Shown one piece after another: positions 1 to 49,983 of a stretch of 49,983 bases of DNA (positions within the stretch are counted from its first letter, which is position 1; each line of letters starts with the position of its first letter). Origin of the DNA: Oscillospiraceae bacterium (lineage in GTDB: Bacteria > Bacillota > Clostridia > Oscillospirales > CAG-272); NCBI GenBank assembly GCA_015065175.1, contig SVQV01000003.1, forward strand, positions 1 through 49,983, given 5' to 3'. The notes beneath the pieces were generated by a model. The model did no database searches. It was not told the DNA's origin and saw only the letters and a list, made by a program, of their open reading frames with translations. The position numbers were made by a program, and so were the translations under genes.

Positions 1-376
1 ACTGATGCATGCGGGGGATAAGAGATACGACAGGTCTAACCCTAACAGGATATTGCCTGTGGTAAAAATGTTCCCTAACCTTACCTTTGTTGCCGCTCAT
101 CTCGGAGGCTGGTCGGTCTGGCAGGATGCCGCGAAGGAATTAAAGGGACTCGATAACCTTTATGTAGACACTTGCTCCTCCTCTGCTTTTTTGGAGAAGG
201 ACGAAATGAAGAGGATAATCGACAGCTACGGAACAGACAAGGTGCTTTTCGGCACTGACTACCCTATGTGGCAGGCAGACAAAGAGATAGAATATCTCCT
301 CTCTCTCGGCTACAGTGAAGAAGAATATGAAAATATATTTGCGAAAAACGCGATCCGCGCATATAAATTAAAGTAA
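1..376 (+). CDS. Amidohydrolase_2-family metal-dependent hydrolase, C-terminal part (5' end outside the window)
   Basis: AAHLGG, YVDTCSS and VLFGTDYP motifs; the frame is open to the window edge. Confidence 0.85.
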   Translation, partial: LMHAGDKRYDRSNPNRILPVVKMFPNLTFVAAHLGGWSVWQDAAKELKGLDNLYVDTCSSSAFLEKDEMKRIIDSYGTDKVLFGTDYPMWQADKEIEYLLSLGYSEEEYENIFAKNAIRAYKLK

Positions 377-388
377 GAGGATAGAAAA

Positions 389-1615
389 ATGGAAGAAAAG
401 AAGATAAATTTCGAGAGCTATTTTAAGGATTATCCTTCCACGGACGGCTATTTCGGTAAGTACGGCGGCTGTTATATTTCCGAGGAATTGAAGGCTCCTA
501 TGCAGGAGATAACCGACGCTTATTTCAACATCTGCAAGTCCCGCCGTTTTATCAGTGAGCTTCGCAGAATAAGAAAAGAGTTTCAGGGCAGACCTACTCC
601 TATCACACATCTTGAAAGACTTTCGGGTCAGATAGGAAACGTTCAGATATACGCTAAGCGTGAGGATCTCAACCACACAGGCGCGCACAAGCTCAATCAC
701 TGTATGGGCGAGGCGCTTCTCGCTAAGTATATGGGCAAGAAGAAGATAATCGCCGAAACAGGCGCGGGACAGCACGGCGTTGCGCTTGCTACCGCTGCCG
801 CATATTTCGGTCTTGAGTGCGACATATATATGGGCTCTGTGGATATCAAGAAGCAGGCTCCCAATGTTGCGCGTATGAAGATCTTGGGCGCTAATGTAAT
901 AGAGGTAACACACGGCTTGGCTACTCTTAAAGAGGCGGTTGACGCGGCTTTTGAGGCATACAGCAAGGAATACAAGGATTGCATTTACTGTATCGGCTCA
1001 GTACTCGGCCCGCATCCGTTCCCTATGATGGTTCGTGACTTCCAGAGCGTTGTCGGAATTGAGGCGAGAGAGCAGTTCCTTGAAATGACGGGAGAATTGC
1101 CCGATCACATCGTTGCCTGTGTAGGCGGCGGCTCCAATGCGGCAGGCTTCTTCTCGGGATTTTTGAAGGACGAGACCGTAAATATTTACGGCATTGAGCC
1201 TCTCGGCAGAGGCGAGAAGTTAGGCGACCACGCGGCGAGCCTTAAGTACGGAACAGAGGGAATCATGCACGGCTTCAACAGCATTATGCTGAAGGATGAA
1301 AACGGAGATCCCGCTCCCGTATATTCTGTCGCAAGCGGTCTTGATTATCCCTCATCGGGTCCTGAGCATGCTTTTCTCCGTGATATCGGCAGAGTAAAGT
1401 ATGACGTAATAAACGATGATGAAACAATTGACGCATTCTTCCGTCTTTCACGCGCGGAGGGAATCATTCCGGCGATAGAGAGCGCGCACGCTGTTGCATA
1501 CGCTATAAAGCTTGCCGAAAAGTTAGGTCACGGCTCTGTGCTTGTAAATCTTTCGGGCAGAGGCGACAAGGATATGGATTACGTAATCGAGAATTACGGT
1601 ATTCCGCAGAAATAA
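389..1615 (+). CDS. trpB: Tryptophan synthase beta chain (no adjacent trpA)
   Basis: [15 protein letters not shown] lysine, [31 protein letters not shown] motifs; GAGG RBS. Confidence 0.95.
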
Positions 1616-1643
1616 TTTCAGTAATATTTTATCGGAGGTAGAT

Positions 1644-2723
1644 ATGGAAAAGTTAAAGGTTGGCGTTATAGGCGCTACAGGTATGGTAGGACAGAGATTT
1701 CTTCTGCTCCTTGAAAATCACCCCTATTTTGAGGTCGCTGTTTTGGCGGCTTCCGCGCGCTCGGCGGGACAGAGCTATGAGAAGGCAGTAGGAGAAAGAT
1801 GGAAAATGTCTGTTCCTATGCCCGAAAAGTATAAGAATATGATAGTAAAGGACGCGTCCGACATTGACAGCGTAAAGCCCTATGTCAGCTTCGTTTTCTG
1901 CGCGGTTGATATGAAGAAGCCCGACATTTTGGCGCTTGAGGAGGCCTATGCCAAGGCGGAAATTCCCGTAGTTTCCAACAACTCGGCAAACCGCTGGACC
2001 CCCGACGTTCCTATGGTTATTCCCGAAATAAACGACTCTCACTTAGAGGTCATTGAGCATCAGAGAAAGAGACTCGGAACAAAGAGAGGCTTTATTGCCG
2101 TAAAGCCTAACTGCTCTATTCAGTCCTACGTTCCCGCACTCACTCCCTTGCTCAAATACAAGCCCACACAGATAGTAGCTACTACCTATCAGGCAATTTC
2201 GGGCGCAGGCAAGACCTTTAAGGAATGGCCCGAAATGATAGACAACGTAATTCCTTACATCGGCGGCGAGGAAGAAAAGAGCGAGCAGGAGCCTCTGCGT
2301 GTATGGGGTAAGGTTGAAAACGGAGAGATAGTTAAGGCTGATGCTCCTCTTATCACTACACAGTGTATCCGTGTTCCCGTAACAAACGGTCACACAGCGG
2401 CTGTTTTCGTTAAGTTTTTAAACAAGCCCTCAAAGGAAGAAATCCTCGAAGCGTGGAAGAATTTTGCGGGCAAGCCTCAGGCTCTCGGTCTTCCCTCGGC
2501 TCCTACGCAGTTCATCACATATTTTGAAGAGGATAACCGTCCTCAAGCCGCTCTTGACAGAGACATATACGGCGGAATGGGCGTTACTGTCGGCAGACTC
2601 CGCGAGGACACACTCTTCGATTATAAGTTTGTCGGTCTTTCCCATAACACAGTAAGAGGCGCGGCAGGCGGCGCAGTGCTTATAGCAGAGCTTCTTTACC
2701 GCGAGGGATATTTCGCAGAATAA
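1644..2723 (+). CDS. asd: Aspartate-semialdehyde dehydrogenase
   Basis: GATGMVGQ NAD(P) motif, PNC catalytic Cys, SGAG, HNTVRGAAGG; GGAGG RBS. Confidence 0.95.
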   Translation: MEKLKVGVIGATGMVGQRFLLLLENHPYFEVAVLAASARSAGQSYEKAVGERWKMSVPMPEKYKNMIVKDASDIDSVKPYVSFVFCAVDMKKPDILALEEAYAKAEIPVVSNNSANRWTPDVPMVIPEINDSHLEVIEHQRKRLGTKRGFIAVKPNCSIQSYVPALTPLLKYKPTQIVATTYQAISGAGKTFKEWPEMIDNVIPYIGGEEEKSEQEPLRVWGKVENGEIVKADAPLITTQCIRVPVTNGHTAAVFVKFLNKPSKEEILEAWKNFAGKPQALGLPSAPTQFITYFEEDNRPQAALDRDIYGGMGVTVGRLREDTLFDYKFVGLSHNTVRGAAGGAVLIAELLYREGYFAE

Positions 2724-2733
2724 TTTGAGCTAT

Positions 2734-2952
2734 ATGTATTTTTATCAAAGACTGAGGGACATGAGAGAGGACTCGGACAAAAAGCAGGAGGATATAGCTG
2801 CGGTTTTAAATATTACCCGACAGCAGTATCAGCTTTATGAAAGCGGAAGACGTGAAATGCCGATGCATCATTTTGTCACCTTGGCGAAATATTACAACGT
2901 TTCTCTCGACTATCTTGCAGGGCTTTTGGACACACCTAAAAAGCTCAGATAA
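2734..2952 (+). CDS. XRE/HTH_3 transcriptional regulator
   Basis: RLRDMRED..QEDIA..YESG..LAKYYNVSLDYL pattern; ATG 2734 preferred over TTG 2725. Confidence 0.85.
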   Translation: MYFYQRLRDMREDSDKKQEDIAAVLNITRQQYQLYESGRREMPMHHFVTLAKYYNVSLDYLAGLLDTPKKLR

Positions 2953-2969
2953 TTTATATCAGAAGCAGC

Positions 2970-3108
2970 AGGGACTGAGTCAAAAATTTTGACTTTAGTC
3001 ATATACAAAAGCAACAAAAACCAAGATCAATCATTGCGATTTGACCTTGGTTTTTTGTTATGACTGCACATAGCGTTCATAATTTGTTAATGCTATGAAT
3101 CAGCCCCT
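2970..3108. mobile_element. Putative MITE-like folded element with imperfect terminal inverted repeats; probably also acts as a bidirectional terminator
   Basis: Left end AGGGACTGAGTCA versus reverse complement of right end AGGGGCTGATTCA (11/13); three internal hairpins; lies between convergent genes. Confidence 0.45.
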
Positions 3109-3140
3109 TTTTTCGTTACCGTTCGGTAAGTAATGAGTAT

Positions 3141-4400
3141 TTAAAAATTCAAGCAGTCGGGCTTGAGAAGAAAATCAAAAAGACTCAGCAAGTAAATTCC
3201 ATCTTCATTGTAGTGAGAGCGTGAAATATCCTTTACAATGATGATTTTTTTGAAGGAATCGTCTATTCTTACAAGTGAGTTTTGTTCCTGTTCCAACTTT
3301 TCATTTGTGGGAATGGAAAGAGCTGCTTGTATATAATAACGCTTATCGGATTGATTGCATACAAAATCCACCTCAGATTGCTTCAATACGCTTTTTTTTC
3401 CGCCCTCCGACAAATAGTATTCTACAACACCAACATCAACATTGAATCCTCGAATACGAAGTTCATTGTATACGACATTCTCCATAGCGTGAGTCTCTTC
3501 GGATTGACGGAAGTTCAATCGCGCGTTTCTGAGTCCTATATCGGTAAAATAATATTTTGACGGCGTGTTGATGTATTTACGTCCCTTGATGTTATAGCGC
3601 TTTGCTTGTTCTATTAAAAATGAATCCACAAGGTAGTCAATATAGTTTTTAACAGTATCGGGGTGCAATGATACCTGTTTCACGCTTTTGAAGGTATCGG
3701 AGAGCTTTTTGGGATTTGTCAGAGAACCTATGGCAGAAGAAAGAATGTCAAGCAATTCTTCAAGCTCATAATCTCCTCGTATACCGTTTCGTTCTCGGAT
3801 ATCCTTAAGATAGGTTTCTGCAAAAATGTCCTTTAAATAATTAGCTTTATCCTCATCGGTCGGAAATTGAAACAGCTTGGGTAATCCGCCGAAATTGATA
3901 TATTGCCTCCAGCCTTCCTCTGCCGTTCCTTCAAATGCAGACATAAATTCGCTGAATGAAAGTGGGAAAATATGAATTTGATCTCCGCGACCTCGGAACT
4001 CGGTAATGATATCCTTTGACAAAAATTTCGCATTGCTTCCTGTGACGAAGGTATCAGCGTTTTTTATATGCAGAAAGCTGTTGAGAACATCCTCAAATTC
4101 GGGCACTAATTGAACTTCGTCCAGAAGTATATAGTACATATCTTCGTCTTTGATATAGTCGTGAACATAATCGCACAGATAGTCGGGATCGCGGTATTTT
4201 TTGTTCCTTCGGTCGTCAAGCGCAATTCTTATAATATGATCTTCCTTAATGCCGATAGACAAAAGGTGCTTATAAAACAATTCAAACAACAAATAAGACT
4301 TTCCGCATCTGCGAATTCCCGTTATGACTTTGATCATTCCGTTATGTTTATGACGTATCAGCTTATTCAGGTACAGATCGCGTTTAATCTCCAGTTCCAT
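3141..4400 (-). CDS. AAA_14 ATPase with C-terminal DUF4143 domain
   Basis: Walker A GIRRCGKS, Walker B ILLDEVQ, TGSN, KYYFTDIGLRN, EVDFV..YYIQ. Confidence 0.9.
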   Translation of the reverse strand: MELEIKRDLYLNKLIRHKHNGMIKVITGIRRCGKSYLLFELFYKHLLSIGIKEDHIIRIALDDRRNKKYRDPDYLCDYVHDYIKDEDMYYILLDEVQLVPEFEDVLNSFLHIKNADTFVTGSNAKFLSKDIITEFRGRGDQIHIFPLSFSEFMSAFEGTAEEGWRQYINFGGLPKLFQFPTDEDKANYLKDIFAETYLKDIRERNGIRGDYELEELLDILSSAIGSLTNPKKLSDTFKSVKQVSLHPDTVKNYIDYLVDSFLIEQAKRYNIKGRKYINTPSKYYFTDIGLRNARLNFRQSEETHAMENVVYNELRIRGFNVDVGVVEYYLSEGGKKSVLKQSEVDFVCNQSDKRYYIQAALSIPTNEKLEQEQNSLVRIDDSFKKIIIVKDISRSHYNEDGIYLLSLFDFLLKPDCLNF

Positions 4401-4456
4401 TTTATATCCGCCTCCAATAGATATTGTTCGGGCAAACCCGAAAAATTTTCAATAAT

Positions 4457-4485
4457 ATTATACCCAACAATTGCAAAAAAGTCAA
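4457..4485 (-). promoter_or_regulatory. sigma70/A promoter of the AAA ATPase gene
   Basis: Minus strand TTGACT-17 bp-TATAAT. Confidence 0.75.
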
Positions 4486-4534
4486 TAGGATAAGATAATT
4501 TATTTAAAATATCAACTAAACAATAAAACTGTTT

Positions 4535-4549
4535 ACGAAAAATTTTCGT
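4535..4549. promoter_or_regulatory. Palindromic operator-like site
   Basis: ACGAAAA-A-TTTTCGT perfect inverted repeat; related CGAAAAATTTTC at 4439-4450. Confidence 0.4.
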
Positions 4550-4619
4550 GATTTTTGAGCAAAAAGACTCTTTATGTGTTATAATTGATATAAAGGAATC
4601 ATTATGTCGGGAGGTAAAA

Positions 4620-5594
4620 ATGACTTTAAAAAAACTTGCGTGTCTTGCGGGAAGCTCGATAGGTACTGTCTCGAAGGCTTTTTCGGGGAGTAAGGAGATA
4701 AGCGAAGAAACCCGTGAGCGTATATTTGCATTAGCTAAAGAGCATGATTGCTTCGACAAATATTATAAGTCGCCGAGACAGCGCCCCTTGATAGCGCTGA
4801 TGCCCCCCGAGCCTGAAAGTGAGTATTACGGCAGGGAGATAGGAATGCTTGAACGCGCTATAAGCTCACGCGGCGCAGATACGATAATAACCTTTACCCG
4901 ATTTGACCGAGAATATGAAGCGCGTATGTTCCGTGAGCTTGCTTACAGAATGAAGGTCGACGGAATAGTGATATGGGGAGGCGGAGAATTGATAAGCAAC
5001 CCCGATGCTCTGCCGCTCGTTCTTATCACACAAGCAAGACCGAAAAACAAGAATGCGGATACAGTGAAAATTGACTTCAACGGCGGAATTTCCGAGCTTG
5101 TCGGAACGCTCAAGGACTACGGACACAAAAAGGTCGGATACATAGGTGAGAAGCTCACCGTTTCCAAGGAGCGAGAGCTGAAAAACGCGATGCGTAAGGC
5201 GGGAATGCCTGTTTTGGATGAGTATTTCATGCTTTCAGAAAGCCGCTTTGCCGAGGCGGGCGAGGACGGTATGCGGAAGCTCATATCGCAGAATGACCTG
5301 CCCGACGTTATAGTTGCGGCATACGACCAGATAGCCTACGGAGCTATTAAGGTCGCACGTGAAAAAGGACTCAGAATTCCCGACGATATTTCCTTTGTCG
5401 GTATGGATGATATTTCTCCTACCCCCTATTTCGATATACCTTTAAGCTCGCTTTACATAGACTTTGAAGAAGCCTGTGATAAAATAGTTGACCTGATATT
5501 CAAGCGTATAGAAAACAGGCATTACCGAGAGCGTGAGGCTATAACCGTTCCCGTAAGGCTGAATGTACGTGAGTCTTTAAAGTTCGCTAAATGA
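4620..5594 (+). CDS. LacI-family transcriptional regulator
   Basis: N-terminal HTH MTLKKLA..SIGTVSKAF; C-terminal D-x-IA and IPDDISFVGMDD; GGAGG RBS before ATG 4620; extended -10 TGTTATAAT at 4577-4585. Confidence 0.92.
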   Translation: MTLKKLACLAGSSIGTVSKAFSGSKEISEETRERIFALAKEHDCFDKYYKSPRQRPLIALMPPEPESEYYGREIGMLERAISSRGADTIITFTRFDREYEARMFRELAYRMKVDGIVIWGGGELISNPDALPLVLITQARPKNKNADTVKIDFNGGISELVGTLKDYGHKKVGYIGEKLTVSKERELKNAMRKAGMPVLDEYFMLSESRFAEAGEDGMRKLISQNDLPDVIVAAYDQIAYGAIKVAREKGLRIPDDISFVGMDDISPTPYFDIPLSSLYIDFEEACDKIVDLIFKRIENRHYREREAITVPVRLNVRESLKFAK

Positions 5595-5659
5595 GTCGAT
5601 CAGGCGGGGACAGTAAGATAGATTTAAAAAAAACCTTCCGATTGTCTGTATAAATTTTC

Positions 5660-5688
5660 TTGACTCCCATAAACAAAGATTATATAAT
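5660..5688 (+). promoter_or_regulatory. sigma70/A promoter
   Basis: TTGACT-17 bp-TATAAT. Confidence 0.75.
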
Positions 5689-5752
5689 TACAGTGTGGCA
5701 AGATGTTTTTTTAAGATGAAACAGCAATATCGGAGAAGGGTGGGTAATTGTT

Positions 5753-6802
5753 ATGAAAATAGGTATGATAGGAGCGGGCGCGATCTCGACGCTTCATATG
5801 AATGCGTATGCGAAAATTCCCGGTTGTGAGGTAACGGCTATTGCGGATCTGAATTTGCCGTTGGCGCAAGGTGTGGCTGACAAATACGGAATAGCTAATG
5901 TATATTCGGACTACAGAAATATTCTGGCTGACGAAAGCATAGATGCGGTAAGTATAGTTACACCGACCTTTACACACAAAAATATAGCTATGGATGCTAT
6001 AAAAGCGAATAAGCATGTGCTTTGCGAAAAGCCCCCGGCATTGAATGCACATGAGACAAGAGAGATAGTCGAAGCGGCGAAAAAATATGACAAATGCTTT
6101 ATGTTTGCTTTCGCGCTTCGTTTTGAAAATGAAGTAACCTACCTGAAAGACTATGTGGACTCGGGTAAAATGGGCAAGATAGTTTGCGCTCAGGGCGCCC
6201 GACTCAATACTCTGTCTCCCGCAAAGGGCTGGTTCAACAGTCGGGCAAAGGGCGGCGGAAGCTTGAGGGACGAGGGGATTCACGAGCTTGATGCGATGCT
6301 TTATCTTATGGGCTATCCCAAGCCTAAGGCGGTGCTTGCCGCAGCCGATTTTTCGAACAAGGAGCTTTTATACAGGGTAAAAAACTGCGGAAAAGGTTGG
6401 CATTCTGTTGACACTACCCATTACGAAAGAGATGTTGAGGACGTTATAAAGGGATTTGTTACGTTTGAAAACGGCGCGAGTCTGATCATTGGCGCAAGCA
6501 GTATTTTAAGGGCTACCTGTGAAAGACGGTATGTTGAGATAAACGGCGACACTGCGGGCGCAATGTGGTCTGTGGACAAAAGACAGCTTGAAATGAACGA
6601 GATAAACGGTGAAGACATGTCGGTCGTTTATACTCCCGATATAAATAAAAACAACCCCTTTGACAGTGAAATTGCGCATTTTGTAGATTGCTGTCTTGGA
6701 AAAGCCGAGAGCATCTGCCGCGTTGATGAGGCTGTAAGGCTTATGGAGATTATTGATGCAATTTACGAGTCGGCTGATAAGGGAATTCCGATAATGCTTT
6801 AA
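5753..6802 (+). CDS. Gfo/Idh/MocA-family oxidoreductase
   Basis: GAGAIS Rossmann motif, HVLCEKP, GGGSLRDEGIH. Confidence 0.92.
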   Translation: MKIGMIGAGAISTLHMNAYAKIPGCEVTAIADLNLPLAQGVADKYGIANVYSDYRNILADESIDAVSIVTPTFTHKNIAMDAIKANKHVLCEKPPALNAHETREIVEAAKKYDKCFMFAFALRFENEVTYLKDYVDSGKMGKIVCAQGARLNTLSPAKGWFNSRAKGGGSLRDEGIHELDAMLYLMGYPKPKAVLAAADFSNKELLYRVKNCGKGWHSVDTTHYERDVEDVIKGFVTFENGASLIIGASSILRATCERRYVEINGDTAGAMWSVDKRQLEMNEINGEDMSVVYTPDINKNNPFDSEIAHFVDCCLGKAESICRVDEAVRLMEIIDAIYESADKGIPIML

Positions 6803-6852
6803 AGACGGAATCACTATTGCCGTCATCTGAGCTTTTTCTTTACCGTACAATA

Positions 6853-6901
6853 AAAAACAAGGTCTTTGTGTTTCTGACACACGTTAAAAGACCTTGTTTT
6901 T
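6853..6901. terminator. Bidirectional intrinsic terminator
   Basis: AAAAACAAGGTCTTT...AAAGACCTTGTTTTT 15-bp inverted repeat between convergent genes. Confidence 0.8.
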
Positions 6902-6911
6902 ATATTTTTAG

Positions 6912-9536
6912 TTATTCCTCGCTCCAGCGACGGCAGACGGACACGTCTACTGTCAGAGGTACGGGGAGCAGGACGGCGTTTTCCATTTCGGCTTTCAACA
7001 GGTCGGCGGCAAGCTCGGCGCAGTCTTTGTGAGCTTCTATTACAAGCTCGTCGTGTACCTGCATAACGATTTTTGCGTCCAAGCCCTCGGCTTTGAGCCG
7101 TCTGTCTACGTTAAGCATAGCTATCTTCATTATGTCGGCGGCAGTTCCTTGGATGGGGCTGTTCATTGCGACACGCTTTCCGAATTCCTGCATCATTTTT
7201 TTGGATGAGGAAAGCTCGGGGATATATCTGCGCCTGCCGAAAAGCGTGGTAGTGTAGCCAAGCTCGGAGGCGGCAGCTATAGAAGAATCAAGGTAATCCT
7301 TTATTCCCGTGTACTTCTCAAAGTAGCTGTCTATATACTGCTTTGCCTGTCCGACCGAAATGTTGAGGTCGCCCGACAGGGAATAAGCGCCTATTCCGTA
7401 AACTATGCCGAAGTTTACCGCCTTTGCGCGCTTGCGGTATTCTTCTGTCACGGCATATTCGGGAATTCCGAACACAGCCGAAGCGGTTTTCGTATGAATG
7501 TCTGCGCCCTCGTTGAATGCCTCTGTCATAGTCTCATCGCCCGAAAGGCAGGCGAGCAGGCGAAGCTCTATCTGCGAATAGTCGGCATCTATTAAAACAT
7601 AATCCTCGTTTTTAGTGGTAAACTGCTCTCTTATCTTTCTGCCGAGCGCAGTTTTTATCGGAATGTTCTGCAGGTTCGGTTCGCTTGAAGAAAGTCTGCC
7701 CGTGGCGGTGAGTGCCTGCTTGAAGTCGGTGTGAACACGTCCGTTTTCATCGGCTACCTTCAAAAGTCCGACGGCATAGGTGGATTTGAGCTTCTGCACC
7801 TTTCGGTAGTCTAAGATCTCGTCTATTATCGGATGAGAGAAGCGGAGCTTTTCAAGAGTTTCAACATCGGTTGAATATCCGCTTTTCGTCTTTTTCTTCA
7901 GAGGAAGCCCAAGCTCTTCGACTAATACTTGAGCTAATTGCTTAGGTGAGTTGATGTTAAATTCAAGCCCCGCAAGCTGATAAATACGCTCGGTGTCCTC
8001 ATCTACGGTTTTTGTCAGCTCGTCGCAGAAGGCTTTCATTCCGTCTACATCTATCTTAAAGCCTGTCTCCTCGATTTCGGCAAGGAGAATTGCAAGAGGA
8101 AGCTCTACCTTCTCTATAAGCTCAAGCGAGCCTTCCTTTGCGGCTTTTTCTGCAAGCGAGTCGCATAAAGGAGAAAGCAGATGCGCATACGGCTCGTTTT
8201 CCGAAAGGCTTGCCGAAAGATAATATTCCGCAAGCTGATGAACGCTCCTTCCCGCATCGGCGGAGTTTATCACGTATGAATAAAGCATAATATCCTTTGG
8301 TATGCAATTAAGCTTTATGCCGTTTGCGCTTAATGTGTGATAAAGTGCCTTGCTGTCATAGCAGATTATTTCCTTCGCATTTTCAAAAAGCGAGGAAAGG
8401 GAGGAAAGCGAGTCTGAAACACAATAATTACAACCGTTTTCGGAAACATATATCTTTCCGTCACAGAGCTGGAGCGCAAAGCTCGGTATGTCCCGCGTCA
8501 GAAGCTCGCTTGATGAAATTTCGGTATAGCTTGCGCATATTTCGGCTTTTGCGCTGCAAGCATTTGCTTCTTCGGCTTCCTTCCTTGCGCATTCGGAGCA
8601 TTCGGGCGAGCTTGTCTTTACTGTAGGCTCGGCGGGAGCTTCGGTCGGTGAGGATGAAGGCTCGGTAAGACCGAACTTTTTGATAAAGGCGTTGAATTCA
8701 AGCTCCTTGAATTTGCTATACAGACCGTCATTATCGACGGGCTTTATTTTTATATCCTCTAAATCGTTTATTATCGGAACATCGGTGATTATTTTCGCTA
8801 AAGTATAGCAGAGGTATGCGGAGTCCTTGCCGTTTATCAGCTTTTCTCTTACGCCCTTGGCGATAGAGGGAGAGTCGATGTTTTCATATATTTTATCGAG
8901 AGAGCCGAATTCGGTTATAAGCTTGAAGGCAGTCTTTTCACCTATTCCCGCAACTCCGGGGATATTATCCGAGGAGTCTCCCATAAGAGCTTTAGCATCT
9001 ATAAGCGAGACAGGCGGTACTCCGTATTTTTCGGTAAAGGCAGCGGTGTCATAGTGTACGGTGTCCGAGTTTGTCGCAAGCAAAACGTTTATTCTGTCAT
9101 CGATAAGCTGCAAAAGGTCACGGTCGCCGCTTAAAATATAGGCGAAAAGCTCAGGGTCATTCTTCGTCATTGAGGCGATAGTGCCCTGAATGTCGTCTGC
9201 CTCGTAACCGCAAAGCTCTAAGGTATGAAGTCCCATAAGGCGCAGACATTCCTTCGCGTCGTCGAACTGGGAAAGAAGCTCCTCGGGTGTCGAGTGTCTG
9301 CCCTCCTTGTAGGCGGGGTACATCTGCTTTCGGAAGGTGGGGGCGCACAGGTCGAATGCGACAGCCGCATAGTCGGGCTTTATTGCCTGAAGCTGACGGC
9401 TTATTATATTTATCATACCGTATATGGCGTTAGTATGCTTTCCGCTTCTTGTGGTCAGATCTCTTATTCCGTAGAAGGCGCGGTTTATGATACTGTTTCC
9501 GTCAACCACTAAAATCTTTTTCATATTCAAACTCAT
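6912..9536 (-). CDS. polA: DNA polymerase I
   Basis: 5'-3' exonuclease (VDGNS, EADD, GDRD, GDSSDNIPGV) and polymerase motifs (TGRLSS, DYSQIELR, KAVNFGIVYG, QVHDEL); start at 9536 or 9524. Confidence 0.97.
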   Translation of the reverse strand: MSLNMKKILVVDGNSIINRAFYGIRDLTTRSGKHTNAIYGMINIISRQLQAIKPDYAAVAFDLCAPTFRKQMYPAYKEGRHSTPEELLSQFDDAKECLRLMGLHTLELCGYEADDIQGTIASMTKNDPELFAYILSGDRDLLQLIDDRINVLLATNSDTVHYDTAAFTEKYGVPPVSLIDAKALMGDSSDNIPGVAGIGEKTAFKLITEFGSLDKIYENIDSPSIAKGVREKLINGKDSAYLCYTLAKIITDVPIINDLEDIKIKPVDNDGLYSKFKELEFNAFIKKFGLTEPSSSPTEAPAEPTVKTSSPECSECARKEAEEANACSAKAEICASYTEISSSELLTRDIPSFALQLCDGKIYVSENGCNYCVSDSLSSLSSLFENAKEIICYDSKALYHTLSANGIKLNCIPKDIMLYSYVINSADAGRSVHQLAEYYLSASLSENEPYAHLLSPLCDSLAEKAAKEGSLELIEKVELPLAILLAEIEETGFKIDVDGMKAFCDELTKTVDEDTERIYQLAGLEFNINSPKQLAQVLVEELGLPLKKKTKSGYSTDVETLEKLRFSHPIIDEILDYRKVQKLKSTYAVGLLKVADENGRVHTDFKQALTATGRLSSSEPNLQNIPIKTALGRKIREQFTTKNEDYVLIDADYSQIELRLLACLSGDETMTEAFNEGADIHTKTASAVFGIPEYAVTEEYRKRAKAVNFGIVYGIGAYSLSGDLNISVGQAKQYIDSYFEKYTGIKDYLDSSIAAASELGYTTTLFGRRRYIPELSSSKKMMQEFGKRVAMNSPIQGTAADIMKIAMLNVDRRLKAEGLDAKIVMQVHDELVIEAHKDCAELAADLLKAEMENAVLLPVPLTVDVSVCRRWSEE

Positions 9537-10477
9537 TTCTGCTCGGATTGAGCGTTGCTTTCATTTCCGTCAATATCAATGTGGAGCTGCTCGGCTTCGG
9601 GTTGGAAGGCTGCTTCCTCTTCCTTTTTTGTGTCATAGGATTTCTTGAAGAAGGAAATAAGACTCCGGGCGTTTTTCGAATTAAGCGAATATACCGAGAA
9701 AATTCTTGAGATTATATAGAGCGAGAATGCGAAGACAAGGAAGTATGATGCTATATTTCCGTAGGTGACCGACTCCGCTTTGGGCATATATATAATAAGT
9801 GGAAGGGAATCGGCAAGAGTCAGTACAAAAGCGTTGAGTCCCACAAAGGTATAAAGTCCCCACAAGACACGGTTGAGTGTGATCCTGCATTCACCCAATG
9901 AAAAGAACGTAATAAATATTGCGGATATCTGATGCAGTATTTGGACAGGGCTGTTCATATACATAGTGTTATCGAAGTAGAAGCTGAACGCGAGCGCGCA
10001 ACCGAGAAGTACAGGGAAGAATGAAAGCGCCGAATAGGTCTCGCTCTTTATATTCGCATTACAGATGCGCAGTACATAATAAGGAACGGAAAGCAGAGCA
10101 AATAAAGCCGATAAGAGGGAAAAAATGAAGGCTGCGCCCACTTTCTCAGAGCCGAAGGTCTCGATCAAAACGAAAACAGAAAACAGAACAAGAACAACCG
10201 ATAAGAAGGACGCGGAGAATACTGTCGGCAGGTCGGTGTACACGGTGCGCAGAGTCTTTTCTTTCATTATAAATATACACGGAGTGATGAAGAAAACAGC
10301 AGATGTGACTATCAGAGCGCCAAATGCAGTGTTAAGCGCAGAGTCGGGCGCAAAGTGTCCGAGTGCGGGGTCGTACTCCGAAAAGAGCAGATATGTGCGG
10401 ATAACGGCTGCGGCTATCGCGGAGAGAATAGAAAGGATAAGCGATACCGAGTAGGAAATTCTTGTTTTTTTGAGCAT
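9533..10477 (-). CDS. Hypothetical multi-pass membrane protein
   Basis: About 8 hydrophobic segments and an acidic C-terminal tail; GAGG RBS; ATGA overlap with polA. Confidence 0.75.
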   Translation of the reverse strand: MLKKTRISYSVSLILSILSAIAAAVIRTYLLFSEYDPALGHFAPDSALNTAFGALIVTSAVFFITPCIFIMKEKTLRTVYTDLPTVFSASFLSVVLVLFSVFVLIETFGSEKVGAAFIFSLLSALFALLSVPYYVLRICNANIKSETYSALSFFPVLLGCALAFSFYFDNTMYMNSPVQILHQISAIFITFFSLGECRITLNRVLWGLYTFVGLNAFVLTLADSLPLIIYMPKAESVTYGNIASYFLVFAFSLYIISRIFSVYSLNSKNARSLISFFKKSYDTKKEEEAAFQPEAEQLHIDIDGNESNAQSEQK

Positions 10478-10738
10478 AATTTTGTACCTCTGTTAGAATT
10501 TTGGGGTAAAAGCCAAATAATATTTTTAAAAGCATAAATAATATATAATATTGTAACTCTAAAATATTAATAAAATGTATACAACAGCAGAGTTTTGAGA
10601 AAAAGAGCAGAAAATAATGAGAAAAAAAGGGGTAAATATTACCCCAAAGGGGTTTGTTTGTGCAACTTGCACAAAAAATGAGCGAAAATTTCTACAAAAT
10701 TCTTTTAAAATTATACCTAACTTTTTTTGCAAAAACTA

Positions 10739-10767
10739 TTGCTATTTTAGCAAAAATAGTTTATAAT
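10739..10767 (+). promoter_or_regulatory. S10 operon promoter
   Basis: TTGCTA-17 bp-TATAAT upstream of the leader. Confidence 0.75.
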
Positions 10768-10779
10768 GGTTGAGTATGA

Positions 10780-10855
10780 TATGCGATGAAGCGAGAGGTT
10801 GCCGCAAAATGCGGGTAATTTTCGCGGAGTATGTCCGATTAACCGGGCGAAAGGA
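10780..10855 (+). ncRNA. Clostridia-type S10 ribosomal protein leader (cis-regulatory RNA)
   Basis: GCGATGAAGCGAGAGGTTGCC...TTTCGCGGAGTATGTCCG..CCGGGCGA resembles, from recall, the conserved rpsJ leader of Clostridia; located in the 5' UTR of rpsJ. Confidence 0.65.
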
Positions 10856-10896
10856 AATCATTTTGCTTGTGAAAACAGGCATAACTGTGCTTATTC

Positions 10897-10931
10897 CCGG
10901 ATTGAACTGCAAGACAGGCAATCCGGTTTTT
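10897..10931 (+). terminator. Terminator-like hairpin inside the S10 leader (possible attenuator)
   Basis: CCGGATTG...CAATCCGG followed by TTTTT. Confidence 0.5.
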
Positions 10932-11006
10932 GTAAGGAAGCGTTAGAAACGCTCGGCACAGTGTGAACCTAAAAAGCCCTCGAAATTTAAAAAGGAGGCA
11001 AAAACA

Positions 11007-11318
11007 ATGGCAGACAAACAGAAGATCAGAGTGAGACTCAAGAGCTACGATCACACCTTAGTGGACACAGCCGCTGAAAAGGTTGTTGAGATAGCTAAGA
11101 GAAACGGCAGCGCCGTTTCAGGTCCTATACCGCTCCCCACCGAGAAGGAGATCGTTACAATTCTTCGTGCGGTGCATAAGTACAAGGACAGCCGTGAGCA
11201 GTTCGAAATGCGCACACACAAGAGACTCATTGATATCATCAATCCTCAGCAGAAGACTATTGAAGCTCTTATGAGTGTTGAGCTCCCTGCTGGCGTTGAT
11301 ATCGAGATCAAGGCGTAA
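11007..11318 (+). CDS. rpsJ: 30S ribosomal protein S10
   Basis: [33 protein letters not shown]. Confidence 0.98.
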
Positions 11319-11420
11319 ATCCCACATTATTTATTTAGTAACCACACGTGGTCATGTTGGCATTAACCGCACGAGAGTGCAGAAATCCAAAAATGTCAAC
11401 CAATAACTATGGAGGAAAAA

Positions 11421-12050
11421 ATGAAAAAAGGTATTATCGGAAGAAAGCTGGGCATGACTCAGATTTTCGATGAAATCGGCAATGTAATTCCTGTTACATT
11501 GATTGAAGCAGGCCCCTGCGCCGTAGCTCAGAAGAAGACTGTTGAAACAGACGGCTACAACGCGCTTCAGCTTGCGTTCCAGGATGACAAGGAGAAGCAC
11601 CAGACAAAGGCGCAACTCGGTCATTTCAAAAAAGCGGGCATTTCCCCGAAGAGACATTTGAAGGAGTTCCGTCTCGAAGACATCAGCGCTGTAAACGTAG
11701 GTGATGTTATATCGGTCGATACCTTCGCCGCAGGCGAGAAGGTCGACATTACAGGTATAACCAAGGGCCGCGGATATACAGGTTGTGTAAAGAGATGGGG
11801 ACATCACATTCTGAGAATAACTCACGGTACAGGCCCTATCCACCGTCAGCCCGGTTCTATGGGTGTTATCGACCCTGCGAGAATCTTCAAGAACAAGAAG
11901 ATGCCCGGTCAGTACGGTAATGAGCAGGTTACAATCTTGAACCTGAACGTTGTTAAAATCGACGCAGAAAAGAACCTTATCGCAGTAAAGGGTGCGGTTC
12001 CCGGCGCAAAGGGCGGCATCGTATTCATTCGCGATTCGGTTAAAGCATAA
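11421..12050 (+). CDS. rplC: 50S ribosomal protein L3
   Basis: KKGIIGRKLGMTQIF, VKGAVPG; GGAGG RBS before ATG 11421. Confidence 0.97.
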   Translation: MKKGIIGRKLGMTQIFDEIGNVIPVTLIEAGPCAVAQKKTVETDGYNALQLAFQDDKEKHQTKAQLGHFKKAGISPKRHLKEFRLEDISAVNVGDVISVDTFAAGEKVDITGITKGRGYTGCVKRWGHHILRITHGTGPIHRQPGSMGVIDPARIFKNKKMPGQYGNEQVTILNLNVVKIDAEKNLIAVKGAVPGAKGGIVFIRDSVKA

Positions 12051-12070
12051 CGGAAGGAGGATAACACATA

Positions 12071-12697
12071 ATGCCTAATATGAAAGTTGTTGATATGGCC
12101 GGCAAGGAAGTCGGAGAAATTACACTGTCCGAAAAAGTATTCGGCGCAGACGTAAAGGCTTCTGTCCTCCATGCCGCAGTAAGAGTGTTTTTGATGAATC
12201 AGAGACAGGGAACACAGTCCACTCTTACACGTACCGAGGTTTCCGGCGGCGGTAAAAAGCCTTGGAAGCAGAAGGGTACAGGTAGAGCAAGACAGGGTTC
12301 CACAAGAGCTCCCCAGTGGACACACGGTGGAGTTGCACTCGGTCCGAAGCCCCGCAGCTACCGCATGAGCCTCACACAGAAGACCAAGAGACTTGCACTT
12401 TTCGGTGCTATGTCGTCTAAGGTTGCCGCAGGCGAAATGATAGTTGTAGACGCAATCACTGCCACAGAATACAAGACCAAGACAATGAAGGCTATGCTTG
12501 AAGCTCTTGGCGCTGAAAAGAAGGCTTTGATCGTGCTTCCCGAGGCAGACAAGTTTGTGGTTAAGAGCTGCGATAACATTCCCGGCGTAAAGACCACCGT
12601 ATACAATGCTATAAACGTATACGACATCCTGAACTGCGACAAGTTCATTGTAGCTAAGAGCGCAGTTGAGAAAATCGAGGAGGTATATGCGAAATGA
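12071..12697 (+). CDS. rplD: 50S ribosomal protein L4
   Basis: RQGT, GGGKKPWKQKGTGRARQGS. Confidence 0.97.
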   Translation: MPNMKVVDMAGKEVGEITLSEKVFGADVKASVLHAAVRVFLMNQRQGTQSTLTRTEVSGGGKKPWKQKGTGRARQGSTRAPQWTHGGVALGPKPRSYRMSLTQKTKRLALFGAMSSKVAAGEMIVVDAITATEYKTKTMKAMLEALGAEKKALIVLPEADKFVVKSCDNIPGVKTTVYNAINVYDILNCDKFIVAKSAVEKIEEVYAK

Positions 12698-12987
12698 AGG
12701 CTATCGAAAATATCATAATTAAGCCTATCATCACCGAGAAGAGCATGAGCGGCTTGCAGGACAAGCGCTACACATTCGAGGTAATGAAGAGCGCAACAAA
12801 GCCCGAAATTGCAGCGGCAGTTGAGGCTATGTTTGATGTTGAAGTGCTCGACGTAAATACCATCAACATGAAAAAGAAGCCGAAGAGACTCGGCGCTCAT
12901 ATGGGTTACACCGGTGAGTGGAAAAAAGCAATTGTAACATTAAAACCCGAATCAAAGACCATTGCGTTCTTTGACAGTATGAATTAA
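12694..12987 (+). CDS. rplW: 50S ribosomal protein L23
   Basis: PIITEKS, WKKAIVTL; gene order. Confidence 0.96.
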   Translation: MKAIENIIIKPIITEKSMSGLQDKRYTFEVMKSATKPEIAAAVEAMFDVEVLDVNTINMKKKPKRLGAHMGYTGEWKKAIVTLKPESKTIAFFDSMN

Positions 12988-13006
12988 GTTGGGAGGATAA
13001 GAAAGA

Positions 13007-13837
13007 ATGCCTACCATGAAGTATAAGCCGACTACACCGTCCCGCAGACATATGCAGGCTCCTTCATTCGACGAAGTAACAAAGTTTACTCCCGAGAAGA
13101 GCTTGATTGAAATCAAGAAGAAAAAAGCAGGACGCAACAGCTACGGCAAAATAACAGTTCGTCACCAGGGTGGCGGAAACAAACAGAAATACAGAATTAT
13201 CGACTTCAAGCGTCAGACAGAGGGACCTGCTACCGTAATCGGTATCGAGTACGACCCTAACAGAACCGCTTACATCGCTCTCGTTCAGTACGAGAACGGC
13301 AAGAAGGCTTATGTTATCGCTCCCGCAGGTCTTAAGGACGGAGACGTCATCTACTCCGGCGCAGATGCCGATATCAAGCCCGGCAACACATTGCCGATAA
13401 GCTCCATTCCTGTAGGTACGTTTATTTACAACATCGAGCTTTATCCCGGTAAGGGTGCTCAGCTCGTACGTTCCGCAGGTACAGCCGCTCAGCTTATGGC
13501 TAAGGAAAACGGTCAGGCTCAGGTAAGACTTCCCTCGGGCGAAGTTCGTATCATCAGACTTGACTGCAAGGCTACAATAGGCCAGATCGGTAATATCGAG
13601 CATGACACAGTTAAGCTCGGTAAAGCAGGTAAGACACGCCACCTCGGCATCCGTCCTACAGTTCGCGGTTCTGTAATGAACCCCTGCGATCACCCTCACG
13701 GTGGTGGTGAAGGACGTTCGCCTATCGGTCGTCCCGGACCTGTTACTCCTTGGGGTAAACCTGCTCTCGGATATAAGACGAGAAACAAAAAGGCGAGAAC
13801 AAACAAGTTCATCGTTAAGCGCAGAAACAGCAAGTAA
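13007..13837 (+). CDS. rplB: 50S ribosomal protein L2
   Basis: [28 protein letters not shown]. Confidence 0.98.
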
Positions 13838-13871
13838 TGTCGCTTAGAAATTTGAATAGGAGGCACATGTA

Positions 13872-14153
13872 ATGAGCAGAAGTCAGAAAAAAGCACCTTA
13901 TGTTGAAGAGAAATTGTTCAACAGAGTAGTTGCTATGAATGAAAAGAATGAGAAAAAAGTGCTGAAAACCTGGTCTCGTGCATCTGTCATATTCCCCGAA
14001 TTTGTCGGACATACAATTGCTGTTCATGACGGCAGAAAGCATGTTCCGGTATATGTAACCGAGGATATGGTCGGACACAAGCTTGGCGAGTTCGCACCTA
14101 CCCGTACCTTCAAAGGTCACGCGGGAACAAAAACATCGAACAACGGAAACTAA
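13872..14153 (+). CDS. rpsS: 30S ribosomal protein S19
   Basis: [18 protein letters not shown]. Confidence 0.98.
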
Positions 14154-14198
14154 TAAATAACGTTAATCGCACAAAATGCGAGAGGAGGCAAAGCCTAA

Positions 14199-14558
14199 AT
14201 GGAAGCAAAGGCACATCTTAAATACGTGAGAATTGCTCCGCGCAAGGTTAAGATCGTTCTCGACCTTATAAGAGGTAAGGATACCGATGTTGCAATGGCT
14301 ATTCTTGAGAATACCCCCAAGAGCGCATCCGAGTACCTTGTAAAGCTCTTGAAGAGCGCAGTAGCAAACGCAGAACACAATTTTAACATGGATGTATCTA
14401 AACTTTATGTATCCGAGTGCTTCGTATGCCCCGGTCCTACACTCAAGAGAGTTATGCCCAGAGCGCAGGGAAGAGCATTCAGAATTCTGAAGAGAACAAG
14501 CCATGTAACCTTAGTGGTTAAAGAAAGAACAGCAAAATCTGAGAAGGAGGTAGGATAA
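14199..14558 (+). CDS. rplV: 50S ribosomal protein L22
   Basis: RIAPRK, SAVANA, PRAQGRA. Confidence 0.97.
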
Positions 14559-14562
14559 GTCA

Positions 14563-15345
14563 ATGGGACAGAAGGTAAATCCCCACGGTTTGCGCGTAGG
14601 CGTAATCAAGAATTGGGATTCAAGATGGTTTGAAAGCGATGAAAACTTCGGCGATACCCTCGTTTCTGACTATGAGATCAGAAAGTACTTGAAGGAAAAG
14701 CTTCAGGGCGCAGGCGTACCTAAGTTTGAGATCGAGCGTGACAGAGCGCGTGTAAGAGTATTCATTCACTGCGCGAAGCCCGGTATGGTTATCGGACGCG
14801 GCGGCGTTGAGATAGAAAAGCTCAAGACCGACCTTGAAAAGATGGTTGGACGCCCTGTTATCGTAAATGTCGTTGAGATTAAGAATCCTGACCTCAACGC
14901 ACAGCTTGTAGCAGAGAGCATCGCGGCACAGCTCGAAAAGAGAACATCCTTCCGCCGCGCAATGAAGCAGGCTATCGGCAGAACAATGCGCCTTGGCGCA
15001 AAGGGTGTTAAGATCTCTTGCGGCGGCCGTCTCGGCGGTGCTGAAATCGCGAGAACTGAGCACTATCATGAAGGAACTATTCCGCTTCAGACACTCAGAG
15101 CCGACATCGAGTACGGTTTCTGGGAAGCAAACACAACCTACGGTAAGATCGGTATAAAGGTATGGATCTACAGAGGAGAGGTTCTCGCGGAGAGCAATTC
15201 CGCAAGAGCTGAGAGAAAGCCCGAGCGTCAGGAAAGACGTCCTCGCCGCGAAGGCGACCGCCGTCAGAATGGCGAGCGCAAATCTCCCCGTAGCTTTAAC
15301 GGTCCCCGCCGTACAGAAAGAAAAGCAGAGGAGGGCGACAAATAA
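14563..15345 (+). CDS. rpsC: 30S ribosomal protein S3
   Basis: [30 protein letters not shown]; charged C-terminal tail. Confidence 0.98.
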
Positions 15346-15773
15346 TGTTAATGCCTAAGAGAGTTAAGTTCAGACGCGTTCAGCGCGGAAGACTTAAGGG
15401 TAAAGCATCTCGCGGCAACGTGCTTAGCAACGGAACATACGGACTTGTTGCGCTCGAACCCGCTTGGATCACAAGTAACCAGATAGAAGCAGCCCGTATC
15501 GCTATGACAAGATATATTCGCCGTGGCGGACAGGTTTGGATCAAGATTTTCCCCGACAAGCCTATCACAGAAAAGCCTGCCGAGACTCGAATGGGTTCCG
15601 GTAAAGGTTCTCCCGAATATTGGGTAGCGGTAGTTAAGCCGGGCAGAATTCTGTTCGAAATGGACGGAATCAGCGAGGAGATTGCAAGAGAGGCTATGCG
15701 TCTTGCTATGCACAAGCTTCCCATCAAGTGCAAGTTCATCTCCAACGCAGAACAGATTACGGAGGAGGAATAA
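15345..15773 (+). CDS. rplP: 50S ribosomal protein L16
   Basis: [17 protein letters not shown]. Confidence 0.98.
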
Positions 15774-15776
15774 GCC

Positions 15777-15965
15777 GTGAAGGTTAAGGAATTCAGAGAA
15801 TTATCCACAGAGCAGCTTGAAACAAAGCTGACAGAACTTAAGCGTGAGCTTTTCAATCTTCGTTTCCAGCATGCGATAAATCAGCTTGAAAATCCTCACA
15901 AAATCACAGACGTGAAGCGTGACATTGCTCGTGTAATGACAGTGCTTCATGAGAAGAACGCTTGA
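15777..15965 (+). CDS. rpmC: 50S ribosomal protein L29
   Basis: ELFNLRFQ, QLENPH, IAR; GTG start. Confidence 0.96.
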   Translation: MKVKEFRELSTEQLETKLTELKRELFNLRFQHAINQLENPHKITDVKRDIARVMTVLHEKNA

Positions 15966-15979
15966 GGAGGTAATAAACA

Positions 15980-16240
15980 ATGACCGAAACACGTAACTTG
16001 AGAAAAGTAAGAGTAGGTAAGGTTGTCAGCACAAGAATGGATAAGACCATTGTTGTTGCTGTAGAAGACAACGTTCGTCATGCAAAATACGGTAAGATAA
16101 TTAAGCGTACCGCAAAAATTCATGCACACGATGAAGAAAACCAGTGCGCAGTAGGCGATAAGGTTTCCGTAATGGAGACAAGACCGCTTTCCAAGACAAA
16201 GAGATGGCGCTTGGTTAACATTATCGAAAAGGCAAAATAA
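15980..16240 (+). CDS. rpsQ: 30S ribosomal protein S17
   Basis: [18 protein letters not shown]. Confidence 0.98.
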
Positions 16241-16301
16241 TAGTTTCACAGAAAGAACAGTAGGTAGGTCAAACGCTTACCGAATAAGGAGGAAACGATA
16301 A

Positions 16302-16670
16302 GTGATTCAGCAACAGACATTAATGAAGGTCGCTGACAACACGGGCGCAAAGGAACTTATGTGTATCAGAGTTCTCGGTGGCTCGGGACGCCGTTATGCT
16401 AATATCGGCGACGTTGTGGTTGCGGCAGTTAAAAAGGCTGCCCCCGGCGGCGTAGTAAAAAAAGGTGAAGTTGTTAAGGCTGTTATCGTCAGAAGCGTAA
16501 AGGGCGTTCGCCGTGCGGACGGTTCTTACCTCAAGTTTGACGAGAATGCGGCAGTTGTTATCAAGGACGACAACACACCCAGAGGAACACGTATTTTTGG
16601 CCCTGTGGCAAGAGAGCTTCGTGATAAGGACTTTACAAAGATCCTTTCACTCGCTCCCGAAGTACTTTAA
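16302..16670 (+). CDS. rplN: 50S ribosomal protein L14
   Basis: [23 protein letters not shown]; GTG start. Confidence 0.98.
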
Positions 16671-16686
16671 TCGGAGGTAAACGAAA

Positions 16687-17016
16687 ATGGAAAAGCTTAA
16701 TATTAAAAAAGATGACATTGTCGTTGTACTTTCCGGTGACGACAAGGGCAAACGCGGCAAGGTTCTTGCTGTATCTCCCGAGGAGGGAAAGGTTATTGTC
16801 GAGGGCGTTAACCTCGTCAAGAAGAATGTTAAGGCTCGTAAGCAGGGTGAGGTAAGCAGCCAGATCGACACAGAGAGCGCAATGTACGCTTGTAAGGTTG
16901 AGCTTGTTTGCCCCAAGTGCGACAAGCCCACTCGTTCCAAGGTTGGCTATGAAGCCGGCAAGGACGGTAAGAATGTTAAGGTTCGTCTCTGCACAAAGTG
17001 CGGAGCGAAGATATAA
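16687..17016 (+). CDS. rplX: 50S ribosomal protein L24
   Basis: KOW motif [16 protein letters not shown]. Confidence 0.96.
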
Positions 17017-17032
17017 GCGGAGGTAACTGAAT

Positions 17033-17572
17033 ATGTCAAGATTCGCAGAACTTTATAAAAACGAAGTTGCTCCCGCTCTTATGAAGAAGTATGCATACAA
17101 GAGCCCCATGCAGATCCCGAAGTTCGACAAGATAGTAATCAACGTCGGCGCAGGCGATGCTAAGGACAATGCGAAGGTAATCGATTCCATAATTGATGAA
17201 ATTTCTCTTATCGCAGGTCAGAAGGCAGTTCCGACATACGCAAAGAAGTCGGTAGCAAACTTCAAGCTTAGAGCAGGAATGAAGATTGGTGCAAAGGTTA
17301 CGCTTCGTGGCGAGCGTATGTATGAATTTATGGACAGATTCTTCAGCTTTGCGCTCCCCAGAGTTCGTGACTTTAAGGGTATCAACCCCAACGCGTTCGA
17401 CGGTAGAGGTAACTACTCCATCGGTTTGAAGGAGCAGCTCATATTCCCCGAAATCGAGTACGACAAGGTTGAGAAGGTTCGTGGTATGGATATCGTATTC
17501 GTAACCACAGCTAAAACTGATGAAGAAGCAAAAGAGTTGCTCACATTGATGGGCGCACCCTTTGCTAAATAA
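17033..17572 (+). CDS. rplE: 50S ribosomal protein L5
   Basis: KIVIN, LPRVRDF, FDGRGNY. Confidence 0.98.
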
Positions 17573-17586
17573 GGAGGAAGGAAAGA

Positions 17587-17772
17587 ATGGCTAAGAAGTC
17601 AATGGTTTTGAAGCAGCAGGCAGAGCCTAAGTTCTCTACCCGTGCATATAACAGATGCAAGATTTGCGGCAGACCTCACGCCTACCTCCGCAAATACGGA
17701 ATTTGCCGTATCTGCTTCCGTGAGCTTGCTTATAAGGGCGAGATCCCGGGCGTAAAGAAGGCAAGCTGGTAA
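17587..17772 (+). CDS. rpsN: 30S ribosomal protein S14, zinc-binding type Z
   Basis: 61 aa, CKICGR..ICRIC, KASW. Confidence 0.97.
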
Positions 17773-17878
17773 TCATCTTCTAATCTATCGGAAGGAAAGC
17801 AAATTGCTTTTACCACCGATCAGCCGCCACATAAAAGTGGCAGCAAGAAAATTAACTTGCATATAGGAGGATAAAATA

Positions 17879-18277
17879 ATGCAAATGTCAGACGTAATTG
17901 CCGACATGCTCACACGTATCAGAAACGCTAACGACGCGAAGCATGATACTGTTGATGTTCCGGCATCCAATTTAAAGAAATCAATCGCCGAAATTCTTCT
18001 CAACGAGGGTTACATCAAGGGTTACCAGATAGTAGAAGACGGCAAACAGGGAATCATCAGAATAGCTCTGAAGTATCTCCCCGGTAAGCAAAAGGTTATT
18101 CACGGTTTGCGCAGAGTTTCCAAACCCGGTCTCCGCATTTATTCCAACTGCGAAGAGCTTCCGAAGGTTATGAACGGCTTGGGCGTTGTAATCGTGTCTA
18201 CCTCTAAAGGTATAATGACAGACAAAGCAGCCAGAAAAGAAAACGTTGGCGGCGAGATTCTCGCATTTGTTTGGTAA
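17879..18277 (+). CDS. rpsH: 30S ribosomal protein S8
   Basis: [22 protein letters not shown]. Confidence 0.98.
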
Positions 18278-18294
18278 TTGCGGAGGTAAATGAT

Positions 18295-18846
18295 ATGTCA
18301 AGAATAGGAAGAGCACCTATCACAGTACCCGCAGGAGTTACCGTAACAATCGGTGCGGGAAATGTTGTTACAGTTAAGGGCCCCAAGGGAACTCTTACAA
18401 ACACCTTTAACACCAATATGACTATTGAGCAGAAGGACGGCGTTATCACAGTAGCGCGCCCCAACGATGAGAAGGAGTCCCGCGCTATTCACGGTCTTAC
18501 CCGTACTCTTATCAACAACATGGTCGTAGGTGTTACAGAAGGCTACGCTAAGCAGCTTGAGATCGTCGGTGTTGGTTACAGAGCAGAAATGCAGGGCACT
18601 AAGATCAATATGAACTTGGGTTATTCTCATCCCGTTGTTATTGAACCCGTAGACGGAATCAAGTTTGCGGTTTCTACAAACCAGTCCGGTAACAGCGTAA
18701 TCGATATCACAGGTATCGACAAGCAGGTTGTAGGTCAGGTTGCGGCTGAAATAAGATCCAAGAGACCTCCCGAACCCTACAAGGGCAAGGGTGTTAAGTA
18801 CACCGGTGAAAGAATCCGCCGTAAGGCCGGAAAGACCGGTAAATAA
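18295..18846 (+). CDS. rplF: 50S ribosomal protein L6
   Basis: MSRIG, PEPYKGKG; GGAGG RBS before ATG 18295. Confidence 0.97.
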   Translation: MSRIGRAPITVPAGVTVTIGAGNVVTVKGPKGTLTNTFNTNMTIEQKDGVITVARPNDEKESRAIHGLTRTLINNMVVGVTEGYAKQLEIVGVGYRAEMQGTKINMNLGYSHPVVIEPVDGIKFAVSTNQSGNSVIDITGIDKQVVGQVAAEIRSKRPPEPYKGKGVKYTGERIRRKAGKTGK

Positions 18847-18864
18847 TGAAAGGAGTGGACAAAA

Positions 18865-19224
18865 ATGGTTAAGAGAACCGATAGCAATAAGCAGCGTCTT
18901 AAGAGACACATCAGAGTCAGAGCTAAGGTTTCGGGTACTGCGGAAAGACCTCGTCTCGCTGTTTATCGTTCAAACGCGAATATCAGCGCACAGATTATTG
19001 ACGATGTTGCAGGCGTGACCCTCGTTTCTGCATCCACCCTTGAAGCATCCTTTGAGGGAATAGGCTCCAACAAAGAGGCTGCCAAGAAGGTTGGCATCAC
19101 TTTGGCAAAGAGAGCACTTGAAAAAGGCATTACCGCAGTTGTATTTGACCGCGGCGGCTATATCTATCACGGACGTGTATCGGAATTGGCTGAAGGCGCT
19201 CGCGAGGGCGGACTTTCATTCTAA
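18865..19224 (+). CDS. rplR: 50S ribosomal protein L18
   Basis: [16 protein letters not shown]. Confidence 0.97.
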
Positions 19225-19284
19225 GTTCCGGTTTGTACACAGTTTCAAAAATAATTTTTGAAAACATTATTAAGGAGAAAAAAC

Positions 19285-19788
19285 ATGGCAAAAATGATTG
19301 AAGCAGCTGAGCTTGAGCTTCAGGAAAAGCTCGTTGCATTAAACCGTGTTTCCAAAACCGTTAAGGGTGGTCGTATCGCACGTTTCGCTGCTATTATGGT
19401 AGTAGGTGACGGAAACGGTCATGTAGGCTACGGTTTAGGAAAGGCAGCCGAGGTTCCGGACGCGATCCGCAAGGGAATCGAGGATGCTAAGAAAAATATG
19501 ATAGAAGTATCGTTGAACGGTTCTACAATTCCTCACGAGATCACAGGAATCTACGGCGCAGGTAAGGTTCTTCTGAAGCCTGCCGCACCCGGTACAGGTA
19601 TTATCGCAGGTGGCGCGGTTCGTTCTATTCTCGAGCTTGCAGGCGTTAAGAACATTCGTGCAAAGTGCTTGCGCTCCAACAACCCCATAAACGTTGTTAA
19701 GGCAACATTTGAGGGCTTGAAGGCGCTCCGCACTGCAGAGCAGGTTGCTGCTTTGCGCGGAATCAGCGTTGAAGATTTGAAGGGCTGA
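19285..19788 (+). CDS. rpsE: 30S ribosomal protein S5
   Basis: [25 protein letters not shown]; AGGAG RBS before ATG 19285. Confidence 0.97.
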
Positions 19789-19801
19789 GGAGGATTTGAA
19801 G

Positions 19802-19981
19802 ATGGAAAAGGTTAAAATTACACTTGTAAAGAGCCTCATCGGAGCAATCCCGAATCAGAAGGCAACCGCCGCTACTCTCGGTTTCAGAAAGATCGGCGAT
19901 TCTATCATTCTTAACAAGGATAAGTCGGTTGAGGGTAAGATCACCGTAATCAAGCATCTTGTTAAGGTTGAAACCATATAA
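19802..19981 (+). CDS. rpmD: 50S ribosomal protein L30
   Basis: KITLVKSLIG..LG..HLVKVE; position between rpsE and rplO. Confidence 0.93.
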   Translation: MEKVKITLVKSLIGAIPNQKATAATLGFRKIGDSIILNKDKSVEGKITVIKHLVKVETI

Positions 19982-20009
19982 GCGAATTATAAAATAAGGA
20001 GGATTACCT

Positions 20010-20450
20010 ATGAAGCTCCATGAACTTTCACCTGCTGAGGGTTCTGCAAAGGCGAATTACCGCAAAGGCAGAGGCCCCGCTTCCGGTAACGGAAAAACCG
20101 CAGGAAAAGGTCACAAGGGACAGAATGCTCGTTCAGGCGGCGGCGTAAAGCCCGGATTTGAAGGAGGACAGCTTCCTTTGTACAGAAGAAATCCTAAAAG
20201 AGGATTTTTCAACAAGTTTGGCAAGCAGTATGCTATTGTCAATGTTGAGTGTTTGAATAAATTTGAAGACGGCGCAGTAGTTGATGCAGCGGCACTTCTC
20301 GAGATGGGCGTTGTAAGCTGTGCTTGCGACGGAATCAAGGTTCTCGGTAATGGCGAGCTTACTAAAAAACTCACTGTAAAAGCAAAAGTCTTTTCGGAAA
20401 CAGCGAAGGGAAAGATAGAGGCATTGGGTGGAAAGACTGAGGTGGTATAA
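20010..20450 (+). CDS. rplO: 50S ribosomal protein L15
   Basis: [19 protein letters not shown]. Confidence 0.97.
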
Positions 20451-21830
20451 ATGCTTCAGACTTTGAGAAATGCTTGGAAACTTCCCGACGTAAGAAGAAA
20501 GCTTATTTATGTAATAGTTATTCTTCTTTTGTACCGTATAGGAACAGTAATTCCTGTACCGTATATCAATGCGACAAACTTCGACGCAACCTTCGGTGAC
20601 ACCATATTCGCATATATGGATACCCTTTCGGGCGGTTCGCTTAGTAGCGCTACCTTGTTTGCACTCGGTATTTCGCCTTACATTACGGCGTCTATCGTTA
20701 TGCAGCTTTTAGCTGTTGCTATTCCCGCTCTTGAAAGACTCTCTAAAGAGGGCGAAGAGGGCAAGAAGAAAATCAATAACATTACAAGATACGTTACAGT
20801 CGCTCTTGCGATAATAACCGCTATCGGTTATTATATGCTCCTTGCTAATAACGGAATGCTTATCAAGGGCGCAGCTAAGGGTGAAAGCAGCTATTGGTTC
20901 CTGTATGCTGTTGTTATTGTAGTTGCATTCTGCGCCGGTGCCGCACTCGTAATGTGGCTCGGCGAGAAGATTAACGAGAACGGTATTGGTAACGGTATCT
21001 CTTTGATACTCTTTGCTAATATTATTCAGAGTCTTCCTTCTGTATTCATCAGATTGTATGAGACAGCGGTTGCCGGCTTCGGTCAGAGCGCAGGTCTCGG
21101 AATTCTCGGATTAGTGCTTGCACTTCTCGTTATATGCGCGCTCCTCGCTATGACTGTTTTCGACGTGTTCGTAACAGGCAGTGAGCGCAGAATTCCCGTA
21201 CAGTATGCAAAGAGAGTTGTCGGTCGTAAGATGTACGGCGGACAGAACTCCAATCTCCCCATTCAGCTTAATATGTCGGGCGTTATGCCTGTCATCTTTG
21301 CTTCCTCTATCATTTCGTTGCCCGCAACTATTATGACTCTTTGCGGTGTAACTGCTAAAAGCAAAGGCTTCTGGGGCGGCTTCTACAGATTTATGTCCCC
21401 CACAGGTTGGTTCTATCCTGTAATACTTGTGGTGCTCATTATCGCATTTGCATATTTCTATATCACAATATCCTTCAATCCCGTTGAGGTTTCTAACAAC
21501 CTTAAGAAGAACGGCGGTATGATACCCGGTATCAGACAGGGCAGACCGACAGCGGAATATATTGCGAAGATACTTTCTAAGATCACGCTCCTCGGAGCAC
21601 TCTTCCTCAGCATCATCGCAGTGCTTCCCACTATCGCAAATCCCCTTGTTCTCACACCTATCCTTACTGCTATCTGGGGCGAAGGAAACACAGCTCTTGT
21701 TCAGACGCTCGCTTCGAGCCTTACCTTCGGCGGTACGTCAATTCTTATCGTTATAGGTGTTGCCCTTGAAACAGCGCGTGAGCTTGAAGCACAGCTTACT
21801 ATGCGTAATTACAAAGGCTTCTTGTCTTAA
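20451..21830 (+). CDS. secY: Preprotein translocase SecY
   Basis: LGISPYITASI, GIGNGISL, GVMPVIFA, GGTSILI. Confidence 0.97.
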   Translation: MLQTLRNAWKLPDVRRKLIYVIVILLLYRIGTVIPVPYINATNFDATFGDTIFAYMDTLSGGSLSSATLFALGISPYITASIVMQLLAVAIPALERLSKEGEEGKKKINNITRYVTVALAIITAIGYYMLLANNGMLIKGAAKGESSYWFLYAVVIVVAFCAGAALVMWLGEKINENGIGNGISLILFANIIQSLPSVFIRLYETAVAGFGQSAGLGILGLVLALLVICALLAMTVFDVFVTGSERRIPVQYAKRVVGRKMYGGQNSNLPIQLNMSGVMPVIFASSIISLPATIMTLCGVTAKSKGFWGGFYRFMSPTGWFYPVILVVLIIAFAYFYITISFNPVEVSNNLKKNGGMIPGIRQGRPTAEYIAKILSKITLLGALFLSIIAVLPTIANPLVLTPILTAIWGEGNTALVQTLASSLTFGGTSILIVIGVALETARELEAQLTMRNYKGFLS

Positions 21831-21851
21831 TTGCGTAGAGGAGAAAACAAT

Positions 21852-22487
21852 ATGAAGATAATATTTCTTGGAGCTCCCGGCGCAGGTAAAGGAACGCAGG
21901 CGGAGATCGTATCCGAGAGATTGGGTGTTCCTACTATCTCGACCGGTGCGATAATCCGCGCGGCGGTAAAGTCCGGTACCGAAATGGGTACGAAGGCAAA
22001 GAAATTTATCGATGCGGGACAGCTCGTGCCCGATGATGTCGTAATAGGTATCATAAGCGAGCGCTTGTCCTGTGAGGATTGCCGTAACGGATATATCCTT
22101 GACGGCTTTCCCCGCACTGTTCCGCAGGCGGAAGCCCTTGATAAAATGGGTGTTACTCTCGATGCTGTCGTTAGCTTAGAGGTTTCTGACGAAACTATCG
22201 TAAAGAGAATGAGCGGACGTCGTGTATGTGATAAATGCGGCGCATCTTATCACGTAGACCACAATCCTTCCGAGGACGGTGTTAATTGTGACAAATGTCA
22301 CACTCCGCTTTCTCTCAGACGTGACGACGCTCCCGAAGTTGTGAAAAATCGCCTCGAGGTATATCACAGTACCACTGAGCCGCTTAAGAGCTATTATGCC
22401 GAAAAGGGTATATTAAAGCTCGTATCAGGTCAGGAAAAAATAGAGGACACAACAGCTCTTACTTTATCTGTACTCGGAGTTAATTAA
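21852..22487 (+). CDS. adk: Adenylate kinase (zinc LID type)
   Basis: GAPGAGKGTQ, LDGFPRT, two CxxC in the LID; GGAG RBS before ATG 21852. Confidence 0.97.
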   Translation: MKIIFLGAPGAGKGTQAEIVSERLGVPTISTGAIIRAAVKSGTEMGTKAKKFIDAGQLVPDDVVIGIISERLSCEDCRNGYILDGFPRTVPQAEALDKMGVTLDAVVSLEVSDETIVKRMSGRRVCDKCGASYHVDHNPSEDGVNCDKCHTPLSLRRDDAPEVVKNRLEVYHSTTEPLKSYYAEKGILKLVSGQEKIEDTTALTLSVLGVN

Positions 22488-23239
22488 TGATAAGATTAAA
22501 AAATTCAGAACAGATAGAGCTTATGAAAATAGCCGGTAGGATAACAGGCGAGGCGCTCTTAGTCGCTGAAGAGGCTGTTCGCGAGGGCATCTCCACGTGG
22601 GAGCTTGACCGAATTATAAGAGCCTATATCGAAAAATGCGGTGCCAAGCCTACATTCCTCGGTTACGGCGGATTCCCCGGAAGCGCCTGCATAAGCGTAA
22701 ATGAAGAGGTAATACACGGTATTCCTTCTAAGAAGAAAATACTTCGTGAAGGCGATATCGTAAAGGTGGATGTCGGAGCCTGTTACCGAGGATATAACGG
22801 TGACAGCGCACGAACCTTCCCTGTAGGAAAAATAAGCGATGAAGCCACAAGGCTCATAGAGGTTACAAAGCAAAGCTTCTTTGAAGCGGTCAAGCATGCT
22901 CTGGTCGGAAATCGCATAGGCGATATAGGCTCAGCAGTTCAGGACTGCGCGGAGGCTGCGGGATATTCCGTAGTGCGCAAGTATGTCGGACACGGCGTAG
23001 GCGCAGAGCTTCACGAGGACCCCGAGGTTCCCAATTTCGGAACTAAGGGACGGGGAGTTCGTATCTATTCGGGCATGACCTTGGCAATAGAGCCTATGGT
23101 AAATCAGGGAACTGCCGATGTCAATGTTCTTGACAATGGCTGGACAGTTGTAACGGCTGACGGTAAGTTGTCTGCTCACTATGAGCATTCTATAGCTGTT
23201 ACGGATAACGGTCCCTTATTGCTTACCGATGTAAAGTAA
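22487..23239 (+). CDS. map: Methionine aminopeptidase type I
   Basis: HGIP, GHGVG, AIEPM, SAHYEH. Confidence 0.97.
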   Translation: MIRLKNSEQIELMKIAGRITGEALLVAEEAVREGISTWELDRIIRAYIEKCGAKPTFLGYGGFPGSACISVNEEVIHGIPSKKKILREGDIVKVDVGACYRGYNGDSARTFPVGKISDEATRLIEVTKQSFFEAVKHALVGNRIGDIGSAVQDCAEAAGYSVVRKYVGHGVGAELHEDPEVPNFGTKGRGVRIYSGMTLAIEPMVNQGTADVNVLDNGWTVVTADGKLSAHYEHSIAVTDNGPLLLTDVK

Positions 23240-23286
23240 ATAAAGCACAAAGGTTTATTATCTAACAGAGAACAGGAGTGATTATT

Positions 23287-23508
23287 CTGCCGAAGGACGA
23301 TTTGATTGAATTTGAGGATGGCGAGGTAATCGAAGCATTGCCTAACGCGACCTTCAAAGTAAAGCTTCCTAACGGTCACATCGTGACTGCACACATTTCA
23401 GGAAAGCTTCGTATGAACTATATTAAAATTCTTCCCGGTGATACGGTAACGGTCGAGGTTTCGGTATACGACCTCACTAAAGGACGTATCACATGGAGAA
23501 AAAAGTAA
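23287..23508 (+). CDS. infA: Translation initiation factor IF-1 (probable CTG start; the ORF track starts at GTG 23278)
   Basis: [24 protein letters not shown]; SD AGGAGTGA at 23274-23281. Confidence 0.93.
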
Positions 23509-23539
23509 AATAAAATTCTGAAAGGAACGGTATACAACA

Positions 23540-23653
23540 ATGAAAGTTAAGCCTTCCGTCAAGAAGATTTGCGAAAAGTGCAAAATCATCAAGAGAAAAG
23601 GCCACGTGATGGTAATCTGCGAAAATCCCAAGCACAAGCAGAAGCAGGGCTGA
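23540..23653 (+). CDS. rpmJ: 50S ribosomal protein L36 (not in the ORF track)
   Basis: Manual translation [37 protein letters not shown]. Confidence 0.97.
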
Positions 23654-23719
23654 GGATAAGCAGAAATAAACAATTTGCCGAAAGGCATCAAAACAAAACA
23701 AAAAGGAGTGTAATATCTA

Positions 23720-24088
23720 ATGGCTCGTATAGCTGGTGTTGATATTCCAAACAACAAGCGCGTTGAAATAGCATTGACATACATCTATGGAATCGGCTTG
23801 AAAAGCTCTCGTGATATCCTTGCGAAGACAGGCATTAACCCTGACACACGCGCAAAGGACTTGACCGAGCAGGAAGTCGCAAAGCTCCGTGACGAAATCG
23901 AATCCTCCTACCACGTAGAAGGTGACCTTCGCCGTGAGATTGCGTTCAATATTAAGAGATTGGTTGAAATTAACTGCTATCGCGGTATAAGACACAGAAA
24001 AGGTCTTCCCGTAAGAGGACAGAGAACAAAGACCAACGCAAGAACAAGAAAAGGTCCCGCAAAGACCATAGCAAATAAGAAGAAATAA
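23720..24088 (+). CDS. rpsM: 30S ribosomal protein S13
   Basis: [25 protein letters not shown]. Confidence 0.98.
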
Positions 24089-24101
24089 GGAGATAGGACA
24101 G

Positions 24102-24497
24102 ATGGCAAACGCACCTAAGAAGGTAATTAAAAAGCGTCGTGAGCGCAAGAACATCGAAAAAGGCTCTGCACATATTCGTTCTACTTTCAATAACACTATC
24201 GTAACCATCACCGATACCGTAGGAAACACAGTTTCTTGGGCATCTGCAGGTGAGCTTGGTTTCAAGGGTTCCAGAAAGTCTACTCCTTTCGCAGCTCAGT
24301 CTGCTGCTGAGCAGGCTGCAAGACTTGCAATCGAGCACGGTATGAAAACCGTAGAAGTTTATGTCAGAGGTCCCGGAGCAGGTAGAGAGTCCGCTATCCG
24401 CGCTCTCCAGACAGCCGGACTTGACATCACCATGATTAAGGACGTAACACCTATTCCTCACAATGGATGCCGTCCGCCCAAACGCCGTCGCGTTTAA
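24102..24497 (+). CDS. rpsK: 30S ribosomal protein S11
   Basis: [25 protein letters not shown]. Confidence 0.98.
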
Positions 24498-24519
24498 TCA
24501 ATAGGGAGGTAAAGAAAGA

Positions 24520-25146
24520 ATGGCAAGATATACAGGACCAAGCTGCAAGCTCTGCCGCAGAGAAGGAACAAAGCTCTTTCTTAAGGGAGAACGTTGCACA
24601 TCAGGTAAGTGCGCTATAGAGCGCAGAAGCACAGCTCCCGGTCAGCACGGTGCAGCTCGTAAAAAGGTTGAAGAATACGGAAGACAGCTTCGTGAAAAGC
24701 AGAAGGCAAGACGCTACTATGGCGTACTCGAGAATCAGTTCGCGAGATATTACGACATGGCAGAAGTTAAAGAGGGTATGACAGGTGAGAACCTCCTTAC
24801 CTTGCTTGAGAGACGTCTTGACAACGTTGTTTACAGAATGGGTATGGCAGAAAGCCGCAAGGAAGCCCGTCAGCTCGTACTTCACGCTCACTTCACATTG
24901 AACGGTAACAAGGTTAATATTCCCTCTATCCTCGTTAAGCCCGGTGATGTTATCGCTGTTAAGGAAAGCAGCCGCGATTCCGCGAAGATCAAGGGACTTG
25001 CTGAAGGCGTTGAAGGAAAGATTAAGCCGAAGTGGCTTGATGTTGATGCTGCAAATCTCAGCGCAAAGGTAGTTAGCCTTCCTGCGAGAGACGATATTGA
25101 CTTTGACTTTGAAGAGCAGCTTATCGTCGAACTTTATTCCAAGTAA
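24520..25146 (+). CDS. rpsD: 30S ribosomal protein S4
   Basis: [34 protein letters not shown]. Confidence 0.98.
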
Positions 25147-25286
25147 TAGTCGCCTCCGATATATTGTGTTTTATATCCGAACGGCTATTACGGCTTAAGT
25201 TCTTATATAGCACAATTTATCAATTTAACCCGCCTTATCCGTATGGATAAGTACCAAAAAAATTGAATTTAGGAGGATTGAAACAG

Positions 25287-26255
25287 ATGTTTGAGAAGCC
25301 GAATATTACAGCTACCGTATTGAGTGAAGACGGCAGTGAGGGCGAGTTCGTTGTAGAACCTCTTGAAAGAGGCTATGGCATCACACTCGGTAACTCTTTG
25401 CGCAGAATTTTGCTCAGTTCACTTCCGGGTTACGCCGCTACAAGCATTAAAATTGACGGCGTAAAGCACGAGATCTCTACAGTTGAGGGCGTAACAGAAG
25501 ACGTTCCCGAAATTGTTTTGAATGTAAAGGGAATTATCGCTAAGCTTCATGTTGACACACCCAAGAGCGTTATTATAGACGTAACAGGTCCTCATGATGT
25601 AAAGGCGGGAGATATCGTTCCCGATGCTGACATTGAGATTTTGAACCCCGATCATCATATCGCTACCTTGGCTGAAGGCTCAAGATTCTTTATGGAGCTT
25701 ACCTTCGACTGCGGAAGAGGATATGTATCTCAGGATAAGAATAAGCAGAATTTTGTTTCCGCTCTCGGTGCAAATGTTAGCGCGCCTATTGGTACTATTT
25801 TCACAGACTCTATATTCACACCTGTTTACAAGGTTGAATACAAGGTAGAGAATACACGTGTCGGCAACATTACCGACTACGATAAGCTCACAATAAGAGT
25901 TCTGACAAACGGTACGATATCCGCGCAGGAAGCAATCTCACATGGCGCCAAGATTCTCAACGAGCATCTCAACCTCTTTGTTAATATGTCTGATGACGCT
26001 AAGAACGCTGTCATTATGATAGAACGCAAGGAAGCGCAGAAGGGAAAAGTTCTTGAGATGACCATTGAGGAACTTGACTTGTCTGTTCGTAGCTTTAACT
26101 GCTTGAAGAGAGCAGGAATAGACAATGTTGAGGATTTGATCAATCATACCGAAGAGGATATGATTAAGGTTAGAAACCTTGGAAGAAAATCGCTTGAAGA
26201 AGTAATTCAGAAGCTTCACTTCTTGGGACTTGAGCTTAAGAAAGTCGAAGAATGA
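25287..26255 (+). CDS. rpoA: RNA polymerase alpha subunit
   Basis: [43 protein letters not shown]; AGGAGG RBS before ATG 25287. Confidence 0.98.
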
Positions 26256-26281
26256 TTTAAGTAAAATAGGAGGTAAAGGAA

Positions 26282-26656
26282 ATGCCCGGAACCAGAAAGC
26301 TCGGCAGAACAAGCGCTCACAGAAAATCAATGTTGAGAGGCATGGTTACTTATTTGTTCGAAAACGGACAGATCGAGACAACTCTCACAAGAGCAAAAGA
26401 GCTTCGTGCTGTAGCAGAAGATATGATTACCCTCGCAAAGAAGAACACACTTTCTTCTTACCGTGAGGCTCTTGGATATATCACTAAGGAAGATGTAGCT
26501 AAAAAGCTCTTCGACCAGATCGCTCCTTCTTATGAGAAGAGAGCAGGTGGTTACACCCAGATCTATAAGTTAGGTCCCCGTCGCGGTGACGCAGCTGAAA
26601 TGGCACTCATTAAGCTCGTAAGCGCAGACGAAAAAGAGGAGACCGAAGCAAAATAA
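26282..26656 (+). CDS. rplQ: 50S ribosomal protein L17
   Basis: [22 protein letters not shown]. Confidence 0.98.
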
Positions 26657-26680
26657 TTTATGAAATGAAAATTTCATAGG

Positions 26681-26713
26681 AAAAACCGCTCTATTCAGGT
26701 AGAGCGGTTTTTT
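26681..26713 (+). terminator. Intrinsic terminator of the ribosomal cluster (bidirectional)
   Basis: AAAAACCGCTCTA-loop-TAGAGCGGTTTTTT. Confidence 0.9.
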
Positions 26714-26889
26714 GTGTGTGGAGTGAAAAATATAGGTTCTATAAAAGCTCGTTTTGCAATTTGTATACCCTCCCGTGCGGAAAGCAAAACAACGGTGTCT
26801 CCGGCTGCAATCTCATAGTATTCTCTTAGATGAATAGGAAGAAGTATTCTTCCAAGCTCATCAATTTTTTGTATAATTTTGAATGTCAT
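26695..26889 (-). CDS. AbrB/MazE/SpoVT-family DNA-binding protein, possibly 3'-truncated
   Basis: KIDELGRILLP..LR..I..GD AbrB signature; AGGAG RBS; the reading frame runs into the terminator. Confidence 0.7.
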   Translation of the reverse strand: MTFKIIQKIDELGRILLPIHLREYYEIAAGDTVVLLSAREGIQIAKRAFIEPIFFTPHTKNRST

Positions 26890-27066
26890 TAAATATTCTC
26901 CTTTTTCGTTGTTGGCATATAGACCTATATTTGCTCTGCAAGCTAATTATAGCATGTATATATATGAAAATTTTGTCGAAGTATGTTGCAGAAATTTATA
27001 TTCATTCGATAAAAAACAATAAAAAAAGAAGATACCAAAAAGGTATCTTTAAATATATAAAACTGT

Positions 27067-27384
27067 TTATAGGGCTTTGATATATGCATCCAAGATAGCA
27101 ACGGCACCTGCGCGTTGCTTTGGTGTTAATGTGTCTAATTTAGCGGATATTTCATTGTTGAAATGAGGTACTGCGGAAATTTCATCCTTTAATAAAGAGT
27201 CTGCTGACACGCCGAGCGCTTCGACAATCTGAATGAAGACCGTTAAGCTCGGGAGCTTTTGTCCTCTCTCTATTTCTCCGATGTAATAGAAGCCGACATT
27301 GGCAAGCTCTGCCAACTGCTCTTGCGTGAGTTTCTTTTTCAAACGAGCTTCTCTTATTCTCGTTCCTAATGTAGATTGATTCAT
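27067..27384 (-). CDS. XRE-family HTH regulator
   Basis: LGTRIREAR..LTQEQLAE..IERG..PSL; GGAGG RBS before ATG 27384. Confidence 0.9.
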   Translation of the reverse strand: MNQSTLGTRIREARLKKKLTQEQLAELANVGFYYIGEIERGQKLPSLTVFIQIVEALGVSADSLLKDEISAVPHFNNEISAKLDTLTPKQRAGAVAILDAYIKAL

Positions 27385-27698
27385 TATACATCCTCCAAGC
27401 TGATAGCCAATAATTTGTACCAATGTTCTACACCAATATTATAGGGGATTTGTATAAAAATATGAATTGGCTATATAGCAAACATTTGACCGAATAGCCA
27501 ATATAGAAACGCAAAAAATTGGATTTTATACAATGTGTGGGGAATCTATATAAGAGAAAACAGTAAATTTTTGTTTGAAATTTTACATCGCATTTTCGTC
27601 GAGAGCCTTTCTACGTTCAAGGATGACATAAAAAGAAAGGTACGAGGATAAAAATGGTGGAGGAGAGGTTGCCGTAAACTTTTATATGAAAAAATATA

Positions 27699-27727
27699 TT
27701 GAAATAAGAAAAGTAATGTGTTATAAT
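27699..27727 (+). promoter_or_regulatory. sigma70/A promoter with extended -10, upstream of the repeat array and the M20 gene
   Basis: TTGAAA-17 bp-TATAAT, preceded by TG. Confidence 0.75.
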
Positions 27728-28109
27728 TATCGCAGAAAGTCTTGCAAGCAAGCCTTTGGGGCTTCGCCCCTATGCGTGCGTTCGCACGCCTGCGAAATTG
27801 AAACAGTTCGCAAAAATGTCCTTGCAAGCAAACATTTTTGCTCGTGTTATAATGGACGCAGAAAGTCTTGTAAGCAAGCCTTTGGGGCTTCGCCCCTATG
27901 CGTGCGTTCGCACGCCTGCGAAATTGAAGCAGTTCGCAAAAATGTCCTTGCAAGCAAACATTTTTGCTCGTGTTATAATGGACGCAGAAAGTCTTGTAAG
28001 CAAGCCTTTGGGGGCTTCGCCCCTATGCGTGCGTTCCGCACGCCTACGAAATTGAAACAGTTCGCAAAAATGTCCTTGCGAGCAAACATTTTTACTTGTA
28101 TTATAATTA
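27718..28109 (+). repeat. Tandem array of three 126-128 bp hairpin-rich units, each bounded by GT(G/A)TTATAAT
   Basis: Units start CGCAGAAAG at 27731, 27857 and 27983; near-identical; no variable spacers. Confidence 0.95.
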
Positions 28110-28124
28110 AAAGGAGACAACGTT

Positions 28125-29366
28125 ATGGAGATCTTGAAAAAAATTGAGGAGCGCAAGGAAGAGCTTTTTGAAATTCTTTGCGAGCTTATAAGAATTGATT
28201 CTCAGAGCTTTGGAAATACGGGAGAGAGTCGGGAGATTGCCGACTTTATCGCCAAGCAATTTGAGGATATGGGATATGAGGCGGATGTGTATTCACCTCT
28301 GTCTATCGAGGGTATGAAAGAGCATCCCGATTATTGGGGACTGCACGAGCTTGAAAACAGATTTAACGTATCTGCCGTTATTCCGGGCAAGGATCACACA
28401 AGACGGCTCATGCTTGCCGCGCACAGTGACACTGTGGCTATTGGTGACAGGAGAAACTGGACTGTAGATCCGTTCGGCGGCATAATAAAGGACGGCAAGA
28501 TTTGGGGCAGGGGCGCTTGCGATGACAAATACGGAATTGCGACGGCGCTGTTTCTGTTCAGGCTTTTCAAGGACGAGGGAATAGAATTTCCTTGCGACAT
28601 TGTATTTACCGCATACTGCAATGAAGAATACGGCGGAAGCCATGGAGCACTTGCGGCATGCCTTAAATATCCCTGCGATGACATAATAAATATGGACTGT
28701 AAAAACTTCGAAATATGGATATGCGCTGTCGGCGGTGAAGAAATGAGAGCGCATATATCGGCGCAGGACTCGGTCGATGACTGCGGAGTTATGCTTGACG
28801 GACTTGCCGTTCTGAAGGATGAATTTGCGTCCTTCAGGGAAAAGCGCTATGCAGAGCTGAAAGCGCATCCCGAGTATGCCGATACGGTAATTCCCGACAC
28901 GTCGGTAAGATTTATGGAGATGAAGGCGGGAAATGCTGGCGCGGATCTTGGCAAAGCGTCGGTTGAAGTATGTTACTATGCGGCGGCAAGCAGAGAAAAA
29001 ATCGAAGAAGAATTCACCGATATGGCGAAGCGCATAGACGATCGCCTTCAGCCTATGGGATTAAAGTTTGACCGTTATGAAAAGGAAACGAGATTTTTCC
29101 ATTTCGGTAAATCAGAAAAAGAAAACCCCGTTGTTGAAAAGCTGATAGCATCAGCAAAAGAAGCAAGCGGCAGAGTTCTCACACCTTGCGGCTCGTGTCA
29201 GTCCGACCTGTCTATCTTCTTGAAATACGGTAGCCCGAGAGCGATATCCTTCGGTATAGGCAGAGATTTCGGCGCATACGGCGGCGCTCATCAGGCGGAT
29301 GAGCATATCGACTGCGACAGATTGCTTGAATTCGCAAAAATTATGGGTAAGTTCCTCTCAGAATGA
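28125..29366 (+). CDS. M20/M25/M40 metallopeptidase (ArgE/DapE-like)
   Basis: AHSDTV, GRGACDDK, NEEYGG, AHQADE; AGGAG RBS. Confidence 0.9.
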   Translation: MEILKKIEERKEELFEILCELIRIDSQSFGNTGESREIADFIAKQFEDMGYEADVYSPLSIEGMKEHPDYWGLHELENRFNVSAVIPGKDHTRRLMLAAHSDTVAIGDRRNWTVDPFGGIIKDGKIWGRGACDDKYGIATALFLFRLFKDEGIEFPCDIVFTAYCNEEYGGSHGALAACLKYPCDDIINMDCKNFEIWICAVGGEEMRAHISAQDSVDDCGVMLDGLAVLKDEFASFREKRYAELKAHPEYADTVIPDTSVRFMEMKAGNAGADLGKASVEVCYYAAASREKIEEEFTDMAKRIDDRLQPMGLKFDRYEKETRFFHFGKSEKENPVVEKLIASAKEASGRVLTPCGSCQSDLSIFLKYGSPRAISFGIGRDFGAYGGAHQADEHIDCDRLLEFAKIMGKFLSE

Positions 29367-29378
29367 CAGACGGTTTGT

Positions 29379-29711
29379 ATGCAAAGCAGGCGGTGCGTAT
29401 TGTCTCGCCCTACGGTGACGGAAACGGCGACGGAAACGGCGGGAGTAAACACCCGCCCTGCGACCGTGGATATATCGGGGGAAGCATCCACAAGGGGTAT
29501 AACCCCTCGCCCGACGATCTTGGATATAGTTTGCGCGTATAAATCTTTAACGGCGAGAGAATGTAAAAAGATAGGATTTGAAGGAAAGCTTTTTCAGACT
29601 TCTTTTTATGAGCATATTATACGAAACCGAAATGATTACGTTGAGGTTGTAAAATACATTTACGAAAATCCTATTCGGTGGTACTATGATGAATTATATT
29701 CAGATGAATAA
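29379..29711 (+). pseudogene. 3' remnant of a REP-associated tyrosine transposase (RAYT, Y1 HUH family)
   Basis: IVCAYKSLT..LFQTSFYEHIIRN..Y..YIYENPIRW matches the RAYT C-terminus; no HUH N-terminal half. Confidence 0.75.
29389..29515 (-). repeat. Three degenerate GTAG-type REP-like palindromes within the RAYT remnant
   Basis: Minus-strand starts GTAGGGCG (29413), GCAGGGCG (29461), GTCGGGCG (29515); GGCGGG..CCCGCC and AGGGGT..ACCCCT stems. Confidence 0.55.
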
Positions 29712-29781
29712 GCGGTGTTCGCTTTTTATTTGTGTATTTATAAAAACAAAAAATTAACTTATAAGGGAAAAGGAAGCAGTT

Positions 29782-30405
29782 ATGAGAATTTTATTTCAGG
29801 GAGACTCTATTACAGATGCGAGTCGTGCGAGAGACAATGATGACAATGTAGGTGTTGGTTATCCGTTGCTTGTAAAGGCAAGCCTCGGCTTTGAAGAACC
29901 GGGCAAATATGAGTTTTTTAACAAAGGCATAAGCGGAAACAGAGTTACAGACGTTTATGCGCGTATTAAAAACGACATCATAAACCTCAAGCCCGATGTT
30001 ATGAGCATACTCATAGGTGTCAATGATGTATGGCACGAGTTTTTGCCCTCGCCCAACGGTGTTGATGCCGATAAATATTATAAGATATACGATATGCTTA
30101 TCGAGGAAGTAAAGGCGGCGCTTCCCGATGTCAAGATAATGATATTGGAGCCGTTCGTGCTTAAGGGAACGGCTACGGCAGATAAAGAACCATTCTTCCC
30201 CGAGGTGTATAAGCGTGCGGAGATGGCAAAGAAGATTGCCGAAAAATACAGTCTTCCTTACATTCCTTTGCAGGCAGGCTTTGACGAGCTGACAAAAAAG
30301 GCAGAGGAAAGCTATTGGCTCAGAGACGGTGTTCACCCGACAGCTATGGGTCATGAATATATCAAGAACGAGTGGCTTAAAGCATTTAAGAAATTGACGA
30401 AGTAA
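29782..30405 (+). CDS. SGNH/GDSL hydrolase
   Basis: QGDSIT, GISG, GVND, DGVHP blocks. Confidence 0.93.
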   Translation: MRILFQGDSITDASRARDNDDNVGVGYPLLVKASLGFEEPGKYEFFNKGISGNRVTDVYARIKNDIINLKPDVMSILIGVNDVWHEFLPSPNGVDADKYYKIYDMLIEEVKAALPDVKIMILEPFVLKGTATADKEPFFPEVYKRAEMAKKIAEKYSLPYIPLQAGFDELTKKAEESYWLRDGVHPTAMGHEYIKNEWLKAFKKLTK

Positions 30406-30432
30406 TACATAAGAAACAGGAGATATTTGAAT

Positions 30433-31164
30433 ATGAAGCTATACACGCTTGGAACAAGTCATGGAAGGACAGAGGTAGGGAGAGCCTGCTCTGCGCATCT
30501 TTTGGAGGTAAATGGGGCATATTACCTTTTTGACTGCGGCGGAGACGTTGAATGTAAGATAACTAACCTTGAAATCCCTTTTGACGACATCCGCGCCGTC
30601 TTTATAACTCATATGCACGAGGATCACGTCGGTACACTGTCATCGGTGGTGAAAAGATTTTGCCACTACAACAAGACCGACAGCCGTCTTGCCGTTCATA
30701 TGCCCGAGCAAGAGGGAATAGACGTATTCAAAAAATGGTTTGAAGCTATGCATATGCGCCTTTCGGACAAGGTCGAATATAAGCTGGTAGAAGAAGGGGA
30801 TATCTATTCCGATGAAAATATCACTGTCAGCGCCATTCCTACCCTTCATATGCAGAACGGAGAATTTCCGAGCTACGCCTATGCGGTGAGTACAGAGGAC
30901 AAGAAATTTCTTTATACAGGCGACCTGAACGGATCCTTCTCTGATTATCCGCAAACAGCCTTTGAACAGGACTTCGACGCTATACTCTGCGAATTGGTGC
31001 ATTTCAATGTTGAGAAAAATCTTGACACTATAATAAAGAGCAGAACCAAAAGAATAATTTTTACGCACACAAGACCCGCAAAGATTTTGGAAATACAGGC
31101 AAATGCCGATAAATTTCCGTTTGATATGGATATAGCCGAGGATGGCAAGGTTTATGAGATATAA
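30433..31164 (+). CDS. MBL-fold metallo-hydrolase (RNase Z/phosphodiesterase-like)
   Basis: LGTS, FDCG, THMHEDH (HxHxDH), YTGD, FTH. Confidence 0.88.
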   Translation: MKLYTLGTSHGRTEVGRACSAHLLEVNGAYYLFDCGGDVECKITNLEIPFDDIRAVFITHMHEDHVGTLSSVVKRFCHYNKTDSRLAVHMPEQEGIDVFKKWFEAMHMRLSDKVEYKLVEEGDIYSDENITVSAIPTLHMQNGEFPSYAYAVSTEDKKFLYTGDLNGSFSDYPQTAFEQDFDAILCELVHFNVEKNLDTIIKSRTKRIIFTHTRPAKILEIQANADKFPFDMDIAEDGKVYEI

Positions 31165-31210
31165 GCCGATAAGAAATATTGACAAAAGCTTTGAATGAAA
31201 GGATTTTTTT

Positions 31211-32191
31211 ATGAATAAAATAAGATGGGGAATCGTTGGAGCGGGAAATATCGCAAAAAAGTTTGCCGTAGCGGTCAAAAACGTAGACTGTGCCGAGCTT
31301 GTGGCGATAGGGTCGCGCACGAAGGAAAAGGGTGAGGCATTTGCCGAAGCTTACGGAATAGAAAATGTCTTTGACTCATATGAGGCTATGGCAAGCTCCG
31401 ACAAGGTAGATGCGGTCTATATAGCAACACCGCACCCTATGCACGTCTCCTGCGCACTGCTCTTTCTTGAAGCCAAAAAGCACGTGCTGTGCGAGAAGCC
31501 TCTCTGTGTGAATGCCGCACAGGCAATAAAGCTCAAAGAAAGCGCAAACAGAAACGGAGTGTTTCTTATGGAGGCAATGTGGACGAGATTTTTGCCTGCC
31601 ATTAAGGAAATACAAGGGCTTATAGCTGAGGGCGCAATAGGCGAGGTGTCGGGCATAAAAGCAGACTTCTGCTATGCAAGCACTTATGACGAGGACAGGA
31701 AAATATACAGAAACGATATGGCGGGCGGCTCGCTTCTGGACGTCGGAGTTTACGGTCTGCATTTTTCTTCTATATTTTTGGGGGAGGAGCCCGAAGAAAT
31801 TTCTTCTATGGCTAAGATAGGACACGGTGTAGACCTGCACACAAATGTTCTCTTGAAATATAAGAACGGCGCTATTTCATATATATCCTCGGCAGTAGAC
31901 CTCTATAAGCCGAGCGATGCGTATATTTACGGCACGAAGGGCTACATATACGTTCCCACGTTTTACGGCGCAAAGGATTTTTATCTCTGCAAGGGCAGCG
32001 AAAAGCTTCACATAGAAAAGCCGTCTATAGGCGTAGGCTTTGAAGAGGAAATATACGAGGTCTGCCATTGTATCGCGGCAGGAAAGACCGAAAGCGATGT
32101 TCTTCCCTTGGATAAGACTGTAAAAATTTTGTCACAAATGGACTTGATAAGAAAGCAGATTGGCTTGGAATACCCCTTTGATTTTGAATAA
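31211..32191 (+). CDS. Gfo/Idh/MocA oxidoreductase (dihydrodiol/xylose dehydrogenase-like subgroup)
   Basis: RWGIVGAGNIA, CEKP, MEAMWTRFLP, GGSLLDVGVY. Confidence 0.92.
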   Translation: MNKIRWGIVGAGNIAKKFAVAVKNVDCAELVAIGSRTKEKGEAFAEAYGIENVFDSYEAMASSDKVDAVYIATPHPMHVSCALLFLEAKKHVLCEKPLCVNAAQAIKLKESANRNGVFLMEAMWTRFLPAIKEIQGLIAEGAIGEVSGIKADFCYASTYDEDRKIYRNDMAGGSLLDVGVYGLHFSSIFLGEEPEEISSMAKIGHGVDLHTNVLLKYKNGAISYISSAVDLYKPSDAYIYGTKGYIYVPTFYGAKDFYLCKGSEKLHIEKPSIGVGFEEEIYEVCHCIAAGKTESDVLPLDKTVKILSQMDLIRKQIGLEYPFDFE

Positions 32192-32229
32192 AAGGCAAAT
32201 GTAATTTGTCTTTGCGGAGGTGAGAAGGC

Positions 32230-33039
32230 TTGGAGATATCAAAAGAGAACGTTAAAAATAAGTGGACAATGAATAAAACAGAATACCGCGGGGTCAGCAG
32301 ATTTCATTGGCACCCGCGCACCGAGGTGTGCTGTATTGCGGAGGGAAAAAGCGACTTTTACGTAAACGGAAAGCTTTACAACGCAAAAAAAGGCGATGTC
32401 CTTATTTTTAACAGCGGAGATATCCACAAATTTATTTTAGATGAGCAGGGTGCTATCATATATGTTTGTCTTTTTGAGCCTGCGCTTATATATAAGAACC
32501 TCGAAAGTATTCCTTTTATAAAGACTCATATAACAGGCGAGGAAATGAAACAGAAGGGAATATTTGACGAAATACTTTCTCTTTTTGAGGATATATTGCA
32601 GGAAAGAATAAAAGGCGGCAAGTATTTTGATGTAATTGCGCAGACACAGATAGTTAAGCTTTACAGTCTGCTTGCAAGACATTTTGAGGACGAAAGCAAG
32701 ACCGAAAAAAATGATATAAACAAGTTTGAGGCATTTCAGAAAATATTGGATTATATATCCGAAAACTATGCGAGCGATATTTCTCTCTCTGATCTTGCAG
32801 GTGTAATAAATTACAGTGTGAGCAATGTTTCCGCCATGTTTTCTCGCTTTATAGACACTAATTTTAAAAAGTATCTGGACAACGTAAGAGTCAATAAAGC
32901 AATAGAGCTGTTAGGAAACGACAGTCTGACCGTCATAGATGTTGCAATGAAGTGCGGCTTTAATAATGTGCGCACCTTTAACAGTGTTTTTAAGTCGGTT
33001 ACGGGAATGACTCCCTCCGAGATGAAAAACAAAATTTAA
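32230..33039 (+). CDS. AraC-family regulator with cupin sensor domain
   Basis: FHWH..E cupin; C-terminal CGFNNVRTFNSVFKSVTGMTPSE; TTG start with GGAGGTGA RBS. Confidence 0.92.
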   Translation: MEISKENVKNKWTMNKTEYRGVSRFHWHPRTEVCCIAEGKSDFYVNGKLYNAKKGDVLIFNSGDIHKFILDEQGAIIYVCLFEPALIYKNLESIPFIKTHITGEEMKQKGIFDEILSLFEDILQERIKGGKYFDVIAQTQIVKLYSLLARHFEDESKTEKNDINKFEAFQKILDYISENYASDISLSDLAGVINYSVSNVSAMFSRFIDTNFKKYLDNVRVNKAIELLGNDSLTVIDVAMKCGFNNVRTFNSVFKSVTGMTPSEMKNKI

Positions 33040-33129
33040 ACCTTCTTGTTCCCAATAAAAATTTTCTTGAATTTCTTTATTAAAAGTGATAGAGTATATT
33101 ATATTTAAGAAAACTGATTGGAGAAAATT

Positions 33130-34158
33130 ATGGTTAAGGTTTGTATTGTTGGCGCAGGTAGGATTTCGGAATTACATGCGGCGGCATATAAAAACAATAA
33201 GTCGGCAGAGCTTTGCGCTGTATGTGACATAAACGAAGAAAGAGCGAATGCGTTCGCCGATAAATTCGGAATAAAGAACATATACACCTCCTTCGAAGAA
33301 ATGCTTGAAAAGGAGAAAGACCTTGACGCTCTTGACGTTTGTGTGTGGAACAAGGAGCATGCATCAAAGTCGGTTGCGGCATTGGAGCGTGGGCTTAACG
33401 TCTTGTGCGAAAAGCCTATGGCTATAAGCCTTGCGGAAGCCGAGCGGATGACAGAAGCGGCAAAGAAAAACGGAAAGCTGCTTATGATAGCTCAAGTAAA
33501 ACGCTTCAGCAACGAGTGCGCAGTCGCAAGGGATATGATAGAAAGCGGTGCGCTTGGAAGCATTTATCATTCGAGAGCCTTCTACTTACGCCGATGCGGA
33601 AATCCCGGCGGCTGGTTTGCCGACAAGAGCCTGTCGGGCGGAGGCCCCGTCATAGATATAGGCATTCATAATCTTGACCTTTGCAGATATCTTATGGGAT
33701 GTCCTAAGGCTACGAGCGTATATGCGATAACACACAGAAATTCTGTTCGCCGGAGTAAAAACGATGCTTGCACTGTCGAAGATTATGCGGCTGCAATTAT
33801 AAAATACGAAAACGGTGCCACCACTCTTTTTGAAACGAGCTATAACCTCAACGGCAGAAACGATCTGCGCAGCGCGGAGGTATACGGAAGCGAGGGCGGA
33901 ATCATCATAGACGACAAGGTGACTCTTTATAATCAGGTCGGCGGGCATATGATGACCTCAAGCTTAGCCGATGTCAGCCTTGATAAGTTAGATGCCCAAA
34001 AGGCAAATGTTAATTTTCAAAACGAGATAAACCACTTTATAGACTGCATAGAAAACAATACACCCTGTATTTCCGACGGTGAGGACAGCCTTGAAAATAT
34101 GCGTATAATAGATGCGCTTTACAGATCTGCCGAGTCGGGATGCGAGATAATACTGTAA
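33130..34158 (+). CDS. Gfo/Idh/MocA oxidoreductase
   Basis: GAGRIS, LCEKPM, GWF..SGGGPVIDIGIH; GGAG RBS before ATG 33130. Confidence 0.92.
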   Translation: MVKVCIVGAGRISELHAAAYKNNKSAELCAVCDINEERANAFADKFGIKNIYTSFEEMLEKEKDLDALDVCVWNKEHASKSVAALERGLNVLCEKPMAISLAEAERMTEAAKKNGKLLMIAQVKRFSNECAVARDMIESGALGSIYHSRAFYLRRCGNPGGWFADKSLSGGGPVIDIGIHNLDLCRYLMGCPKATSVYAITHRNSVRRSKNDACTVEDYAAAIIKYENGATTLFETSYNLNGRNDLRSAEVYGSEGGIIIDDKVTLYNQVGGHMMTSSLADVSLDKLDAQKANVNFQNEINHFIDCIENNTPCISDGEDSLENMRIIDALYRSAESGCEIIL

Positions 34159-34171
34159 ATAAACAAGTCAA

Positions 34172-34235
34172 ACGAAAAACTTGCTTTTTTTGATGCTTTT
34201 ACGTATCTTAAAATGCAAGTTTTTCGTGTTTTTTT
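34172..34235 (+). terminator. Probable intrinsic terminator
   Basis: ACGAAAAACTTGC...GCAAGTTTTTCGT 13-bp inverted repeat followed by a T run. Confidence 0.6.
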
Positions 34236-34246
34236 AGCCTTTTTTA

Positions 34247-34274
34247 TTGCAAAATAATATTTATATGTTATAAT
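34247..34274 (+). promoter_or_regulatory. sigma70/A promoter for the GH2 gene cluster
   Basis: TTGCAA-16 bp-TATAAT with TG extension. Confidence 0.65.
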
Positions 34275-34343
34275 ATAAACTGTGTAGGTATAGATATTTC
34301 TTGCCTGTAAATTGTATTTTGTCGGCATATAAGGATTTGTTGA

Positions 34344-37205
<2,862 letters not shown>

Positions 37206-37226
37206 TTGCATTTTGGAGGAATAAAT

Positions 37227-38060
37227 ATGAGATACAATTTTTTAAGATTTCCGAATTTTAAATTCAAGGCGGTAACGCTCAGTTATGATGACGGCGTTGT
37301 TTTTGACGAAAAGCTAATAGAGATAATGTCGAAAAACGGCTTGAAGGGCACCTTCAATATCAACTCCTCGCTTTTTGCGAAGGAGGAGGGCGGCAGACGC
37401 TTGACAAAAGAGCAGGCGTATAAGCTGTATACCGAGTCGGGAAATGAGGTAGCCGTTCACGGTTGCGTACACCACTCTCTGCCCGATGTGCCCGATGCGA
37501 CGGCGACTGCCGATATAGTAAATGACAGAATAGCTCTTGAAGAAATGTTCGGGACTGTTGTCACAGGTATGGCTTACGCTATGGGCACCTTTAGCGACAA
37601 GGCGGTTGAGATACTCAAAAACTGCGGCATAGAATATGCGAGAACCGCTCAGTCAACCGGTACTTTTGATATTCCTACCGATTGGCTCAGACTTAAGCCC
37701 ACCGCTCATCACGCAAATCCGAAGCTTATGGAGCTGGCGAAGAGCTTTATAGAAGGCGATGTGCCGAACAGATATTGGGGCAAGTCGCCTTGGCTGTTCT
37801 ACCTCTGGGGACACAGCTATGAGTTCAATGACGCTGATAACTGGAATATTATCGAGGAGTTTGCCGAATACGTAGGCAACAGGGATGATATATGGTATGC
37901 GACAAACAAGGAAATATACGATTATATAAAAGCGTATGACTCTCTTATTTACAGTGTAAAGATGGACAGGGTAAAGAATCCGAGCGCACTTACGGTATAC
38001 GCTGATTATTTCGGACGTGAGGTTGCTATTCCCGCGGGAGAGACCGTAAAAATAAAGTAA
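37227..38060 (+). CDS. Polysaccharide deacetylase (CE4-like)
   Basis: TLSYDDG, HGCVH, LWGHSYEF; GGAGG RBS before ATG 37227. Confidence 0.88.
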   Translation: MRYNFLRFPNFKFKAVTLSYDDGVVFDEKLIEIMSKNGLKGTFNINSSLFAKEEGGRRLTKEQAYKLYTESGNEVAVHGCVHHSLPDVPDATATADIVNDRIALEEMFGTVVTGMAYAMGTFSDKAVEILKNCGIEYARTAQSTGTFDIPTDWLRLKPTAHHANPKLMELAKSFIEGDVPNRYWGKSPWLFYLWGHSYEFNDADNWNIIEEFAEYVGNRDDIWYATNKEIYDYIKAYDSLIYSVKMDRVKNPSALTVYADYFGREVAIPAGETVKIK

Positions 38061-38084
38061 ACGACATTTAAGGGTGATTATCAG

Positions 38085-39050
38085 ATGGACATTTTCTTAT
38101 TAGTGCTCAGCCAGATGCTTATGATGGCACTTCTCATTGCAGTCGGATTTTTACTTAGTAAAAAGAAGCTTATACCTGAAAATTCCGGCTCGGTGATCTC
38201 GAAGCTGGAGACCTTCATATTTGTGCCTGCCCTGAGCTTATACAATCAGCTTAACAACTGCACAGTTGATAATTTCAAGCAAAATTCGCGCCTGATTTTA
38301 TACGGACTTCTGTTTGTGCTTATGGCGATAGCAATTGCATATCCTCTCTCCCGTCTTTTTGTCAGACGGACGAACGGAGACGGCGCGCTTGAATATCAGA
38401 GAAACATTTATAAGTATGCGCTTACCTTCGGTAACTTCGGATTTATGGGCAACTTTATAATTCTTGGGCTTTTCGGTGACGCTATGCTCTATAAATACAC
38501 GATGTTTACCTTCTTTGTATCCTTCCTTTGCTATTCCTGGGGTCTTTATGTTCTTATTCCCAAGGGCGAAAGCAGTCTTTTGAAAAATCTGAAAAAAGGT
38601 CTGCTCACTCCTCCTATAATAGCGCTTCTTATAGGTATTGTCTGCGGACTTCTGAATGTCCGTCCGTATGTGCCTAATTTTGCTATGAGCGCGCTTGAAA
38701 ATGCCTCCAAGTGTATGGGACCTGCCGCTATGGTGCTTGCGGGTATCGTCATCGGCGGATACGATGTGAAGGAGCTTATGCTTAACAAAAAGGTCTATCT
38801 TGTCTCATTGCTCAGACTGATAGTTATTCCGTCGGTTATGATGCTGCTTTTAAAGGCAATCGGTATGGACAAGGAAACTATGATGCTTGTACTTATCGCC
38901 TTTGCGACACCTCTCGGAATGAACACTATAGTTTACCCCGCGGCATACGGCGGAGACACGAAAACGGGCGCTTCAATGACGATGATATCACACGTTTTGT
39001 CGATTATAACCATACCCGTTATGTATTATATTTTTATAGAAATATTATAA
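38085..39050 (+). CDS. AEC (auxin efflux carrier)-family transporter
   Basis: About 10 TM segments; FVPAL, GNFGFMG, TPPIIA, RLIVIP. Confidence 0.88.
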   Translation: MDIFLLVLSQMLMMALLIAVGFLLSKKKLIPENSGSVISKLETFIFVPALSLYNQLNNCTVDNFKQNSRLILYGLLFVLMAIAIAYPLSRLFVRRTNGDGALEYQRNIYKYALTFGNFGFMGNFIILGLFGDAMLYKYTMFTFFVSFLCYSWGLYVLIPKGESSLLKNLKKGLLTPPIIALLIGIVCGLLNVRPYVPNFAMSALENASKCMGPAAMVLAGIVIGGYDVKELMLNKKVYLVSLLRLIVIPSVMMLLLKAIGMDKETMMLVLIAFATPLGMNTIVYPAAYGGDTKTGASMTMISHVLSIITIPVMYYIFIEIL

Positions 39051-39070
39051 TTACAAGGAGACTTTCACTT

Positions 39071-40174
39071 ATGTTTATTGAACAGGAGCTTGAAAAAAGA
39101 AACCTTCCCGAGCTTATGAAACTTAATTCCGGTGAAAAGGTGACAAAAGAAAACTGGGAAGAGAGACGCAAAGAATTGGTCGAGTGTCTTTCCGAAAACC
39201 TTTACGGATATACGCCTGAAGCACCGTCCGAGGTAAGAGCGACCTGTACGGGCATTGACAGATGGTATACCTTCGGTGGCAAGGCGACGGCTGAATCCTA
39301 CGATATATCCTTTGATACACCTACCGGAGAATTTACATTCCCTATAAGAGTGGTTATTCCCAAGAACGCGGAAAAGCCTCCGGTTATTTTGCACCTTAAC
39401 TTCAAGGCGGAATTTCCCGTGCCTGTAGAGGAGATAATCGACAACGGATTTGCATTGGTGCAGGTTCGTCATCATCTGATAACCCCGGACGATAATCATC
39501 CCGAGGACTATTTTGCGAGCTTCCATTCGGGTCTCGGTGAAAAATATATAGGCAACAGAACGAGAGAGGATACCGAGTGGGGCAAGGTCGGCATGTGGGC
39601 TTATGCGGCGTCGAGAGTTATGGACTATCTGCAGACACGTACCGATATAAACCGAGATAGAATTGCAATAGCAGGACACTCCCGCTTGGGCAAGACCGCA
39701 CTTTGGTGCAGAGCGCAGGACGACAGATTTTTTGCCGCAATGTGTAATAACGGAAATTACGGCGGCGCAGGACTTATAAGAGGTCATAAGGGCGAGGATA
39801 TACCCGGCTTCTTGAAACGCGGAAGCTATGACTTTTTCTGCGAAGGGTGGACGAAGTTTTCCGAAACACCTCACAGCGAGCTTCCTTTTGATATGCATTT
39901 TGCCGTAGCCGCTTGCGCTCCGGGGCTTGTTTATGTTGCGGGTGCAACGAATGATGCGGGTATGGATCCTGTATCCGAATTTCTCTCCTGCTGTGCGGCA
40001 AGCGAGGCTTATGAAGCGCTTGGCTATAAAGGCTTCGTTTGTGATGATGAATATCCCGCAGTTGAGAAGCCTATGCAGGACGGCAGGATAGGCTTTCATA
40101 TCCGCGAGGGCGGTCATGCGTTTTCACGCTACGATTGGCAGAATTTTATGAATTTCTTAAAAAAGAATATGTAA
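39071..40174 (+). CDS. CE15-like (glucuronoyl esterase family) serine esterase, copy 1
   Basis: GHSRLGKTALW nucleophile motif, PFDMH, C-terminal GGH. Confidence 0.8.
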   Translation: MFIEQELEKRNLPELMKLNSGEKVTKENWEERRKELVECLSENLYGYTPEAPSEVRATCTGIDRWYTFGGKATAESYDISFDTPTGEFTFPIRVVIPKNAEKPPVILHLNFKAEFPVPVEEIIDNGFALVQVRHHLITPDDNHPEDYFASFHSGLGEKYIGNRTREDTEWGKVGMWAYAASRVMDYLQTRTDINRDRIAIAGHSRLGKTALWCRAQDDRFFAAMCNNGNYGGAGLIRGHKGEDIPGFLKRGSYDFFCEGWTKFSETPHSELPFDMHFAVAACAPGLVYVAGATNDAGMDPVSEFLSCCAASEAYEALGYKGFVCDDEYPAVEKPMQDGRIGFHIREGGHAFSRYDWQNFMNFLKKNM

Positions 40175-40203
40175 GATGCTTTTGATAAAAGGAGAAAAAG
40201 GTT

Positions 40204-41304
40204 ATGTTTATTGAGCAAGAGCTTGAAAAAAGAGGTCTTCCCGAGCTTATGAAGCTTAACTCGGGTGAAAAGGTTACAAAGGAAAATTGGGACGAAAGGC
40301 GTCGCGAGCTTATCGAATGTCTTTCGAAAAATCTTTACGGATATACACCCGAAGCACCCTCTGAGGTAAGAGCGAAATGCACGGGCATCGACAGATGGTA
40401 TACCTTCGGCGGCAAGGCGACTGCGGAATCATACGATATATCATTCGATACACCGACAGGCGAATTCACCTTCCCGATAAGAGTTGTAGTGCCTAAAAAT
40501 GTGGAAAAGCCACCCGTTATCCTACATCTTAACTTCAAGCCCGAGTTTCCTGTACCTGCGGAAGAAATAATCGACAACGGCTTTGCCTTGGTTCAGGTGC
40601 ATCATCACACGGTAGAGTGCGACGATGTTTTTCCCGACAATTATTTCGCTAATTTCCAAGGTCTTGGCGCTAAATATATAGGGGACAGAACGAGAAAAAG
40701 CACCGAATGGGGCAAGATAGGTATGTGGGCTTTTGCCGCTTCGAGTATAATGGACTATTTGCAGACACGTACCGACATAAACCGCAAGAGAATTGCGGTA
40801 GCGGGACATTCCCGTCTCGGCAAGACTGCACTATGGTGCAGAGCGCAGGATGACAGATTTTTTGCTGTTATGTGCAATGACTCTAATTACGGCGGCGCGG
40901 GGCTTATCAGAGGTCACAAGGGAGAAGACATTCCCGCCTTTATGAGACTCGGCAGCTATGACTTTTTCTGTGAGGGCTGGAAGAATTTCCTGAATACCCC
41001 TCATAGCGAGCTTCCGTTCGATATGCATTTTCTCTTAGCCGCTTGCGCTCCCTCTTATGTTTATGTCTCGGGAGCTACCAATGACTCGGGAATGGACCCC
41101 GTCTCCGAATTTCTTTCCTGCTGTGCGGCAAGCGAGGCATATAAATTGCTTGGATATAAAGGTCTTGTCTGTGAGGACAAGATTCCCGACGTAGAGCAGC
41201 CCTTACAGGAGGGCGATATAGCCTTCCACATTCGTGAGGGTATTCATGCCTTTGTGCGTTACGACTGGATGAACTTTATGAAATTCTTTAAAAATAAAAT
41301 GTAA
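40204..41304 (+). CDS. CE15-like serine esterase, copy 2 (tandem paralog)
   Basis: Same motifs; colinear with copy 1 along its whole length. Confidence 0.8.
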   Translation: MFIEQELEKRGLPELMKLNSGEKVTKENWDERRRELIECLSKNLYGYTPEAPSEVRAKCTGIDRWYTFGGKATAESYDISFDTPTGEFTFPIRVVVPKNVEKPPVILHLNFKPEFPVPAEEIIDNGFALVQVHHHTVECDDVFPDNYFANFQGLGAKYIGDRTRKSTEWGKIGMWAFAASSIMDYLQTRTDINRKRIAVAGHSRLGKTALWCRAQDDRFFAVMCNDSNYGGAGLIRGHKGEDIPAFMRLGSYDFFCEGWKNFLNTPHSELPFDMHFLLAACAPSYVYVSGATNDSGMDPVSEFLSCCAASEAYKLLGYKGLVCEDKIPDVEQPLQEGDIAFHIREGIHAFVRYDWMNFMKFFKNKM

Positions 41305-41334
41305 TCTATACTAAAGATTTTAAGGAGCAGAGCA

Positions 41335-43191
41335 ATGAAAATATATGTAAATGCAAATGAAAGTTTACAAAATCTCATAAAAGAGGCTATATCCGACAGC
41401 ATCGCCGAATGGGGAGAGGGCGGAATAAATATCACCCTTGACAAGTGCGACAGCGGTGTAAAGGTTTCGTCAGACGGAAAAAAAGTGACACTTTACTATT
41501 CCGACCTCACCTCGCTCCTTAAAGGAATAGGCATAATTATTTCAAAGGGCGAAGCAAAATACGAAACAGAGCAGACGCTTAAATACAGACAGCTCGGAAA
41601 CATGGTAGACGTATCGAGAAATGCCGTAATGAACATTGCGACTGTAAAAAAATTCATACGCATGTCGGCGCTTATGGGCTTTAATGCCTTGAATCTCTAT
41701 ACAGAGGACACGTATGAGATAGAGGACGAGCCTTATTTCGGACATTTAAGAGGCAGATACACCGTAGCCGAGCTTCAGGAGCTTGACGGATATGCGGAAA
41801 AGTTCGGAATTGAGATAATTCCTTGCATACAGACTCTCGCCCACCTTGACGCTATTTTCAACTGGCCCGAATACGCGCCCTACAACGATACGGCTAATAT
41901 ATTGAATGTCGGCCTTGAAAAGACCTATGAGCTTATAGAAAAAATGTTCGTCACTATGAAAGCGGCGTTCAGGAGCAAGCAGATACATATAGGCATGGAC
42001 GAGGCGCATTTCCTCGGACGCGGCACTTATCTCGATAAATTCGGCTATGAAAAATGCTCGGATATTATGAAAAGACACTTAGACAGAGTAATAGAGCTTT
42101 GCCGTAAATACGATTACGAAGCGCTTATGTGGTCGGATATGTTCTTCCGTGTCTGCTCGCCGAACAGAGGCTATTCCCCCGACATACAGATAACCGAGGA
42201 TGTGTTCAATTCGGTACCCGAGGGCGTTAATCTCGTATATTGGGACTATTACAGAGACGATCCTAAATTCTATGATGATATGCTTACGATTCACGAGAAT
42301 TTCAAGCGCAAGGTATCCTTCTACGGCGGAAGCTACACATGGAGAGGCTTTGCTCCTTGGCAGCCGACTGCGCTCAAAAATATGAGGGCGGCGTTCTCGG
42401 TGCTTGATAAGCATGAATTGGATGTGGTTTTCTGTACGCATTGGGGGGATAACGGAAACGAATGCTCCACCTTTGCGGCTCTGCCGACTATAGCGCTTTT
42501 TGCGACAGGCGGTTGGTCCGATGACTTAAGCGATGAATCAATTGCCGAGATAATGGGTATTTTTGGCGCAAGCTTCGATGATTTTATGTCGCTCCATATG
42601 TTCCACAAGCCCGATATTACTAAGGCGGAATTCGTTCTCATTCATAAATATGTTCTTTATTCCGACGTGCTTCAGGGGGCGTTTGACTCCAATATTCCCG
42701 ACGGACTTAGTGAATTTTTCGGTAAGGTCAGCGCAAGAATGAAGGAAAACGCAGAGAGAAATCCCAAGTGGGCATATCTTTTCGAGTCTATGGAGAAATT
42801 AGCTCACGTGCTTGAGCTTAAGGCAGACTGCGGCAAGATGATAAAAAAGGCGTATGACGAAAACGACAGAGAAAAGCTTGAATATATAGCGAATGAGTAT
42901 ATTTATACCTTGATAAGCGCATTGAAGGAGTTCAGATATTATCTCCGTAAGCGTTGGCTTTCGGATAACAAGGCGTTCGGCTTTGAGGTACAGGATCTGC
43001 GCCTCGGCGGTCTTATCGGCAGGCTTGAGGATGCTTCTCTCTATATAAACGAGTATCTTTCGGGCGAGCTTGAGCATATCGAGGAGCTTGAATGTGAGAG
43101 ACTGCCCTTTATAAGAGGAACGGCAGGAGGACTTACTCACGCCTGTACCGATAGAGGCTGGGGCAAGCTGGTTACATTTGGCAGACTTTAA
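41335..43191 (+). CDS. GH20 beta-N-acetylhexosaminidase
   Basis: DVSRNAV, LYTEDTY, PCIQTLAH, HIGMDEA catalytic DE, MWSDMF, WGDNG. Confidence 0.9.
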   Translation: MKIYVNANESLQNLIKEAISDSIAEWGEGGINITLDKCDSGVKVSSDGKKVTLYYSDLTSLLKGIGIIISKGEAKYETEQTLKYRQLGNMVDVSRNAVMNIATVKKFIRMSALMGFNALNLYTEDTYEIEDEPYFGHLRGRYTVAELQELDGYAEKFGIEIIPCIQTLAHLDAIFNWPEYAPYNDTANILNVGLEKTYELIEKMFVTMKAAFRSKQIHIGMDEAHFLGRGTYLDKFGYEKCSDIMKRHLDRVIELCRKYDYEALMWSDMFFRVCSPNRGYSPDIQITEDVFNSVPEGVNLVYWDYYRDDPKFYDDMLTIHENFKRKVSFYGGSYTWRGFAPWQPTALKNMRAAFSVLDKHELDVVFCTHWGDNGNECSTFAALPTIALFATGGWSDDLSDESIAEIMGIFGASFDDFMSLHMFHKPDITKAEFVLIHKYVLYSDVLQGAFDSNIPDGLSEFFGKVSARMKENAERNPKWAYLFESMEKLAHVLELKADCGKMIKKAYDENDREKLEYIANEYIYTLISALKEFRYYLRKRWLSDNKAFGFEVQDLRLGGLIGRLEDASLYINEYLSGELEHIEELECERLPFIRGTAGGLTHACTDRGWGKLVTFGRL

Positions 43192-43230
43192 AATAATTTT
43201 GCAGGGTGCATCGTGAAAGGAGAGTTTTCT

Positions 43231-43962
43231 ATGAACACTGTAAAAATAAATTCGGAAAACACAAAAATGGTGGCGCACAGAGGCGTCAGCGGAATAGAGA
43301 AGGAGAACACCTGCCCCGCATTTGTTGCCGCAGGCAACAGAAGCTATTTCGGAATTGAGACAGATATACACATCACGAAGGATAAGAAGTTCGTAGTTAT
43401 CCATGACAGCAGCACTAAGCGTGTTTCCTTCGAAAAATATGATATCAACGTAGAAGATGTCGAATACAGCGACCTTAAGGACATCGTTCTCCCCGACAGA
43501 GACGGAAGCTATATAAGACAGGACATAAGAATTCCTCTGCTTGCCGAGTATGTAAAGATCTGTAAGAAGTATGATAAAATATGTGTTCTTGAGCTTAAGG
43601 GCAATTTTGAGACAGAGGACTGTGAAAGACTTATAAAGGAAATAAACGAGCTTGAATATCTCGGAAATGTTATTTTCATTTCATTTAGCGAGGAAAACTG
43701 TATAAATATGAGAGCCTTGCTTCCCGAAGCCGAAATTCAGTTTTTGAAGAGCGGCGAAATAAAAGAGGAGGAGCTTGTCTCCTTCCTGCTCGAAAATTCA
43801 CTCGACCTCGATATTGATCACAGAAGTCTGACGAAGGACTTTGTTGACAGACTTCATTCTCACGGCATAAAGGTCAACTGTTGGACCTGTGACAATAAAG
43901 AACGCGCGGAAGAGCTTGTCCTAATGGGCGTTGATTTTATCACATCAAATATTCTTGAATAA
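43231..43962 (+). CDS. Glycerophosphodiester phosphodiesterase family protein
   Basis: AHRG, ENT, IETDIH, ELK, WT, GVDFITSN; AGGAG RBS before ATG 43231. Confidence 0.9.
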   Translation: MNTVKINSENTKMVAHRGVSGIEKENTCPAFVAAGNRSYFGIETDIHITKDKKFVVIHDSSTKRVSFEKYDINVEDVEYSDLKDIVLPDRDGSYIRQDIRIPLLAEYVKICKKYDKICVLELKGNFETEDCERLIKEINELEYLGNVIFISFSEENCINMRALLPEAEIQFLKSGEIKEEELVSFLLENSLDLDIDHRSLTKDFVDRLHSHGIKVNCWTCDNKERAEELVLMGVDFITSNILE

Positions 43963-43989
43963 TTAAGTATAAAAGAGGAGAAATAAATT

Positions 43990-45237
43990 ATGAGTATTCC
44001 GGTAGCAAAGCAGTATATAAAAGATTTCGAGCAGATGGGGCTCGGAGTATTCGTTCACTTTGGAATTTATTCTTTGGTCGAGCGGGGAGAATGGCACGGC
44101 TTTTTCATCAGAAAAGATCCCGAAAAGGTTGCGGAATATAAGGCGTTGAAGGATAAGTTCAACCCCGACAGTATGGAGAATATCGTGATTGAGGCGAAAA
44201 AGTCGGGCGCAAAATATATAACCTTGACAACAAAGCACCATGACGGATTTGCGCTTTTTGACACCTGCGGAATTACCGATTTTGATGCTATGCACAGTGC
44301 GGCAAAGCGCGACCTCGTAAAAGAATTTGCCGATGCGTGCAGAAAGCATGATATCGTACCGATGTTCTATTACGCGACACATGAATTTTTCAACGATGAC
44401 GAGGATAATGATTTCCCGAAATATCTCGAATATATAAGAAACAGTGTTGAAGTTCTCTGCAAGAACTACGGTAAGATAGGCGGCTTGTGGTTCGACGGTA
44501 ACTGGAGCAAGACAGGAGAGGGCGACGTTTGGGAGGAAGAAAAGCTCTACGCAGTCATAAGAAAATATCAGCCCGAGGCAATGATAATAAACAATACAGG
44601 TCTTCAGAGATGCGGTGAGGTAGGAAATTTGGAGATAGATTCCGTAACCTACGAGAGAGGAAAAGCCGCCCCCTTGAACAGAGAGGGAATGAAAAAGTAT
44701 GTTGCGGCAGAGGTTTGCGACAGCTCAAACGGACATTGGGGCATGGCTCACGACTTAAACCACAAATCTCCCAAGTATATTTTAGAGTGTCTTTGCAAGA
44801 GCAGAGGAGCAGGCGCAAACTATCTCTTTAACGTAGGTCCCAAGGCGAACGGACACGTTCCCACTTTCCAGGATGCACTTCTTGAGCTTATCGGTGAATG
44901 GATGAGCATCTTCGGTGAGGCGGTCTATGACGGCAGACCCTTCTGGTATAAGGACGGTGTAGACAATTTCGTTTTAAGGAGCGAGGACGGAAAGCATGCT
45001 TACTTTGTGTGCTTTAACCTGCGCCGCAGAGGAAACGTTAACGCTGTACTCGCGATAGGTACAGAGGGTGACTTTATTTATGAGGGCTTCGCTGAGCGAG
45101 TAGAGAATATTCATTGGATGGATAACGACGAGCAATTACCTTACCTTTATGAAGGAGACAAACTTACCGTTAATTTGGCAGGCTATAATAACGGCTACGA
45201 TTACTGCGTAAGAATAGCAAAGGCAGATATAAAGTAA
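43990..45237 (+). CDS. GH29 alpha-L-fucosidase
   Basis: FVHFG, TTKHHDGF, LWFDG nucleophile, NYLFNVGP. Confidence 0.92.
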   Translation: MSIPVAKQYIKDFEQMGLGVFVHFGIYSLVERGEWHGFFIRKDPEKVAEYKALKDKFNPDSMENIVIEAKKSGAKYITLTTKHHDGFALFDTCGITDFDAMHSAAKRDLVKEFADACRKHDIVPMFYYATHEFFNDDEDNDFPKYLEYIRNSVEVLCKNYGKIGGLWFDGNWSKTGEGDVWEEEKLYAVIRKYQPEAMIINNTGLQRCGEVGNLEIDSVTYERGKAAPLNREGMKKYVAAEVCDSSNGHWGMAHDLNHKSPKYILECLCKSRGAGANYLFNVGPKANGHVPTFQDALLELIGEWMSIFGEAVYDGRPFWYKDGVDNFVLRSEDGKHAYFVCFNLRRRGNVNAVLAIGTEGDFIYEGFAERVENIHWMDNDEQLPYLYEGDKLTVNLAGYNNGYDYCVRIAKADIK

Positions 45238-45267
45238 ACAAAAGTTAGCAAACCAAAGGAAGAATAA

Positions 45268-47184
45268 ATGCAATATAAGATTATAAACGGCGCCGTTTAT
45301 TATGATAGCGATATGGTGCTTGAAAACGTCGATATCGAGATAAACGATAACGAAAAAATAGCGGTCGTCGGCAGAAACGGATGCGGCAAGACTACGCTTT
45401 TAAAAGCTATTATGGGTGAAGTCGAGCTTGAAGAGGGAACAGGAGAAAGCGAATTCCGTGTAACGAAAATAGGAAATCCCGAGATAAGCTATCTCCGTCA
45501 AGTTCCCTTTGAAGACGAGGACACTTCTATGATAGACGAGGTGCGAAAGGTCTTTTCACCTCTCATAGAAGCCGAAGAACGCCTTGCCGAGCTTGTTATT
45601 AAAATGGAAAAGGGGGACGAGAGCTGTATTTCGGCTTTCAGCTCCTTAAATGAAAAATATATTGCTGACGGCGGCTTGACCTATAAAAAAGAATATCTTA
45701 CGATGATAAGAAAATTCGGCTTCACAGAGCAGGACGAAAAAAAGCCGCTGCGCGATTTTTCGGGAGGTCAGCGCACTAAGATAGCGTTCATAAAAATGCT
45801 TCTTTCAAAGCCCGACGTACTGCTTTTGGACGAGCCGACAAACCACCTGGATATTGAAACTATAGAGTGGCTTGAGCAGTATCTTAAGAATTATAAGTCT
45901 ACACTCGTTATTGTTTCACACGACCGAATGTTTCTCGACAGAATAGTGAACAAGGTATATGAAATAGAATGGGGAGAGACGAGGTGCTACAAGGGCAATT
46001 ATTCATTCTTTGAAAAGCAGAAAAAAGAGAACTATATAAAGCAATTGAAGGACCACGAGGCGCAACAGGCAGAGATAGCGAGACTTAACCGACTGATAGA
46101 GCGCTTCAGATATAAGGCGACGAAGGCTAAAATGGTACAGTCCAAAATAAAGCTGCTCGAGCATATGAAGATAATATCCGCGCCCGACCGCTTTAACACA
46201 AAGACCTACCGCTCTGATTTTCAGCCGAGCATACAAAGCTCACGTCAGGTTTTAAACGTTTCGCATCTTGTTATAGGATACGGGCAGCCGCTTGCCGAAG
46301 TCAATTTCAATCTTGAAAAGGGACAGAAAATAGGAATAATAGGCGGTAACGGAATAGGAAAATCTACGTTGTTAAAAACTCTTATGGGTAAGACCCCCGC
46401 GCTTTCGGGAAGCTACAGCTTCGGCTACAATACCGAAGTCGCTTACTTCGACCAACAGTTAGCGCAGATAAGCGGAGACGAGACTATATTCGATATTTTC
46501 GCAAGTGAATTTCCGCGCCTTAACGATACCGAGGTAAGGACTGCGCTCGGCTCGTTTCAGTTTACGGGCGAGGAGGTTTTCAGAACGGCTTCAACTCTTT
46601 CGGGCGGCGAAAAGGTGAGGCTCGCGCTCTGTAAAATACTCTATAAATGCCCGAACGTTCTCGTTCTCGATGAGCCTACGAACCATATGGATATAATAGG
46701 CAAGGAGACACTTGAGGAAATCCTCACAAATTACGAGGGAACTCTGCTCGTCGTTTCTCACGACAGATATTTTATAAAGAAGGTAGCCGACAGGCTTTTG
46801 GTTTTCTCTAACGGAAAATGCGATTATTTTGACGGAAATTATGACGAATACGAGGAAAAAAGGGCAAAGGCGGCAGAAGAAAACGCAGAAAGCGAGCAGG
46901 TAAAGGAAGCTCCCAAGGCAGAAAAGCAGAAAAACTTTTCACCCAAAAAGGAGCTTGACAAAAAGAAAAAGCGCATAGAAAAATTGGAGCTTCTTATAGA
47001 GGAATGCGCGCAAAAGCGTGAACAGCTCTGCGCTATGACCGAGCAGGAGGATGTATTTTCGGATTACGTCAAGCTTACCGAAATACAGACTCAGATAGAT
47101 GAAATAAAAGAAAAGGAAGCGCTTTACGAGGAGGAGTGGACCGAGCTTTCACTCTGGATAGAGGAAGCCGAATCACCTTCGTAA
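45268..47184 (+). CDS. ABC-F family ATPase with C-terminal coiled coil
   Basis: Two nucleotide-binding domains (GRNGCGKT/FSGGQ/LDEPTNH and GGNGIGKS/LSGGE/LDEPTNH); no TM segments. Confidence 0.94.
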   Translation: MQYKIINGAVYYDSDMVLENVDIEINDNEKIAVVGRNGCGKTTLLKAIMGEVELEEGTGESEFRVTKIGNPEISYLRQVPFEDEDTSMIDEVRKVFSPLIEAEERLAELVIKMEKGDESCISAFSSLNEKYIADGGLTYKKEYLTMIRKFGFTEQDEKKPLRDFSGGQRTKIAFIKMLLSKPDVLLLDEPTNHLDIETIEWLEQYLKNYKSTLVIVSHDRMFLDRIVNKVYEIEWGETRCYKGNYSFFEKQKKENYIKQLKDHEAQQAEIARLNRLIERFRYKATKAKMVQSKIKLLEHMKIISAPDRFNTKTYRSDFQPSIQSSRQVLNVSHLVIGYGQPLAEVNFNLEKGQKIGIIGGNGIGKSTLLKTLMGKTPALSGSYSFGYNTEVAYFDQQLAQISGDETIFDIFASEFPRLNDTEVRTALGSFQFTGEEVFRTASTLSGGEKVRLALCKILYKCPNVLVLDEPTNHMDIIGKETLEEILTNYEGTLLVVSHDRYFIKKVADRLLVFSNGKCDYFDGNYDEYEEKRAKAAEENAESEQVKEAPKAEKQKNFSPKKELDKKKKRIEKLELLIEECAQKREQLCAMTEQEDVFSDYVKLTEIQTQIDEIKEKEALYEEEWTELSLWIEEAESPS

Positions 47185-47219
47185 GCTTTGCTGAGACAAA
47201 AAAATGATAGGAGAAAAAC

Positions 47220-48848
47220 ATGAAAAATTATTCTGTAGGCGTTGATTTTGGAACCTTGTCCGCACGCGCGGTGTTGGCAGATACCGAGACGGGAGAGGTA
47301 ATTGCCGAGTCGGTTTTTGAATATCCTCACGGAGTAATGGACTCCGCGCTCCCGAGCGGAAAGAAGGTCGATAAAAATTCCGCTTATCAGCATCCGCAGG
47401 ATTATATAGACGCTCTTTCCTTTACAGTGAAGGACATAATAAATAAAAGCTCTGTCGATAGCTCGCAGATATGCGGAATAGGTATAGACTTTACCTCCTG
47501 TACAGTTCTGCCCTTGGACGAAAACTGTATGCCGATGTGCTTTTTAAAGGAGTTTGAGGACGAGTGTCACGCTTATGTGAAGCTATGGAAGCATCACAGC
47601 GCGCAAAAGGAAGCTGACGAGTTTACCGAAAAGGCAATAGAAAACGGTGAAAAATGGCTCGAAAACTATGGCGGAAAGGTCTCGTCCGAGTGGCTTTTTC
47701 CTAAAATTACCGAGACTCTGCGCTCTTCTCCCGAGCTTTATAAAAGGACTGCGTATTTTGCGGAGGCGGGAGACTGGCTTTCGGGGCTTCTGTGCGGCTG
47801 CGAGGTAAGAAGCAGCTGTATGGCTGGCTATAAGGGTATGTGGAGCAAAAAGGACGGATATCCTTCAAAGGAATTTCTCGGCAAAATAGAGCCGGAGCTT
47901 TCCGATATCGTGGGCAGTAAAATATCCGAGAACATAAAGCCCACAGGCACGCTTGCGGGCAGAATAAACTCATACGGCGCCGCTCTTACGGGACTTAAGG
48001 AGGGGACAGCCGTTTCCGTTCCGATAATAGATGCGCACGCCGCACTTATCTCTGCGGGGATAGTGAGGGGCGGAGAGCTTATGATAATTATAGGCACATC
48101 GAGCTGTCACATAATTCTTGACAAAGAGGAAAAAAGCGTCAAGGGCATCTGCGGTGTGGTAAGAGACGGAATAATTCCTTCATATGCGGCTTACGAGGGC
48201 GGACAGTCCTGTGTAGGCGATACTTTTGATTGGTTTGTAAACAATTGTTTGCCTTCGAGCTATATAGAAGAAGCTAAAAAAGAGGGCAAGAGCAAATTTG
48301 AGTACATAAAAGAAAAAGCGGCAAAGCTATCCGCGGGAGAGAGCCATCTGCTTGCGCTTGACTGGTGGAACGGAAACAGAACACCGCTTGCCGATTATGA
48401 CCTTACGGGCGCTATATTCGGCTTTACCTTGAAAACGAGACCCGAGGAGATTTACAGAGCCTTGATAGAGGCTACCGCATACGGCACTAAAGCCATAACA
48501 GAGCTTTACACCGAGAGCGGAGTGGCGGTCGAAAAAATCTATGCGACAGGCGGCATTTCTATGAAGGATGAGCTTCTTATGCAGATATATGCCGATGTTT
48601 TGGGCAAAGAGATATGTGTACCGCAAAGTTCGCAGGCAGGTGCGCTCGGAAGCGCTATCTATGCAGCTTGCGCGGGCGGTGCGTTTGACAGCTTCGAGGA
48701 TGCGGCAGAAAAAATGGCTATAAAAAATGTGAAGCGTTATACTCCCATAAAAGAGAATACCGCAATATATGAAAAGCTGTATAAGAGCTATAAGGAGCTT
48801 ACCGATTATTTCGGCAGAGGCGGCAACGGTATTTTAAAGAGTCTTTGA
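47220..48848 (+). CDS. araB: Ribulokinase (FGGY kinase family)
   Basis: GVDFGTLSAR, DFTSCT, KLWKHHSAQ, IDAHA, LDWWNGNR. Confidence 0.88.
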   Translation: MKNYSVGVDFGTLSARAVLADTETGEVIAESVFEYPHGVMDSALPSGKKVDKNSAYQHPQDYIDALSFTVKDIINKSSVDSSQICGIGIDFTSCTVLPLDENCMPMCFLKEFEDECHAYVKLWKHHSAQKEADEFTEKAIENGEKWLENYGGKVSSEWLFPKITETLRSSPELYKRTAYFAEAGDWLSGLLCGCEVRSSCMAGYKGMWSKKDGYPSKEFLGKIEPELSDIVGSKISENIKPTGTLAGRINSYGAALTGLKEGTAVSVPIIDAHAALISAGIVRGGELMIIIGTSSCHIILDKEEKSVKGICGVVRDGIIPSYAAYEGGQSCVGDTFDWFVNNCLPSSYIEEAKKEGKSKFEYIKEKAAKLSAGESHLLALDWWNGNRTPLADYDLTGAIFGFTLKTRPEEIYRALIEATAYGTKAITELYTESGVAVEKIYATGGISMKDELLMQIYADVLGKEICVPQSSQAGALGSAIYAACAGGAFDSFEDAAEKMAIKNVKRYTPIKENTAIYEKLYKSYKELTDYFGRGGNGILKSL

Positions 48849-48885
48849 TTTTTGTACATACAAATTTTTTCAAGGAGCTGTTTAT

Positions 48886-49983
48886 ATGGAAAAAATTATT
48901 GAAAAGATCAATGCATCTGTTGAAAAACACAGAGAGCTGATGCTTGAGGCCGAAAGATATATCTGGTCTCATCCCGAGACGGGCTACCGTGAATACGGAA
49001 CTTCAAAGTATATGGAGGACAAATTCACAGAGCTTGGCTATGATTTAGCAAAAGCGGGAAATATTCCCGGCTTTTATACCGTCATTGATACAGGCAGAGA
49101 GGGGCCTGAAATTCTTGTATTAGGTGAGCTTGACTCGCTTATATGCCCGAATCACAAGGAAGCCGACAAGGAAACAGGCTATGTTCACGCTTGCGGTCAC
49201 AACGTGCAGTGCGCTACCCTTCTCGGAATTGCGGCGGCTCTGAAGGAGGACGGAATGCTCGACGGTATGTGCGGAAAAATAATGCTCTGCGCTGTGCCTG
49301 CCGAGGAGCTTATTGAGATAGGCTACCGTAAAAATCTTATAAAAGAAGGAAAGATAAAATACTGCGGCGGAAAGAGTGAGTTTCTGCACAGAGGGTATTT
49401 CGATAACGTAGATATGGCGTTTATGGTACACGCCTCGGGCAGCTTTTGCGGAATGAACGGAGCTGTCGGCTGTATTGCGAAAATAGTAAACTACAAGGGG
49501 GTTTCGGCTCATGCGGGAGGCAGTCCGTGGAGCGGAAAGAATGCTATATATGCGGCGACACAGGGGCTTTCTGCGGCTAATGCCATACGTGAGACCTTCA
49601 AGGAGAGCGATATAATAAGATTTCACCCGATAATCACTCACGGCGGAGAAGCGGTAAATGCCATTCCCGAGCTTGTGACGGTAGAAGCGTTTGTGCGCGG
49701 TGTCAGCTTTGAGGCGATGACAGATGCAAACAAAAGAATAAATCAGGCGCTTATCGGCTCTGCGCTTTCATTGGGCGCAAACATTGAAATCATAGATACT
49801 CCCGGATATGCACCTCTTAAAAATGACAATAAAACTTTACATCTTATGAAGGAGGCAGCAGACCTTATTATTCCCGAGGAGCATTTTGTCATTTATGACT
49901 CTATAAGCTCGGGAAGCACCGATATGGGTGAAATGAGTTGTCTTATGCCTGTAATACATCCCTATTCGGGAGGAGTATCAGGC
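48886..49983 (+). CDS. M20D-family amidohydrolase, 3' end outside the window (not in the ORF track)
   Basis: Manual translation MEKIIEKIN..HPETGYRE..GELDSL..HACGH..PAEE..SAHAG..GSTDMG; AGGAG RBS. Confidence 0.88.
   Translation, partial: MEKIIEKINASVEKHRELMLEAERYIWSHPETGYREYGTSKYMEDKFTELGYDLAKAGNIPGFYTVIDTGREGPEILVLGELDSLICPNHKEADKETGYVHACGHNVQCATLLGIAAALKEDGMLDGMCGKIMLCAVPAEELIEIGYRKNLIKEGKIKYCGGKSEFLHRGYFDNVDMAFMVHASGSFCGMNGAVGCIAKIVNYKGVSAHAGGSPWSGKNAIYAATQGLSAANAIRETFKESDIIRFHPIITHGGEAVNAIPELVTVEAFVRGVSFEAMTDANKRINQALIGSALSLGANIEIIDTPGYAPLKNDNKTLHLMKEAADLIIPEEHFVIYDSISSGSTDMGEMSCLMPVIHPYSGGVSG

Follow-up and report, generated by a model that had tools for sequence, protein, structure and literature searches.

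A hairpin-rich, non-autonomous repeat that probably integrates at promoter -10 hexamers in gut Clostridia

The tandem array in front of an M20 peptidase gene in this Oscillospiraceae genome very probably consists of three copies of a non-autonomous mobile element of about 125 bp, which integrates at the -10 hexamer of sigma-A type promoters. Judging from its junctions, the element appears to enter in a single orientation, immediately 3′ of the -10 or inside it; this -10 is usually a TGnTATAAT box with a proper -35. Since it seems to bring an extended -10 of its own at the right end, TATAAT would stand on both sides after insertion, and the gene would keep its distance from a -10. The window (the whole stretch of DNA that was analysed, 49,983 nt of contig SVQV01000003.1) holds the following features at this locus:

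27067–27423, minus strand: divergent upstream gene for an XRE-type HTH protein of 118 aa (Pfam HTH_3, E 1.3e-14)
27699–27704, plus strand: -35 hexamer TTGAAA of the host, not part of the repeat (17-nt spacer before TATAAT and 11/12 matches in the promoter scan)
27717–27727, plus strand: host extended -10 TGTGTTATAAT, the putative insertion target, with TATAAT at 27722–27727 (promoter scan)
27728–27853, plus strand: unit 1, 126 nt, starting directly after the host TATAAT and with its own TATAAT at the end (bounded as an insertion; covariance model (CM) 106.3 bits, a score given in the model frame 27717–27842)
27736–27757, 27758–27770, 27774–27789, 27791–27812 and 27810–27841, plus strand: hairpins of unit 1
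27854–27979, plus strand: unit 2, 126 nt, with GTGTTATAAT at the end (unit alignment; CM 104.7 bits)
27980–28107, plus strand: unit 3, 128 nt, with two insertions of 1 nt each, A in place of G in stem 5 and TGTATTATAAT at the end (unit alignment; CM 88.8 bits)
28111–28127, plus strand: SD AAGGAG (28111–28116) and ATG (28125) of the downstream gene
28125–29366, plus strand: M20-family peptidase gene, 413 aa, behind the array (Pfam Peptidase_M20, E 3.3e-26; open reading frame list)

The three head-to-tail units (126, 126 and 128 nt) are 95–96% alike and occupy positions 27717–28107, where TRF returned a period of 126, 3.1 copies and 95% matches (27718–28107). On the left the array is flanked by the TTGAAA-N17-TATAAT promoter, whose TATAAT, ending at 27727, is preceded by TG in the promoter scan, and on the right by the SD and ATG of the M20 gene, only 17 nt separating the last -10 of the array from the ATG. 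TTATAATTA occurs at both outer junctions (27721–27729 and 28101–28109) and GTGTTATAAT at the internal ones (27844 and 27970). A preliminary description of this DNA had placed three near-identical units between a consensus promoter and an AAGGAG-ATG, and TRF, the promoter scan and the junction repeats found all its coordinates correct; it had also held that both insertions of unit 3 spare the stems, in agreement with the unit alignment, which puts the extra G at the edge of stem 2 and the extra C in the loop of stem 3. Its proposal that deletion of the array restores a compact promoter and RBS holds for the sequence, whereas a working promoter-plus-RBS is not obvious, because the -10 would end at 28107 and transcription would start about 7 nt downstream, inside the SD. 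The intergenic region holding the array measures 700 nt and has the XRE-type HTH gene at its other end. An in-frame open reading frame running across the array (27686–28147) was rejected as coding, because the units found elsewhere measure 123–125 nt.

The number of units deserves separate consideration, as an assembly error could have expanded one or two copies into the array, a rather unlikely explanation which touches the number of units only and not the existence of the element. Part of the array stretch is contained in 24 public runs, among which no RNA run is listed. In four public runs no short-read contig bridges the array, contigs entering it from both flanks, and the depth at the stretch unique to unit 2 is 1.3–3.0 vs. 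4.7–6.5 in the flanks; in two runs, moreover, the unit next to the left flank shows at 27803 the base of unit 2, as expected of a two-unit allele. Against an artefact, substitutions and indels distinguish all three units, one contig runs from the end of a unit into the distinctive unit 3 with zero differences, and 9 of 99 loci, drawn from many independent assemblies, have tandem arrays.

The unit is not confined to a single locus, being dispersed in this genome and in its genus relatives. The genome holds seven sense copies at four loci (88.8–152.5 bits with the CM), four of which, more diverged, lie outside the array. Within the genus, 13 of the 36 further genomes had matches, and the copy number per genome varied between 0 and 26. 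Matches were also obtained in 4 of the 24 remaining families of the order and, in a class-wide sample, in 25 of 150 additional genomes. Species-representative genomes, whose titles are nearly all those of gut Clostridia MAGs, yielded at least 116 stretches, and carriers of the element include human and livestock gut bacteria. The richest genome (G018) has 26 matches, and its copies at unrelated loci are 98–99% identical (up to 99.1%). Plasmid, phage and IMG/VR collections returned zero matches. A described Rfam family was ruled out as well: all scores fell below the gathering threshold (best match 18.9 bits, at chance level, vs. a threshold of 80), and the copies in L004, L005, L006 and L013 had no match at gathering thresholds.

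The position of the element relative to promoters emerges from its junctions. An exact TATAAT stands on the left at 84 of 97 loci, vs. 48 of 97 on the right. When 95 loci were scored against 329 other TATAAT hexamers in the same loci, TG at -15/-14 was present at 72 left junctions vs. 34 controls, a -35 with at least 4/6 matches at 60 vs. 70, and a -35 with at least 5/6 matches at 37 vs. 22. A 17-nt spacer was present at 42 of the 60 loci having a -35. A same-strand SD and start codon follow within 400 nt at 83 of 97 loci (median 61 nt). The bases before the left TATAAT differ by locus across the family, and the other three loci of this genome each have a locus-specific -35 at the same distance as at the array. 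In G018 the left prefix is locus-specific, with TGTGA at only 3 of 14 loci, whereas TGTGA precedes the right hexamer at 13 of 14. The left junction thus has the appearance of a good host promoter, while the right extended -10 is probably the element's own. That the -10 hexamer is the target, as the preliminary description had suggested, is borne out by these promoter features, far commoner than at the controls, and the other copies likewise adjoin TATAAT. Downstream of the right TATAAT the sequences are unrelated among loci, and an RNA-copy (retro) model, which predicts a constant 6-mer at this position, was rejected. The insertion sits exactly behind TATAAT, yet the element also ends in TATAAT; a short target duplication and an element-borne motif are hence indistinguishable, because the target hexamer is identical to the element end. 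At one locus (C94), with TATACT on both outer sides and TATAAT inside, the arrangement looks more like a target duplication.

One promoter was found both empty and filled. G004 and G100 carry the empty site TTGAAA-N17-TATAAT-AAGGTATCG, and in G033 and one other MAG 123 nt and a second ATGGTATAAT are inserted exactly at this site, with flanks that align on both sides. At the M20 locus no comparable empty allele was found, the M20 relatives being 41–44% identical in the genus and at most 58% identical in metagenome contigs. The mgsA locus was rejected as a clean empty site: although the element is absent from the G004 ortholog, the DNA upstream of this gene failed to align. The non-autonomous mobile element envisaged in the preliminary description is thus supported by the dispersal of the unit, its lack of any open reading frame, its variable number per genome, the near-identical copies at unrelated loci and the empty/filled promoter.

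The same observations could be accounted for by an enzyme-free process, in which a unit lying between TGnTATAAT direct repeats spreads through template switching at microhomologies or recombination between short homologies, and unequal exchange changes its number; 'promoter targeting' would then merely follow from the microhomology being a -10 box. In the empty/filled pair host site and element end do share 10 nt, ATGGTATAAT, the genomes searched yielded no transposase candidate, and the units of the M20 array look locally duplicated. Short-homology events also occur in the family, as in internally deleted mini-units where hairpin 1 is joined to hairpin 5 via a shared motif of about 11 nt (L045 1126–1206; right flank of L114). 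We nonetheless consider this process unlikely: most left sites of G018 share only TG and TATAAT with the element end (full prefix identity in 3 of 14), the right boundary is exact and identical in every insertion, and the rate and precision implied by the 26 matches of G018, with dispersed copies so alike, are unusual for a microhomology of 6–9 nt.

If the element integrates at the -10, as we favor, arrays could arise along two routes, either by a new copy landing on the -10 beside a resident copy or by duplication of units when the 11-bp junction repeats exchange unequally. The three units of the M20 array are mutual closest relatives (95–96%, vs. 73–79% to the other loci of the genome), and local duplication is therefore at least as likely there; on the similarity of the units, we regard duplication by unequal exchange as the likelier of the two. 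G018 has one array with mutually nearest units and two others whose units have their nearest relatives at other loci. Re-insertion at the regenerated site, proposed in the preliminary description for the M20 array, thus finds support in two G018 arrays rather than here.

The enzyme responsible for mobilization was searched for among known transposases. Y1_Tnp was not found in G000, G018 and G036, nor in three of five further high-copy genomes (G249, G210 and G179; 96–98% complete), all searched genomes being MAGs (91–98% complete) in which absence is not proof. TnpB (PF07282) was found in none of five high-copy genomes, and the IS110 DEDD transposase (PF01548), expected of an IS110/IS1111 (bridge-RNA) derivative, in none of five genomes. 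IS200-like loci did not exceed 13.8 bits against the element model, and the ends of the IS200-like elements of the genus are unrelated to the hairpin element. No longer element with an identical right end was present in three genomes searched with the right-end pattern or among 80 fetched loci, every right-end match falling within a short copy. Two candidates were discarded: an internal partial match at L070, considered as an autonomous partner, was accounted for by a masked N run, and a Y1-like plus HTH protein of 246 aa from G220 was not found in five carrier genomes. A classical DDE-mobilized MITE was also rejected, as terminal inverted repeats are absent, inverted repeats being internal only, and the termini are not complementary. 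The integration chemistry may be of the single-strand, HUH-like 'peel-and-paste' kind, because the short motif adjacent on the left, its repetition at the right end and the subterminal hairpins match such transposons; this step is only a guess, because no such enzyme was found in the genomes searched.

The hairpins are conserved well beyond this locus. One unit folds at -44.8 kcal/mol vs. -33.2 ± 3.4 in 200 shuffles (z -3.4), and the opposite strand folds about equally well (z -3.3). Five stems per unit had been described and five hairpins were recovered, but stems 4 and 5 cannot both form fully because they have three bases in common (GCA, 27810–27812). Across the family the sequence of stems 1–4 is free to vary while pairing is kept: in alignment A5, which is fitted to the model and favors structure, paired cells amount to 91.6% vs. 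73.6% in shuffles and 34–50% with the partners slid, with double-sided changes in 33 of 36 pairs. Hairpin 5 and the right -10 are instead conserved as sequence, the invariance of hairpin 5 in A5 being partly by construction, since a hairpin-5 pattern had served to retrieve its loci. In G000 and G018, hairpins 1 and 5 have CTTGCAAGCAA in common, as well as a preceding CGCARAAA, and the view of the first and last stems as direct-repeat versions of one motif fits this genus; in other subfamilies hairpin 1 is freely variable and hairpin 5 fixed. Mutual information singled out no column as a pairing partner of the variable 6-mer that follows the left TATAAT. Such strong, class-wide conservation of structure exceeds that of most selfish repeats and may reflect an RNA function beyond mobility. 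From the geometry, the host promoter would fire into the element, with a predicted start at the conserved purine of CAGAAAG, 2 nt 5′ of hairpin 1, and the gene's transcript would begin with the element as a structured 5′ leader, the element's own -10 providing a second, often dispensable, start.

Alternatively, each unit might encode a small RNA that acts in trans and is expressed from the unit's own extended -10, in which case the array would be a multi-copy sRNA locus like tandem LhrC/csRNA and dispersal would be secondary. Every unit starts with TGnTATAAT, sequence conservation begins at the predicted +1, four hairpins display strong compensatory variation, and on the gene-sense strand G-U pairs exceed A-C 121 to 69, a modest excess and a weak strand signal. 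We consider this reading highly improbable, however, given that no convincing intrinsic terminator was found (the scan yielded a single weak candidate, located in unit 3, and hairpin 5 has its T-run within the stem), that UUGA in the loop of hairpin 4 is the only conserved single-stranded seed-like stretch, that copies are placed between a host promoter and a same-strand gene, and that presence/absence polymorphism at an orthologous promoter fits an insertion and not a conserved gene. Regulation of the downstream genes by a conserved leader acting in cis, whether riboswitch-like or protein-binding, is almost certainly not the right account. The 5′ leader position, the conserved architecture and the sequence-conserved hairpin 5 would suit it, but the downstream genes are unrelated (M20 peptidase, MgsA-like protein, lipoprotein and others), the G004 mgsA ortholog (94% identical protein) has a different, element-free upstream region, two genomes have the empty site and Rfam gave no match.

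The element that we describe, an insertion at the -10, resembles several known systems in part. For IS200/IS605, palindrome-associated transposable elements (PATEs), TAM/TEM motifs and mobilization in trans have been described, and PATEs are, like the element, short, non-coding, devoid of terminal inverted repeats and provided with subterminal hairpins, insert beside a short specific motif and have a motif at their own right end (cited sections of PMC10055086). Unlike PATEs, the element has no cognate Y1 TnpA in the high-copy genomes examined, nor any TnpB there that could use an omega-RNA, and no full-length IS with the same ends, and its target is a 6-nt promoter hexamer identical to its own end. 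Another Firmicutes repeat, bcr1 of the Bacillus cereus group, is about 155 bp long, non-autonomous, without a known transposase, variably placed among strains and transcribed, and compensatory changes keep its RNA structure as in the element; it is instead flanked by 5-bp direct repeats, and neither placement at a -10 nor a replacement -10 is reported in the cited sections (PMC3184786). The searches run gave no sequence relation between bcr1 and the element. Pneumococcal BOX elements are modular, with internal modules tandemly repeated as boxA-boxB(n)-boxC. Like the element, they are hairpin-rich intergenic repeats of a Gram-positive host whose mobilizing enzyme is not known, but they follow another module logic and -10 targeting is not reported in the cited text (PMC3049150).

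Small dispersed repeats that bring promoters are already known: Neisseria REP2 (CREN)/Correia, MITEAba12, BrickBuilt and QMITE1 share with the element a position upstream of genes (PMC3184786; PMC10969869). REP2 likewise lacks TIRs and has two internal stem-loops, but it brings a whole promoter, RBS and ATG, while Correia has TIRs and a TA target; for REP2, Correia and promoter-bearing MITEs, integration at the -10 hexamer of an existing promoter is not reported in the cited sections (PMC3184786; PMC10969869), and 'TATAAT' occurs 0 times in the 2024 MITE review (PMC10969869). Putative mobile promoters, near-identical promoter-bearing intergenic sequences before unrelated genes, are similar in this respect, but represent a similarity census in which, in the cited sections, no element with junctions, structure or target site is defined (PMC3575422). 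The literature search gave no description of a repeat whose insertion falls exactly at the -10 hexamer of functional promoters and restores the part that it displaces.

A covariance model and an empty/filled site pair now exist for the element, and the mechanistic question that it poses concerns an enzyme recognizing TGnTATAAT. The element breaks short-read assemblies and can mislead the prediction of promoters and sRNAs. Because the family is common, with matches in about one sixth of the genomes sampled across the class, it would inflate and rewire 5′ leaders in many uncultured Clostridia, if its leader role is as the geometry suggests. More speculatively, and with a rather low probability, it could be one lineage of a wider class of 'promoter-homing' elements, which would enter where RNA polymerase holds the -10 single-stranded, by means of a host or other enzyme and not of a recognizable transposase, and would carry a portable five-hairpin 5′ leader (e.g., a 5′-end stabilizer) that makes the insertion neutral or useful. 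Were this the case, promoters of Clostridia would be routinely rewired by a mobile promoter-plus-leader module.

The preliminary description had placed three near-identical tandem units between a consensus promoter and the Shine-Dalgarno (SD) sequence and ATG of the M20 peptidase gene, and TRF, the unit alignment and a promoter scan all bore this out. The array spans 27718-28107 with a period of 126 nt, 3.1 copies and 95% matches (TRF), the mean column identity of the three units is 91%, and unit 3 has two inserted single bases, one on the stem-2 edge and the other within the stem-3 loop. The promoter, TTGAAA-N17-TATAAT extended by TG, begins at 27699. The array lies in a divergent intergenic stretch of 700 nt, bounded by the M20 gene and a gene for an XRE-type HTH protein, and the rpoA and rplQ genes (25263-26656) are found just upstream. 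At the 3' end of the array the following features were located:

28102-28107, last TATAAT of the array
28111-28116, AAGGAG (SD), 3' of the last TATAAT
28125, ATG of the M20 peptidase gene

An open reading frame of 153 aa (27686-28147, plus strand) crosses the entire array in frame, a unit of 126 nt being equal to 42 codons; it was rejected as a gene and regarded as a by-product, units elsewhere measuring 123-125 nt.

The unit proved not to be confined to a single locus. Four further full-length copies, on three other contigs, were located by BLAST and by a covariance model (36 pairs, built from the four non-window copies of the source genome); one of these loci is a tandem pair. The expectation that other copies would also abut TATAAT at a promoter -10 position held at all four loci of this genome, which share a locus-specific -35, a 17-18 nt spacer, TRTGnTATAAT, the unit and a second TGTGATATA(A/C)T, followed by 17-50 nt of unrelated sequence and then a same-strand SD and ATG; the downstream genes bear no relation to one another. 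The tandem pair (contig C94, 52333-52591; fetched as L005, 1490-1758, minus strand) has TATACT at both outer hexamers and TATAAT at the inner junction, and alone among the loci has the appearance of a host hexamer duplicated around a dimer.

Beyond the source genome, matches were obtained in 13 of 36 further genomes in the genus and in 4 of 24 further families in the order (0 to 26 per genome), and an even sampling of the class gave matches in 25 of 150 further genomes, which belong to 16 of 107 further genera. An exact-pattern scan returned at least 116 stretches in species-representative genomes, and nearly all of the matches listed from these genomes are titled as MAGs of Clostridia from the gut of humans, ruminants, rabbits or mice. 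One copy lies in a contig titled Chryseobacterium sp. MAG (Bacteroidota; L122), for which mis-binning seems a likelier explanation than transfer. The plasmid, phage and IMG/VR collections gave no matches, and a search of Rfam matched the element to no described family. By kind, the closest described systems are bcr1 (Bacillus cereus group), the Neisseria REP2 and Correia elements (PMC3184786, PMC10969869), BOX elements and 'mobile promoters'; targeting of the -10 hexamer is not reported for any of these five in the sources that describe them. Further literature searching, with subscription journals and ISfinder outside its scope, found nothing closer.

In G018, the genome richest in the element (26 matches, many at contig ends), the right hexamer is immediately preceded by TGTGA at 13 of 14 loci, whereas the prefix on the left differs from locus to locus (TGTGA at no more than 3 of 14, TG at 13) and the sequence 3' of the right TATAAT is unrelated between loci. 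The right extended -10 therefore belongs to the element and the left one to the host, and the right boundary of the element is the last T of TATAAT. For the wider junction set, 160 aligned matches were reduced to 109 units in 99 loci by removing duplicate loci (11), hits shorter than 100 or longer than 150 nt, and hits that lacked the right-end motif (14).

Promoter features at left sites of the element and at control TATAAT hexamers of the same loci, the 99 loci not being phylogenetically independent
TG at -15/-14: element left sites 72/95; controls 34/329
-35 with at least 4/6 matches: element left sites 60/95; controls 70/329
-35 with at least 5/6 matches: element left sites 37/95; controls 22/329

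Where a -35 was recognized the spacer was 17 nt in 42 of 60 loci, and the left hexamer was exactly TATAAT in 84 of 97 loci vs. 48 of 97 for the right one. In 83 of 97 loci an SD and start codon on the same strand lay at most 400 nt downstream (median 61 nt); terminal inverted repeats were looked for in the element and none was found. Among G018 copies 93-99% identical (L040-L054), the six bases after the left TATAAT differ (ATACGC, GTATGC, ATGCAC, GTGTGC and others), almost only by transitions and with purine-pyrimidine alternation kept.

Empty-site alleles, proposed as a check on insertion, were not found for the window locus; they were found at the promoter orthologous to a filled locus of G033, which a DNA search with that locus detected in G004 and G100. 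There the left- and right-flank matches overlap by 12 nt and the sequence reads TTGAAA-N17-TATAAT-AAGGTATCG, while in G033 and a second MAG this exact point is occupied by an insertion of 123 nt and a further ATGGTATAAT, both flanks being otherwise alignable. A glycine riboswitch aptamer (L013, 1175-1264, minus strand, 64 bits) belongs to the divergent gene that lies upstream of the filled site. Copies at unrelated G018 loci reach 99.1% identity and four copies of another genome, G220, have near-equal scores, so the family has moved recently.

Excluding partial units at contig ends, 90 of the 99 loci hold a single unit, 8 a double and one, that of the window, a triple. Re-insertion at the regenerated site, as originally envisaged, is indicated for two G018 arrays in which the nearest relatives of neighbouring units sit at other loci, suggesting insertion beside a resident copy; in a third G018 array the units are mutually nearest relatives, indicating local duplication. 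For the three window units, as assembled, local duplication between the junction repeats is the simpler history, since they are 95-96% alike among themselves and only 73-79% identical to the units of other loci in the genome. Contigs joined to the left flank in two public sequencing runs (X1 and X2) have at 27803 the G of unit 2 instead of the A of unit 1, which could be a unit-1/unit-2 hybrid, i.e., a shorter array allele, as a two-unit allele would show. Mini-units (L045, 1126-1206, in G018; right flank of L114), with hairpin 1 fused to hairpin 5 via a shared CTTGC..GCAA motif, are internal deletions by short-homology exchange, a process that thus does occur in the family.

Some subfamilies have extra right-hand modules (right flanks of L066, L071, L089, L095 and L134, and of L068, L069, L118 and L139): in one, about 30 nt separate CCTGGTARAAT from TTTTATAAT, after which comes host DNA, and in another TCATGGTAGAAT precedes a further conserved hairpin ending in GAGAGAACATTGAA. 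The hairpin-5 module followed by TGCTATATG, without hairpins 1-4, was seen on the minus and plus strand, respectively, of L080 (1990-2075) and L098, where the surrounding DNA is AT-rich, repeated and close to tRNA genes; this could be either the same module in a different setting or a piece of an ancestral promoter.

One window unit folds 3.4 sd better than its shuffles, as does the complement strand, and stems 4 and 5 overlap by three bases. The copies of the source genome show compensatory changes in stems 1-4 and an invariant stem 5. In 97 matches from 80 public loci, an alignment fitted to the covariance model itself, with the bearing this has on pairing figures, 91.6% of cells were paired (73.6% in shuffles, 34-50% with partners slid), 33 of 36 pairs changed on both sides and double-change cells numbered 556 against 148 expected. 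These 80 loci were fished by the hairpin 5 pattern, so that its constancy there is partly by construction; hairpin 5 is conserved also among matches from the model alone. G-U pairs exceed A-C (121 vs. 69), a modest vote for the gene-sense strand that does not distinguish RNA from single-stranded DNA.

In its geometry the element corresponds to the TAM/TEM arrangement described for IS200/IS605 elements and their PATEs (PMC10055086), but membership in that family is not supported. Of 41 genomes of the genus, 11 have a Y1 transposase, and 4 of 5 other carrier genomes gave a match; the enzyme was not found in G000 (the source genome), G018 and G036, nor in 3 of 5 further high-copy genomes (96-98% complete), being marginal in the other 2. 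Most of the genomes searched are MAGs, in which a lack of hits does not prove absence. Neither the Y1 loci of these carrier genomes nor the IS200-like loci found in the genus resemble the element, no long element with the same right end was seen in 3 genomes and 80 fetched loci, and TnpB and IS110 transposase were each found in 0 of 5 genomes. Y1_Tnp-like ORFs of an atypical kind, 246-274 aa long, at three places in genome G069 (one being L240) and in G220 (L254, 1462-2202, with a C-terminal HTH and a degenerate HUH motif) showed no link to the element, and the divergent Y1-like and HTH protein of G220 was not found in 5 carrier genomes. A recombinase acting on a TGnTATAAT core, or enzyme-free template switching on shared microhomology, may account for the movement.

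A transcript starting 7 nt behind the left -10 is predicted to have as its first base the conserved CAGAAAG purine, which precedes hairpin 1 by 2 nt. Conservation of the element starts at this purine, and the six bases between it and the left -10 vary even in near-identical G018 copies. The better preservation of the left -10 and a terminator scan that found no convincing terminator in the element suggest that the host promoter would read through it, making it a structured 5' leader. Protective 5'-terminal hairpins are known in Bacillus mRNAs, and by analogy such protection may be one reason for the kept structure. The end of the last -10 in the window is 17 nt from the ATG, and a start from there would fall inside the SD, so a translatable M20 mRNA would probably start at an upstream -10 box and carry one to three units.
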